Below are positions 1 through 64,000 of a DNA stretch of 64,000 bases, in pieces (the stretch's first letter is position 1; each line of letters starts with the position of its first letter). Where the stretch lies: positions 2,790,001 through 2,854,000 of the forward strand of contig VRMN01000001.1 of assembly GCA_008690995.1 (NCBI GenBank), written 5' to 3'. The notes under the pieces are model-generated. The model was not told where the DNA came from. It did no database searches and worked only from the letters and a program-made list of their open reading frames with translations. This DNA comes from Porphyridium purpureum. Its lineage: Eukaryota. The translations under genes were made by a program, and so were the position numbers.

Positions 1-1536
1 CCCATCCTGTGAGCCGCACACGCCGTGCTTCTGCTGAGCAGAGGCAGGCCGCACGCCAACACGCACAGCGACCACGCCACGCCCAGCCGCGTGCGATGCA
101 GGTTCTGCGGAACAAGGCAGCACGACGAACGAACAGCTTTCCTGCGCACCCGCCCGACTCCTACGTCAGCACAGGTGAATCCCAACTCCATCTCCTTTTC
201 ACCTGCCCTTCGTCTCCTTGTGTTTCGCTGGAATCTAATCCTCAAGGTCGTGGTTGGCACGAGTGCCGTTTTATTCAGAATTCCTTCGAATGTTTGTGTA
301 CTAGCAAAGACTGACATCATGAAGCTTCAGCAGTTCAATGCGTCAAGCACGCCGCTCTGGACTGCGATGTTTGAAGCGACGCACACGTGCACGCGTCTCG
401 ACTTGACCAGACCAAATGTCATCTGCGCTTTCTTGTCCTAGTTTCCGGGTCGCAAACACAATGTCCCAGAAAGACGAAAATAGCAGGGGAAAAAAATAAA
501 AATGATAGGTTGGCGATCACATTAAGAGACTCGTGTTCCGGCAAAAGGAGGCACAAGTCAAAACATGAATTCTCGCACTTGAGCAGCTTGGGAGCCGTTT
601 TCCAAGCGCACTTTGGTTTGCAAGCGAAAAAACCTGCCCTTACAATAGTATGGTCATTTTTGTCGCCAGGGTCTGATGCAAGTCAGTAGGTTCGCCATGC
701 TCCATAAGACCAGTTGCGCAATAATACTGACAAAATCGTCGGCACTTTCCCGTTCTCCTTATCTGCCAGCACATACAATGCGTCCTCGAAGCAAGCCCTT
801 GCACGGGCCTGTATGCTGCAGACACTCGAGCTGAGAGCTGCGAAACGAGAGCCTCTGCACGCAGTTCAACTTAGTTTTCGCGTTTCTGCGGCTCACGGAG
901 GCCAGCAGGGCCTCCGAAAACGAATCGTACGCCCGTCTTCAAGACAACCGCGTGTAGGTAATAAGGAGCCACACAGGCTCTTGCGTATGCTCGCGGGAAC
1001 GACGCGCGTTGCGTTCTGAGCATATGTGAACAGAATCCATTGGCACATATGTCATAACTGCACCCGCCGCATCCGACAACCTGCCGGTGCGCCACTTGTG
1101 CGTCCAACTGCGCGCCATGGAGCCGAGACGTCTCCGCACCAGTTCAAACGCCGACAAGACCTATTTTCACCGAACACTTTCCATGCCACATCGCTCAGCA
1201 CATTGCTTCCCAGTACGATTCACGCTGGTTGCATGCTATTTCTTCAGAGTCTGCAAACAGCTCAACGCGGCAGAGCACCGCCGTTCATTCATCGACACAT
1301 GCTACAAAAAACGGTAGCTCTGTTTTCGCCCGTGCTTCTTCTCGCGTGTTTGTATGAGTTTCGATGGTGTGCCAGCAAGAGAATGCCCATATGAAAGAAA
1401 GGATACACACGGTGAATCGAATCCGAATTATACATGACGACGTGCTGTCCGGACAATGCTTGCATTCACTCCAAAAAGTGATTGACGAAGAGTTCAGCGG
1501 CAGAGCGACCAGTGCCGCTCCCACGGCCCAAGCGTT

Positions 1537-2388
1537 TTAAGATTTAAAGTCTCGCACCATGAGGTACCAGGTGAGCGGCTCGGCGTCATGGTCCGACGGA
1601 TCGTGCACAGTCAGAGTCTGGACGACCTGGAAGCCAAACTTCTGGTAAAAGTCACGATTTTTGACCGAGCTGCACTCGAGGTAGCTGACCATCTTGTGCG
1701 CATCTGCGAGCTCGGCGAGTTTGCGCATTAACTCCGAGCCATATCCGAGACCTTGTGCTTCCGGGGATGTTCCAATCAAGAAGAAGTACCAGTGCTTTTC
1801 CTTTGGTCCGTACTGCGCATGCATATCCGGCATGCGGTCAAACACAGCGGTTGCTTTCCGCTGCACCTCGCGCGCCCGGTTCCTGTGTTCCTTGTCGCCA
1901 GATTTCATCGCGGACGGCAGACCGTCTGACTTTGCAATGACAAAAAAATCGACAGTCTCTCTCGACTTGCGCATAAATCTGCTGAACACAGTTGGCCGCA
2001 TACGTTCGGGGTCGTACTCGTACGCGACTGCCTGCGCTGCGACGGTGCCGTCCTCCATTACCGTACTGAACTGCACGGCACCATGACGCACAGCATCCCT
2101 GACTGCGAATGAAACCATGAACGTCACGATCTTGACATGCTCGCTATTTTTATCTTCCCCCACATGAGCAAAGTCCTTTCGACTCAATATCCACGCTAGC
2201 GTCGGCTCGCCGTCTACTTTAGCTGTGCCAGCAAACGCACGCCCCAGAAACCGACGTGACGCCTCATACTGCGCTACCCCCGTGCTCCAAGACACCGCAC
2301 GTATCGGCGGTGCCCACGTGTCCACGCTTGCGCTCGCCTGGTTCAATGCTTCGTTCGCATGCTTCAATGCTTCGTTCGCATGCTTCAT
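1537..2388 (-). CDS. GNAT-family N-acetyltransferase
   Basis: C-terminal GNAT motifs HWYFFLIGTSPEAQGLGYGSELM (acetyl-CoA-binding QGxGxG) and YLECSS..NRDFYQKFGF. The ORF track starts at a TTG (2529); the first ATG is at 2388. Confidence 0.85.
   Translation of the reverse strand: MKHANEALKHANEALNQASASVDTWAPPIRAVSWSTGVAQYEASRRFLGRAFAGTAKVDGEPTLAWILSRKDFAHVGEDKNSEHVKIVTFMVSFAVRDAVRHGAVQFSTVMEDGTVAAQAVAYEYDPERMRPTVFSRFMRKSRETVDFFVIAKSDGLPSAMKSGDKEHRNRAREVQRKATAVFDRMPDMHAQYGPKEKHWYFFLIGTSPEAQGLGYGSELMRKLAELADAHKMVSYLECSSVKNRDFYQKFGFQVVQTLTVHDPSDHDAEPLTWYLMVRDFKS
2342..2387. repeat. 21-bp tandem duplication (ttcaatgcttcgttcgcatgc x2) encoding KHANEAL x2 at the GNAT N-terminus
   Basis: Exact direct repeat at 2342-2362 and 2363-2383, read from the sequence. 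Confidence 0.9.
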
Positions 2389-2804
2389 GCTGTTCGTGGC
2401 CTCCGTTTTACTTCCTCTGCCTGCAGGACCAATCTCTTGTGGCGTCTCAGAAGGCAATGGCCTGTCTGTCGCATGTGAGTGCAACCACAGACTGAAACGC
2501 TCCTGCCCGACGAAAATTACCGCAACCAAACTAGTCTTGCTGGGTCGCGTTCTCTTCTTCGTTCAGCAAGCTCTTCACTTCCTCTCACTTCCTGTGCGTC
2601 ATCCCACAGCAGTATGTGGGCTCTGACAAGATTTTGTTGCCGCAATCGGTGTTCGATTGTAAACTTGGTTATTTTGAGGGTTCTGCCACGCCTGGCAGCG
2701 CGCCTCATTACTATGCCAAAATCAGGAAAAACTGCGAAAATCGGAGGATCCACTGAACTTTCGCACAACTAAGTACAGCGTGGCCAAAATGTGTTGCAGG
2801 GACC

Positions 2805-4247
2805 TAAGGTGCGACCAGAACGGATAGGGGACAGTAAAATTTCGAAGAAAAATTAGACAGTTCATATTAAATTTTGACTTTCTACTAGGAACATAATTTG
2901 GGGCGGGCGGGTGGTGCCGGAATGCAAGAAATTTGTTGCACAAAACGGATAGGGGACACTCACGGGAAGCCTTATATCTCGGAAATAAATGAAGGAAAGG
3001 AAGTGAAGAGAAGTGCATCGAGCAAAACTCGTGAAGAGCTTCATTTCGATACCAAAAATCGCAATATTGACCCCTCGGATGAGAAGATATGACACTTTCA
3101 GGGCCTTTGGGAGTGGGACAAAAAGTGAGAGCCATTGTGACACACATTAGGTGCTCTATGCATTGCGATTTGTTCTAGGTAGATGCTCCCATCGTACACG
3201 TACATAGTTTCGCTTCTGCGGACGCTCCAAACCGCACAAAGGCATGAAAAATCAAGATTTATGACATCAAAAGGATTCGGCCCGTAAATAATGGCCGGCA
3301 AAGTTGTGCTACACAACGCATTTACCGCGTAATTCGGATCCTAAATTCAATGGCAATCAGGACAGCAATGAGCTTAACCAGTGCGCGCGGGAGAAATCCA
3401 GCTCACGTACCGCTGACACTCAAATTCGACCTCAAAAGGCTGGCCTTGACAAGACGGCATGAGCTGGAACAAATGAATTGGGCCACAGTTGTGTTCAGGG
3501 ACGAAATAAAGTGCAATCTGGATGGGCCAGATGCTATCCACATGACGTGGCTTGAGCGTACGAACGATCTTTCAAACGTTTGGTCGTGACATTTGGGCGG
3601 CGGTCGATGCACTGCTTGGTGCGCCATTTTTGTGACAGGAGATGTTCACTTTCAACTCATTCACAGGATCTTCGCCGCTGCCAATTGTGTTTCCATGCTT
3701 CAGAATGACGGCGTGCTGGACCGCTGCCGTCAGATGGTGGACCCGAACATGGTTTTTCTCCAGGATATCGCGCTGGTGTACAAAAGCCGCCTGGCTAAGA
3801 ATTTCATGAATGACAAGAATGTGGAGCTTCGAGACTGGCCAGCATACTCGCCGGACCTCAATGTCATCGAGAACACGTGGGAGATACCAGCGCCCAAGGT
3901 TTACGTGGGTGCAAGGGAGTGTCAGATGGTGCTAGAGCTGGAAAATACCATCTTACTGGTTTGGGAGACTTTGGACCAGCCTTAACCGGTCAATTTGAAC
4001 GCGTCTCTGCCGAAACGCATATTCAACTGTGCGCATCTTTGAGGCGCATACGCACAAGGAAACGGCGACCGATTCCGACCTTTTATTGCTGAGCAATGGC
4101 TGGAACTGTGTCGTGTCCCCTATCCGTTTTGACCTCTTCCACATTCCCTTTTCACCGGACCTCTTTCCTTTTTATAGTAAAGCAGATCATTTTACTAGTA
4201 AAACTTGGAAAAAGGTACTGTCCCCTATCTGATTTGGTCGCACCTTA
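2805..4247 (+). mobile_element. Tc1/mariner-superfamily (Tc3-like, DD34E) DNA transposon, decayed copy
   Basis: Terminal inverted repeats 2805-2836 (taaggtgcgaccagaacggataggggacagta) and 4216-4247 match at 29/32 positions, with TA at both outer ends. An inner perfect 19-bp inverted pair lies at 2941-2959 / 4113-4131. A transposase remnant lies between them. Confidence 0.93.
3350..3985 (+). pseudogene. Tc3-like DDE transposase pseudogene
   Basis: Two same-frame ORFs separated by TGA at 3587-3589. Motifs WATVVFRDEIKCNLDGPD, LGGGRCTAWCAI, FLQD and WPAYSPDLNVIENTW. 34 residues separate the second D and the E. The N-terminal HTH region is not intact. Confidence 0.9.
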
Positions 4248-4642
4248 CGTAAACTCCCACCTTACTTCCCGGTATCTTCTCTGAGTGGAGCCGTCGCACA
4301 AACCCGCACTCCATTTGTACCCTTGAGTACACTGCGGATCTCTCACAGGCGACGTGCCCGATCGCACGACAATTTCCATTTGTCACCGACACACCGCGGT
4401 GCTGCGCGCTTCCAGAGCGTCCTGCGCATGGCACACACCCGTTTCACAACCTCGCGCTCCCACTCAAGCGCCATGCTTGTCGAGCGCTCCAATAATTGTC
4501 TGCAAGAAGTATCTAGTACAGTGGAGTGTACCTCTGGTTCTTGTGCTGGAGACTGGAGTTGGTGGATTAGGGGATGAGATGGAGCGGTATGTCATGGTAT
4601 GGAAACCGAGCGGATGTGGACGTAAGGTAGACACCAGGTGAG

Positions 4643-5371
4643 ATGGCGGCGCCGTACTTCTACGTCGTGGGAGCGACAGGTGGCGTGGGCTCGGCGCTAT
4701 GCCGCATGATCCACCAGCGGTCCATGGGCCGGCTGTATATGGTGGGCAGAGACCTGAGCGAAATGCACAAGCTCAATGAGCAGTTGGGAGGCGCCCATGT
4801 GGTCGTGGCAGAACCCACGGATGCGTCCAATCCGGATCAGATCGCCGCAGCCATGCAGAAAGCGCCGGACGAATTGAAGGGGCTTGCGTACTGTGTCGGC
4901 AGTATTACGCTCAAGCCGCTCAAGCGCTGCACCCACGCGGATTTCGCTGACGCTTTCACTCTCAACTGTGTGTCTGCGGCATTTGCGGTCAAGGAGGCGC
5001 AAGCTAACTTGGCACGCAATTCAGGTTCCGTTGTTCTGTTCTCGACTGTCGCCTCGCAGGTCGGATTCGCAAACCACGCTGTCGTCGCGAGCGCCAAGGG
5101 TGCAGTGCAAGGCTTGACGCTGAGCCTAGCTGCCGAGCTCGCGCCTCATATCCGAGTCAACTGCGTCGCTCCAAGTCTGTCCAAAACGAAAATGGCGAAG
5201 AGCATGACGAGTGGCAAAATGGGTGAGGCCGTCGCCTCATCTCATCCGATGAAGAGGTTGGGTGAGCCAGAGGATCTCGCGCGGGCCGCTCTCTTTCTTC
5301 TCGATCCGGAAAATTCGTGGGTCACCGGTCAGGTTTTGCCCGTCGATGGGGGAAGGAGCTCGATCGCATAA
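4643..5371 (+). CDS. Short-chain dehydrogenase/reductase (SDR), atypical active site
   Basis: Rossmann motif VVGATGGVG, IRVNCVAPSL and C-terminal WVTGQVLPVDGG. The YxxxK position reads VASAK. Confidence 0.92.
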   Translation: MAAPYFYVVGATGGVGSALCRMIHQRSMGRLYMVGRDLSEMHKLNEQLGGAHVVVAEPTDASNPDQIAAAMQKAPDELKGLAYCVGSITLKPLKRCTHADFADAFTLNCVSAAFAVKEAQANLARNSGSVVLFSTVASQVGFANHAVVASAKGAVQGLTLSLAAELAPHIRVNCVAPSLSKTKMAKSMTSGKMGEAVASSHPMKRLGEPEDLARAALFLLDPENSWVTGQVLPVDGGRSSIA

Positions 5372-5395
5372 CAAATCAATTTATGGCATGCAATT

Positions 5396-7126
5396 CTACT
5401 TACTCGCCGCCAATCGTACTACCGCGATAGAGTACCCGGACGCTAGATCCAACTTTGAGGATGATGAATTCACATACGCATAGACTGTGTCAGTCAGACG
5501 GTTGAGCAATTGTTCACTGTCGCCTGCATTGCTCGGGTTTTCAGACACGAGTCTTTCACACGCCTCGACCGCCATAGACGTGACCTCGTCCATGATACTC
5601 TGCGACTTTGCTGCGACGCCTCGGACACCCAACGCAACAGCATGCCAGTTCGAATCGGATGAGCTTGAAAGCGAACCCAGCAGCTCCGTAATACTTAGAA
5701 CCGTTTCGCGTGTCAGACTGGTGCAGAAAACTCGCACTGCGTTATCAATCACGGAAGTGCCGACTTCCGCGGACGCATGACTTTGCTCGATTTCAGTCTT
5801 GAACGTTTCCCTTTGCTCGTCTGCATACTTCTGCAGCTTTACACAATTCGCATTCGTGCGCATGCACTCAAGAACTTCAGGATCATCGTCTGAAGCCTGG
5901 AATACCATTTCGATTTGCTTCTTCGTCTCATTCATTTTCTCCTAACGCGCTTCATCCCCTTTCACTTCTGCCAATTCGTTCAGCGCTGCATCACTCTGCT
6001 CTTTAAGAGAAGCGATCAGTTCTTTGCCTCCTACGTTGCTGAGCCCCTCTTCAAACAGTGCCTCGGGCGTGTTTTTCTTTGCCTCGTTCCGGTTGGACGT
6101 TTCGGTCTCAATGCGCTGCCTTTCCTCGGCAATTTTTTGATGCACTTCCTCTTCATCGTCATCGCTCTCAACGTAGCCTGTTTCGCTCGCAAAAAAATTC
6201 ACGGCATTGCGGCCGAAACTCTCAAGCGCCTTGCCGATTTTCTTGCCCTCATCTCGCGCCTCCTCTAGTAAGAGTCGTGCATCTTCCGCCAGCGCCTTGC
6301 GCACCTCTTCCGTCATGCTTGTTCCCGCAGAGGACGAAACAGCTTGAATTTCTTGATCACCAGGGACATTCCTGGTCGCTCGTGTGGCTTTATCATTGTC
6401 GCCTTCGGGGTCAGTTTCGTCGTCGACATCATCGCCTTCAACGTCACGAATGGCCTCCATGGTGGCGCTCCACGCATTCGAAAACAAACCTTTGGCCTTA
6501 TTAATATCACCTCGAACCACTGTCATCATATCTACGAGCGGATCATGGTTTTCCTCGGCGACGGCTTCAATCGCGTCGTCACTCGCTCCGGCATTCGCAC
6601 CCGCATTCCTTGAACCAGAAGCGTGATTGGCCACTTTGTTCTCTTCATCAAGCTTGTGCTTTTTCTGATCCATGTGATCCACTGCACCTTCGACCATATG
6701 ATCGAACTTTTCAAGGCCCATTGACAACGTACCCTCTGCGCGTTCCACAAAGGTCGTCAGCCAGTTTCCCCACCCTGGCGCCGCAGGAGCCGTCACACCT
6801 CCGGGGGATGATTCCCCACTGTGCGCTGCCTGGCCTTCATCGACATCTTCCTCTTCTTCTCCACCACCAGAACTGACGGCCCCTTGCCCAGCCTGCTCAT
6901 CCTGCTTCGAGTCGGATGCAACGGCGCCAGCCGGAGCCGCCTGGCCTTCTTCAGCCGAGGGCACCGCTTCCTCCTTCGCATCCGCCGGCGCTTTCGGCAG
7001 CTGATCTCCTTCCTCACCGACTTCCTGCTTCACCTCAGCGGCGCTTCCTCCGTCTGTATCCGCCATCCTGATACTACGCTCTCTGGCGCCTCCCTCTCGT
7101 CTCTCGTCGTTTGCCTTCCCTTTCAA
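5396..7126 (-). CDS. Hypothetical acidic/helical protein (weakly FAM114/DUF719-like) interrupted by one in-frame TAG at 5942-5944
   Basis: ORFs 5942-7126 and 5396-5935 are in the same frame (...CGT TAG GAG AAA ATG...). Acidic low-complexity N-terminus, GWGNW motif and helical C-terminus. The family assignment is tentative. Confidence 0.6.
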
Positions 7127-9326
7127 CTGTCACCGCTACGAGCTTTGCGTCTTTTCTTGTGCCGGTTTTGCCGATTTGCAACGCGTTTGAAACGTTAGTG
7201 TGAATAATTCGAAGCTCAGCGGGCAACGAAAGCTTTCACCCGTCCCTCATGCCAGTAATGATAGGACTTACTGGTAAGGACTTGGCACCAGTGGCTCGAC
7301 ATACGGCGGTATAAGACGCAGCAAAAGGTTGTGCCATTCCACACCCGTACGACAGCGCCTCGCCGGGATCCCACAGTAACATGAAGGACACTTTAGAATT
7401 CTGTCGTGCTTGTTTGCGCCATCCTGCGCCGTCAGCGGGCGAGCGCTCGATATCCTCTTGTCATTCGCTGGGTGCTCTACTGGCGGTCACCGCATGCGGT
7501 ACAATTTTGCTGCCAGGACTCACACACAACGCCATGAACGCGGTGACGCAAAACTGGTTTAATGCACGAACAAATCTCACGACTGCACAACGTTCCGACC
7601 CAGGAAAATCCTCCTTTTCCATCTCGCGCGACGCTCTAACATTCCAGAATGAAACCAGAGCGGAGCGCGTGCGGTATGAGAATACCCGGTGCCTTGACAG
7701 CACGAAGCGGTGGTTCCTCCAACTACCGTGTTACCAGCAGCAACGCAAGTCCTTCACAAACCGTCAGGGTACAACTGAACAGCAAAAACTGAGCCGCTTG
7801 GAGCGCGTCGGGCGGGTGAACAGAGCAATCCATCTGCCGTCGACGCCTCGCTCGCTTCAAAGTCGCCTGAAGCGTCGCACTCGGAACAGCTGATTACGGT
7901 CGCTGACGTTGAGATTGTGAAAGGCGGTATCCACGTGGAGACAACAAAGATACCTGCCAACGTACGAGGCCCCAACGAGACGAGATGAAAGGTGTCGATA
8001 TGAGCGAGGTATCTGGTATCCAAATTGGGCAAAAGGGGTCCACCAGCACCGCACCCAGTATTGGCAATGCGAGACCAATCACTGATCAGAACTTGTGTTC
8101 CTGTTCCTATCATGGCGGTGCCCCATTTGGAGCGGCACCTTGGTCCGTGCGTCTTTCGGTCGCTGGCGAAGGCGGCGCAGAGATTCTTCCATCTACGTCG
8201 ATCCGTTCATTCGCATCGACGGTTGCTACATCAGGCCTGCCAGCACATGCATCCATATTCATGCTACAGTACTTGCATTGCGTGACGGGATGCACAGAGT
8301 GGCGGGGCGTCCCTGATCGGACGGCACTAGGCTTGCGCGCACGTCTAGTTAAATCACACTTCCAACCATGACATTAATCGGTATATACCCCATATACTCG
8401 GAGCGCTGAGTGCCCTTGAGCGCCAGACGCGCAGACGAACTTTCACGTGAAGGATGTTTGACCTGCCACGCGATTGGCAGAATACAGCGGAATCCAGCCG
8501 CAGCCCAATGCCGCCATCACCAGAGCGCCAGACGCGCGGCCTGGCGCCGCTGCTCTTCTGTTCAAGCGCGCAACAATGCAAGCGCCACCATCACACGCAA
8601 CAACCAGCAGCACGCACGAGGCCTGTCTGGCTTTTCTTTGTCGAGCTCCATCTCTGAATTTGCGCAGTTTGTTCTGACGCAACGCGGCGGCCACGCCCCC
8701 GTTGCTCAAGCTGCACGCTCCGTCGTAAGGCACTGGTGCTGTCTAGCGCATCTCGTGGCCATTTCCAAATTCGCAACCGTCATCGCCGTCTTCTGGCGTC
8801 ATGGCGACCACATCCTGGGCAACCGTTGCCGACGCGCCTGCCACGGCAATGATGCGCACCACTGGTCTGCACGCCGCATCACTGCACGCGCGACTCACAT
8901 CACGCACGGAGTGTCCTATCAACCTGAACCACCACGAACACGGCGCGGCGTCCACGCGCACAACTGGCGCTTGTCAAGGCACAAACCGCTCAACCTCGTC
9001 TTCATGGCAGTCAGGCACATGCGGAATTACATACGCATCTTGCATGCGATTGAGCAATTCGCATGACATATGAATGGCGCATGGTATTGCCATCCCAGGA
9101 CACGAGACTTGGTGGGACCTGTATCTGGTGTGGCGGCGTTGGAGTTACGGAAGTTGACGACAGGAAGACGATGGAGTTGGCGGCATGTCGACGACATATA
9201 GGACACTCTTTACGGGTATGGCAACCGTATGTGGATACCACAGTGTTGCACGCGGTCGCGCAAGGAGAAATGCATCGCATGCCGACCCGTCACTGTGCCA
9301 CAGCAGAGGATGAACAACGAGAAGAA

Positions 9327-9365
9327 GCAGCAGCAGCAGCAGCAGCGGCGGCAGCGGCGGCGGCT
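9327..9365. repeat. (GCA)n/(GCG)n trinucleotide microsatellite
   Basis: gcagcagcagcagcagcagcggcggcagcggcggcggc, read directly. Confidence 0.9.
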
Positions 9366-9941
9366 CGTGGTGGATGTCGCAGTGGAACAAGTGGACACGG
9401 CAGCAGCGGTCGTGGCAAATGCGGCTCCGGCTTCTCTCGCGTATACATGATATCAGTAGCGGCGCGCAGGTAACGTGATGCGGATGGTTGTGGAAATCCG
9501 GGCGGAAGATGCTTTGCCCGAAGCGTGGAAGCGCCTACGGGAACCGGAACCGATGGGTGCTGATGATGCACACCACGCCGTGGAACTCGGGGCGCCAGAA
9601 TAGTGATCTTTGAGACTGGCAGAAACGACAAGCGTCGCTTTTGCCCAATGGTGGCCACACGGATGCGCAACTCTGTTTCGTCTTCATCCCTGCGGTTCAT
9701 GACTTTGGGCTTTTTACTCTGTGAGACGACATAGATGTGCGACTTGGCCTATTGAGAAGGACAGGCGTCGTGTGCAGTGCATATATGAGGGAGATGGACG
9801 GCGGACGCAGCAGAGCGAGGATCATGTCAGAGAGGTCCAAGATCTGGAGAATGACCGAGGCGCAGAGTCACAGCTCGTGGTGAAGTTAAAACCCCTCCGA
9901 GCCACAGGACGAAGAGGGACTGCATTACCAAGTCAGCCTCA

Positions 9942-10520
9942 ATGCTGGTTTCTTTCTTTTCTGGTGGAATTGGCATTCCGTCGAACCGAGTTTCGCTTTC
10001 TTTTCGATCACATGAACCGTACGCAGACATAGACCCTGGTCGTCGTGCCGAGCTGCGTCGACTGGGAAAGCTTCTCCGCCAAATCGTCTCTGCGGCGCTG
10101 GACGGAGAAACCTGTGTCAACAGCACCAACGTGCGGGCTTGGATGCTAAGGAGGTGTGATCCTGCTGGCATTGGGTATTGCTATGAGTTGGCTGTGGGCA
10201 ACCGTAAAGTGGATGATGTTTTGGTGGAAGCTTCACGTCCTGTGGTCATGCCGGTGCGAATGCCTCCGCGACGTCAAGCCATATCGGCAACTTATGCACT
10301 TTCCCGGTGCGAGTCGGAAGGCCTACGTGATCTTCTAAATATTTCCAGCGCAGTGGCTGACTCGGGGACGCATGATGCAGACCACACGAATGGGGGTGAG
10401 GGGGGTATGGAGCAGACTGATGAAAAGGAAACGGAGCACACAGAGGAGGTCGTCTTGAAAAGGTCTTTTCCAATCAATCTTTGTCCACAATCTTATTCGA
10501 TGCATGCGTCAATGTTGTGA
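9942..10520 (+). CDS. Hypothetical protein (192 aa)
   Basis: ATG-initiated ORF with protein-like composition; no recognisable motif. Confidence 0.3.
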   Translation: MLVSFFSGGIGIPSNRVSLSFRSHEPYADIDPGRRAELRRLGKLLRQIVSAALDGETCVNSTNVRAWMLRRCDPAGIGYCYELAVGNRKVDDVLVEASRPVVMPVRMPPRRQAISATYALSRCESEGLRDLLNISSAVADSGTHDADHTNGGEGGMEQTDEKETEHTEEVVLKRSFPINLCPQSYSMHASML

Positions 10521-10940
10521 CCCGGATCCTTTCGGACGTTTCTCGTCTCGTGACCTGTCGTCTGGCAATCACCTCCGCAGAACCAGCGCGATTCAATCGC
10601 TTCTGGTTGTACGTGATGCGATACTCACAACATTCGGCTGGAGTTCATAGACAACTTTACATACGCGCGAGTATCATCAGATCGTGTACCGCGGAGCAGC
10701 TCGCCATCAAATGCGGCGAGTGCGAGCCCCTAATGTGAGAGATAGGATTTCACCGACACTTTGGGTTGCGAGGATGCAGACCCAAGGTGCGGTCCTGGAT
10801 ACATCCAGCGCTTGCATCATTCTTGAGCTCAGTGGCCGCTCAACCGTTTGCAGACAAGCCGTCAAGGCCCGTGCGTCCAGATTCCGCCGTGGAAAGAGAC
10901 GCTTCCATCTTGAATAATTCGCGTCCTTACGTGACGCATT

Positions 10941-13088
10941 TCACAAGTATTCCCATGCCGATTTGTACACACCATGCTTCTCGATGTACTGAAGTAAGTC
11001 TGAAATGAAGGGATCACGGCAGACAGTCGCGCTATCGGCCACAATGATGCACGCACGTCTAGCGCGAGTGATCGCTACATTGATCCGTCGAGAGTCAGCC
11101 AGAAAACCCACTTTGCCCGCATCGTTGCTTCTCACCATGCTCAGGATGACACACTCGTTTTCGCGACCCTGAAAGCCATCTATGCTACTGATCTCAACTT
11201 TTACGTTCGCACCCATCACTTCCCGGAGGCGCTGCACTTGGCCGGCGTACGGGCTCAGGATCGAAATTTGGGAAGGCATCACTTTGTACTGTTCGAGGTT
11301 TCGCACGAGCGTGCATACCAGCCGGATCTCACCTTCGTTGACACGGGAAAACTCCGCACTTTCGACGTCGCTCTCTCCTACTTCTGTCTCATTCAAGTCG
11401 CAGCCGGCGGTGTCAACAAAAATAAGAGGTGAGTCCGTTTCACCGGACACACTTTCCACACCAGGAAGCTGTGCCAGGGTGTGTTTGGCAACGCTTGGGT
11501 CCGCCATAAGCGTGCATTCTCCCCCGTACATTGCGGCGGCGCTCCATTTCATGATAACCTCATTCATGCGGTACTGCTCTTTGAGCATGATGGTGTGTGT
11601 GTCGTTCGTGAGTGCACGCGCTCGTGAGAATAAGTCAACCGGACCGCGCAGAATCTCTGATTCTGCTTTTTCGTGCGATGCAAACAGCGTTGGTGGGAGC
11701 TGCTTGTCATCACCGGCGAGCACAACGCGAACGCGCGGATTTCCGCTGCGCAAGATTGCGATCCAAACGGCCGCTTCGAGGCCTTGTGCGGCTTCATCAA
11801 TCACGCACACGTCAAAAAAAATACCGTTCAAAATTGGATCCATCGGCGCCGTGCAGGTTCCTAGAACCACCTGAGCTCGGCCTAAGATATCCTTATTCAC
11901 CTGCGTTTGACGAAAACGGAACTCCTTTTGAAGCATTGTCAGCTCCTTGCGGAACTGCTGTCGTTCAGAACGACTGAGTCGGGACGAACGCAGCTTCCTC
12001 ATCGTCCGATCCATGTCTTTGCGTATATCTGCGGCAAGGCTCCGAAACTCTTTCTGGGCGACAGAGCTCAATGAGAATGGCACCACTGATTCCAGAAAGC
12101 GTACGGGATTGCCAAGGCGAACAATGTTCAATAGCTCGCCGCTCCCACCCAGTCTCTCGCAAATCGAGTCCACTGCGATATTCGACGGAGCGACGACCAA
12201 CACGCGTTCTTGATTTGTCAAGACACAAGTGCGCACGATGGCACATAGAGCAGATGTTTTCCCGGTACCTGGCGGACCCCAAATAATGCTCAGTACGTTT
12301 TCCGGATCAGATGCCAGTTTCACGGCTTCGCGCTGTCTTTCGTTGAGCCCAGACAGAAGGTCTTCATGCTCATCTGAACGCTCATTCGTGTGTTTCTGCT
12401 GCCCATCTGACCGAGACTCGAAAAAAAGTCGGTCAATGATGGGCATGGACCCGCGAATCGAGCCGCGTTCTTCCAAAAGGGTCAGGCCTTTCTGCATTCT
12501 TTGATACGTGGTGACATTCACCACACGTAACAGACTGAGCGCCTCCTCAGGCGCCTCCTGGTCTTCGTCGAGACTCATGGCCAGAACAAGCTCGCGTAAG
12601 CGAAGCCGGTAGACAGTTCCGCGCAGCGGTGGCGGCTGGTCATCGCCGCTCTTCTTGGGAGTCGAGCGAAGACTCCTCGGTATCAAAACCACCAGGTCAC
12701 CGGCGCTGAGGTCGGCTGGCGCTCCAAGTTCCTCTGTCTCCGCTTTCGACGAAACGAGTGTCCAAAGCGGCGCTCCAGCTAACCCGACGGGATCCTCATC
12801 CGACACGATAAAGTACGGCACCTTTGCTGATGCTTTCTTCTGTGCCTCTATCCGGCGCTCGACCTGATCTAATTCGGCTTGCTGCTCCTTTTCCAACAGA
12901 AGACGCGTCGCGCTGACGAATTCGGACACCGTGATGAACGTAGACGGATCTCCGCTTGCTTGGGCCTGCATGCGGCATCGCCACTGGCGAGGACGGGCAC
13001 CGGAACTCGGGCCAGTTTGCCGCTCACGACGCACCCATCCGCGCTTGCCAGCTCTTCGTGCGGGTCCTTGAAAGAGGTTGAATGCCAT
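10941..13088 (-). CDS. Superfamily-1 Upf1-like helicase (IGHMBP2/Hcs1 type), with a possible plastid transit peptide
   Basis: Motifs IWGPPGTGKT, VVAPSNIAVD, VIDEAAQ, LAGDDKQLPP, EQYRM, SIDGFQGRE and RINVAITRAR. The MAF- start is followed by an R/S/A-rich N-terminus. Confidence 0.93.
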   Translation of the reverse strand: MAFNLFQGPARRAGKRGWVRRERQTGPSSGARPRQWRCRMQAQASGDPSTFITVSEFVSATRLLLEKEQQAELDQVERRIEAQKKASAKVPYFIVSDEDPVGLAGAPLWTLVSSKAETEELGAPADLSAGDLVVLIPRSLRSTPKKSGDDQPPPLRGTVYRLRLRELVLAMSLDEDQEAPEEALSLLRVVNVTTYQRMQKGLTLLEERGSIRGSMPIIDRLFFESRSDGQQKHTNERSDEHEDLLSGLNERQREAVKLASDPENVLSIIWGPPGTGKTSALCAIVRTCVLTNQERVLVVAPSNIAVDSICERLGGSGELLNIVRLGNPVRFLESVVPFSLSSVAQKEFRSLAADIRKDMDRTMRKLRSSRLSRSERQQFRKELTMLQKEFRFRQTQVNKDILGRAQVVLGTCTAPMDPILNGIFFDVCVIDEAAQGLEAAVWIAILRSGNPRVRVVLAGDDKQLPPTLFASHEKAESEILRGPVDLFSRARALTNDTHTIMLKEQYRMNEVIMKWSAAAMYGGECTLMADPSVAKHTLAQLPGVESVSGETDSPLIFVDTAGCDLNETEVGESDVESAEFSRVNEGEIRLVCTLVRNLEQYKVMPSQISILSPYAGQVQRLREVMGANVKVEISSIDGFQGRENECVILSMVRSNDAGKVGFLADSRRINVAITRARRACIIVADSATVCRDPFISDLLQYIEKHGVYKSAWEYL

Positions 13089-13311
13089 CGGAGGACGCCT
13101 TGCGAGTCATTCGCTACACGCGATGCGTGTTCCTCTGTATCGAAGCTTACCGCAAATTGAAGTACAGTGACATGTCACTGTACACCCAGAACCCAGAACC
13201 GTGCTCGAAGCTGTTCCGGGTGCGCGGCCGCAAAGCTGAGACGCCATGGGCTCGTTCGTCCGCAGCTAGAGTGAGATCCTTGCGTGCAACTTCTCATTCC
13301 ATCCTCCATCT

Positions 13312-16300
13312 TTACTTTAAAAACAAGCGAGGGGCAATGCACATGCTCTCCAGTTCCTGAAACAAAAGCTTGCTCGCATACGGAAGCCATGTCTGCGCAA
13401 TCTTGGTGCGATTGTTGCAACCCCTGCACATGAACACGTTCCGCTGAAGGTCGGCAATCGCAAACAAGCCGCACATTTCGCATACGTGTACGCGGTATGA
13501 GTCTGATTGGTCCATCAGGCGCTCTTTGAGGAAGTGCGCCGCGCCGTGGCTCACCATGCAGTTGCCCATCACCACAGGCATAGACGCCGCCACGACCACA
13601 CGGTGACCTCCGCTGGCTGTGCCCATCGTCGTGTGGCGCACCCAGATCAGCCCATGCGGCACGCTCACACACCACGTCCGACCCGTGTACGAGATTTCCG
13701 CGATGTCGCGCGGGCAATCAATGAGTGGCGCACCCTCTGTATCGTCGCACTTGCCTTGATTCCCGCCGCGACCCAAATCAGACGAACCACTCAGTTCTTC
13801 GGCTTGGTCCAGCGCTCCGTACGTGACTGCCCAGCCTCGCACAATACTGCCCGCATGATACAGGGCACTAAAGCGTGCAGAATATCCCGCGTGAAGCAGT
13901 ACTCGAACGAGGTCGTCGCGGAACAAAACCGACGCAGTGCGAATGGTGCACGGACCGGTACCAGAAGCTCCGTCTGCGCGCTGAAGCCCTCGGATGATGC
14001 AGCGTAACTGCCATTTCTCGAGCGTCCATACCCAGTCTGCGAAGGTCCGACTTGACACTGCCTCGCACGGACCTCCTGTCTGCAAACTAGAACCAAATAG
14101 TTCCGCGTACCGGGTATCGCTGATACAAACGTCAACTCCCTGCATCTGTTCCTTTGACGATCCATTATATTCAGCTGCTAGGGCATCGATCGGTGCAGGC
14201 AGCTTCGTCAGGGTCAAAGCTCCGTTCGCGCACGATGAACCGGTACCAAGGATGTCCAATCCAAGAAGCTGAAGTGTACCAACCAGCCACTGGAGTACCT
14301 TGGCAGTGTCATGCACACCAGAAATCATGGCAGATTCCGAACGCCCTTGGCCACACTTTCCACGTCCAGGATCCACGTTCATCCGGAAAGTGACCACATT
14401 CAAAGTATTTGTGCGACTTCCTCTAGGCTCCCGACAATACTCGCTGCTTGCGTGCACGCCACCATTCAGAAGCCAAAAGCCGTACAGCTCAAGCAGAGCA
14501 CTATGCCTGTCCGCTGAATTGGCAATGAATGCGCTTAGATCGCCTGCCCACTTGGTTGGCATACCAGCCTCCGTTGTCTGCCACTGCTGCACACCCATGC
14601 GCGCGGAGGCAAGCATCTGAACGACCGCGTCGGGTGCAGACGACTTGCCTTGGGCCTTTGCCGCGAGGGTCTGCGCTTGTACCTTTGAGAAGCCAAAGTT
14701 AGGATCGACCGGTTCGGCCTCATCCACATGGGCCGTCCTGACAAATAGATCGTGTCGCCGCGTCACAGCGAATGACACGCCTCCGGGTACGGGTACGGGC
14801 AACGCATCCATGGTGCCTTTACCACCGGAAGCATGATGCTGTGTCACCTGCACAAGGGTTTGCATCTGCGCCGGCTTGACAATCAGTTCCAGCATGTGCT
14901 CATACACAAGCTGCTCAGATTCCGGATCATACGAAGCGATCAACAGGAGCTCAGAACCACGGCTCACGGCATCCTCAATGTCACGCAGAAACATAAATCC
15001 GCGGTGCGTCAGGATTTGGTGATCCTCGCTTAAGCAGTCGCGCTCCATCTCACCAAACCGCAGTCCGCCACCTTTTCCGCGACCTTCAAGCGGTTGGTGG
15101 GTTAGGTTCGTGACGGGCCCAGTCGCGCGGGAGTGAATCTTATCGTCGACCATATGCTTCAGGCGTTGATAGTATGTGGGACCTATGAAAATCTGCGCCT
15201 CAAGCGGGCGCCCACTATGGCCATTGTACATCAATTCCCAGCCGCGCGGCTGGAAACCGTGGCTCTGCAATCGCTGAGAGATTTGGTCGACCGTTATGTC
15301 TGTAAATGGCGTGGCGTCACCCTCAGTGCCTTCCATCGCGGATACCTTGGACAGAAGGCATTCGATCAAATGGCCTACAGTCATACGGGACGGGATCGCG
15401 TGCGGGTTCACAATGATATCTGGTACCACGCCGTCAGCCGTGAAAGGTAAATCTTCCTGCCGGTACATAATCCCGCACGTGCCTTTCTGTCCGTGGCGCG
15501 AGGCAAATTTGTCGCCGACTTGCGGCACGCGCACCGAGCGAAGCCGGATTTTCACAAAACGAGTATTCTCCTTGCTAGACGCAAGCATCACCTTGTCTAC
15601 CATCCCTGACTCTGTGGCTTTGGCGCTCACAGATACATCCTTTTTCCTCTTTCCGCCCTGTCCCCCCAATGGCGATACTTGCACATGGTTCGGAGCCTCA
15701 GAGTCCGGCGTTTCCTTGGCCTGTTGTTGAACCTCGCCTGGTAGGGGTGCCGTCTTGCCCACCAGGATATCACTTCCCTCGATGCGAACACCCTCGGTCA
15801 CCAGTCCGTCTTCTTCGAGCTTACTATAGTTACCGGGCTTGATGCCTATGCACTCTGCACGCTGTGGGACTTCCAGTTTTTCTTCCATCCCACCCAGGCG
15901 GCGTCGTTCTTCCTCAGCAAACGAGCGGAAATACACGGAACGCATAAACCCCCGATCAATGGCGCTCTGATTTAGGATCAGCGAGTCTTCTTGGTTGTAG
16001 CCTGAATAGCACGCGATTGCGGCAATTGCATTGATGCCTGACGGCAACGCGCGAAACTTGAGGTGCTCCATGGCGCGGGTAGTGACCAGCGGTTTCTGAG
16101 GATAGTACAGAACGTGTGCCATAGTATCCATACGCAAGGAAAAATTCGTAATGTAGACGCCCATTGCTTGCTTGCCCATGGCCGACTGGTACGTGTTACG
16201 CGGGGACTGGTTGTGGTCAGGGAACGGAATGATCGACGCACACACGCCCAACACCATGGCTGGGTGAATCTCGCAGTGCGTGTAGAGGTAGGTCGCGCCA

Positions 16301-18483
16301 TTGGCGGCAAGATCTTGAGGACGCATCGCAATCAAACACATCTCCTCTTCCTCACAGTCCACGTATTCAACCAAGCCCGAGTTCAACAACCCGGAAAACG
16401 ACGCGCCCTCGATATCGGCATCATCACTGGTCAACATCTCAATGTGCTGTTTCCTAATCGCCAACCGCGCTCGTCGCATTTGTCGCTCGCTTTCGTCTAC
16501 TCCGCCGTTCATTTTCAAATCGTACTCGTCTGCGACAATGTTGGTTTCGTCTTCACGTTCTACAATGAACAGCGGACGGCAGATGCGGCCCGGATCAGTC
16601 CAAATGCGCAGCTCGTTTCTCTCCTCATCCGCAATGATTGACGTTTCCGGGCGTAGTAACCCTTCGCGGCGCGAATGCCGGAGCGTGCGCAGTGTGTGCC
16701 GAAAGTCGTTATCGCGGCACACACCATGCCATACACCGTTGACAAATACCTTATAACCAGATGTGACCATTTCCGGGCTGTTCAGGTCAACCAAGCTTTC
16801 CACATTGTAATCTTCCAGAAATCCAATCACCGTGGATGACGGTGTGCCGACCGAGATGTACGACATCAGCGCAACATTCTTGACGAGACCGCAAGCCTGG
16901 CCCTCGGGCGTCTCCGCCGGACAGATTACGCCCCAGTGCGTATTATGCAACTGGCGCGGCTTGGCGAGTTTGCCGTCGCGACCGATCGGCGAGTTTAAAC
17001 GCCTCAAGTGCGAAAGAGACGACGCAAAGGTCAGCCGGTTGAGCACTTGCGACACGCCTGTTTTCACGCCTGCCTTGCGGTCTGCATTCCAATTGCCCGT
17101 GGCCAGTGCATACTTGAGACCATTCGTGATAGTCGAGCTTTTGATCGCGCCGCCCTGAACGTTGAGCTCGCGGCCGTTGTTTACCTGGTACTCAAAATGC
17201 CTTTTCGCGTCCTTGACAACCTTACGGAACAGCTGCCGGAAGAGCCCGCCCAACAGCGGGCCTGCAAGGTCCACGCGCTTGTTGCCGTAGTGGTCGCGAT
17301 CATCTGGTGCGCGCCTGTCGAGAATGACTTCGAGGACTCGCTGTACCATGTAGCCCAGAAAGTAGACTTTGGGCAGCTCGCACTGCTCACCTACACCCAT
17401 ATGAGGCAGAAACTCTTTCTGCAAAATATCGCGAGCGTATCGGATGCGTTCCGAGCGCGTCGTTGCGGCTCCACCTGAGGTTGCGCGCCGCCCAATGTAA
17501 TCTAGAGCGAGACGTTCATCCCCGATCATCGAAGCTTCTTCGATGGACGGTTTCAACATATTCATCATGTCATTGTCATCCATGGCGTAGCAGATATACG
17601 ACATCATGTCCGAATCGCTCTTCATGCCCAGAGCTCGAAAGAGAATGGCGATCGGAATGGCTTCACGCACATGAGGCAGCTCGGCCACGATCAACTGTCC
17701 GCCTGTCGAATTCGGCCCGCCGTGTGTGTTGATCACCTTGACGACAAATGTGGTAGCCGGACGATTACCCGCCTCCGAAACTGAGCGGATCTCTGCCGTG
17801 TATGTGAAGCGGCCCGGCTGCAGTTGCTTCTTAAACACAAACACGTGGTTCTGTGCCATTCGTTCCTGTGCTAAAAGTACCTTCTCGCTGCCATTGATGA
17901 TGAAGTAGCCACCCTGGTCGACAGGGCACTCGCCAAGCTTGCACAGGTCGTCTGGTCCTACGCCATCAAGGATGCAGAAGCGACTCTTTAGCATGATCGG
18001 GATGTGTCCCAGAAAAACCTTGACCTCCAGGTCGTGCTCTTCGTATTCATCCCCATTGCTATGAGTTGTAATTATCGACTTTTTCACGTCGACGTAAAGA
18101 GGCGCGGCGTACACGAGATTTCGAAGCCGAGCCTGCGTCGGGAACAGTGGCCGCATTTCACCATTCGGCTCTGTAAACCCGGTCTTGCCTAGGCGCAGTT
18201 GGCCAAACTCAACGAGGTACCGCGTATCCTCCTTCACGTCCTGTTGGCCAGGAAGATGCTGCGACTCTGGATAGATAACGATCGGTAGCGACTCGTCGAC
18301 GATCTGCTGCATCATGTTCGACACAAACTCGTTGAACGAGTCAATTTGCTGACGAACCAGGCCATACTCTTGAAAGTACGATGAGATGACGATCCACGCG
18401 TCATTCTCATCAATATCCAAATCCTCAACAGGCTCTGCGATTTCAGCCTGCAGCTCTTCCGGCTCATACTCGCTCTTGTCCAT
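13312..18483 (-). CDS. RPB2: DNA-directed RNA polymerase II second-largest subunit, precursor containing a 492-aa intein (spliced product about 1231 aa)
   Basis: Pol II RPB2 motifs GYFIINGSEKV, DDRDHYGNKRVDLAGPL, CPAETPEGQACGLVKN, PFPDHNQSPRNTYQSAMGKQ, YSGYNQEDS, GDKFASRHGQKG, GLRFGEMERD and the C-terminal CxxC..CxxC zinc site. Confidence 0.99.
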   Translation of the reverse strand: MDKSEYEPEELQAEIAEPVEDLDIDENDAWIVISSYFQEYGLVRQQIDSFNEFVSNMMQQIVDESLPIVIYPESQHLPGQQDVKEDTRYLVEFGQLRLGKTGFTEPNGEMRPLFPTQARLRNLVYAAPLYVDVKKSIITTHSNGDEYEEHDLEVKVFLGHIPIMLKSRFCILDGVGPDDLCKLGECPVDQGGYFIINGSEKVLLAQERMAQNHVFVFKKQLQPGRFTYTAEIRSVSEAGNRPATTFVVKVINTHGGPNSTGGQLIVAELPHVREAIPIAILFRALGMKSDSDMMSYICYAMDDNDMMNMLKPSIEEASMIGDERLALDYIGRRATSGGAATTRSERIRYARDILQKEFLPHMGVGEQCELPKVYFLGYMVQRVLEVILDRRAPDDRDHYGNKRVDLAGPLLGGLFRQLFRKVVKDAKRHFEYQVNNGRELNVQGGAIKSSTITNGLKYALATGNWNADRKAGVKTGVSQVLNRLTFASSLSHLRRLNSPIGRDGKLAKPRQLHNTHWGVICPAETPEGQACGLVKNVALMSYISVGTPSSTVIGFLEDYNVESLVDLNSPEMVTSGYKVFVNGVWHGVCRDNDFRHTLRTLRHSRREGLLRPETSIIADEERNELRIWTDPGRICRPLFIVEREDETNIVADEYDLKMNGGVDESERQMRRARLAIRKQHIEMLTSDDADIEGASFSGLLNSGLVEYVDCEEEEMCLIAMRPQDLAANGATYLYTHCEIHPAMVLGVCASIIPFPDHNQSPRNTYQSAMGKQAMGVYITNFSLRMDTMAHVLYYPQKPLVTTRAMEHLKFRALPSGINAIAAIACYSGYNQEDSLILNQSAIDRGFMRSVYFRSFAEEERRRLGGMEEKLEVPQRAECIGIKPGNYSKLEEDGLVTEGVRIEGSDILVGKTAPLPGEVQQQAKETPDSEAPNHVQVSPLGGQGGKRKKDVSVSAKATESGMVDKVMLASSKENTRFVKIRLRSVRVPQVGDKFASRHGQKGTCGIMYRQEDLPFTADGVVPDIIVNPHAIPSRMTVGHLIECLLSKVSAMEGTEGDATPFTDITVDQISQRLQSHGFQPRGWELMYNGHSGRPLEAQIFIGPTYYQRLKHMVDDKIHSRATGPVTNLTHQPLEGRGKGGGLRFGEMERDCLSEDHQILTHRGFMFLRDIEDAVSRGSELLLIASYDPESEQLVYEHMLELIVKPAQMQTLVQVTQHHASGGKGTMDALPVPVPGGVSFAVTRRHDLFVRTAHVDEAEPVDPNFGFSKVQAQTLAAKAQGKSSAPDAVVQMLASARMGVQQWQTTEAGMPTKWAGDLSAFIANSADRHSALLELYGFWLLNGGVHASSEYCREPRGSRTNTLNVVTFRMNVDPGRGKCGQGRSESAMISGVHDTAKVLQWLVGTLQLLGLDILGTGSSCANGALTLTKLPAPIDALAAEYNGSSKEQMQGVDVCISDTRYAELFGSSLQTGGPCEAVSSRTFADWVWTLEKWQLRCIIRGLQRADGASGTGPCTIRTASVLFRDDLVRVLLHAGYSARFSALYHAGSIVRGWAVTYGALDQAEELSGSSDLGRGGNQGKCDDTEGAPLIDCPRDIAEISYTGRTWCVSVPHGLIWVRHTTMGTASGGHRVVVAASMPVVMGNCMVSHGAAHFLKERLMDQSDSYRVHVCEMCGLFAIADLQRNVFMCRGCNNRTKIAQTWLPYASKLLFQELESMCIAPRLFLK
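13561..15036 (-). mobile_element. Intein (protein-splicing element) with LAGLIDADG-type homing-endonuclease region, in RPB2
   Basis: Splits GEMERD|CMVSHG. Block A CLSEDHQILTHRG, block B VTRRHDLFV, block C-like LLELYGFWLLNGG, block E IIRGLQRADG, block H TASVLFRDDLVRVLLHAGY, block F YTGRTWCVSVPHG, block G VVMGN followed by extein Cys+1. Length 1476 nt = 492 codons (precursor residues 1150-1641). Confidence 0.97.
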
Positions 18484-19133
18484 GACTGAGATTGTCTTTC
18501 ACTGCCCTGTTTCCTTTCCGGTCAGTGATCAGTCAAAACCCCGCGTTGTCCTCGCGCTTATACCCGCGTCCAGTCGTCAGCCGTGTCAATCAATCCCTCG
18601 TGTCCGCCATATATGTGCATATAGATGTATGTATGTGTACACCGCGGCGCTTCTCTCTGCCGCGTACCTACTATACAACAAACCAAAACGCGAGTCGCCC
18701 TCGCCCTACCTTCCCTACAAAAAGACTAAACCAATCAACCAACACCCGACCACCAACCGACAGCGCGACGCCGAGTGGGCGTGCGGGGAAACACGGGATT
18801 CGCAGAGGGGCGCAACTACTGTACAGGCAGACGCATTCTGCGCCCGACCAGGACCACCCCTCTTGCTGCACACGATCCGCGATCGTGTCCGGTCAAACCA
18901 CACACACACGCGCACACGCCCTTCCTCTTCCCGCCTTGTCACTGTGTCACCATACGTCGCGGCCGTGTTCGGTTTATCCATCTTTTTTTCGGCGCCTGCG
19001 AGGAACATACTAAAACGGGGCTGTTTGTATATGAACTTGGCATTTTTGAACCATTAAGCCGGTAAGCTGAGTGGAGCAGAACGCGCGTGTTGGTGGGTGG
19101 GTGGTGGATGGGGCGGCGATCGGGCTAGACGAT

Positions 19134-19997
19134 ATGTTTGGACAGGTGGTGGTTGGACCGCCTGGCTCAGGTAAATCAACGTACTGCGCGGCAGTGGTTG
19201 AGTTTCTGCGTGGCCTTGGACGCAATGTGTGCGTGGTGAACCTGGACCCGGCGAATGAGCGCTGCGCGTATGAACCGGATCTGGACATCCGTGACCTGGT
19301 GCAGCTGGACGCCGTGGCTTCGGAGCACGCGCTCGGGCCAAATGGAGCGCTCATCTACTGTATGGAAGTGCTCGAGAAGAACGTGGACTGGCTCATCGAT
19401 CACCTAGTCGAGCTTTCGCGCACGCATGACGCTTGCCGCTACTTTTTGTTGGATTTGCCCGGCCAGGCCGAATTGTTCACGCACCATCACGCACTCAAGC
19501 ACGTGCTAGACGAGCTGGTGTACCAGCCTAAATTGCGAATGCGCCTGTGCACTGTCAACTTGGTCGACGTGCACTATTGCTTGGATTCGTCGCGCTTTGT
19601 GTCCGTGCTTCTGCATTCGTGGTGCACCATGCTTCATTTGGAGCAGCCGCACGTAAACTTGGTCACCAAAATGGACCTGGCAGATCAGTTTGAGGGCATG
19701 AATATTCGGACGGAAGCATTCAGTGCAGACAGTGAGTACGTGTTGGACACCGACCACTTAGTCGAGCAATTGGATCAGGGCCACAAGGCTGGCCGCTTTG
19801 CCAGCCTGAACGCAGCTTTGCTCGAGGCCGTCGACGATTACGCGCAAGTGTGGTTTTACACCCTAAATCTCTCGGATCGAGATTGCATGCTCCATGCGCA
19901 GATGAAAATCGATCAAGCGATGGGATATGTGTTTCGAGAGCAGGATGCTCTCCGTGCAGCGGCACAGGCGCAAGCTCGGGCACAGACCAATGAATAG
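19134..19997 (+). CDS. GPN2: GPN-loop GTPase 2 (RNA polymerase II assembly factor)
   Basis: MFGQVVVGPPGSGKSTYC, VNLDPANE, the LGPNGAL GPN loop, DLPGQAELFTHH, MLHLEQPHVN and IDQAMGY. The FGQ start and the THH motif favour GPN2 over GPN1/GPN3. Confidence 0.93.
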   Translation: MFGQVVVGPPGSGKSTYCAAVVEFLRGLGRNVCVVNLDPANERCAYEPDLDIRDLVQLDAVASEHALGPNGALIYCMEVLEKNVDWLIDHLVELSRTHDACRYFLLDLPGQAELFTHHHALKHVLDELVYQPKLRMRLCTVNLVDVHYCLDSSRFVSVLLHSWCTMLHLEQPHVNLVTKMDLADQFEGMNIRTEAFSADSEYVLDTDHLVEQLDQGHKAGRFASLNAALLEAVDDYAQVWFYTLNLSDRDCMLHAQMKIDQAMGYVFREQDALRAAAQAQARAQTNE

Positions 19998-22900
19998 AAA
20001 CAAAGTCGTTCTGCACTAGAACCCAAGGAACATTCGAAAAGCTTGGGCGATTCACAATCTGGGTACAGATGGACACAGTGTGCGTGTTCACGACGAATTT
20101 TGATCGTCGCTGACTCAAACGACCCTTGAACATGTGGAATCACCACATCACGCGCGGCGTTCCTCGTTTGACATGGAGGTGTTCATTGAATCAGTGCTTA
20201 GACCTTTTGGGGCAGGCAGCGTCGGTGGCATGCCAATATCAGGAGTCGCTGCATCTTTCGGGAGCCTGATGGCACTGCCGGCATGGAACCTCGGAATCGT
20301 GGGCATGCTCGCCGCGGCTGCTTCGACGAAGCAATTCAGATTCTCCTGCATGACTCTTCTATCATGCATGTCGTCATCGTTCAACGCCTATTCAAGAGAC
20401 GCGACTGTGCTGTCGACAGTGGCCATTGCGGTTTTTATTGGTTCATCCTGGCGCTCGGCTTTTTCTGCCGCACCTGACGGTCTGTGAACTATGGCGTTGT
20501 CCCAAGTCGCTCGTCTCCCCTCGAACGAAAGATGTTTCCAAGGATCAGCTTTTCGAACCCGCCCTTCCGCGCCACCTGTTGGTCATTTTTCCGTCGGCTG
20601 AAGAAGCAAGCCATGCAGGACTTTTGTCAACTAGGAGTGATTGAGACCAATTGGAATCTTTGCCTGCGGTGAGTGCGTCGTCTATTTCGGAGACCCGTTG
20701 AGGACTGACGTTCGTACAATGTATCTGCAGGTCGTGACGCGGTCACAAAAACTGAGCCGGAGTCAGAACATCCTTCGATAGACGCATTCCACGGTGACTC
20801 GTTGCATATCTCATCTGCGATGAGGTGTAGCGAGATAGCGCGCGAGGTGGTGCAGGGGAAAGCATGCCTCAGGACGCTGAGACCCTTCCACAGCAAGGAA
20901 GGAAAGGATCCTTTTGCGTCGTGCTCGCTTCATGGCTGCTTTTTGACTTGATTTTGTATGGGCAAGCCGATAGTTGGCGTTGTGAACCACGAGGTTCCAT
21001 GACAATGTGAGGAACGCCATACTAGCCACGCTGAGGCCGCACACTTCAACTCCATCTACTGGCTCAAAGGAACAAATTTCGACACCAAGAATACGTTTTG
21101 TATTCTCTACCATTTTCTTTATGCTAATCGATCAACGCAAGCACGCCGTCAAAGACGAACGTTTCCTCGTGTGTCCAGCCTGCAAACGAAAACCTGGGCA
21201 CGACTCGCTGGGCAAGCATAGGTAGAGCCGTCTGGTTTGCTGGCCACGCACCGACTGGCTGGTCGTGACCCGTACGTGCGAAGCAAAAAGTTGCTATTGT
21301 TCGCTGTGCCACGTGGACGGAGCTTGGGATCTCATGTAATACTTGGGCGCATTTCTGTGTATGTGATAGCTTTTTTGTCGAAGCCATGTTTACTGAGGTG
21401 CTGTGCAGACCTGGAGCTCGTTCATATGCAGATTACCTATGCGATTTGTTTGAGAGATGCGCTTTGTTGCTGAGACTTGTCGTGCGTTGTGATACCAGCT
21501 TCGTCTGTATTCTGGATCGATGAACATCTACCTTCCGCTCCTGCAATATAGCGGCAAGGCATCAAATGATACGTGCCTGCATCTGCCGGTGCAGAGCCAA
21601 CGCACGGGCGTGGTTCCTGCTCAATCTGAAACCAGGCAGGGTGTCTAGAACCGCTCTTGTTATGCCACGTGCCAATGTGCTGGTCGCACTTCATGCCGGC
21701 GAGCTAAAGGCATCTCAATCTTTAGACTCGTCCTCGGCGATTGGGGTTCAGAGTAATCACCCCGGCGAGTCATTCATCTGCACCACGAAAGCTTGCCAAT
21801 GCGTGTACTTTTAGTGGTAGACGATTCAGTTTAAGTTACAATGACGAGAAGTGCTACACCTCGCATCAATACTGGATCGGTTCTTTCGCTTTCCATTCAC
21901 GCCTCGCGCGAGCGCGTCAGCTTGATCACGCTCAGCTGCGGTCTGTTGCCTTCCACTCGGACTCGGTGCGTGGTCATGACAGCCGCTCCGTCTGCGGCCG
22001 TGCTTGCTAGGGTCGTAAGTTCGCGACCGACCCACTCTCTCACATCTGACACCGTCTGTTTGCTCCATGTTCGGCCTTGGCGCCTCGCGTGTCACCTCTT
22101 CGCCCTCGTAGTCAACAGCGGTTACTCCGGACATTGACGCTCACGTTCACCTTACTTCACAATCCCCTCACGGCAAGTACCCTTCCCAACCTAGATGTCG
22201 GGCAGCCGTATTTATACCCCGACATGATGTCTTTAGGTAACTATTGGCGGGTGCGATTCTCACTTGGGCATGTCGAATCTTTGAACGTGTGTAAATCCCA
22301 TGTTGGTCGCTATCTGCTGCTCGTACTCCGCGCCGAGCCGCAATGAGATTCTACCCGTTCGTGCGCGTGCTCGGTGCAAAGCCTGCTGCCGTGGTGGGAA
22401 CGTGTCGATCGTTCAACCTCGTTTCGAGACGCTTTGCGGTGAGCATGCGCGTGAAGCTTGATCCTGGCGTTGGTATCGAGCAACAAACCCACGCGGCTCG
22501 TGAGCTGTATCCTCGACGGATCGCGGTCCGAGCAGGACGTAATCACACCAGGTACAGTAGAAGAGTACAGTCGCAAGTGTAATGGCAAGTGATGGCGCTG
22601 CCGCGAACGGGCTGCTCGGTCCACACACGGTGGGAGCAGGGCCTGACGTCCGTTGCTCACAATCTCTCGAGCGGCAAAGGCTGATGATGTGAGACGAAAG
22701 GGCGCAACACAGTGTCAAGCAGCCATTCCATTTTTAGAAGCATAGAACGCGGGCAGCCGCTTGTTTCTGAATTCTAGTCGCCCGGTTTGTGGACGCGGTG
22801 GCATGAAGCTAGTGAGCAAAACGAATTCAGCTATGGCAGGGTTGACATTCTTGTGCGCTCCTGTGCATCTGCTCCACTTCGCGATCGCGCGATCGCGGTT

Positions 22901-23148
22901 ATGTCCTGGAAATGCTCCACGTCGACCCGCGTGAACACACTTTGGAGCTACGGTTGCCCTTCTTTAGCGTCGGACGACTGCCGGTCCCGGCAAGTTGCGT
23001 GTCGAGACTTTCGTACGCGACCTTTGCCCCAGAAAGCCAAGTCGTCTATCCCACGAGTCCCTTTACATTCGCGTACGCGTGCTCGCTTCGACAGAACGAT
23101 CGTCAGAGATTCTAGAGGCATCTTGGCGGGTCCATCACCGAGTCTGCC

Positions 23149-24126
23149 TCATGCGCCACTCGAGCTTTTCCTTTTCGCCTCTCCTTTCTTCGAACGATCG
23201 GAAGTGTATGCCTCGCCCCAATCAGTCGAAAGCCACACCATGGTATTGTACAGCGAAGTATCAAGAGCCTCACGAATAGAGCACGCAAATTGGCCTGTAC
23301 TTGGGTTGGTCCGTACGATCATGACGCGAACCTGCTGCCCCACGCGAACAAATTTGTGAATATCATGAACAAATTTGAGCGATATTTCGGAAATGTGCAC
23401 CAACCCGTTCCGCCCGCAACCTATATTTACAAAACAGCCGTACGGTACCACCTGCGTGACCGTTGCCGCATGTATTTCGCCCACTCGAACCGGCGGAAAG
23501 AGATCGTCTGTGGAAGCCTGAGGACCCGACTCGAGGGACTCCTGACGCCACTGAGTGTTTCCGCCTTCTTCGAACTCATAATCCTGATTTCTCGACATTG
23601 TACGGGTATCATGCTCCTCTCCAAGGCTCGCTGGAGGGATCGGGCGCTCTAACTTTAGTTCCCCAGGGTCGACATCGCTTCGAGCACGGGCTCGAGCAGT
23701 CGCTTCCTCTACATCCTGTTCGCGTAGTAACGTGACACGAATTCTCTCCGCGTCACTCAAGGCCGCGGCGGCATTGAGTGACTGTCGTGTCTGTTGCCCC
23801 ACACGGGGAGGCGGAGCGCCGTGCTGCTGCAATGTCGGCGCCTCTATGGCGTCCGCATCGGCAAACACATCAAGTAGCTCGGTTCTATCTTCATGCGCAC
23901 TGCAGCGCGAATACAAGCTCCGACAGCTGTACACATAATTGGGACCCGGGGCTGCTCCGAACCTTGCTCTTGAGCGCGATGAGAGTCTCCGCAGCGCCGC
24001 CGCAAAGCCGCCCGCGCGAGCGTTCCGGCCGCCCTGCCGGTTTTCTGTGCAGGCCAATTCGGCACCGACCCACGGGCACGCCGCGCGAGCCAGCCCGTTA
24101 GACGCGCACAATGTGTTCACGAACAT
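23149..24126 (-). CDS. S1 RNA-binding domain protein, probably plastid-targeted
   Basis: S1 motif VGEIHAATVTQVVPYGCFVNIG..NGLVHISEIS..FV.DI.KFVRVGQQVRV. N-terminus MFV- is A/R/S-rich. Confidence 0.85.
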   Translation of the reverse strand: MFVNTLCASNGLARAACPWVGAELACTENRQGGRNARAGGFAAALRRLSSRSRARFGAAPGPNYVYSCRSLYSRCSAHEDRTELLDVFADADAIEAPTLQQHGAPPPRVGQQTRQSLNAAAALSDAERIRVTLLREQDVEEATARARARSDVDPGELKLERPIPPASLGEEHDTRTMSRNQDYEFEEGGNTQWRQESLESGPQASTDDLFPPVRVGEIHAATVTQVVPYGCFVNIGCGRNGLVHISEISLKFVHDIHKFVRVGQQVRVMIVRTNPSTGQFACSIREALDTSLYNTMVWLSTDWGEAYTSDRSKKGEAKRKSSSGA

Positions 24127-24851
24127 GGCTGCCACTGCGCCACGCCGCACCAAGCACACACACCCACCCGCCGGAACGCCGCGTGCCACCCGGTTCTCTT
24201 TCCCCTTTCACCGCGCGCAATAAGCTACGAGTCCCGAGCCTCCGTCTATCGATCAAGTAGCTTCCCCCAGTTCGGAGTGTACTCGGATCTCCGTTCGCGC
24301 ATCCCGTTCGCTGTACACACAGTACCCTCGCTGTACCTAGCTGAACCCAACGCGTCACGGCCCACAGTACCTCCTCTCTGTGTGTGCGCGTCCAGGAAGA
24401 TGCCCCATCCAGAAACCAAAAGACCGGGAAGCCAACCGAATAAAATAAGACACGCCGACGCGCCTTTCGCAGACACCCAAATTGATTGATTGATGGGTGG
24501 CCACAGCAAGAGATGATGATTTTCAGGGCATGTTTGAATAGAGAGCGCTGACGGTGTTCCGCTGTGGTTCTATTTTGGATGTGTGCGCGTGGACAACTGA
24601 CCGTCTTGTGTGTGTTGTTGATATGGATAATCTGCGCGTGTGTGTTTAATATGCGGCGTCGGCACGTGTGTTTTTGGTCGATTGGCGATTGAGCGCGGGA
24701 CAGTGGAAAGGGCTTGTGAGTGGAGGAGGATAACAGGAGGCGTGGTGGGTGTGACTGGGGAAAGAGGGAAGAGAGAGGAGAGAGGAGAAAGCAGACGTGG
24801 TGCGTGTGGGTAGAGTTGGTGAGCGGGAAGGGGAAGAGAGGAAAGGACAGG

Positions 24852-25913
24852 ATGGCGGGGGAGAGCAAGGTGAAGGTGTTGGTGACCGGCGGCGGCGGGT
24901 TTATCGCGTCGCATCTGGCAAAGCGGCTGAAGGAGAGCGGCGATTACGCCGCCGTGGTCGTCGCCGACTGGAAGGAGAACGAGTACTTCAAGACTGAGGA
25001 GTTCTGCGATGAGTTCATGCTCCTGGATCTGCGCGATCTCGACAACTGCATCAAGGCCGTCAAGGGCTGCGCGCACGTGTACAACTTGGCCGCAGATATG
25101 GGCGGCATGGGCTTCATCCAGTCGAACCACTCGGTGATCATGTACAACAACACCATGATCTCGTTCAACATGCTCGAGGCCGCCAGGCGCGAGAACGTCA
25201 AGCGCTTCTACTACGCATCCTCCGCGTGCATCTACCCAGAGGGCGCCCAGCTCGACCCAAACAACCCAGGTCTCAAGGAGTCGGACGCCTGGCCGGCACA
25301 GCCCCAGGACGCTTATGGCCTGGAGAAGCTTGCATCGGAGGAGCTCGCGAAGCACTATGGCGTCGACTTCAGCATGGAAGTGCGCATTGGTCGCTTCCAC
25401 AACATCTACGGTCCTCAGGGCACGTGGAAGGGTGGCCGCGAAAAGGCACCAGCCGCGTTCTGCCGCAAGGCGATTGTGGCTGAAAAGGAGTTTGAAATGT
25501 GGGGAGATGGTAAGCAGACGCGCTCTTTCTGCTACGTGGACGACGCTGTCGAAGGCGTCATCCGTCTCATGTTCTCGGACTTCAAGGAGCCGCTCAACAT
25601 TGGCTCGGACGAGATGGTGTCGATGAACGAGATGGCCGAGATGGTCATGGGCTTTGGTAATAAGGAGCTGATGATCAAGCACATTCCGGGACCGGAGGGT
25701 GTGCGCGGCCGCAACAGTGACAACACGCTGTGCAAGAAGGTGCTCGGGTGGGCGCCCGAGATCACGCTGAAGGACGGCCTCGAGAGGACGTACCGATGGA
25801 TTGAGTCCCAGATCGAGGAGGAGAAGACTGCGGGTATTGTCGGCGAGTACTCCTCTAGCAAGGTGGTCGGCACTCACGCACCAACGGAGTCAAAGGCCAG
25901 CTCGCGCAAGTGA
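24852..25913 (+). CDS. GME: GDP-mannose 3,5-epimerase
   Basis: VTGGGGFIASH, YNLAADMGGMGFIQSNHSVIMYNN, YASSACIYPE, PAQPQDAYGLEK, GGREKAPAAFCRK and PGPEGVRGRNSDN. Strong C/G third-position codon bias. Confidence 0.98.
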   Translation: MAGESKVKVLVTGGGGFIASHLAKRLKESGDYAAVVVADWKENEYFKTEEFCDEFMLLDLRDLDNCIKAVKGCAHVYNLAADMGGMGFIQSNHSVIMYNNTMISFNMLEAARRENVKRFYYASSACIYPEGAQLDPNNPGLKESDAWPAQPQDAYGLEKLASEELAKHYGVDFSMEVRIGRFHNIYGPQGTWKGGREKAPAAFCRKAIVAEKEFEMWGDGKQTRSFCYVDDAVEGVIRLMFSDFKEPLNIGSDEMVSMNEMAEMVMGFGNKELMIKHIPGPEGVRGRNSDNTLCKKVLGWAPEITLKDGLERTYRWIESQIEEEKTAGIVGEYSSSKVVGTHAPTESKASSRK

Positions 25914-26183
25914 GCACGCCCTTGAAACGAAGTGACGCGTCGTCACACTGGGTACGCGCTCTTGCCTTGAAGACCTGCGAGCGAGTCCTCAGAGATAAGT
26001 GCGATGAATATAACGCGATTCGCAGGGCGTGACGTTGTCATCAGGGCGGTACAAGCGAGGACTGAAAGTGGGTTGTGATTGTGGGACCAGTGTGCCAAGG
26101 GGAGGGTGACCATTGATGCGAAGCATCATTTGCCTGCTTTTGTATTCTACCGATCGCGCTTTGTAGACGTCGTTTCTCTTAAC

Positions 26184-26212
26184 TTTTTTTTCTTTCTTTT
26201 TTTTTTTTTTTT
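26184..26212. repeat. Interrupted poly-T tract downstream of GME
   Basis: Near-continuous T run, read directly. Confidence 0.8.
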
Positions 26213-26633
26213 CCCGGGACGTGATGTGACTTCTGTGAGAGCGGATATAGTGAGCGTTTTACTCGTGGTAGTAGCCTTGGATCGCGTCAAGTGATCCGAC
26301 AGTTTTAAAAAAGAAAGGGAAACAGTATAAAAGCTTTGAAGGGGGCATGGAGTCTTCTGTGGGAAAGAAAAGGAAAAACCTGCTCAGCCCGCCGCATCCT
26401 GGAAGCGCTTCCAATCCGCTTGTAGTGGGCAGGCTCCGTCTCGTAACGCAAGATGCTGTCGCCGACGAGGACTAGCCTCAAAGTCCGTCGTTGTTTGGCA
26501 CATCCAGCAAAACAGGATCGTAGATCCTTGCATAAGTTCAAGGTCGAAGCGAATATTTTCAGCGGTCCTGCACATGATATTAACATAAAAATTTACAAGC
26601 TTTCAGACGTGCTCGTCAGCGTCAACTACGGAG

Positions 26634-28850
26634 CTAAAAGGGCCGAGTGGCGCCGTGTGGCTTGTCGACTGGATATGGCCCAATGCCATTCGATGGCGGC
26701 ATACCCGTGGGCACGCTCATATCCCCAAAGCCCATTTGCCTGCCACTCACAACGGAGGGCATCCTTTCAGGACCCTGCGGATCACTTGGCCGTGGCGGCG
26801 GCCAAGCCAAATATGGGGCTCGTCCAAAGTCGTGCGGCATCGGACTCTGCATCTCAACACCAAAGCCAGCTGGCGTAGGTCCACGATGCTGCGTAAATTC
26901 GCCATACTCGCGACCGCCGGGGGGCATCCCTGGTATACCCATCGGATACGGCATCTGCATTACGTGTGGAGGCTGTCCGGGCATTGGCTTGTCTCCCGGA
27001 AAAGACCCTCCCGCGCCAGACGGTAATGGCGGTGGACCTACGTACCAACCGTTTCCCATACCATGCGGCGGGCCCGGTGGTGGACCTGGTGGCTGCCCCA
27101 TATGTGCCTGGCCCGCAACATGCTCAAGGCTTCCTCCCCCAGTGCCTTGAAACATACCAAAAAAGGCTTCGGCAGAAAATCGCTGTGGTTGCACGACACC
27201 CATTTCAACCGCTGGAGCAACTGCTGGAGAAACATCTCCGGCGCTTGTTGCTGCTGACTGCTGAGGATACTGGTGGAGCGCTGCGCGCGGATACACATGG
27301 GCGGGTTGCTGCTGATGCTGATCGTGATAATGATGATATTGCTGTTGTTGCTCAGTATTTGGAATACTTGGCACCTTGCGCATCATATCATGCACTGAAA
27401 CCGCCAGATCGAACTCGACATTCGCGTCACCGTTACTAATATTCTTTGGCTTTGGAGCACTTCCTTCTGAACGACCTTGTTCGTCTGTCCCTGAAATCTC
27501 GACGTGGGTCTTTTTCGCCGGAGTAGCCAATACCGGCGGTCCTTTGGGCTCCTGTGCTGCCGCCTGTGCCTTCACTTGATTGAAAAAGCTCAGAACATTT
27601 GGTGCTAACCCTTCGCTGGCCAGTGACGTGCTGCCCAGCGGCGCTGTTGGCGCTGGTGCGATGCCACTTGCTTCGCCACCCACCTTCGCGCTCTCTTCTG
27701 CGGGAGCAGGATTCGTGAACCACCTTCCAAAGCCTCGCGAAGTCACTCGATCCACGTCTTCCCCAATCGAGATGTCAGAGGTCGACTGTCCTCCCGCAGC
27801 CATCCCCAAAAAGATCGACATGTCAAGCGCAGGCTCCGTATGCGGGGGCAGCAAGCTCTCGACAGCAGGATGCATGCTGGCATGTATACCTGCCAAATTT
27901 CCGCAATCCGCAGCGGCGCGTCCAACTTTGCGGACATAAGGGATCGGATCCCGGCGCTTCCGTGTCTCAAAGCCTCCTTTCGAGCACGGACCGCGCGCAA
28001 ACCGCACAAACTCGTTACTCTTGAGCATGGTGTCGGGAGAAGGCGACCGCATCACGCGAGGCGGCTTTGGCGAAGCAGAGGGGCCGCGCATTGCTTCGGC
28101 GCGAGCATTAATGGGCCGTGCCGCTTCCACGCCATTAGAGCCTTTCCCACTTGCCATTTGAGTCACTTTGGCCTCAAACCCGGGACGCACAAACTCCCGC
28201 GCTGGATCACGCCGATTCAGCGGCTTCTTACCCCAAGCCGAGTCCGGCTCTAGCGAGTCGTCGAGCCCTCCAATACCTTCCTCGTATAGTCCTCCCGTAT
28301 TGCCTTCCAAGGCACCATCCAAAAGCGGATGCGAACGAAGCCACGAGTCGTCCAGGGGAACTAATTCAGGGACGCCCCTGATCTCTGCCTCAATCCCACC
28401 GCTGCCGCCATCTCGGCCGGCGTACCCGCTTCCCATCCTCGGAGATGTTTCGAACCTGCCAGATTCGTGCTCAGGTATGGAATCGTCCCCCACGCCTGCA
28501 AGGCGTTGTGACCAATTAAAGCGTGCTTGCGGGTCATAGGCACCGGAATTCACCACGTCGTGCAGTGTATCCGGCGCCGTGGGCACCAGATGTTGAATCT
28601 GGAGAATGTAGTCAAATGCGTACCGGCGCCGGGGTTTGCCCTGACTCGAGTATAACACTGACGTCGCGTAATTTGCGCCTGATCCTTCAAGCGCCGATGC
28701 GTCTACGGTGGAGAAGCCTGGCGGCGCGGCGCGAAAGTAGGGCATCTGGCCTACCTGCACTGCGTGGATGGGCGGAAGATTGCCATTATCAGCGCCACCG
28801 CCTACATTCTGGCTGTTTCCCCCTCTCAGAGCTGCGAGCAATTCTTCCAT
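26634..28850 (-). CDS. Long disordered Pro/Gly/Gln-rich protein; candidate eIF4E-binding protein (4E-T-like)
   Basis: Long open frame. N-terminal RRRYAFDYIL resembles YxxxxLphi; internal SRGFGRWFTNP motif; P/G/Q-rich C-terminus. The function is inferred. Confidence 0.75.
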   Translation of the reverse strand: MEELLAALRGGNSQNVGGGADNGNLPPIHAVQVGQMPYFRAAPPGFSTVDASALEGSGANYATSVLYSSQGKPRRRYAFDYILQIQHLVPTAPDTLHDVVNSGAYDPQARFNWSQRLAGVGDDSIPEHESGRFETSPRMGSGYAGRDGGSGGIEAEIRGVPELVPLDDSWLRSHPLLDGALEGNTGGLYEEGIGGLDDSLEPDSAWGKKPLNRRDPAREFVRPGFEAKVTQMASGKGSNGVEAARPINARAEAMRGPSASPKPPRVMRSPSPDTMLKSNEFVRFARGPCSKGGFETRKRRDPIPYVRKVGRAAADCGNLAGIHASMHPAVESLLPPHTEPALDMSIFLGMAAGGQSTSDISIGEDVDRVTSRGFGRWFTNPAPAEESAKVGGEASGIAPAPTAPLGSTSLASEGLAPNVLSFFNQVKAQAAAQEPKGPPVLATPAKKTHVEISGTDEQGRSEGSAPKPKNISNGDANVEFDLAVSVHDMMRKVPSIPNTEQQQQYHHYHDQHQQQPAHVYPRAALHQYPQQSAATSAGDVSPAVAPAVEMGVVQPQRFSAEAFFGMFQGTGGGSLEHVAGQAHMGQPPGPPPGPPHGMGNGWYVGPPPLPSGAGGSFPGDKPMPGQPPHVMQMPYPMGIPGMPPGGREYGEFTQHRGPTPAGFGVEMQSPMPHDFGRAPYLAWPPPRPSDPQGPERMPSVVSGRQMGFGDMSVPTGMPPSNGIGPYPVDKPHGATRPF

Positions 28851-31013
28851 TGAAAAGCTAAACCACAACGCACTTCTCGACCTTCTCTGATGTGCAGCAG
28901 GACCCCTTCCTGAAAGTCATCGAACTCGTCCAGACTTGTACCGCACCACCGAGCTCAATCGCCTCAAGTTTTCGAGATCGTACACGAAGCCGAAACCCGT
29001 CCTGTCACGCCACTCCGCGCGCGCGCACGTTTTCCCTCGCCTTTCTCGCTCTCGCCACGTCCACCACGCACGCGAGGAAACCTCAAATTAGTGATCCCCT
29101 CTTGACGAGTGCTGTCGAGAACTCCACCCTTCGCTACCCAACCCGCGATATTGTTCCGCTCCCCGCGCACACCAAGTATCCCTCCCGATCGCGTCACACG
29201 CGCCCGTTCGTCGTCCGCTCGCAAGGCCCCTCAACTTGCGGTTCACCGTGCACAGTGCACCACCACGCACGATTGATCCGAGTAGGCCACAGCACAGAGC
29301 ACGCTTTCCAGGCACGCCAAACACGTTTCCCCCTGTAGCGCGCGCGTGCGCGCGCAATCTCGCTTTCTACCCGCCGCGCCGCTTCCCTTTCCACCGCCGT
29401 GCGCCACCCTCTGTCCCAATCCCTCTGCCCTCATCAACGCCGCCACCATCTACTCGCACGCGCCGTCCATCTCCTCCAGCCTCCATCTGGTACACCACCG
29501 CTCCGACACAGGAACGCATCGTCGAAAACAGACCATAACAAAAAGCACGCCGAACCGAACAGAGAAAAGAGACGGGAGAAGGAACAGATACAAAACACGA
29601 CGACCAGCGCATACTTCCCAAACAAACTAGCAGAACGCGCCAATTTGCTACGAAACTTGGATGTTGGGAATATCAAGGTACAGTATGTACAGTGATTGGC
29701 ACGGCGCGCTTGGCGTGAGCGGTGAGAGGAGGGAGCTGCAATGGCTTGTTGTGCGATGTGTGTGGTGGCATGGTCGGCTGGTTCGCTGTGTGGGACATGG
29801 CAGCAAGGACTGGAGCACGGTTCTTCGTGGATGAGGAGCAGTCTGGTGCATCACTATTCAGCTGCTGAAGGATACGTTCCAGCCGGGAAGCGCGATGCAC
29901 ACTGCTGCGTTCGGAGCTGTGCGCGCATGCACGGAAGCATGAAAGCACAGAAGCACGGAAGCACCGACTAGATGCCGAGTGTGGTTCCAAAAGATACGGT
30001 TGAAGAGACCTCGAACGGTGCCAAATCAATGCTCGCGTGCAATGGGTCACGCATGGCAGAAAAAGACCATCAGTGCTTCCTTGATGACCTTCGTTGCACT
30101 GAGAACGAACGCTCGTTCTGGGAAGGCTCTTCTCTAGCAACTGGATGGCGGTCCCGAGCGCACGCGGACGCCATCGCGCACGGCATGGCGGCTGACGACA
30201 CGCTCAGCACCGCTCGCAACATGCTCGTCGCGCAAGTGTACAGTGTACACTGTACACACGCCTGACCCTAACTCCGACCGCTGCCGTGCGGAATCAAGCG
30301 CAAAGTCCACGCAAGCAGAATGGCGCACAGGACGCAAAGGGCGAGGCCACACTTCCCTTCTTCTGACGCGGCTCATTTCGCCGCAGCGCACGCACCGAGT
30401 GCCGTGTCGGATACGTCGCACGTTGTCGCTGTTCAGCCGGCGCCACGACGCCAAGTCGCCCAAGCGGCAACTGCGCGTGTGCCTCTCCTGTCCATCGCCC
30501 ACCTTGCCGTTTGCTCCGGCCCTTGCGCTCCTCGTCTAGTTCCTCGGTTCGCAGTCCGAAGGCGTGATATTTCGACAATATGGGATTGTGTGCGGATGAC
30601 TGGGTGTGTTTATGCGCCCGGAGCTACCCAAAGGGGTACATGGCCAAATACGATGGGTCAATGTTTTGTGCTGGCACCTTGGACACACACAAACACACAC
30701 ACACTGATGCCCATCATATAGGAATACCACACAGAAACCACACGTGTGGAAGGGTGATGGATAGGTAAAGAGCGATCAAGGCGGAAAAGCGGGGAAACAG
30801 GGAAAAAGACAGGTCGGGGGTATGGTTCTGTGGCATCTGCTGAGTGGTGTGAGAACCAGTGGTGTGAGAACGCGTGGCGTGTCCACCTGGTAGTCGCCGT
30901 GTCGTTGGGTGAGTGCGGCGGCAAAGCGAGGGCGACACGCGGCCGCGCCGCAAGGAGTGGATGCGGCCTCGTGTGAGGGAGAGGGCAGAGGGGGGGACGG
31001 CGTGGGGGTAGAC

Positions 31014-33941
31014 ATGCAAGCGGCTCGGCGGCGCGAGATGGCGACCGGCGAGTCCACGGCCGCGGAGGAGTGGGTCGCCATGTGGCCGGACGTGCAGCAG
31101 TTCCTGGAGGAACTGAGCGTCGTGGTGCTCTACGAGTCGGCGCGCACGCGAGGCACGGAGGCAGAGATGCGCGTCGATATCAAGACAATCAAGCGCCTGC
31201 GTGCGCAGGACCAAGAGCTCCAGGAGCTCGAGAGCAAGTCGCCCCACAACAAGGCGAGTGTGGGTGTGGGTGGTCGTGCGCTCACAATGTTGAGAGCATT
31301 CGCGCTGATGCTCGTTCAGAGCCAGAGCACCAGTCTCTACGCGCGGGTACTGGAGAAGATGCGGAACGTATTCGGCGACCCCGCCGCAACGGTAGCGCGG
31401 CACACAGTCAGTTTGGTGTTCTTGCATGAGTTCATTTTTTTCGCGTTGTTTGTAGACATAGCGGCTAACCCGGACACCTTACTCTTTCAACCGTGCGACA
31501 ATCGAAATGGGTTTGTCTCGGTCAAGAGTCTGCATGATGCGCAGAATTCAATCATTTCTGAGAGGACGGAGGTCGGGCTTCGCACCGTAAAGGAGGCGGT
31601 CGATGACTATCAAGACGAGGTGGAGGAATGGGTCGTCAAGCACAACGAGGACTGGAGTGGCGGACGTCAAGCAGCAAATAGGAAATGCTTGGATGCCGTC
31701 GCATCTAGCGCAATCGTTTCTGCAGTGTGCAAAACGGGGTTTTTGCCACATCTCGTGGCAAATGAGCTCGCGTCGTTCTACGTGGCGAGCATCGTGAAGA
31801 ATCTTGCGTTCTACGCGCCGCTGAAATCACCCCTTTTTGTGGCAAAGGGCTTGCATCTGCTCGCGGCGCTCATGCGCGAACATCCAGACGCTCTGCTACT
31901 GCAGGAACTGTGTCTCAAGGCATTTTACGTATTTTCTTTTCACGACGAATCATTGCAGCGCTCTCAGTGCATTGTGCGACGGAGAGTTCCGGAACTGGCG
32001 GTCACGGCCATGCGCAAGGCCCTTTCCTTTAAGCACCTGACATACCAGTGTCTTCATTTTCTCACGCGGTGTCTGGACTTGCGTTTATCTAGCAAGCACT
32101 TTGGAGATCGGGACCACTCGCTAATCACTTTGGTGCTGAACGCTCTGCGGGAGTACCAGTCTGACGCCAAGATCCGCGAGGCGGCGCTCGAGTTGCTTGT
32201 TCTCCTCACGCGTCCATCGAAATCTTCCCGGAATCGCACTCAAGCCCTTCAGGCTTTCACATCTTCCACTGACGGCGAGGGTGTCTCTCTGGTGCTTCAA
32301 TGCATTCGGATCGGTGCAACACAACAACCAGAGGTAGTGTTGAGCGGATGGATACTTCTGCGCATGTGTGCGCGATATGCGAAGGACGACTTTGTCCGTG
32401 AGCTGGCGAGTACCAAGAACAAAGGTATGGACTTGATTTGTAGCTCGGCTGTGGAAAGCTTGAAACTTGCTTTCGAGCCGGGATCTCGCACGGTCGAAAG
32501 AATCAACTACGACATTGTGTCTGCCATCATTCGTATCTTGCAGTACGTTTCGCTAAGCGAGGTTTTTCGTGACCTCATTCGCTCTCGATTGGAGGTATTC
32601 TGTATGCTTCAATGCAGTCTCGCAACTGTGACGGATCGTCTAGGGCAGGCATCATTGATCGAATCGGATGTTAGGAAAACTATGGACCTGGCTGCCTTCT
32701 GCTGCATTGCGGTGGGCAATTTGTGCCATGAGTGCGAGCAGCTTCGCGCCCAAGCCACCAAACTTGGCCTGCTTGATGCGAGTCTGACTCTCCTTGCCAC
32801 TCTTTTGGAGAACCTTCCAGATGCACGGCGTGTACGAGATGAGTTTGAAAAAGCGGGGCTCATCGGCAAGCATGAGGACTCTTGGCAGCAAAGACAGGGG
32901 GAGAGCCCGGCGCAAGGATCGATGTTTGCGGAAAGTGCCGAGTCTGTTGGGTACGCGTTGCGAGCTGTTCGACAAATGATTTCCTCCGGCAGACCAGGAA
33001 GTCTTGTAGAACCTGCACTTACCCTTGCTCTTCCTTCAGGTAAAAGTGACGAAGACGGAGAGGAATATGGCACGATTCGACCAGAGGCGCTGAGCTACGT
33101 ACTTGTTTCGCTTCGAACGTTTAAGCGAAACATTCGCGTATGGCAGCATGGGGTTGGTATTCTGCTCAAAATTTGCCTTGCTCCGTCGAGTGATGCGAAG
33201 CAGTGGCTGGCTGAGAACAGCGACTTTATAGAGGAGACGCTTTCCTTCTTGGCAGTGGAGGGTTCCTCTCGAGAATTTCAGATTCCGGTGACATTTTTGG
33301 AGAGCCCAGGTTCAAGGGTCAGCAGTGCTCAGACGGATGCAGAAGAGGTAGAGCAGCAGCATCAGGAGCAGGAGAGGCGCATGAAGTCTCTGGAGCGTGA
33401 CATAGAAAGCCTGAGGAGCTGGCTGAAGAAGCAGACCGGGTCAAGCGACTGCCGAAGTTCGTCAGCTGCTCTTCAATCCCATACGGCCCGAAGTCTGACC
33501 ATGCATGATGAATCAGTCCATGCATTCACTTCGGCAATGACACCATCTCCTGCATTTTCACTTCGACCGTCCACAGAATTTGAGTCAAGCCTGGTTCTTA
33601 ATCCGAGTTCCCACGCTGGAGACGGACAGAAAAATTCGACTGCGGCCTTGAAGTCATCTACACCATTCTCGGGTAGCGGACAAGATCGGATTAACAACGT
33701 CCGCTCGCTGGGTGATGTTCTCGAAAGCAGTGAAAGTGCTCGTCAGGCAAAACTCACCCCACGCGCGTTCGCACGATCTCAAACTCAAGTTCCCAAACAG
33801 CACAAGAAAGGATTTCGCCGTTTTCGGTCTTCAGCAGACACCCAAGGAACCGATTCAGGCAACAGTCTTTCCAATAGCCCTGCTTCAGGGCTTTGGAAGC
33901 GGCGCCCGCTTTTGAAAAAGCCGGCGTCATCGGTGCAGTGA
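31014..33941 (+). CDS. Large alpha-helical (ARM-repeat-like) protein
   Basis: About 975-aa open frame with repeated units such as GLHLLAALMREHPD..LQELCL and LVLNALREYQSD..IREAAL, followed by a disordered Ser-rich tail. Confidence 0.8.
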   Translation: MQAARRREMATGESTAAEEWVAMWPDVQQFLEELSVVVLYESARTRGTEAEMRVDIKTIKRLRAQDQELQELESKSPHNKASVGVGGRALTMLRAFALMLVQSQSTSLYARVLEKMRNVFGDPAATVARHTVSLVFLHEFIFFALFVDIAANPDTLLFQPCDNRNGFVSVKSLHDAQNSIISERTEVGLRTVKEAVDDYQDEVEEWVVKHNEDWSGGRQAANRKCLDAVASSAIVSAVCKTGFLPHLVANELASFYVASIVKNLAFYAPLKSPLFVAKGLHLLAALMREHPDALLLQELCLKAFYVFSFHDESLQRSQCIVRRRVPELAVTAMRKALSFKHLTYQCLHFLTRCLDLRLSSKHFGDRDHSLITLVLNALREYQSDAKIREAALELLVLLTRPSKSSRNRTQALQAFTSSTDGEGVSLVLQCIRIGATQQPEVVLSGWILLRMCARYAKDDFVRELASTKNKGMDLICSSAVESLKLAFEPGSRTVERINYDIVSAIIRILQYVSLSEVFRDLIRSRLEVFCMLQCSLATVTDRLGQASLIESDVRKTMDLAAFCCIAVGNLCHECEQLRAQATKLGLLDASLTLLATLLENLPDARRVRDEFEKAGLIGKHEDSWQQRQGESPAQGSMFAESAESVGYALRAVRQMISSGRPGSLVEPALTLALPSGKSDEDGEEYGTIRPEALSYVLVSLRTFKRNIRVWQHGVGILLKICLAPSSDAKQWLAENSDFIEETLSFLAVEGSSREFQIPVTFLESPGSRVSSAQTDAEEVEQQHQEQERRMKSLERDIESLRSWLKKQTGSSDCRSSSAALQSHTARSLTMHDESVHAFTSAMTPSPAFSLRPSTEFESSLVLNPSSHAGDGQKNSTAALKSSTPFSGSGQDRINNVRSLGDVLESSESARQAKLTPRAFARSQTQVPKQHKKGFRRFRSSADTQGTDSGNSLSNSPASGLWKRRPLLKKPASSVQ

Positions 33942-34481
33942 GCGTCCTGCACATATATCGAGTTGGACGGCGTAGTGGGTGGTAACGCAAATTTCTAACT
34001 TCGGTGCTTCGCAAGTTTGCGGGTACACGTAGAATTGTCGAATTTTACTGCAGCCAAGACGTACCTTCTTTATTGTAAAAGCTAATGATCATGCCTTTGT
34101 ACCACGTTCATCAAATGTTGCCAGTACTTGCCGATTCACCGTCACGCCGAGACCGAGCTTGGTTCTCTTTCCCCCTTTCTATCGGCGTCACAAAGCCTGG
34201 CATATCAGAAGTCTCGACGTGCAGATTTTGATACTGAGTGGCACATGGCTCTCCGTCCTGCTTCACAGATGCCAAAATCTGGAATGGGAAAAAACGAATG
34301 ATTCCGTGATTTCCACAGATGTGAACCATCAACGCTTTCACACCGTCCCATTTCCGTTTCAAGCAACACTGCTTCCTTTGGCCAGAATCGCAAGTGGTAG
34401 AGCTACTGCAGCTAGGGTGTCTTGTAAAGAAACGAAGTCTAACCCGCCTCCCTAGGACGAAGACTGAGAGGCACAAGACAA

Positions 34482-35564
34482 TTATTCCGGCGCTGGGTCT
34501 GACCGAATCGCTGCGTGATAATCATTTGCCCTTCGCACGGCCGTAAGTCTGCAGTCTGCTATGTCAAGTTGCGAGCACGCGACGTCTTGCGTTGCTGTGC
34601 TCGAGCGGCTTGCACCGGTGAAAGCACCAGCAGTCGAACGCACGCCACGATGAGGGGCCGATGAGCCTTCGATGTGCTGGCGGAGCGATGCACGGTTCTG
34701 GCGGGTTATTTCACGCGATACCGCGGTGTCTGAAAAAATGCGCCCGTCCTGCATCTGCACGACTCTGCTCGCGTAATTCCTCAGCATGATGTCATGCGTC
34801 ACCATGACAAGAGAAACGTCGTCGCGCTCGTGGATTTCTAGAAACATATTCATGATGATGTCAGTGGACTTTGTATCCAAGTCGCCCGTGGGCTCGTCCA
34901 GCAACAAAAGGCGCGGTGCATTGACGAGAGCGCGCGCGATAGTCACGCGCTGCTGCTCACCGCCCGAAAGCTGGGACGGAAAGTTGCGCACGCGGTGCAT
35001 CATGCCCACGCGCTCCAAGAGATAGTGCACGCGTCGCTTTCTCTCCGACGCGGTGTAACGACCAGAGAGCAACATTGGCAGTTCGACGTTGGCGAACACG
35101 CTGAGCGTCGGCAGCAGGTTGAATGCCTGAAACACAAACCCAATGTCATTCAGCCGAATGTCTGCCAGCTCGCTGTCCTTGGTTCTACCGGTGATTCGCC
35201 GTCCTAACAAAGTCACATCGCCTTTCGAGTGTCGGTCGATGGTGCCTAGAATGGAAAGCAGCGTTGACTTGCCACAACCGGACATCCCGTAAACAGCCAC
35301 AAACTCACCCCTTTGCACTCGAAAATCGACACCACGGAGCGCAGGCACTCCGTCTGCTCCAATCAGGTACGTCTTGTGTACATTCTTGAGCTCAATTACC
35401 ACATCCTCGTCCTGTGCCTCGGCTTCCTCCTTCGACACCGTTCCATCCGCCCTGCCCACTTCGCGTCGTGGAGAAAGGGCTCCCCGGGCCGCATCTAGTT
35501 CTACGTACGAGCGCGAGTCGCTCTCCCGCGCCGCCGACACCGAGGCCGCCGCCTCTCCGCTCAT
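34482..35564 (-). CDS. Stand-alone ABC ATP-binding protein, LolD/MacB/FtsE-like
   Basis: Walker [10 protein letters not shown]-loop [11 protein letters not shown], signature LSGGEQQRV, Walker [14 protein letters not shown]-loop VTHD. Confidence 0.95.
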
Positions 35565-35791
35565 TCTAAGGGGAAATAGTAATCAGCACTAACGCCTGTG
35601 TCTACCGGTCGGCCTTCCGAAATTTTGTTCTGGAAAGCCAGTCGTTGGGCTGTCTGGTGCAACGTATTCGACAGATGTTGAAAAGGCCCGACAGTGAGAC
35701 TGACGGCGAGTGCGGCTGTGGCGTTTCCAATTTACATGACTCATAGTGGCGGCACGTACTCTCAGAGACGTGCGAACGAATCGACCTTCGC

Positions 35792-36876
35792 TTAAATTTG
35801 GACCCGTGCCAGGCTTTCTGAAAGATCTTCATCTTTCAGTTGCGTCGCAGCCTGTCTCTCGAGCTTTTGTCTCCTGCCGTACGCAATACGGTCGCGCGCC
35901 CAACCAATCTGGGCTTTCAATGCATCAAACTCGTCAGCATGCTCCTTTATAAAGGCACTGAAAGGCAGTTCGCGAATCTTTTCGCGCACGTCTCCAACAA
36001 GCACGCCCGCATTTGAAACATGTTCCAAATAGAGTGCCACCCAAACGAGCGTTTCGTCTTTCTCAAAGTCGATTTTCACAGTGGAAGCTTCCGCTTTGTC
36101 GTCCGTTCCGGAGGTCCCCGATTTTCGAACTACCGCCAAGGACTCCCCTTCCGGTACAAATTCAGATACATGGATCAAATTATGCGGCTGCAGGCGCAGC
36201 TTGGCCGCACCGTCATCCACAATCACACTGTTGGTCGCGTCGAACGCACAATCTGGAATCTCCCACACCTTTGTCAAGTCCTTGAGCGTCGACCACGTTT
36301 TCTTGCCCTGCGGGTCAGGTGTGCACTTTTCTCTGCTGAACAAGAAATAAATCTGGTCTCGTACCGGACGGGACGCCAATGTTGACGAGCGTGACTCTGC
36401 CTCCTGGCGTTCGGTACCTGCGCGCGGCTCGCCTGCTCTGGCCCTCGATGTAGCCGTTAGAGTGCCAAGCGGCTTTAATGTTCATCCTTGAATATGATGT
36501 CCTTCATCCCTGAATCACCTGCAGGTGCCTTGATGCGCGGGGCTTGATGGATCACCTGTCCCAGCACGTTCTCCGTCGAGCGATAGACGTTCTTGTGCAT
36601 CATGGAAGACCACACCCCGACCGTGTGTCGTCTAAACAAATAGTCGAGAAAGTCGTCCACGTACGGACGCAGCCAGCACGTGTACTTAGCATACCTAAAG
36701 TCAGGCGCGCGCCTGGGCGTCTGTCGGTTAGACCTTTTGTGTGAATCACGGTACTGCAGCACGCCATTCACGTCCAGGATCACCAGCAGTCCGCTTTTCA
36801 GTGGTGGCGGAGCCCCCACCCTTGCGCGGCTCACATGTCTGATCAGGGGCTCTAGGGTCAGCCCGCACTCGCCCAT
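35792..36876 (-). CDS. FCP1/NIF-family HAD phosphatase-like protein, split by a frameshift or intron near 36480
   Basis: The 5' ORF has LVILDVNGVL, LRPYVDDFLDYLF and VGVWSS. The 3' ORF has FLFSREKC, KDLTKVW and NSVIVDD..K...QPHNLI. The two halves are in different frames. Confidence 0.8.
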
Positions 36877-37437
36877 CTCCTCACGAGTACGTCCTCAGTA
36901 TTCCGACCCTCAATCTCGCTTGTGCGCACCTTGGCCACTCCAACCACGCACACCCTTTTGACCGCGCGATTTCACTGTACACTACTCGTCCCTCACAACG
37001 CCCGACAAAAATGCGACACCTTGACTGTTTTGCTATGCGGCAGGTTCACTGTACTCCGCTAGAGAAGCAAAGTCCCTGCCGCACCCGATGAAGCTCAGCC
37101 GACTGCTGCGTACTGATGTCGCCGCCGCTGCCCTGTGCCCTTTGCCCTCTGCCCTGGCATGCTCGGCTGTCTGCGCAAAGAGCGCCTTGCACACGTCCAC
37201 TTGACATGCTCCGTCATAGCTGAATCTGGTCCTCGCACGGCCATCTAGGCACGCGGTTCGTGTCGACAAGGCGCCAACTCGTTCTGCGGAGCCGCATATA
37301 TGGCGCGGAAACCGGTTTGGATGTTCCTTGGAGCCGCGCGTGTTCCGCGTTATCGGTTGAACCGGAAGAACCGCGAACCTCGTGAGTGGATTTCCGTGAG
37401 GGCAGTGGGTGTGTGGATGTGCAGGGCGTAGGGAACG

Positions 37438-37836
37438 ATGCGGGCTGCGGTGGTTGCGCCTCAGGATGAGCGTGACACAACTGTGACGCGCAGCGACCAG
37501 AATGACATCAACCGGTTTGCGCGGCTGTTGAACGAGCGGATCGACACGGGGCACACGCTGCGGATGCGCCGCGAGCTGCTCCGGCTGCACGACGACGCCG
37601 CCGATGAGCTGATTCTTGCCGACGATGACGAGCTTGTGCAGCATGTGGTGGGCGACGTGTTTTGCTACGCGCCTAAAAGTGAGGTGGAAGCGCGCATTCA
37701 GGAGCAGAAGGAGAAGCTCGAGGCAGAGATTGCCGACCTCGACGCGCAACTCGCGGCCATCGTTGACGAAATGCAGAAGCTCAAGTCGCACCTGTACGCC
37801 AAGTTTGGTAACACAATCAATCTCGAAGAATCGTGA
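37438..37836 (+). CDS. PFD4: Prefoldin subunit 4
   Basis: VTRSDQNDINRFARL, VGDVF hairpin and C-terminal LKSHLYAKFGNTINLE. Confidence 0.93.
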   Translation: MRAAVVAPQDERDTTVTRSDQNDINRFARLLNERIDTGHTLRMRRELLRLHDDAADELILADDDELVQHVVGDVFCYAPKSEVEARIQEQKEKLEAEIADLDAQLAAIVDEMQKLKSHLYAKFGNTINLEES

Positions 37837-38277
37837 TGATCATGTAGAATGAATCACTCGCGTTGCGGCTAATCCTCTCCGCCTCGGAGAGTGTCTTCCC
37901 TGCTCGAGCGTGTCCATGTACTCGGCACGCTATGGACAAGGCGGAGAAGATGAAGTAAAGGTTGCTTCGCATGTACCACCATTTCTAATCTCCCCATAGA
38001 GTTCGAATCTACGCATCAGATGGGACGCGGGACAAGAACCAGGGCACAATATGCGCACAGGCTCATTCCTACAGATCTCCCCATGCAATTCGTGGTGGTT
38101 GCTAGAGGCGGTCAAACAGAAAAGCAAAACAAAAGAAGAAATGGCCTTGCCTTTCTGGAGAACGACCTCAAACACAGAGCCTCAGGGACAGAATCGCCTT
38201 GCGTTGTTGCTCACTACAGCGGCATTCTTGTGATCATCATAAAAGTGCACTGAGCGGAACCAGACAGCCGTTTCGTC

Positions 38278-39381
38278 ATGCCTTTCTTGGAGTTCGCGTT
38301 CGGCGCGGCTGCGGCCTGCAGAGCTTGGCGCTGTCGGCGGTACTGGGAAATGCGAAGCTGGCTGCGTCGGCACCCAAGATGGCGGCGGGCATATGCGCGA
38401 TGGCGTCTGCACCGGCTGGACTGGACGATGCTTCACGCGCCGTACCGACCACCCAAGGAGTACGAGTACATCTTCGAGGAGGAACGCATCTTCAAGCCCG
38501 AGCATCGCGTTTGGGAACTGCCGTGGGACTTGATCAAGCTGGACCCAAAGACACGACGCGAAGAAATGATCCTTGCGGCCAGGCTCTGGGCTCATGGATG
38601 GCTTGCTTTCTTTCGACGGAAGGACCCCGCAGAATATTCACCCCTGTGGAGGGAGGTCGCGGCGCAGGAGGAGCAGATTAGACTTCGAAAGGCGGGCAAA
38701 TTGATTGAGCAGATCGAAGAGTTTCGAGAGATTTCTGCAGACGCGACTCGCGATCTGGAAGACGAGCTGCTGAGAACAACCAAGGGCATGAAATCTGTGA
38801 AACGTTCTTCGCTGCAGGAAGAAGCCGCTAGTGTACTGAGCTCGCGCGCGTCCGTGCTCCAGGAGGCCACACGCTCGTTCGTGCTAGGATATAGGGAAGG
38901 GGTCAAACTGCAAGATGAAAGACGCGACCAGGACATGGAATTTTTATTCAAAACGCAGACGGAGTTTGTTGAGAATGCCAAACAGGCATATGCGAGTTTT
39001 CGCGAGGAAGCAACAGGCTCGACGGGCAGACAACAGCCTGGCGCTGCTTTCACCGCCGATGAGAAGGCAGCTGGCTCACCATTCCGTGAAGTGCCGCGAT
39101 GGGGTGCCCGGAATGATCAGGCGGGAAGCGTTTCTGCACCGCAGCAATCTGCAAAAGTTGGGGCTGACCACGAACCGGATTCACAACAAGGGCACAACCG
39201 TCGACCAGTGGAATCGGTCGAGAAAGCGGGCACTATTCTGAAAGGACTTCGCACCAGATGGAAGCAATTCCTAGCCGATGACGGGGATGAGACGACGACG
39301 TCTAAGCAGGACGACAAGTCAGACGGCCAACCAGCTGCATGGTTTCGGGAGCGCCGATCATCAGGCGATCCTCATCAGTAA
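38278..39381 (+). CDS. Hypothetical protein (367 aa)
   Basis: Long ATG-initiated ORF with an R/W-rich N-terminus and a helical middle; no family recognised. Confidence 0.7.
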   Translation: MPFLEFAFGAAAACRAWRCRRYWEMRSWLRRHPRWRRAYARWRLHRLDWTMLHAPYRPPKEYEYIFEEERIFKPEHRVWELPWDLIKLDPKTRREEMILAARLWAHGWLAFFRRKDPAEYSPLWREVAAQEEQIRLRKAGKLIEQIEEFREISADATRDLEDELLRTTKGMKSVKRSSLQEEAASVLSSRASVLQEATRSFVLGYREGVKLQDERRDQDMEFLFKTQTEFVENAKQAYASFREEATGSTGRQQPGAAFTADEKAAGSPFREVPRWGARNDQAGSVSAPQQSAKVGADHEPDSQQGHNRRPVESVEKAGTILKGLRTRWKQFLADDGDETTTSKQDDKSDGQPAAWFRERRSSGDPHQ

Positions 39382-39407
39382 TCAGTAAGACTTAACTTTA
39401 AAATTAT

Positions 39408-40421
39408 TTACCAGTCGATGAGACCTCGCGCCTTGCCGTCTTCCATGTAGTCTGTCAGCATCGGAACAGGGCTCTCAAGCCCTTTTGCTTTGGCCAATTC
39501 AGCGAAGCCATAGAAAAATCCGCAGCGCAGATCAAAATCCTCGCGGACATCTGCCTTGACGTGGGCCATAGTCGCGGCATACAGGCACGCTCGATCCGCC
39601 GTACCGTGGAGAAGCGATACGGCGAGACCAAAGCGGATAAACCGGGCAAGCTCGTAAGTCAAATCCTCTAGCTCATCACGATGTTGCGCCGCAGTTTCTG
39701 ACAGCGAAAGACCGCCATGCACACTGCCGATCAAATGCAGCGCACTCAGCCATACCAATTTCTCAAAGTACCCGCGCCGATAAGCCTGAGAGAATACCAC
39801 GCTGCACTTGAGCTCTGCTCGTTCGATGCGCTCAGCAAACGCAGTTGCCCACTTGCCCGTCACCAATGTCAAGCCATCATCTTCATCGGCGGCGTCCTCC
39901 GCAACCATCTCTCTGGGCTTTCCGCCCAAACGCGGAATACAAAAGCACAGATGCGCTCTCGTATTGTCTTGCAAGCCAAGTCGGCGAAAGAGCGATTCAA
40001 CGGCGCCCTCTTGCACCAGCACGAGGTCCTCGAGTTTGGATTCCGGGCAAGCACTTACAACAGTCTCCAGTTGCGCCGCAGGTACGCATGCATACACTGG
40101 CCCAGGATGATCAGGCGGAATCAGCCCGCCCTTCGGTAGGACGAGGTCGTCGCCACGACCTACGTTCGCCAAAAATGTACCCAGTCGGCCAGACCCTACA
40201 ATGACGCTTGCCTGGTCACGCAACCGCTCCACGTCTTCAGGCTTCCTGTTCAAGGACTCAAAGTACTCGAGCAGCGGACGAGAATCGCTGTAGCCTTGCA
40301 TACACGGGCCGACACGGCGCCGGGCAACATGCTGCACATTGACTGCCACCGCTCGGCGTTCCTGCAATGACGACGTACGAAATGTGAACGCACCGCCGGC
40401 GCAGCTGATGAATCCCGCCAT
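39408..40421 (-). CDS. Conserved algal/plant Rossmann-fold protein (ketopantoate-reductase-like fold), probably plastid-targeted
   Basis: VIVGSGRLG, GPVYACV, DLVLVQEG, GKWA.AFAERI and EKLVWLSA..L.G. Transit-peptide-like start MAGFISC. Confidence 0.8.
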   Translation of the reverse strand: MAGFISCAGGAFTFRTSSLQERRAVAVNVQHVARRRVGPCMQGYSDSRPLLEYFESLNRKPEDVERLRDQASVIVGSGRLGTFLANVGRGDDLVLPKGGLIPPDHPGPVYACVPAAQLETVVSACPESKLEDLVLVQEGAVESLFRRLGLQDNTRAHLCFCIPRLGGKPREMVAEDAADEDDGLTLVTGKWATAFAERIERAELKCSVVFSQAYRRGYFEKLVWLSALHLIGSVHGGLSLSETAAQHRDELEDLTYELARFIRFGLAVSLLHGTADRACLYAATMAHVKADVREDFDLRCGFFYGFAELAKAKGLESPVPMLTDYMEDGKARGLIDW

Positions 40422-43305
40422 CTTGAAATTCCCGCAACGCACCTTCAATGACACGATGTCTCTCGATCTCGTGGATCCGGCATATTGCGATGTAAGCACG
40501 CCGTGTTGAGGCGCGGAACCTTGTTTCCAAGCTGAGCACAAGGAACAATTGTGATCACGGAGGTTGTTCTACGGCTTCGAGAAAGCCTTTACCTGCCGAG
40601 AATGTAGACTAACGTATGCAAGATCTAGTCCTCCCGGTGATGTGTTAAAGTTCGCCTAGTCCGAAACTCAAATTCAGCGGGGTCCCAAAACACTGTGTCG
40701 TGGATTTCACCAGAAAGGTCATGCTCTCATGCTGGAGCCCGAAATCCCAAACGCTTTACAATTGCACTGGAAAACAATCTTTGCTCCGTGTACATCGCAG
40801 TCCACGACTGCTCATTGATCCTTAAAGCCATTTTGAAACACCTTCGCGCCGCCCAGATGTGCATTAAATGTCACGCACGTGCTGCACATCTTGAACGACT
40901 TGGACGTGTGAGCTTCATTCACTAGCACCAGCAAGCAGCCCCGCGTGGCCGTGCATCTAGCTCACAAGGGGTCGCTGACCATCTGAGTTCAATTTAGACG
41001 AATGCGCTATCTGTTAGTCTTTCGAAATTGAGAATGCACGACAGGAATGCACGGTCCAAGGCCAGACACCGTTCAAAACCCGTCCGAAACCTGTTCTCTA
41101 AACGGGTACATTGGTCGGCGAGAACGAGAACAACAACGGCACGGCGTCGCCAGCCTTCGAGCACGGCACAGTTCTTCGTCGGCTTGTGTACTGCCGATAC
41201 CGTCTCGCCCGGCAAAGTGTTATCACAACCAAAATGAAGTCGTCGCCATTCCGTTTGATCAACGCTTGTACCTGGAAAGTCATGCAGAAATTGTGGCAGA
41301 GGCCAGAATCTCATGGTTGAGTTTCGGATAGGCACACTCGGTGCTCATGAGTAGAGGCCCTCCGCATGGGGCTTATTTTCGTACGAAGAAGATCCCGGGT
41401 TCTGCATATCTTACGACTCAAGTCGGCGACCCATGCATGCATAAGATCCAAGCCCTTCGATTGTGAAGCCGGCTCCATTTGGACAAACTGCATCAAACTC
41501 GAGAACCCCAGTCTCAGATTTTATTCAGACGAGAGTACCTTTCCGAATGTGGTGGCGGTATTTCCCTTTCTGCCCGCGAGTCCTTAGATGCGCGGCACGC
41601 AGTACTGGCTTGGACTTTGTCATCTTCTCGGCGCTGTTGGCCGAAACACTCGACGAGCGAATACCAGAAACATCGCAAACCAAGTGCCCGATTAAACCGC
41701 GCAGCGCGGCGTCACACAATCTTGCTGATTTGTAGAGCGTCCGTTTGTTCCTTGCCCGTGCTGAAAGACGCTGGTGCTCAACGTGTCGGTGACATGCAGA
41801 GCCAGATTCGCTCGCGTATATGATTCCACTTTCCCATCACGCTGCCATATTCGGAGTCTAGATCTGGCTACGTAAAGATCATCAAATCGTTCATCTCCAA
41901 GGTTGCATCGTCCCACGCCACCTTCAGGACGCCCAGGACGCCATGTACGTCATGGCTAAAGTAGCGGTAGATCATTGCTAGCCGAGGAACGCATCTTGCT
42001 AGTACTGCCGGGGGAATGCGCAAATGCACACCAGCAAAAGAACATGCGTATAGTTACACGGAAGAATCTTCCAACGCGCAAAGACGGAGCTAACATTCGT
42101 TCACCGGCATCGAAACGAATAGACGATCCTAAGTCTCTCGTGCCTCTGAAAAATGGTTCTTTGCGCTACTAGTAGTGTCGCCTTCTTCTCCCACATCTGA
42201 AATCGCAAGCGGGAACCATGTTTTTCATCGTCATTGTCATCACTCGGAGCATCCGTGCGTTGCATGAATCGCACAATAATTTGAAAATCTATGACTCTCT
42301 GTTTGTCGCGCTTCTCGGCTCGCTCATTGCGGTCTCCGAGTACGTGTGTCCACGATGCAGGCTCAATACCTCGCCAACTGATCAAGAGCTGCGTCAAAGA
42401 ACGATGTGTATAGTTGCTAGGCTTCTCAACGCCCCCATAGGAAACTTAATCCTTTCGCGTTCCACAAACGGTGTTAGGCATTTTCCAAACAATGGTGCAA
42501 AGCCGGCTGCTACACCTGCTTTGAATTGCTTTCCATCATCGTGTCAGGATCGCCTCTTGCATCTCTCTGTTTCGGCAGCATCAACTCGAGCGCCCTGCTG
42601 CTCACCTTTCAGACTATGCTTCCGAATCGCATCCAAATGCCTTGCCAACAACCGCCGACGCATAAAATTCCCACCTCCGTTTCTCACTTGGACACTCTCT
42701 CGCGGGCCCAAGAAATCTCATCGTTCAGAGTCGTAGCGTATTCCAGTGTACTCCGCATCTTTGTGTTACACACCCTGGGACATGATAAAAGCCAACACGA
42801 TGCGACGATGCAACGCATCGCGAATTGCGTCAGTCGCGCCTGTCAGGACACTTAATTTCCGCGGACACAGGAACAAAATGAGAAAAGAGCTACTCCCATT
42901 CACGCTCGCTCGCAAAGATGAATAAAAGGCAATCGCAGAGCCTATGCTTTCAAACATAGATCCTGCGAAAGAAGGATTGGGTAGTGAAGACAGTACGGAT
43001 GATCATGAGATAGATGCACATGCAGCCGTTGAAACCACAGAAGTCTCCTTTCCGTTGGAATCATCGAATGTGCGTACCACAAGGTCGCGGTCTCTGAAGC
43101 GTTCACTCCCAGCTGCTGATTCATTGCAAACTCACGAACGTCAAAGTTTGCTCCTGTGCTCAAGGAGCAAAATGGAGCGGTAACAACGACAGGAGTCAGC
43201 GCATGCGCACGGACATCCAGCCGAGGCACCTCACTGTGTCGGGTACACTGGCATACCGATGCGACTATTCGGATGACGCCGACGACAATCTTACCGGCGT
43301 CGGGG

Positions 43306-44241
43306 TCAAATAATACCATCCTGCATAATGCGCCGCCGCTCTGCAGCATCTGCAATGACCGAGCGATCCACAGAACGCGCAGGTGTCGATGCTGACGAAG
43401 GCGTGTCCGGTATGGAAGCATAGCGGGGCCGAATCCAGCGCAGCATGGCCGGATCTTGCCCGCTGTGGCGATCATCTTCTAGCTGAGACGATAGAAGAGG
43501 CATTGTCGCCGCAAGGCCCCACTGGTTGAAATCGTCCGACCGTGTGGCACAAAAGCCTGGAAGGCGTTTTACGATAGTATTCTCTTGGATGCGTAAGCGC
43601 CACGCCAGGCTCGGGAAAAGGCGATCGAACCAGCCGGCACAGTACGCGTACGCAACCAGAATGCCAGCCAGGTGGCACAGCTGCGCAGAGAAAGGAAACA
43701 CAAGTTGAGTAATGAAAAGAACAAGCCACGGGTACCAGCGCGTGCGCATCTGGAATAAGCCGAACACCGAAACTTGCCGTTGCTCAAAACGTTCCAGCTC
43801 TACCACCATGCATGCAAATAAGAAACCCGACAAACCAATTGCGCACGGCGCTGTCCAGTGAACTGCGAGTTGGAGCACAAACGCGACAGCTGCGCGGAGA
43901 AGCGCAGCCAGCAATGGAAACAGTACAAGCATCGTACCGAGCATCACAGAGCCCATATTTCGTTCGAGGAATCCGGCGATCATGACGAGTGCGAGCAGGT
44001 TCAGGGCCAGATGCAGCACGCCCATGTGGAAAAACAGGCTTGTGTACGGCCGAAACAGTTGTGCACGCCATAGAAACGCGCGCGCGTCATCGCAGAAGGC
44101 GGAGGGCGTGAAGAGACCCAGCACGTTCGACAGCACATAAACGAGCACGCATGTGCCGGCCACGATCCCCACGACCAGCATCGCAGTAACTGGCGGCGTG
44201 CGCCCGATGCATCCAGCCTTCCCGCAAGCGAGCCTCGTCAC
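43306..44241 (-). CDS. Rhomboid intramembrane serine protease (RHBDL4/RHBDD1-like) with a C-terminal VIM-like motif; start uncertain
   Basis: Q.FR.YTS.FFH...HL..N, catalytic AIGLSG and HLAGIL, multiple TM helices, and C-terminal RSVIADAAERR. Confidence 0.9.
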   Translation of the reverse strand: MTRLACGKAGCIGRTPPVTAMLVVGIVAGTCVLVYVLSNVLGLFTPSAFCDDARAFLWRAQLFRPYTSLFFHMGVLHLALNLLALVMIAGFLERNMGSVMLGTMLVLFPLLAALLRAAVAFVLQLAVHWTAPCAIGLSGFLFACMVVELERFEQRQVSVFGLFQMRTRWYPWLVLFITQLVFPFSAQLCHLAGILVAYAYCAGWFDRLFPSLAWRLRIQENTIVKRLPGFCATRSDDFNQWGLAATMPLLSSQLEDDRHSGQDPAMLRWIRPRYASIPDTPSSASTPARSVDRSVIADAAERRRIMQDGII

Positions 44242-44279
44242 CGCACAACTGAAGCGTAAGGATTTCTCGGTTTATCGGT

Positions 44280-46313
44280 TCAGCACATGAGCGGATAAGG
44301 GTTTTCGCGCACTACGAGGAACGGATGCGCCTCGGTGTTGAGGACGAAGACCTGACTGAGTGGGTTCATGAAGTCGCGATCCTCGCTGAACAACAAGTAC
44401 AGGTACTTAAACGTCTCGCCCAAGACCCACGTTTCCTGTGCTTCAATTTGGCGGCCGCGGCCACCCGACGGAGGGCTGTTCACGTTGCTCAGTCCCGCGT
44501 AACCTCCCGTCTCGACGCGATAGTGCTTCTCAATAGCAGTGTAAATACGACGCCCTTCCTCTCTAAAGGTTTCGCGCTCGTCCCAGAATACGCGCGACAT
44601 GATGTACAAAGACTCCACGTGCTCGGGCCATGCAAACGAATACGCCAAGTTCAGTCGGAAAGAATGGTCAGACATGGCCACGCTCCACGGTGCCAAGCCG
44701 GTCGCGGTAGAGCTGTACATGGAGCTGCACAGGTGCAATACCTTCTCTGCTGCGACCTTGTGCGCGTTGAGGAACGCTTCTGTACTACCTCTGTCTCGCT
44801 CAAGGCCGTAACCTAACGAAAACATGCCTGGCAAAAAGCACGCCAGGTGATGCCATGTATTCGAGTGACCTGTGGGCCGGTTTCTGCCGCCATTCTTCGT
44901 GGAGTCGTGCGCATTCCTCCGCCGAGATGATGAAAATGCAGCAGCTTCCATTTGCAACTCATCTGCAGATGGTAGCGCTTGCCCGTTTTCACGGTTTGGT
45001 ACGTATCCTGCGGTGTCTGCCACGTACGAGCGGTTCTCGTCCAAAGGAATCAAATGGTCACGAATCATGGTGTTAGCCGCCTGCATGTACATGTCTCTCA
45101 ACAGTGGCTCAGTCATGCCTGTTTGCACCCACAATTTTAGAAGATACTCGTACCAGGAGTCGCCATTGGGTCCGAATAACACCTCGCCGGTCATTGCCCC
45201 CGCGGACACTGCCACGTTGCTTCGATACAAACCATCAACTTCACGATTCTCGCGAGCCACACACAGGAGCCGATTTGCAGCCTGGGCAAACCGTTTCTCC
45301 CCGCTAATCTGAGCCAGATATCGAAACTCCATAAGCATGGCTTCTGCCAAAACCACTTTGTCGCCTCGAACGGATCCCGAGTGCAAGTTCACGAACTGAT
45401 AGGGCCAGCCCGAATGCGATTTCTCCAGTGCGGGCAAGAGACGAAAGCCCATGTCCATGGCCTTCTCAATGAATCGCTTATCCCCGCTCACTGTGTATGC
45501 ACCGAGCAACCCGCCTAACTGCCGGATAACATTCTCAAAAAACTGTACGCTTGCATCCTTATCTAGCACAAGCTCGTCGAGTATAAAGTCTCGCGCTTTC
45601 TCAAACTCGTCGAACATACCAACCAAATACAACGTGTCAATGGCATCGACGATTGTCGCAGCTTGTCCACCAAAGGTCTGATGATCAGAACCTGTCTTTG
45701 CCACAGGATTAAGCAAATCCTTTCCCCACGCTTTCTCAACGTACGCCGTCCACGCAAAGCGGACCATCGCGCGAATCTGCCTCTGATCCTCTGTTTCTGG
45801 CATCATTTGCTTGAACGTTCGCTCACGATCACCACCATTTGCTGTGGGCTGAAGCTCTAACCTGCCAGGGATTGCACGTGTGGACAGAGCAACCTGCTCT
45901 GCCTGGCTTGCCCCATTCCATTGTGTTCCTCTCTCTGCAGCAACTGCAGAATCCGACGCACCACTAATACTCCCCGTACCGACGTCCGCATGTCCTTTGC
46001 CAATTGTAGCTGGGGCCAAGGATTGGGCAGATAGCACCTCGTGCTCCATCACAATCTCCTGCTTAACCGCCCGCTCTTGCAAGGCGCCATCGCCAACGTG
46101 AAGCACCGCGCTAGGGCTCGCAGTCACGCTTGTATGATTGACGCCGTCCCATTTCCAATTCAAAAGCGTCAGAAGAACCGTCAACAGCGCGGCCGCGAGC
46201 GCGGAAACCACCAGCGTGCGCCCGCGATGTCCAATGCGGCTTCCACATGTATACCAAAGTTGCTTTGCGTGCTTCCTCAGATTCCCGAGCCGAATCTCAT
46301 ACGCCGTACCCAT
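44280..46313 (-). CDS. Class I alpha-1,2-mannosidase (GH47), type II membrane protein
   Basis: N-terminal TM helix; AW..Y...AWG.D.L.P, TIVDAIDTL, FENVIRQLGGLL, DSWYEYLLK, HLACF.PG, PEHVES, ETFKYLYLLF and NTEAHP. Confidence 0.96.
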   Translation of the reverse strand: MGTAYEIRLGNLRKHAKQLWYTCGSRIGHRGRTLVVSALAAALLTVLLTLLNWKWDGVNHTSVTASPSAVLHVGDGALQERAVKQEIVMEHEVLSAQSLAPATIGKGHADVGTGSISGASDSAVAAERGTQWNGASQAEQVALSTRAIPGRLELQPTANGGDRERTFKQMMPETEDQRQIRAMVRFAWTAYVEKAWGKDLLNPVAKTGSDHQTFGGQAATIVDAIDTLYLVGMFDEFEKARDFILDELVLDKDASVQFFENVIRQLGGLLGAYTVSGDKRFIEKAMDMGFRLLPALEKSHSGWPYQFVNLHSGSVRGDKVVLAEAMLMEFRYLAQISGEKRFAQAANRLLCVARENREVDGLYRSNVAVSAGAMTGEVLFGPNGDSWYEYLLKLWVQTGMTEPLLRDMYMQAANTMIRDHLIPLDENRSYVADTAGYVPNRENGQALPSADELQMEAAAFSSSRRRNAHDSTKNGGRNRPTGHSNTWHHLACFLPGMFSLGYGLERDRGSTEAFLNAHKVAAEKVLHLCSSMYSSTATGLAPWSVAMSDHSFRLNLAYSFAWPEHVESLYIMSRVFWDERETFREEGRRIYTAIEKHYRVETGGYAGLSNVNSPPSGGRGRQIEAQETWVLGETFKYLYLLFSEDRDFMNPLSQVFVLNTEAHPFLVVRENPYPLMC

Positions 46314-46740
46314 CGCGGCCAGGGCCGCGCTGATCCCTCGACAAGTTAATATCAAGCTTGTTGAGGTCTTCTCCTTCTCTTCCACATTCCTGGTGCGAAG
46401 CTACGACCACACTTTGCCTGCACGTGCCCAATTCCACCCGCAATCACCGCTCTCATTGCCATGCAGCTCCGCTTCCGGCACGCAAGCTGGGACGGACAGG
46501 TGCGAAGCGGTGGCCTTGTCTGCAGGATCCGGATACCTCTTGAGGCCGAGGCAATGGCGCGATGCGAACGCGCAAAGTGGTGCGCCCTCGTGACTCAAGG
46601 CGTTGATCTGTCTGGAGCCGAATGCAACGAAGAGCACGTGTCGGCCCGTTCGAGCGAAAGATTACAACAGGAGATTAGGTACGACGGAGTCAGTGAAGTG
46701 GGGCAGAAGGGAAGCCGGGTAGGCGAATTGCGCTTGGAGA

Positions 46741-49014
46741 ATGTCGACGGCATTTTGTGATCTAAGTGGCGTTGCCGCCGTGCACGCACGCCCTCGCAAG
46801 ATGCTTGCTGTACGATTGTGTGACCGCAAGTGCTCTCGTGCGCTGTGCGTATGCACTCGGATGGGAACAAATGATGTTGGATCCGACCGGGATCCGCGTC
46901 CACAGAGAAGAAAGGCCGCAAAATTAAACCAGCGGACTGGACGCGGAAGCGCCAATGCCACACTGGGAACAGCACCGCCCGGCTGCCTGAAATTCAGGGT
47001 GTATACCGTGAAACTTTCACACGAAGAGTACAGGGACGCACCAAATCGTGTCGACCTTTTCGTGCGCTCACTGGCTCAGGCAATGAGTGTGCCCTTTTCG
47101 CCCCTCGCCTCTTTAATCTACGGGAAGGATAAGACTCTAGTGCGGTCTGTCTTGGACAATGCTATCATGCGTGGCCGGCCTGTGGGCGCGATTCTTAAAG
47201 AGGAAGCCGGTTTGCAGGGCACGACGACTCCCGATGTATGCGTAGAGATCGTCCGCAAGTCCTTTGACTGCAGGAAAAGGAAGTTTCCAGCGAAGTTCGT
47301 GTTTGTTGTCGATGTGCTCCTGGATCCAAAACTGGCGTCGATGGTTCGCGTCCAACAAGGCACTGTTGAGCCACTTGACTCTCCGGCGACAAGCGAGCTG
47401 CAGTCTGCGTCGGCAAGCAGCACCGAAACCAACGGTACGGGCCATCGTCACGACACAGAAAGGCGAGTAGTGGTGGTTGGTGCTGGTCCCGCCGGGCTCT
47501 TTGCGGCATTGGCACTGGCAGAAAGTGGAGCCAAAGTAACGCTTCTGGAGCGAGGCAAGCCGGTTGAGTCCAGGGGTCGCGATATTGGCCGCCTGCAGAA
47601 TCGTAGGATTCTGGACGAAAATTCGAATTTTGCTTTCGGCGAAGGCGGCGCTGGTACGTGGAGTGACGGCAAGCTTACGACGCGTATCGGCAAAAACTCG
47701 TTGATTGTGCGTGCCGTGCTTGAAACCCTGGTACGCTTCGGCGCACCAGACTCGATCCTGGTATCAGGAAAGCCCCACTTAGGAACTGATCGTCTCGTGC
47801 GTCTACTTCGCAATCTGCGAGCCTGCTTGGAAGAACTTGGCGTCGATGTGCGGTTTGAAACACGTGTTGAGAACCTGATTGTGAAGAATGGGGTTTGTAA
47901 GGGAGTGCATGCGAGGACGATGGATCAAAGCACCGAAAGCTTTTATGCGGACAGCGTAATCCTGGCGACTGGGCATTCCGCGCATGCGATTTCGTATGGT
48001 ATGCTCTCCGAGCACGGGGTGCGAATGGAGCAGAAACCAACTGCAATGGGCTTTCGCATTGAGCATCCGCAGAGCTTGGTGAACGAAATGTCGTACGGCG
48101 CAGAGCTTGCGCAGCATGCTTTCTCGCTTGACTCGCAACGCAAAAGCGACCGCTCGCAAGCGCTCGACGCTTCCATTCCAGTTGCAGATTATCGGTTGGC
48201 CGCGCACGACGTGCTGAGCGCACAGGCGCCAGCCGACCTTATTTATTCTTGCTGGTCATTCTGCATGTGTCCTGGAGGCCAAATCGTGTGCGTTTCGACA
48301 AACGAACGTGAGCTTTGCGTGAATGGAATGAGCTTCAGTGCGCGGCAGAGCAAGTGGGCCAATTCAGGTTTTGTTTGCACCGTAGGCCATGCCGAGTACG
48401 CCAGCATGGCGCCTTACGCACAGAGTTCGAGCAGCAGGTCCAATTCGACCGATCCCGGACACGCGCTGGCCTTTCAGAAGCACATCGAACGCCGCGCTGC
48501 AGAAATGGGCGGCGGATCGTTTGTGGCTCCTGCACAGCGAGTTCTGGATTTCATGGAGAGGCGCACGTCCTCCGAGGATTCGTTACCGTCTTGCTCATAC
48601 CGTCTCGGTGTGCGCTCTGCGCCTTTGCACGAGCTGTATCCGGACCCGATGAATCGTGCGTTCATTGCTGCGCTGGAGAGGTTCGAGCGCACAATGCCTG
48701 GGTATTTGAGCCCCGATGCGCTGCTTGTGGGTCCAGAAAGTCGCACGTCGTCGCCCGTGCGGGTGGTGCGCGACTCGCGCACGTGTGAGGCAGTAGGACA
48801 GCTTTCTGGTTTGTATCCGTGTGGCGAGGGTGCTGGCGCTGCCGGAGGCATCATTTCGGCCGCCATTGACGGCATTGTTGTGGCGTCAAGTATTATAAGC
48901 AGCCACTTTACGTCGCCGTCGCCAGCCGCCAAGGATGACCGGGACGCGAGCCTCATCACTCGCGCCATGATGCACCATCAGACCGCGGGCGCGACTTTCG
49001 TGAATGATTATTGA
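46741..49014 (+). CDS. FAD-dependent oxidoreductase (uncharacterised NAD(FAD)-utilising dehydrogenase family)
   Basis: VVVGAGPAGLFAA, FGEGGAGTWSDGKLTTR, KPHLGTD, FRIEHPQ, SFCMCPGG, ESRTSSPVR and GEGAG.AGGI.SAAIDG. Confidence 0.93.
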   Translation: MSTAFCDLSGVAAVHARPRKMLAVRLCDRKCSRALCVCTRMGTNDVGSDRDPRPQRRKAAKLNQRTGRGSANATLGTAPPGCLKFRVYTVKLSHEEYRDAPNRVDLFVRSLAQAMSVPFSPLASLIYGKDKTLVRSVLDNAIMRGRPVGAILKEEAGLQGTTTPDVCVEIVRKSFDCRKRKFPAKFVFVVDVLLDPKLASMVRVQQGTVEPLDSPATSELQSASASSTETNGTGHRHDTERRVVVVGAGPAGLFAALALAESGAKVTLLERGKPVESRGRDIGRLQNRRILDENSNFAFGEGGAGTWSDGKLTTRIGKNSLIVRAVLETLVRFGAPDSILVSGKPHLGTDRLVRLLRNLRACLEELGVDVRFETRVENLIVKNGVCKGVHARTMDQSTESFYADSVILATGHSAHAISYGMLSEHGVRMEQKPTAMGFRIEHPQSLVNEMSYGAELAQHAFSLDSQRKSDRSQALDASIPVADYRLAAHDVLSAQAPADLIYSCWSFCMCPGGQIVCVSTNERELCVNGMSFSARQSKWANSGFVCTVGHAEYASMAPYAQSSSSRSNSTDPGHALAFQKHIERRAAEMGGGSFVAPAQRVLDFMERRTSSEDSLPSCSYRLGVRSAPLHELYPDPMNRAFIAALERFERTMPGYLSPDALLVGPESRTSSPVRVVRDSRTCEAVGQLSGLYPCGEGAGAAGGIISAAIDGIVVASSIISSHFTSPSPAAKDDRDASLITRAMMHHQTAGATFVNDY

Positions 49015-50186
49015 ACAGTAGGCTTGTCAGCCAATCCGCCATCTCGACATTGTGTGCCCCTTTTGTCGGACTTGCCCTGTGCCGTTTCCTACGGGCCTTG
49101 TTGAATATGTATCCGCACGCCAAGGGCTAGCCTGCCGGAGTTGTGTATCCCCACCGGCTTCAAACCTGGCCGCTCCGTTTTGGCCAACAAGGCCCCCATC
49201 TTTCAAGCCAGAAGAATCCGCCTCCAGTGCGGGCAATCTCAAGTGCCTGCTGGGCCGTTGGCACTGGAAGTATTTGCGTGCGCAAAAAGCTCACTGTCTG
49301 CCACGTCGGCTCGCGCAATGGTATGCCAATCAGAAGGGCTTGATTGGCGTGTGCTGCAAATCGCCGGTAGCGGTCCCATGATCCGCGCATGCGTGCGCGA
49401 GGACGACATTCTGTCCACTACCAGCCAGTTCATGACCGAGTCTAACAAATTCTGGCGCGAACGGTTTCAGAAAGCGATGCCCCTGCAAAGATCCACATAC
49501 GCGCCGTATTGCCCAGACTGGCCAGAGCCGCGCTTGTTTCGCACAAGTCACCACCCTACCGTGCTCACCACCACCGCAAGCTGAGTCTCCGAGCGGCCAA
49601 GCACCTGCGCGCTACTGTACACCCCCCACTGTGCCGTTCGCAACGCGTGCACGGAGATTGCACTGCAATGGCGCATTGCGCCGCGCGCGGCGGCTCCGTG
49701 GCTCATCGCCGTTCAGTGCGCGGTACAGTGCGCGTGTGCTCATCCGCCCGCGGTATCGAATTCGAGTTGATGCAGATTCTGCAGAGGAGCGCGAGCCGCT
49801 GCGGCGTGCGTTCTGGACGGCACGCTTTGTGTTCTTGGCCTTTTTTTTTGTGGTGAGTGGGCGGTCGCACGGTGATCATGTGCGCCTCTGCGCAACGGCG
49901 CTTATATTCGTTACTAGTGAGCGGCGGAGTAAGCGGTGAGTTGGTGGGTGGGGGGACATAAGAAGCGACGTCATGCACCGTGACGCGCGATGAAGAGCGG
50001 CGGTCAAGGTATATGACCGGTAGCCTGGGATCACGGAAGGTATTATACAGAGGGTGTATGAACTTCTGCGCCTGAAGCTCGGGGAACAGCTGCTGTGCGG
50101 TGGACGAAGGAGAGACACGACTTGTCTAGGGGTGCGAGTGATTGGGCAGTCGAGGCTTGTGGTTTCCGGCGATTCGTCATCAGTCA

Positions 50187-50683
50187 TGCAGGGAGCTACT
50201 AACCGCCCGTTCTTCACGTCGGCGCCGGCCATGTCCTTTGACCAAATGCAGTGCCAACTGAACGCGTGGGGGTTTGACGAGGAGACAGTCAGAAACACGG
50301 CGCTGAACAAGAGAAATATGATGCTCCCGTTGGTCGGGAAAGATGGCGAGCACATGCTCGACGCGAGCTTGCACAAGGTGGGCTCGGAAACTGAGACATT
50401 GAGTTGTGCATCCTCTTCCTCTCTCAGCAGGAGTGTTCGTTTCAAGTCGACGGTCGAGCGCGTTCGTTATGCACCCCTTCGAATTGCCGACGTGACACAT
50501 AAACCGGCTATGAGCGACACGACGCCGCGTGGTATGGCCGGGTCCACGAATGTGAGTACGATTCACTGGGGCAACAGCAGCAAAAGCACAAGGAGCTGCA
50601 GTAGAAGCCTCGGGGGAAGCAGTCGCACGCGGAGTGGCACACCACACTGGAACTTGCCTCACGACTTTGTGAGTGTTGATTGA
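50187..50683 (+). CDS. Hypothetical Ser-rich protein
   Basis: Open frame with an RSVRF (RVxF-like) segment; no family recognised. Confidence 0.35.
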
Positions 50684-51064
50684 GACTGTAAACAAGTGTA
50701 GAGAGTAGACTAATCGAACATAAACTAATTCACGTTGAAGACACGAAACGAGTACTCGAGCGTCTGCCACCCCGGAGGATGAACCTTGACGCCTCGCTCA
50801 CCTCGACGTGTCAGCGGACGAACTTCCGCGCGCGGCTTTTGTTATCAGAACAGCTCGGGAGCCGCTCCTACGGGATTTCTGCTACATGCAGTTGGTCGCT
50901 CGTAAACTTGATGGCCTCTCCACCAAACTCCGCTTCCCATTCAAGTGAAAAAGGCACGAGGCCAAACTCGCACGTACAGGTTACATTCTAGCTTGCGCCG
51001 TGGCCGTACGTTTGTCTTCGCGCATTTGGCCGTTCTCGAGGGAAATCCGCACAAGCCACCTAAG

Positions 51065-51763
51065 ATGGCGTTGCTCAAGGCGGTTGTCTTGATCGGCGGC
51101 GGAGCCGCCGCGCTCATGTTCGGCAGGTCGTATATCCGTCCGCTGTTGGGGGTGGCCAAGAAGCAGCTTGCCGCGTTGGACGCCGCGGTTGAGAAGCCCC
51201 GGACCACCTCATATGAATGTTCGCCAGAGACTTTGGAGCGATTCCGCGGTGCGACAGCGACCGAGCAGGCTGCTCAGCGCCTCGCGCTCGCTTTCAAGGT
51301 GGCCGAATCAAATAACGGTTTGCTGACCACCGTGAACGCTGAGCTTGGAGCACCGCGCACACGCATGGTGGACTCGCTGGTGCGCCCAGACTCATTTCTG
51401 GTGGGCGGCGTGATCTGGATCAGCACGCGCCCGTCGACACGCAAAGTGCGCGACCTTGCCGCGTCCGATAGGGCGAGCATGACTTACGTGGCGGACAATG
51501 GTGCAGGATACATAGAGATTCAAGGCTCGGCCAAGTACATACCAGACTGCCGCTCCGCTCCACCCGGGACATGGAAGTCGAGTTGGGAGGCCGGCGCGAT
51601 TTACAAATCCACCCAGCCAGAACATTTGGGACTGATTGCGTTCTCCCCGTCTGCTATTGAAGTTGTACTTCCAACGCGCGGCGTTGAGACCGATCGCGAC
51701 GACTGGAAGCCATACACGCTAGTCGCTGATCAAGCAGAGCGGAAGTGGCTGGCTGACTCTTGA
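51065..51763 (+). CDS. Pyridoxamine-5'-phosphate-oxidase-like FMN-binding split-barrel protein (general stress protein 26-like)
   Basis: LTTV...GAPRTRMV, IWISTRPSTRKV.DL and GYIEIQGSA. Hydrophobic N-terminus. Confidence 0.8.
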   Translation: MALLKAVVLIGGGAAALMFGRSYIRPLLGVAKKQLAALDAAVEKPRTTSYECSPETLERFRGATATEQAAQRLALAFKVAESNNGLLTTVNAELGAPRTRMVDSLVRPDSFLVGGVIWISTRPSTRKVRDLAASDRASMTYVADNGAGYIEIQGSAKYIPDCRSAPPGTWKSSWEAGAIYKSTQPEHLGLIAFSPSAIEVVLPTRGVETDRDDWKPYTLVADQAERKWLADS

Positions 51764-51884
51764 GAAATTCAAGTAGAAACATGGAATTGTAGAGCTGTAT
51801 TTTAGAACATAAACAAAGACACACTCACACCCATTCGCACGCACGCGCATGCTTCTAAGTTTTGTTGCGTGACGTCTGCTCGTT

Positions 51885-52820
51885 TCAATCCGTCGATGCC
51901 GGTATTCGGAAAGGCTCCAGCGCAGGCATGCTGCTGAGCAGCTGCTCGTTGTGGCGAATTTTCGTATTGTCCTTATCCAGGTTGTTGACCATGTGACTAT
52001 ACAGCTTTCGCTGCTGTTCAGTGTAGTTCTTGTGGTGACGCGCGAGCTGAGCTTTGACACGCTTGAGATCTGCTAGCGCAGCGAGGATCATGCCGTCTTT
52101 CTTTTCCAAAGCATGGGCCTCATCGAGGTCGTGCTGTGCCTGCTTGGCGAGGTCCTCGGCGTACTCGACGTCCCAGTACTCCTTCGCATCTTCCTTCGCC
52201 ATCTCGCGGCGTGTTTGGCCGATCAGCACAAGACCGCGACGATAGAGCCCCTTCACATTGTCCGGTTCGATGCGCAACGCCTCGCTGCAATCCCAGTGCG
52301 CGTCGTCCCAGTCCTGTGTCTTGATGCGGCAAAGTGCGCGGTTCAGATGCAGCGGTAGCTTGAAAAAGTTGATGTACAGCCGCTGCTCGTTAGACATGGC
52401 CTCCCACTCCTCTTTGCTGCAGAAAATGTTCACAAACGCATTATCGTACTCTTTCCGCGCTTCGGCCCATTTTTTCTCTTTCACGAGCGCGTTGCCCTTC
52501 TCTTTGTACACCATAGCTCGCTCCACTTTTTCTTTTGGCGTCGGAAGCACGTACTGCTTACCAACCTCGCCATCTTCCCCGTAATCATGCACATCTGACT
52601 CCAGGCTCTTGTCCTTGTCGTGGTCCACATTCGACTCGCGCACAGCGTCCCCGTCAGCTGCGCTTGCACCAGATCTATCTGCTGCACTTTGATGTTCCGG
52701 ACATTCTCCGTCAGGCGGTGCGGTCCCGAGTCCTATTTCAGTGTCGCTACCCATCTTGCTTATGCCCTTCCGCTGCCGACTTTCTCCAGTGTGTCTCCGC
52801 TCCGCTCCCATTTGCGGCAT
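51885..52820 (-). CDS. TPR-domain co-chaperone (FKBP/Cyp40-type TPR)
   Basis: YKEKGNALVK..W.EA...Y, LHLNRALCRIK and CSEALRIEPDNVKGLYRRG, which include the carboxylate-clamp residues. Confidence 0.88.
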   Translation of the reverse strand: MPQMGAERRHTGESRQRKGISKMGSDTEIGLGTAPPDGECPEHQSAADRSGASAADGDAVRESNVDHDKDKSLESDVHDYGEDGEVGKQYVLPTPKEKVERAMVYKEKGNALVKEKKWAEARKEYDNAFVNIFCSKEEWEAMSNEQRLYINFFKLPLHLNRALCRIKTQDWDDAHWDCSEALRIEPDNVKGLYRRGLVLIGQTRREMAKEDAKEYWDVEYAEDLAKQAQHDLDEAHALEKKDGMILAALADLKRVKAQLARHHKNYTEQQRKLYSHMVNNLDKDNTKIRHNEQLLSSMPALEPFRIPASTD

Positions 52821-52897
52821 TCGGGTGTTCGAGCTTTCACTTTTTATTGGCACGCCAAGCTTCTAGAAAACACACGTACAGAAGCTCACCAGCTAGT

Positions 52898-53365
52898 TTA
52901 GTTGATGTCGAGACGTTCTAATTCGACTGGACGCGCCCTTCGTATGGCTTCGTCAGGGGTCCGAGGAGACACCCGGCTCTGACTTCGGCTTCGTGATCGC
53001 GACTGCAATCTCTCTTGCAGTTTCGGACTGGCAAGGCTGGCGCCGCAGGGCGGGCTCGACGCGCTGTTGCGCGATGAGGGCGGTGCGCCAAAGAGTTGAA
53101 GCGGCAAGTTGGCGAGCCGGCTGTGCGACGCTCGTTCACAGCTATCGCCGGAGGGGCACCGGTTCTCTGAAACGGCGGGCAAAGACTCTGCGCGGTGGCT
53201 CAAGCCTGCCGCCGACTCGGACGCGCGTGGTCGCGACTTTGCCCTGCGTAGCAGCACATTCTCCCAAGATACTGCCGTCACATCAAATTCAGTCACATCC
53301 ACGCCATGGCATCTCGGGCTTGCCGAGCCGGACATGTCGCTATAATACACATCTGCAAAGTCCAT
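52898..53365 (-). CDS. Hypothetical Ser/Arg-rich protein
   Basis: ATG-initiated 155-aa ORF filling the gap between genes; no motif recognised. Confidence 0.4.
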   Translation of the reverse strand: MDFADVYYSDMSGSASPRCHGVDVTEFDVTAVSWENVLLRRAKSRPRASESAAGLSHRAESLPAVSENRCPSGDSCERASHSRLANLPLQLFGAPPSSRNSASSPPCGASLASPKLQERLQSRSRSRSQSRVSPRTPDEAIRRARPVELERLDIN

Positions 53366-54761
53366 CCCTTTTCCCTTCCTCTTTCCGCTCGTCGTCCTCC
53401 TCGCGCCGTGGTGAGCTTTCTTGCCACTGCCTCAGCCACCACCTGCAGTCGCGACACGCTATATGCGACCCACTCCGCGCACCCGTCGTTCTCGCGCACG
53501 TCGAGACCATTCTTCGCACGCACTTGACCTGGGGCAGCACTCTAACAAGCCGGACGAAACCAGCATTGTCTGTGCCGGCACACCGAGAAGATATCGGAGC
53601 GTTCGATGACGCAAGCGCGCGAGCGATGACTCATCGCGTCGTCGAACGTGCGCATCGATTCCATCCACAACCTTCCAGTACCACCAGCCTTACAAAGTGG
53701 TCACCCCCCAAAATGGAAAATCATCACGAATCCCGATGCACCCGTGGCGTGAGCGTAATCACAAAAAGCGTCCGGAAACGGCAACAAGGGAAAAATCGGT
53801 TCGGCTTAGGGAGTTGACGGAATGGGCTTGGAGTGACCGTGGTCCTTTTGTCAGTGTTTGAGCCGCGCCTCGTGAATCAACGTGGGACGGAATGAGTCAC
53901 CTCAAACCATGTGGCGAGAGTGCGTGCCATGCGATGTGCAGAGGATGTGTAGCATGAGATGCAGTCTTGATTCCTGCGCAGGGTACTTACCGGACGGGTG
54001 GCTGGGCGGATCATGTACAAAGATCTTGCGACAATCGTCATTCAGGTAAGGAGTCCCGACATTCAAGGGCAAGGAGGGAGCGAGGGCTGTAGGTCGGTGG
54101 TGGCGGTAAAAAAATGCGGAACTGGCGCGTGCACAAGCGCGCGGTTCGCTGCGACCTGTGCCTGTGTCCTTCACTACAACAACAGAAATCACGCCGCGAT
54201 CCAGTTAACCAGTCCATCAGCGCCGAAAGCTCGGCTCGCCATGTGATGAAAAAACCGCACCCAGAAGGAGGTTCACCGAGCAGTTCTCGAGACCACGACT
54301 CTGGGCTTTTGCGCGAACGAGCAGCCGCAGCCACCGACCCCGTTTTGGACGAGCGCCAGCAGCCGCACCGCTCTTCTCGTTCCAACTTGAGACCATTGAC
54401 AGGCCCGCGCCACGCATTCGTTTTCGAAGATCGTGCGCTGAGCGGCATACAGCCTGACTGCTGCTTTCCACGCGCCGCGAAAGAGTGCTCTTCTTCCGCG
54501 CGCCCATGTCGGTGTGCCGCGCTTGGACGCAGCTGCGCGCTCGAGCCATGGAACCGAGACTTGTCGGGGTGTACAGCAGCCACAAGAAAACCAAAGTACA
54601 GTTCGCCCGTAGCTGTTCCTATAAAAGCAGGCGGTTTTAGTATGAAAAGTACAGTGCGTGTGGACGATTCGTTGGCAGCGCGGAAGGTCGAGGCGGAGTG
54701 AAGGAGGCGATGCGCGGTGGGATAGAACGGCACAGAAGGTTGAGATAGTGACATCACGAGT

Positions 54762-55256
54762 ATGCCGGACGCGGTGTCAGATATTGCACGGCCCGCGCCG
54801 CTCGCGACGTCGTCGGTTCTGTACGCGGCGTCCAAGTATATTGGGATCCTGTGCCGCGGCGAGAACGTGTCGTACCTCGAGTGCAAGGCGGAGCACGCCA
54901 ACCCCGCGGACTGTTTGGATCGCGGCGCCAAAGTGCAGAGCTGCGTCGCCGACGTGCTCGCCGCGCTCGCAAGCACGTGCCCAGAGTCTTTTACCCAGTA
55001 TGCTAAATGTATCGAGGACGAGCCCATGGAGGAGTACGCGTTCCATGAGTGCCGATCGCGTGAAACAGTTTTGTCCAAGTGCGCCGTGCCGGCCCTAAAG
55101 ATCAAGGAGGTGTACGCTGAACTGGAGGCTGCTCATGCAGCTGCCGTGGAGGCTTCTGCAGCCGCAGAGACACAGACAGCCGGCGGATCCGCCGCTTCAG
55201 AAGGCGCTCCTGCTTCTTCCGTATCGGCCGCCGCAGCGTCTCCATCCGAAAGGTGA
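54762..55256 (+). CDS. NDUFA8: Mitochondrial complex I subunit NDUFA8 (CX9C protein)
   Basis: TSSVLYAASKYIG..C...N...L.CK....NP..CL..G..V..C, with repeated CX9C spacing. Confidence 0.9.
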   Translation: MPDAVSDIARPAPLATSSVLYAASKYIGILCRGENVSYLECKAEHANPADCLDRGAKVQSCVADVLAALASTCPESFTQYAKCIEDEPMEEYAFHECRSRETVLSKCAVPALKIKEVYAELEAAHAAAVEASAAAETQTAGGSAASEGAPASSVSAAAASPSER

Positions 55257-55464
55257 GACAGGAGAATGGCAGCCATTTAGGTGAATGATTTGACTCGGTC
55301 AAGTGGATTGCCGCACTGAACAATGCACTCATTTTCCTCTCGGGCATTGGTGTGCCGCCGTTCCTCTTTTTTATATAAAGGCTTGCGAATGTTTCCCTAG
55401 ATTGAATCGCCGCAAGTGAAGCGACACTTGCAATGGGCTGTGAGAAACGGAGGGTTGTGATGTG

Positions 55465-58026
55465 CTACTTCAACAGCTCCGAAGTCTCACTGTACGAGTC
55501 GAACTGCATAGTGAAAGAAGCCGACCCGCGGCTGGCTGAACGTAGCGCGCTCGCGTAGCCCACCAATCCCGCCAGGGGTACGTGCGAATGAATGAGTGCG
55601 CGCCCACCTGACTCGCCGAGCGCTTCCACGTGCTCAATAATGCCGCGTCGTTTTGCCGTCAGGTCGGACATTACTGCGCCCAGAAAGTCGTTCGGTACCG
55701 AAATTTGTAAACGCATGAGTGGCTCCAGTGCTGTCGGGCTGGCTCGAGGAAGCAGCGATCGAATGGCGAATGCCGCACAGCTTGAGACTGCCGCGGGCTC
55801 ATATGCAAGCAGCTCCTCTGCATTACTACCGAGCACGCGCACGACGACATCCTCCACCGGATACCCGGCAACTGCCCCGCGCATCAGTGCTGCGCGCAGC
55901 GCTGAATCGAGCGCAACCAAAACGGGGTGCTGCTTCTGCGCCTCGCCGTTCCTTTTCTTCGTCGCTTCTGTTCCATCCTCATGGCGTTTCAATATCTCTT
56001 CCAGCGCGCTCAGATCGACTGAAAGCCCTTGTCCGCGCGGCGCGGGAGCGATAGAGACTTCCATCTGTGCAACCAGTCGGCGTCCGCCGATCTCCTTGTC
56101 GAATTGTACAAAGTCTTGCACGTGCTCCATAACCGTTTCCTTATAGGCTACACGTGGTACGCCCATGCGAACCGGAAGCCCATACTCGCTCACGAGCCGG
56201 TCGCGAATCACTTCTAGATGCAGCTCGCCCATGCCGTGTATGACAAGTTCCCCTGTCTCCTCATCGTCCGCGACTCGCAATGACGGGTCCTCGCGCACCA
56301 GCCGCTCCAATGCTATCTGGAGCTCCTCGTTTGCACCGCTCGAATCACAGCGCACAGCCGCTGAGAACACTGCCGGCGGGATGCGTAGGCCCTGCAAAAG
56401 CATACTCTTCGACGCTTCAGACCGCACCGCAGTGCTGGTCAGCGTGTCTCCAGACATCGTGTGTTTGAGACCTGAAGCAGCAAACACAGAGCCAAACGCG
56501 GCTCCATGCACCAATTCCTCAACGTCGTCCGCCATTAACCTGAGCAGTTTCTGCGGCGTCTCAACTACATCACGCGAAGCATTGTACAGCCGCACATTCC
56601 GACCGGACAGACTGCCCGCAAAGATACGAATAAATACCAGCGCGCCTCGGTGCGTATCATGCACGACCTTGAACGCCAACGCGACTAAGGCGGCATCCGG
56701 TTGTAAATTCAGAAATCGAGGCTTCGCGCCTTCCTCCTTTGTGCTTTGGCGCTGCTCATGACCCTGCTTCTGATGCTCGTTGCCCCTCGACTCTGAAATG
56801 ACAGAACTTTCAGAACCACCGATCCGCGGCGGTTTTCGCTCAAGCGGGTTCGGCAGATAATCGAGAACTGCATCCATAACAGGCTGCACACCGCGGTTCT
56901 TCAGGGCCGAACCGCAAAGGACAGGGACAGCGCGGCGTTCCAGCGAGAGTCGACGCAGTGCTGCCGGCAGCTCGAGGTCCATCTGGCTATCGTCGCCGTC
57001 CAGGTAGAAGTCCATCACCTTGTCGTCGATATCTGCGACCTGTTCGACAAGCTCTGCTCTTGCGCGTTGCACACTTTCAGCCTCTGTTCGCGATAGGAGC
57101 GAAGAACCCACCAAGTCGCTTTGCGAACTGAACTTTGAAACTGTCAGCGTGGCGCCTTGCTCGTCGCTGTCGTCATACAAGCAAATAGTTAGTCTGACAA
57201 GATCGACAAAGCCACGAATCGAGCCGGAATCCGCTCCGCGCGCACCTGAACTTGCTGTGAAAAGGGGTACCTGAATGAGAATCGAATTTGCCCCCAGGCG
57301 CGATTTGAGCGTGCTTGCTGCAAAGCGCAGATCCGCACCTTCACGGTCCAGTTTGTTCACAAAAGCGATTACGGGTAGGTCGTATGAAGTAGCCTGCCTC
57401 CAGACGGTCTCGGTTTGCGCCTGCACACCGGCAACGCCATCAATGACTGCGACGCAGCCATCCATGACCATGAGAGCGCGCTCGACCTCTAATGTAAAGT
57501 CGACATGTCCCGGCGTATCGATGATATTGATCACATGTTCCCTCCAAACCACGGAAACCGCGGCGCTCTGAATTGTGATTCCACGCTCGCGCTCTTGCGG
57601 CAAGAAGTCGGTGACGGTATCACCCGAATCAACATCTCCGTAAACTCGCGTCGTCCCTGAGTAAAATAGCATGCGCTCCGTTGTAGTTGTTTTACCCGCG
57701 TCAATGTGAGCGATAACGCCGATGTTCCGCACGCGCTCAGGCCGTTGCACGATTTGTGCTATCGCTTGTGCATCAGACGATGAGAATCGTCTGACGGAGC
57801 CACGCCGGAAGCGTTCCAGGCTGTGCCTATCGTTCTTTGTTTCGGCACACCACTTGATCGCGCATTGCAGCACCGTTTCTGTCGCGCGCCTCCGACCATT
57901 CCACGCACTGGATGACTCTGATCGCCTGGCTCCCCTTCCGTATGGCGCCAGGACAGATCGTGCTCCACACCACGATCTTGCGCGTGCTATCAGGGTCGCA
58001 CTTGGAACCCATGTGTCATGTCGCAT
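55465..58026 (-). CDS. GFM2: Mitochondrial elongation factor G2 / ribosome-releasing factor 2
   Basis: RNIGVIAHIDAGKTTTTERMLFYSG, GDVDSGDTVTDFLPQERERGITIQSAA, DTPGHVDF, NKLD and GMGELHL. R/S-rich presequence. Confidence 0.9.
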   Translation of the reverse strand: MRHDTWVPSATLIARARSWCGARSVLAPYGRGARRSESSSAWNGRRRATETVLQCAIKWCAETKNDRHSLERFRRGSVRRFSSSDAQAIAQIVQRPERVRNIGVIAHIDAGKTTTTERMLFYSGTTRVYGDVDSGDTVTDFLPQERERGITIQSAAVSVVWREHVINIIDTPGHVDFTLEVERALMVMDGCVAVIDGVAGVQAQTETVWRQATSYDLPVIAFVNKLDREGADLRFAASTLKSRLGANSILIQVPLFTASSGARGADSGSIRGFVDLVRLTICLYDDSDEQGATLTVSKFSSQSDLVGSSLLSRTEAESVQRARAELVEQVADIDDKVMDFYLDGDDSQMDLELPAALRRLSLERRAVPVLCGSALKNRGVQPVMDAVLDYLPNPLERKPPRIGGSESSVISESRGNEHQKQGHEQRQSTKEEGAKPRFLNLQPDAALVALAFKVVHDTHRGALVFIRIFAGSLSGRNVRLYNASRDVVETPQKLLRLMADDVEELVHGAAFGSVFAASGLKHTMSGDTLTSTAVRSEASKSMLLQGLRIPPAVFSAAVRCDSSGANEELQIALERLVREDPSLRVADDEETGELVIHGMGELHLEVIRDRLVSEYGLPVRMGVPRVAYKETVMEHVQDFVQFDKEIGGRRLVAQMEVSIAPAPRGQGLSVDLSALEEILKRHEDGTEATKKRNGEAQKQHPVLVALDSALRAALMRGAVAGYPVEDVVVRVLGSNAEELLAYEPAAVSSCAAFAIRSLLPRASPTALEPLMRLQISVPNDFLGAVMSDLTAKRRGIIEHVEALGESGGRALIHSHVPLAGLVGYASALRSASRGSASFTMQFDSYSETSELLK

Positions 58027-58162
58027 GTCTTACTCAGTCAGACAAAGCCACAACGACACCCGAACGAAATGCAGCTTCTTGCCATCCAGCTTATCATTCG
58101 ATGTCGAGCGAACAGGCGAACGATCGTAGGGTGTTTATCTGCAGGAAGCGACTTGCTGCGTC

Positions 58163-59047
58163 ATGGCTTCTGGCATAAAGGTGTCTGGGCTATTCATATA
58201 CCCGATCAAGTCATGCAAGGGCATTCCGGTGGAACGGGCTGCATTGGCGCCGCAGGGATTGCTTCATGACCGGATGATCATGCTCGTGGACGAGAAGGGT
58301 AAGTTCTTGAGCCAGAGGAAAGCACCCCGCATGGCTTTAATCGAGGTGGACGTTGATGCGGCGCTGCTGATGCGTCCGGAAAAGCTCGAGTGCATTTTGC
58401 GCGCTCCCGGGATGGACGCATTTCCGCTTCGATGGGAACGGGACGCATACGATGCTTACAAGCCGCATTCCGTCGCGCAGATTTGGAAAGACCAAGTGCA
58501 CACGGAGGATATGGGAGATGCGGCTGCAGAGTGGTTCGCAATGTTTCTAGGCATCTCTGGATGCAGGCTGGTCCGGCTCAGGGAAGACTGGAACCGAACC
58601 TTGGAGGACGGCTTTGTCGAGAACCCGGCTGCGCACGTGGTCAGTCTGGCGGATGGATACCCGCTGCTTCTCACTTCGGAAGAGTCCATGAAAGACCTCA
58701 ATGAGAAAATTCCAGCAGGCACGCCCGGTCGACCGCTTCACATGGACCGATTCCGTCCAAATGTCGTGGTTTGCGGACTGGAAAGAGCCTGGCAAGAAGA
58801 CGGATGGCGACGTATCCGCATTGGTGCTGATGTGGTTTTTCAAGTCCCGAAGCCTTGCGCGCGTTGTAAGCTACCGAATACTGATCAGACCACTGCGATG
58901 GTAGGCACAGAGCCGCTCAAAACGTTGCTCAAGGAGCGCAAGTTCGGAGCAGAGGTCATGTTTGGGCAAAACTTGGTCCATGAGACAAATGCAGGAATCC
59001 TCGAGGTCGGGGCGATGGTCGAAATTCTGGAAGAAGTAAGCCCATAG
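58163..59047 (+). CDS. MOSC-domain molybdenum-cofactor protein (mARC-like)
   Basis: IYPIKSCKG, DR..ML, ADGYPLLL, DRFRPNVVV, KPCARC and FGQNL. Confidence 0.95.
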   Translation: MASGIKVSGLFIYPIKSCKGIPVERAALAPQGLLHDRMIMLVDEKGKFLSQRKAPRMALIEVDVDAALLMRPEKLECILRAPGMDAFPLRWERDAYDAYKPHSVAQIWKDQVHTEDMGDAAAEWFAMFLGISGCRLVRLREDWNRTLEDGFVENPAAHVVSLADGYPLLLTSEESMKDLNEKIPAGTPGRPLHMDRFRPNVVVCGLERAWQEDGWRRIRIGADVVFQVPKPCARCKLPNTDQTTAMVGTEPLKTLLKERKFGAEVMFGQNLVHETNAGILEVGAMVEILEEVSP

Positions 59048-59206
59048 CGCTTCTTGAACAAACTTGGCCTTGCGAAACAAGAGAGCAGTTTCATGCTCTT
59101 TGAGGGAGACTTGGCTTGTCGCCGTTGGGCACTGAGCTTCGCAGAAATACAAGAGTATGCATGAATTTTAACTAACTAAACTCTGCGTTGCTTACGTCTG
59201 TCGGCG

Positions 59207-59848
59207 TCAGCCGACAAAGGGTGGCAGATTGTGCTCCTGGAGGCCATCATTTTCTGCCGCCTGCGGGCGAAGCTCGTAGACAGTAACCACAGCTTCCCTC
59301 TTGTGCTTCGTGGTAATGCCTTTGAACCCAATGTACTGAATTTCCGTGCGGTTCTCTCCGTAGTTGTCCGACACAAACATCCACAACGTTTGTACATTTT
59401 GAAACTTTGTGAACTTTGTCGGCAGGTCAAGCGCGTCGCCTGCCTGACGGGGTGCCAGTTCCATGACCTGCAGGGGTGTTGTGCTTGAGGCTGCGTCAAA
59501 GTCCATGCTCTCCTTGTTGATAAACAGCTTGAGTGTGCGCGGGTTACTGCCGCTGTTCACACCACGCCCAAGCACGCAAATGCTCTTGAGTTTGACAGGG
59601 GCCATAAATTTGACGCCAATGAGCAGCTGCTCGTCGGCGTCCGAACACAAATACGGGAGCGTCTCATTCATCATTTCCTCCTTCGTGCGCAGCACATTCC
59701 TCGCCACGTCATTGGGCGGCTGCGCATTCAGCACGACGCTCGCGGCTGCGTTCACCTCCGCGTAAAGCGAGTCCCCACCCGAATCATAATCTGCGCGGTC
59801 CTCATCCCCATGGTCGCAGTTTTCATGAGTCCTGTGGCTGCACGGCAT
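59207..59848 (-). CDS. PITH-domain protein (PITHD1-like)
   Basis: SDADEQLLI.V.F...VKLKSI, P..LKLFIN, T.I.YIG.KG and YE.RPQ. Confidence 0.9.
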   Translation of the reverse strand: MPCSHRTHENCDHGDEDRADYDSGGDSLYAEVNAAASVVLNAQPPNDVARNVLRTKEEMMNETLPYLCSDADEQLLIGVKFMAPVKLKSICVLGRGVNSGSNPRTLKLFINKESMDFDAASSTTPLQVMELAPRQAGDALDLPTKFTKFQNVQTLWMFVSDNYGENRTEIQYIGFKGITTKHKREAVVTVYELRPQAAENDGLQEHNLPPFVG

Positions 59849-60050
59849 CGTAACCTACCGACTCTACACCATGCACGGACACACCCTCTCGCTCTTTCCG
59901 CTTCGTCTCTCTTCTTCGTCTCCTCTTGAACAGCTTCGATTTAAGTGGTGTCAGGTCACGGATGTGTTTAGGCTGGGACACGAACGTCAAGAACACGCGC
60001 GGGGGTGTGTTGTTGGACGTCGGTGCGCTTCCTGTGGTTGATTGGCTGGC

Positions 60051-60716
60051 ATGGCATCCAAGGGAGATGCGCGCGCGGCAGACCATGAAAGTTTGGAAAA
60101 GTTATTGGATGACCTTGGGAAGGAGCACTATGTTGATCCAAAAGTTGCCACGCATGCACAGCGGCAGAAGAAGCGCTCCCAGAACCGCGTCTGGACAAGT
60201 CGGCTGATCGGGGCAACGCTTGGCATTGCGTTCGTATGGCTAATTATTGTAACCGCTCTGGGCGCGAGCATTGGCTATGCGTTCAGTCGGCCATCGCAGA
60301 CGTCACAGTTTTGTTCCGTCGTGTCGTACGCGTGGACGCAGTCTATGGCTCGGTGCGATGAGCTCGTTGCCCTGCCTGAGAGTGATAGTTCCATGTCACC
60401 ACCGACGCAGATTACACGCCAGTGCGAAGGGCGCGACGCAACAAATAATTCGCGTGCGTCGCTGAGCGTTGAAACCATCGTCCTGCAAGATGGCGTCGCG
60501 TGGAGTTGGCAGACCCAAAACTTTGAGGACGGGCCGTACATCGGCACAGTCATTACTCTCGCCGGAATTTATTCCAATAGCTCATTCGACGGTGCGTTAG
60601 GGGTCACGGGCGGCGTCGGCATGCTGGGTACCAACTTTGCCGGCTCATGCTTAGTTCAATCGGACTCGAATGACCCGGATACCGTCATGTATTCTATGGA
60701 CTTATTGGTCTGCTGA
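60051..60716 (+). CDS. Single-pass membrane protein with a beta-rich C-terminal domain (possibly dirigent/allene-oxide-cyclase-like)
   Basis: TM helix LIGATLGIAFVWLIIVTALG and C-terminal ITLAG....ALGVTGGVG motif. The fold assignment is tentative. Confidence 0.65.
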   Translation: MASKGDARAADHESLEKLLDDLGKEHYVDPKVATHAQRQKKRSQNRVWTSRLIGATLGIAFVWLIIVTALGASIGYAFSRPSQTSQFCSVVSYAWTQSMARCDELVALPESDSSMSPPTQITRQCEGRDATNNSRASLSVETIVLQDGVAWSWQTQNFEDGPYIGTVITLAGIYSNSSFDGALGVTGGVGMLGTNFAGSCLVQSDSNDPDTVMYSMDLLVC

Positions 60717-60822
60717 ATGGTCCTGTCCGCCAGGCATGACGGCTCTTCCAAAATGTCTCACTCTTTTTGTTACCACTCCTGGGAGGAAGGAATAAAGTCT
60801 CTAACTTGGAACGGCGCTTCTC

Positions 60823-61869
60823 ATGGCAAGCGACCCGCAGGAAGCCACGGCGCACTCTGATCCGAGCAGTGTCGAGGTGGATACAAGCAAAGCTCTTCCG
60901 TTAGCTTCCGGTACGGCACAGGATGAATCCTTCGCATGCACGCGAGCTTGGGAGCGGCATTTGTTTGTCATCACCGCACCACGCGAGTTGCTGCAAAACG
61001 GCACCGCAGTCGACCGGATTACGGCACCCGACTGGGCGAGCGGCACGGGGTATGTGGCCAACGGAGCGCGACGGACCTTGTTTCGTGCTCGGACACAGGC
61101 CAAAGGTGATCCGCAGGCAGAAGTGCAGCTGTATGAATTGAGCAGCTTTGAACCGGATTTTGGGTCATGGCTTTTCGTGCGGACGGACGTCGATCGTGAT
61201 GCTGCGCTCGCAGCCGGAAAACAGGATGTCCTGCCTGCGGGCGTCATTGAGCGGGATGGAAGGCTGTACCATCTCACGCGCTTTGACGCGTGCTTTTTGC
61301 TGCTTCCGGTGCTGAGCCAACCTGAACATCGCGGCGTGTTCCAGCCCATGGACGCAATCTTTGAGGCACCATATGCGCGTGAGGTGGCAGATTACGCATC
61401 GCACGCGCGCATGCAGCGCTTGTGCGATACGCAGGATATTGGCGAGGGTGAATTCGTGTATCGCCTGAACGAGCAGAAAGTGCTTGATTGGATCAGCATC
61501 AAGTTGCGGCTCCTGCTGGCACTTCTAAAGAAAGGACGCCAGCCCAGCTCAGCGCACGGTGATGCTCTGGATCTCTTGGCCATGAATCTGGCCCCCGAAT
61601 GGATGGAGAAGGTGCGAAGAGCAGATCCAGAGTTGGCCGCAATGAATGCCGAGACCGGTGCGACAGTATGTGAATCAGAAGAAAAGCCATTTCTTGAAGA
61701 TGTAGTCAACTACCAAAGCATGTACCAGTCAGGCTCCGGTGGCGGAACTGGCGGTGAGCCTACCTCGAACGCGCCTGCCGCAAAGCGGGCCAAGCGAAGC
61801 ATAGACACGAAGCTTGCAAAAAGCTCGAAGAGTTCCAAGAGCATCACGTCCTTTTTCGGAAAGAAGTGA
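60823..61869 (+). CDS. RNASEH2B: Ribonuclease H2 subunit B
   Basis: GSWLF, DGRLY..T.FD..FLLLP.L, YRLNEQKVLDW..K and C-terminal PIP box KSITSFFGKK. Confidence 0.9.
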   Translation: MASDPQEATAHSDPSSVEVDTSKALPLASGTAQDESFACTRAWERHLFVITAPRELLQNGTAVDRITAPDWASGTGYVANGARRTLFRARTQAKGDPQAEVQLYELSSFEPDFGSWLFVRTDVDRDAALAAGKQDVLPAGVIERDGRLYHLTRFDACFLLLPVLSQPEHRGVFQPMDAIFEAPYAREVADYASHARMQRLCDTQDIGEGEFVYRLNEQKVLDWISIKLRLLLALLKKGRQPSSAHGDALDLLAMNLAPEWMEKVRRADPELAAMNAETGATVCESEEKPFLEDVVNYQSMYQSGSGGGTGGEPTSNAPAAKRAKRSIDTKLAKSSKSSKSITSFFGKK

Positions 61870-62286
61870 CGGCTCGCGTTATCGAGACAATGTCTCTGAT
61901 GCCAATTGGACCTGCAAGACTTGCATTTCAATTGTGGGTATTGTAACGAGCTCACACGATAGATTTTCTTACTATTTAACGTTAAAGGATAGCTTTCGCG
62001 CTTGCTCCGCATATCAGTTCATTCACTCTTTCACTCGATTCTCAGACGGCCGCACCTACTTCGATCTTTAATACGTCACCTTCACAACCACAACTTGAAC
62101 CAGCTTTGGATCGCAAGACGCTGCCTTGTCCACGCTTGCCAAGTGCGCGATACACTTTCGCAAACTGTGGCGACGCTGCCATCAAGCTCATCAGGCGGAA
62201 GCTGTCGACAGCTTCGGAGACGAGCAAGAGGCAGTGAAAAGATCTTCCGGAATCGAGACCCAGAGCACGAACCTTTGTTGACGACT

Positions 62287-63708
62287 ATGGGATCGGCAGG
62301 CGAAGCGGCGTTCGGCAGACCACTGGCCTTTCTCGTCGGATGTGTTCAGAGACCTTCTGTCTCAACCGCAACCCCACGCAAAAGTCGTGAAAGGATTCGC
62401 ATGTGTCGCCAGCCAGAGTCGCACGTAATCCGTGTGGTCGGCGCCGGTGTAGCTGGGCTCGCGACCGCGCTGGCTGTGCTGCACCTGGACGCTGGTTCCA
62501 AGAGGGTGGTGCGTCGAGTGCTAATTTATGATCAAGCCGAGAATGAGACCCAGCTGCTGGCAGACGCGGGAGCTGCCCTCAACTTGAATGGAGGTGTCGC
62601 CGTTCTGCAAAGATTGGGGTTGTTGGAACGCTTGCGTGACGCTGGCATCACGAATTCGAGCGCGACATCAACATTGGTGAATGGCGAAGGGAACGAGCGC
62701 CAGCTCTTTAGGATTGATTTCAGTCGTTTTCGCGACAAAGCACGTTCATTGGTAGCGAAAGATGGCAAACAGGTGACGCTTTGCATCATGCGAAAGGCAC
62801 TGCTTGCTCTTCTCTTAAACGCCGTACTTCAGGATCCTCGAGCCGAAATCAAGTACGGGGCTAAACTCAAGGGGTGTCGTGAAGACGGCGTTTTGGAATT
62901 CGCTGACGGTTCCGTTTCGGAACCGTGCACAGTGTGCATTGGAGCCGACGGAATTCGTTCGAGTGTGCGAGCATTTGTGCTAAATAAGAAAATTGGTGAC
63001 CGGCCGATTTACACAAACATTCGCGTCGTTTTTGCGATTGGTCCGAAGAGATCTCGCATCGAGTCACATCGAGCAGACGACGCCGAACTGAAGCAGTACT
63101 TCAGCGACAGATTCTTTATGCTTTGCTTCACAGGTGGTTGTGGACCAGGCGTCTGCCAAGACATCGTGGCGTTGGTTTTTCGAGACAAATCTGCGGACTT
63201 TGAGAATCCATCATATCGGCGCTGGGATGAAGAAGCCGTGAAAAAGGACGCCTTAGAGCGCATCGCACAAATTACAGTCCCGGCGGATGTTCGCAAATGC
63301 CTCCAACACGCCGACCAATGGATTTCAATACCAGTATTCCAGCGTCGGCCAATACGGCAATGGTCACGTGGAAGATATGTGCTGGTCGGTGACGCAGCAC
63401 ACGCCAGCGCTCCCTTCCTCGGACAAGGGGCAAATCAAGCAATTCAGGATGCTTATTGCCTAGCTACGGAATTGGTTTCGAAGTTGGATAGCGAGAGCTA
63501 CACGGATCTCGAACCGGCCTTCAGACGCTACACGACAAAGCGGTTTCTGCCAACGACAAAGATCATCATTGAAAGCGTCTTGATCGGCTCCATTGAAGCC
63601 CCAGCAGGTGCTCTGGGCGTGATCTTTCGTAACGCGCTTTTCTCCATGCTTGGTAGACTTGGCGTTCCAGAAAAGGTGTATGTGAGTGGGGCGTTGCCGC
63701 GAGTATGA
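62287..63708 (+). CDS. FAD-dependent monooxygenase (class A flavin hydroxylase; zeaxanthin-epoxidase/salicylate-hydroxylase-like)
   Basis: VVGAGVAGL, IGADGIRSSVR and LVGDAAHASAPFLGQGANQAIQDA. Transit-peptide-like N-terminus. Confidence 0.92.
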   Translation: MGSAGEAAFGRPLAFLVGCVQRPSVSTATPRKSRERIRMCRQPESHVIRVVGAGVAGLATALAVLHLDAGSKRVVRRVLIYDQAENETQLLADAGAALNLNGGVAVLQRLGLLERLRDAGITNSSATSTLVNGEGNERQLFRIDFSRFRDKARSLVAKDGKQVTLCIMRKALLALLLNAVLQDPRAEIKYGAKLKGCREDGVLEFADGSVSEPCTVCIGADGIRSSVRAFVLNKKIGDRPIYTNIRVVFAIGPKRSRIESHRADDAELKQYFSDRFFMLCFTGGCGPGVCQDIVALVFRDKSADFENPSYRRWDEEAVKKDALERIAQITVPADVRKCLQHADQWISIPVFQRRPIRQWSRGRYVLVGDAAHASAPFLGQGANQAIQDAYCLATELVSKLDSESYTDLEPAFRRYTTKRFLPTTKIIIESVLIGSIEAPAGALGVIFRNALFSMLGRLGVPEKVYVSGALPRV

Positions 63709-63787
63709 GAGGCCAAAACATGATGATTGGACCCTTTTTCTTTAGTTGCTTCACTTTGAACCCTCATGTTCTCCGTTCCTGGAATTT

Positions 63788-64000
63788 CTACTTGTTAGTT
63801 TCTTCAACAGCCGAGTAAAAAAGCATGTAGCCCGTCGTGCTCGTAAAAGCAAAATGGTACATGTTACCAAAGGCGCGATTTACGGCCGCCTCACTGCGAA
63901 GTTCCACAACATCATCGTCAAAGAGTACCCATCGCGGACCGGACCTGACAAGAGCAATGTAGTGACCGTGCCCGGCATTCATTCCGATGTGCACTACGAT
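63788..64000 (-). CDS. Ubiquitin-specific protease (USP12/46-like), 3' end only; the gene continues beyond the window
   Basis: His box VVHIG....HGHYIALV...WVLFDDD.VE and terminal GYMLFY. Confidence 0.9.
   Translation of the reverse strand: MVVHIGMNAGHGHYIALVRSGPRWVLFDDDVVELRSEAAVNRAFGNMYHFAFTSTTGYMLFYSAVEETNK

Follow-up and report, generated by a model that had tools for sequence, protein, structure and literature searches.

An intein of RPB2 termed RPB2-a has been catalogued since 2006, when Goodwin et al. described it from Chlamydomonas reinhardtii (Cre RPB2-a); it is located in the anchor domain, follows the site RPB2-b by 32 alignment columns, and displays the ends Cys...Gly-Asn/Cys, where the slash marks the junction with the extein (PMC1635734). 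Inteins of Trichosporon and of dictyostelids were listed at the same RPB2 bond by Green et al. in 2018, in whose table all of the red-algal inteins (45/45) are plastid DnaB inteins (PMC5784728), in agreement with the first-pass annotation of the present DNA. Supplements 2 and 4 of the latter paper give the C. reinhardtii RPB2 intein a chloroplast prefix, while Goodwin et al. call the same intein nuclear. Red algae go unmentioned in the main text of the more recent survey by Gallot-Lavallee et al. in 2023 (PMC10710043), and a nuclear red-algal intein was not found in the literature consulted, which lay outside InBase, subscription journals, the supplementary datasets of PMC10710043 and parts of PMC1635734. 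With the element described herein, a nuclear intein has apparently been seen in red algae for the first time; what is new about it is the host lineage and the occupancy of one site by two lineages, the allele and the family being known. The RPB2 protein carrying the insert is present in NCBI nr, UniRef and EukProt, and may therefore be a node in the network of PMC10710043.

The window, namely the whole stretch of 64,000 nt of Porphyridium purpureum DNA that was analysed, contains an RPB2 gene whose features are collected in the table below. A stop-free insert of 492 codons lies in frame in this gene (GEMERD/C...GN/C, with the extein +1 Cys codon at 13558-13560 on the minus strand), and all seven Rpb2 domains of Pfam were found in the ORF, of which domain 7 (Rpb2_7) is split in two by the insert. 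The length of RPB2 and the single in-frame insert reported by the first-pass annotation were confirmed, and the Cys start, TRRH, TWCVSVP, the Gly-Asn end and the extein Cys were all located in the translation. The C-extein is the part which we take to contain the zinc-binding clamp region. Among 119 RPB2 homologues the insertion bond is empty in 113, occupied by a different intein in three, and without the motif in the remaining three. The base composition of the insert is host-like, with a GC3 of 0.59 as compared with 0.54-0.60 in seven of eight neighbouring ORFs, and the neighbourhood consists of dense, ordinary eukaryotic genes, no viral-looking ORF being seen near RPB2 among the 29 ORFs of the window that were scanned. 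Several long ORFs of the window are blank in Pfam, located at 26634-28850 (-), 31014-33941 (+), 5942-7066 (-), 38278-39381 (+), 39408-40421 (-) and 54038-55027 (-). A second, empty RPB2 copy may exist elsewhere in the genome, the scope here being the 64,000-nt window.

Table. Features of the intein-bearing RPB2 gene, in positions of the window
Feature	Position	Strand	Basis
RPB2 precursor ORF, 1723 aa, intronless	13312..18483	-	ORF and Pfam scan; one RNA-seq contig covers the whole ORF gap-free
N-extein, RPB2 residues 1-1149, C-terminal end GLRFGEMERD	15037..18483	-	71% identity to, and grouping with, Porphyridium aerugineum RPB2
Predicted intein, 492 aa, Gly-Asn-ending family of Cre RPB2-a and Candida ThrRS	13561..15036	-	sequence family, fold, profile
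N-terminal Hint half, about residues 1-125 (approximate boundary); Cys1 at 15034-15036	14662..15036	-	part retained in same-site mini-inteins
Block B, T92-x-x-H95 (TRRH)	14752..14763	-	His in 129/129 and Thr in 124/129 family rows
Linker and LAGLIDADG-type endonuclease region, about residues 126-440, degenerate	13717..14661	-	missing from mini-inteins; I-DmoI structure matches; 14/16 replacement SNPs
Block C helix, Leu-Asn for family Gly-Asp; N191 at 14464-14466	14458..14490	-	alignment with relatives
Block E helix, aspartate D355 kept	13969..13998	-	alignment with relatives
C-terminal Hint half, about residues 441-492; block F Trp-Cys at 13669-13674; terminal Gly-Asn at 13561-13566	13561..13716	-	family alignment
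C-extein, 82 aa and stop; +1 Cys equals yeast Rpb2 C1137	13312..13560	-	alignment to yeast Rpb2

The profile check for Hint and LAGLIDADG domains proposed in the first-pass annotation would have misled, since at E up to 1 neither Pfam nor NCBIfam matches the insert with any Hint, intein or LAGLIDADG model. A first search with the insert, by contrast with these profiles, matched 25 other proteins, and in 17 of these the match sits at the same bond, in an RNA polymerase subunit; a wider search returned 558 cluster representatives (E up to 0.001), 150 of them listed. Among these listed matches 138 copies possess both ends, and 129 were retained for the family alignment. A profile made from 128 relatives, with the query left out, gives the insert a score of E 1.6e-92 and has no other match in the six-frame translation of the window. 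No match was obtained in the PDB by a sequence search with a 53-row profile of the insert, in a phage collection by tblastn, or in a scan of prokaryote genomes, which as a search with one single motif pattern is weak; the ESM Atlas yielded only generic intein and LAGLIDADG clusters (0.90-0.94). The AlphaFold model of the insert, calculated from the 53-row alignment (pLDDT 80.6, pTM 0.86), is matched end to end by known inteins in Foldseek (E 2e-9 to 4e-6), with TliVMA as the best (E 2e-9), followed by PI-SceI and PI-PfuI. It superposes on the TliVMA intein 7qsu with Z 20.6 and rmsd 5.2 over 331 aligned residues, and on the mini-intein 7oec with Z 16.5 and rmsd 2.1 over 148.

The insert is accordingly recognized as an intein because of its family-profile score and its predicted Hint and LAGLIDADG fold, despite the silence of Pfam and NCBIfam. 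Its assignment to class 1, judged from sequence and model, relies on Cys1, Thr92 and His95 of block B, the terminal Asn492, the +1 Cys, and a Hint fold formed from both ends in the predicted structure. A penultimate His is usual for class 1 inteins, although it is not obligatory. The insert carries Gly instead, which the first-pass annotation had called non-canonical: the residue is indeed not His, but Gly is ordinary within the family (118/129 relatives) and was also stated for Cre RPB2, and an intein with penultimate Gly and full splicing is on record (PMC5050341). Block F contains Cys456, which is found in all 129 family rows, at a position where most inteins carry Asp. A class 3 intein, to which this Cys could have pointed, was ruled out, as Cys1 is present, whereas class 3 has no nucleophile at that position, and as the F4 Cys is accompanied by B12 Leu and G5 Met in place of the Trp and Thr of the class 3 Trp-Cys-Thr triplet. 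Position 468 is His in the insert and Arg in 127/129 relatives, while the adjoining Arg467 is kept.

The identity of the site can be derived from the offset between the two described RPB2 insertions. RPB2-b is followed by SRARG, the matching Ser of which sits 32 residues before the insertion bond in the present gene; since this coincides with the offset of 32 columns, the bond is, by this indirect route, the RPB2-a site. Moreover, 36 of the first 64 residues are identical between Cre RPB2-a (sequence from PMC5784728) and the insert when counted by eye, and this comparison places the insert in the same sequence lineage. The novelty of the allele that the first-pass annotation had thought possible is thereby withdrawn, under the condition which that annotation had itself set, namely an allele already in the catalogues.

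Removal of the insert at the RNA level was another reading to be considered, together with a faulty assembly or a pseudogenic copy of the gene, as Pfam gives no intein match and the copy number is seen from one window only. A single contig of the RNA-seq run X19 spans 13293-18800 with no gap or joint across the insert, contigs of X20 bridge both intein junctions, and no joint or indel at the insert was seen in the contigs (as distinct from raw reads) of eight of the 24 runs listed. The insert ends in TG..AC rather than GT..AG, and a spliceosomal intron was ruled out by these ends and by the presence of the insert in RNA-seq contigs. The RNA check called for by the first-pass annotation thus came out in favour of retention. 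With an open frame, an intein fold, contiguous RNA and DNA contigs from several studies, and exteins under strong purifying selection, the probability left to an intron, an artefact or a pseudogene is next to negligible. The RNA contigs end just beyond the stop codon, where the DNA run X12 continues, which is a weak hint that they represent transcripts. At 15036-15069, a contig of X10 and X16 with 34 matching junction bases reads as an RPC2-like paralogue, in which the site is empty and Ser stands at +1.

The host lineage was examined with an N-extein tree of 50 sequences, in which the gene, the RPB2 of Porphyridium aerugineum and an empty relative (P0176) are grouped with support 1.0 within a red-algal clade; the N-extein is 71% identical to that of P. 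aerugineum and 74% to that of P0176, and the branching order among the three has a support of 0.49. The claim that the intein sits in a nuclear red-algal RPB2 is supported. Among the related red algae, for which a survey of empty alleles had been proposed, the close relative P0176 does have an empty bond, whereas P. aerugineum holds an unrelated intein there instead.

The transcriptome-derived RPB2 of P. aerugineum (P0177) possesses at the identical bond an intein of 524 aa (residues 1123-1646) that ends in His-Asn. Its alignment with the insert scores 46 (z 1.7), below the best shuffle, in contrast with z 81-98 for viral same-site alleles against the insert. A kinship at the profile level was rejected, the signal having come from extein columns, with only the generic blocks A, B and C aligning at 16%. 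The P. aerugineum intein is 51-53% identical to the RPB2 inteins of Capsaspora and Trichosporon at that bond (support 100/100), while the RPB2 exteins in this comparison are 55-58% identical. As the intein identity nearly equals that of the exteins even though blocks C and E are both decayed in the P. aerugineum copy, horizontal movement of this intein is argued for. A site occupied by one lineage would not be convertible by the other, so that the simplest history would comprise two separate gains. In one virus-like RPO2 (P0312), a His-Asn-type intein at the RPB2 bond seemingly starts with Ala rather than Cys.

The endonuclease of the insert bears several marks of decay. In intact alleles block C has the sequence GDG and block E the sequence ADG, and the insert has Leu-Asn-Gly in the former with the latter preserved; it therefore keeps only the second of the two acidic residues, both of which are found in eight of the 17 other full-length same-site copies, and seven same-site mini-inteins have no endonuclease domain at all. 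The KSAKWF and HKY stretches, which are conserved in intact alleles, are eroded. Polymorphism was read from 45 coding SNPs pooled from eight runs, which were chosen as insert holders and whose strains may be non-independent, with one UTR SNP and one SNP outside the gene omitted. The insert displays 16 replacement and 12 silent changes as against 1 and 16 in the exteins (Fisher p 5e-4), with a pN/pS of 0.46 versus 0.02, and 14 of its 16 replacement SNPs fall in residues 126-440, none of them at a catalytic residue. At 14232-14236, in a low-confidence loop of the endonuclease region, runs X19, X20, X10 and X16 share four linked substitutions within five bases.

Blocks C and E hold acidic catalytic residues whose loss inactivated PhoVMA (PMC8966425). 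The replacement of the block C Asp by Asn and the relaxed polymorphism make it likely, from sequence, that the endonuclease of the insert is dead; the first-pass annotation had called the intein full-length, which is correct in terms of size only, since the block C aspartate is gone and endonuclease activity probably with it. An intein that splices and still homes among strains with an active endonuclease, perhaps a nickase acting through block E, is decidedly improbable: D355 and the fold are kept, no stop or frameshift was seen in the insert among the contigs of the eight runs, and a pN/pS of 0.46 stays below 1, but Leu-Asn stands for Gly-Asp in block C, the two stretches are eroded, the loss of acidic residues has the precedent of PhoVMA, and such residual constraint may be structural. 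The contigs of the eight runs contain no empty allele, which also speaks against ongoing homing, although it is not evidence of fixation because all of these runs were chosen as insert holders.

The link to giant viruses that the first-pass annotation had raised was corroborated by the same allele in viral genomes. The Gly-Asn allele occurs at the RPB2 bond in three giant-virus MAG loci, which were found with an 8-row alignment as the query, and one of them (L001) has both endonuclease motifs intact. The His-Asn type occupies this bond in 23 viral loci with nine distinct starts, the eight complete ones having intact motifs. Among the 120 viral loci listed, 102 are empty, 17 are His-Asn-like (one by pattern and 16 by eye), and one is of the Gly-Asn type, a rarity that counts against the history proposed below. 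Giant-virus-like RPO2 genes of 1900-2500 aa (L001 3177-9677, P0007, P0015 and P0079) contain several inteins of different lineages per gene.

In splicing-domain trees, which like all trees here lack the C. reinhardtii intein, the insert falls among same-site, mostly virus-like copies, with good support in FastTree (0.97) and weak support in IQ-TREE (82.6/56). In whole-intein trees the long branch of the insert is drawn to other decayed copies, and on account of this long-branch attraction they were left out of the donor claim. The intein phylogeny suggested by the first-pass annotation does not fix the donor. The nearest relatives reside in virus-like RPO2, whose viral status rests on the tree position beside GVMAG copies and whose exteins are only 41-45% identical to the RPB2 here. 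A eukaryotic donor is possible as well, because a green-algal-like RPC2 cluster (P0010, P0295, P0297 and P0298) carries the allele, with the paralogous bond occupied or empty and block C reading Asn.

That the insert is an old relic, inherited vertically by green and red algae alike and thus allelic with Cre RPB2-a, and lost from most lineages without any viral or horizontal step, is improbable. Such a relic would agree with the shared family and site (36/64 N-terminal residues, by eye), with the host-like base composition, and with the argument of Goodwin et al. for ancient eukaryotic inteins (PMC1635734). Precise loss would be required, however, in nearly all algae and plants (113/119 empty), plus a replacement in P. 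aerugineum, and the closest sequences lie in virus-like RPO2 with exteins so dissimilar; an identity of 30-37% would hardly be kept by a decayed endonuclease for that long.

The wider Gly-Asn family is distributed over many hosts. Among the matches listed (P0014-P0173, alignment A1), 125 copies have both flanks, and a rough greedy rule sorts these into about 67 flank clusters. The hosts include protein kinases (10 of the 53 scanned), dual-specificity phosphatases (five), in which the catalytic Cys is the +1 residue, EF-Tu of Coemansia, dynein, HECT, UPF1, tRNA synthetases, zinc fingers, MCM, RecQ and PolB. Most of these hosts come without taxonomy, and the wide host range is put forward as a lead. 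Promiscuous, virus-linked intein clusters are known from Anaeramoeba, and kinase, phosphatase and elongation factor hosts are unnamed in the main text of that study (PMC10710043). Pfam mostly misses the family, only four of the 53 matching LAGLIDADG_3, and with NCBIfam missing it too, eukaryotic intein counts are likely too low. The Gly-Asn intein in EF-Tu of several Coemansia species occurs in full-length and shortened forms (P0034, P0107, P0303 and P0317), and some Coemansia EF-Tu records are labelled threonyl-tRNA synthetase, probably owing to the intein. In P0071, one intein copy is followed by residues that resemble the beginning of a second, which may reflect a tandem or nested insertion.

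Taken together, it is highly probable that the insert, with its class 1 intein fold and motifs and its retention in RNA, excises itself from the RPB2 precursor, that its endonuclease is dead, and that it was acquired long ago through horizontal homing, out of a pool in which giant viruses share. Self-excision is suggested by the combination of fold, catalytic motifs and RNA retention, and from intein biochemistry it would proceed by an N-S shift at Cys1, transfer to the +1 Cys, cyclisation of Asn492 without a penultimate His, and a final S-N shift. This would yield an RPB2 of 1231 aa in which the D-C bond of the anchor region is the native one, and on which Pol II would depend. As to history, an empty ancestral site would have been invaded separately by the Gly-Asn lineage in this alga and by the His-Asn lineage in P. 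aerugineum, from a virus or another eukaryote as donor, whereupon each intein would have been fixed and its endonuclease would have decayed. Domestication as a conditional redox or metal switch controlling Pol II assembly is very improbable; three active-site cysteines (Cys1, Cys456 of block F and the +1 Cys) and an intein at the bond in both Porphyridium species could be read that way, but Cys456 recurs in 129/129 relatives from unrelated hosts, the inteins of the two species are unrelated, and a close relative is empty.

A broader reading, which we hold to be somewhat favoured, is that two unrelated intein lineages compete for the RPB2 D/C bond as a homing site, both being maintained in giant viruses with live endonucleases and passing from there into nuclear genomes. 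Each of them would have struck the same algal genus once, giving the first red-algal nuclear inteins and a natural experiment in mutual exclusion, with the Gly-Asn lineage as an unusually promiscuous, Pfam-invisible one at about 67 sites including kinases, catalytic cysteines of phosphatases, and EF-Tu. Nuclear inteins would thereby be extended to the Rhodophyta, surveys having listed only plastid DnaB for red algae. Inteins that share a site are as a rule each other's nearest kin; the two Porphyridium species, whose inteins at one bond are unrelated, depart from this rule and provide a clear example of a site invaded more than once, for which candidate viral reservoirs have been identified. 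The insert represents no new mechanism; the host is of a culturable type, which would allow an in vivo test of whether an essential subunit of Pol II is spliced when the penultimate His is missing.

Compared with known systems, the insert shares with Cre RPB2-a the host subunit, the bond, the Cys...Gly-Asn/Cys ends and the sequence family, and differs in its red-algal instead of green-algal host, its 492 instead of 431 aa, and the loss of the block C aspartate that is present in Cre RPB2-a. The Candida ThrRS inteins and the Capsaspora Prp8-F intein, as given in PMC5784728, belong to the same Gly-Asn family by motifs compared by eye, in non-allelic hosts. The His-Asn RPB2 inteins of Trichosporon asahii, Dictyostelium lacteum and Polysphondylium pallidum listed by Green et al., together with that of Capsaspora, occupy the same bond, but form a separate lineage that is not alignable with the insert and to which the P. 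aerugineum copy belongs. Giant-virus RNA polymerase inteins (EhV, Megavirus, CroV, BsV and the Anaeramoeba network clusters of PMC10710043) resemble the case at hand in that RPB2 inteins are common to virus and eukaryote and in their promiscuous non-allelic spread, whereas the six viral Rpb2 rows of Green et al. represent other sites or other families. Unrelated inteins at one site have, in the literature cited for these giant-virus inteins, been raised as only one of two possibilities. PhoVMA, TliVMA and PI-SceI have Hint and two LAGLIDADG helices in common with the insert and, at 9-15% identity, are structural analogues only; PhoVMA is the tested example of endonuclease decay, and the insert fits the decay stage of the homing cycle set out in PMC8966425.
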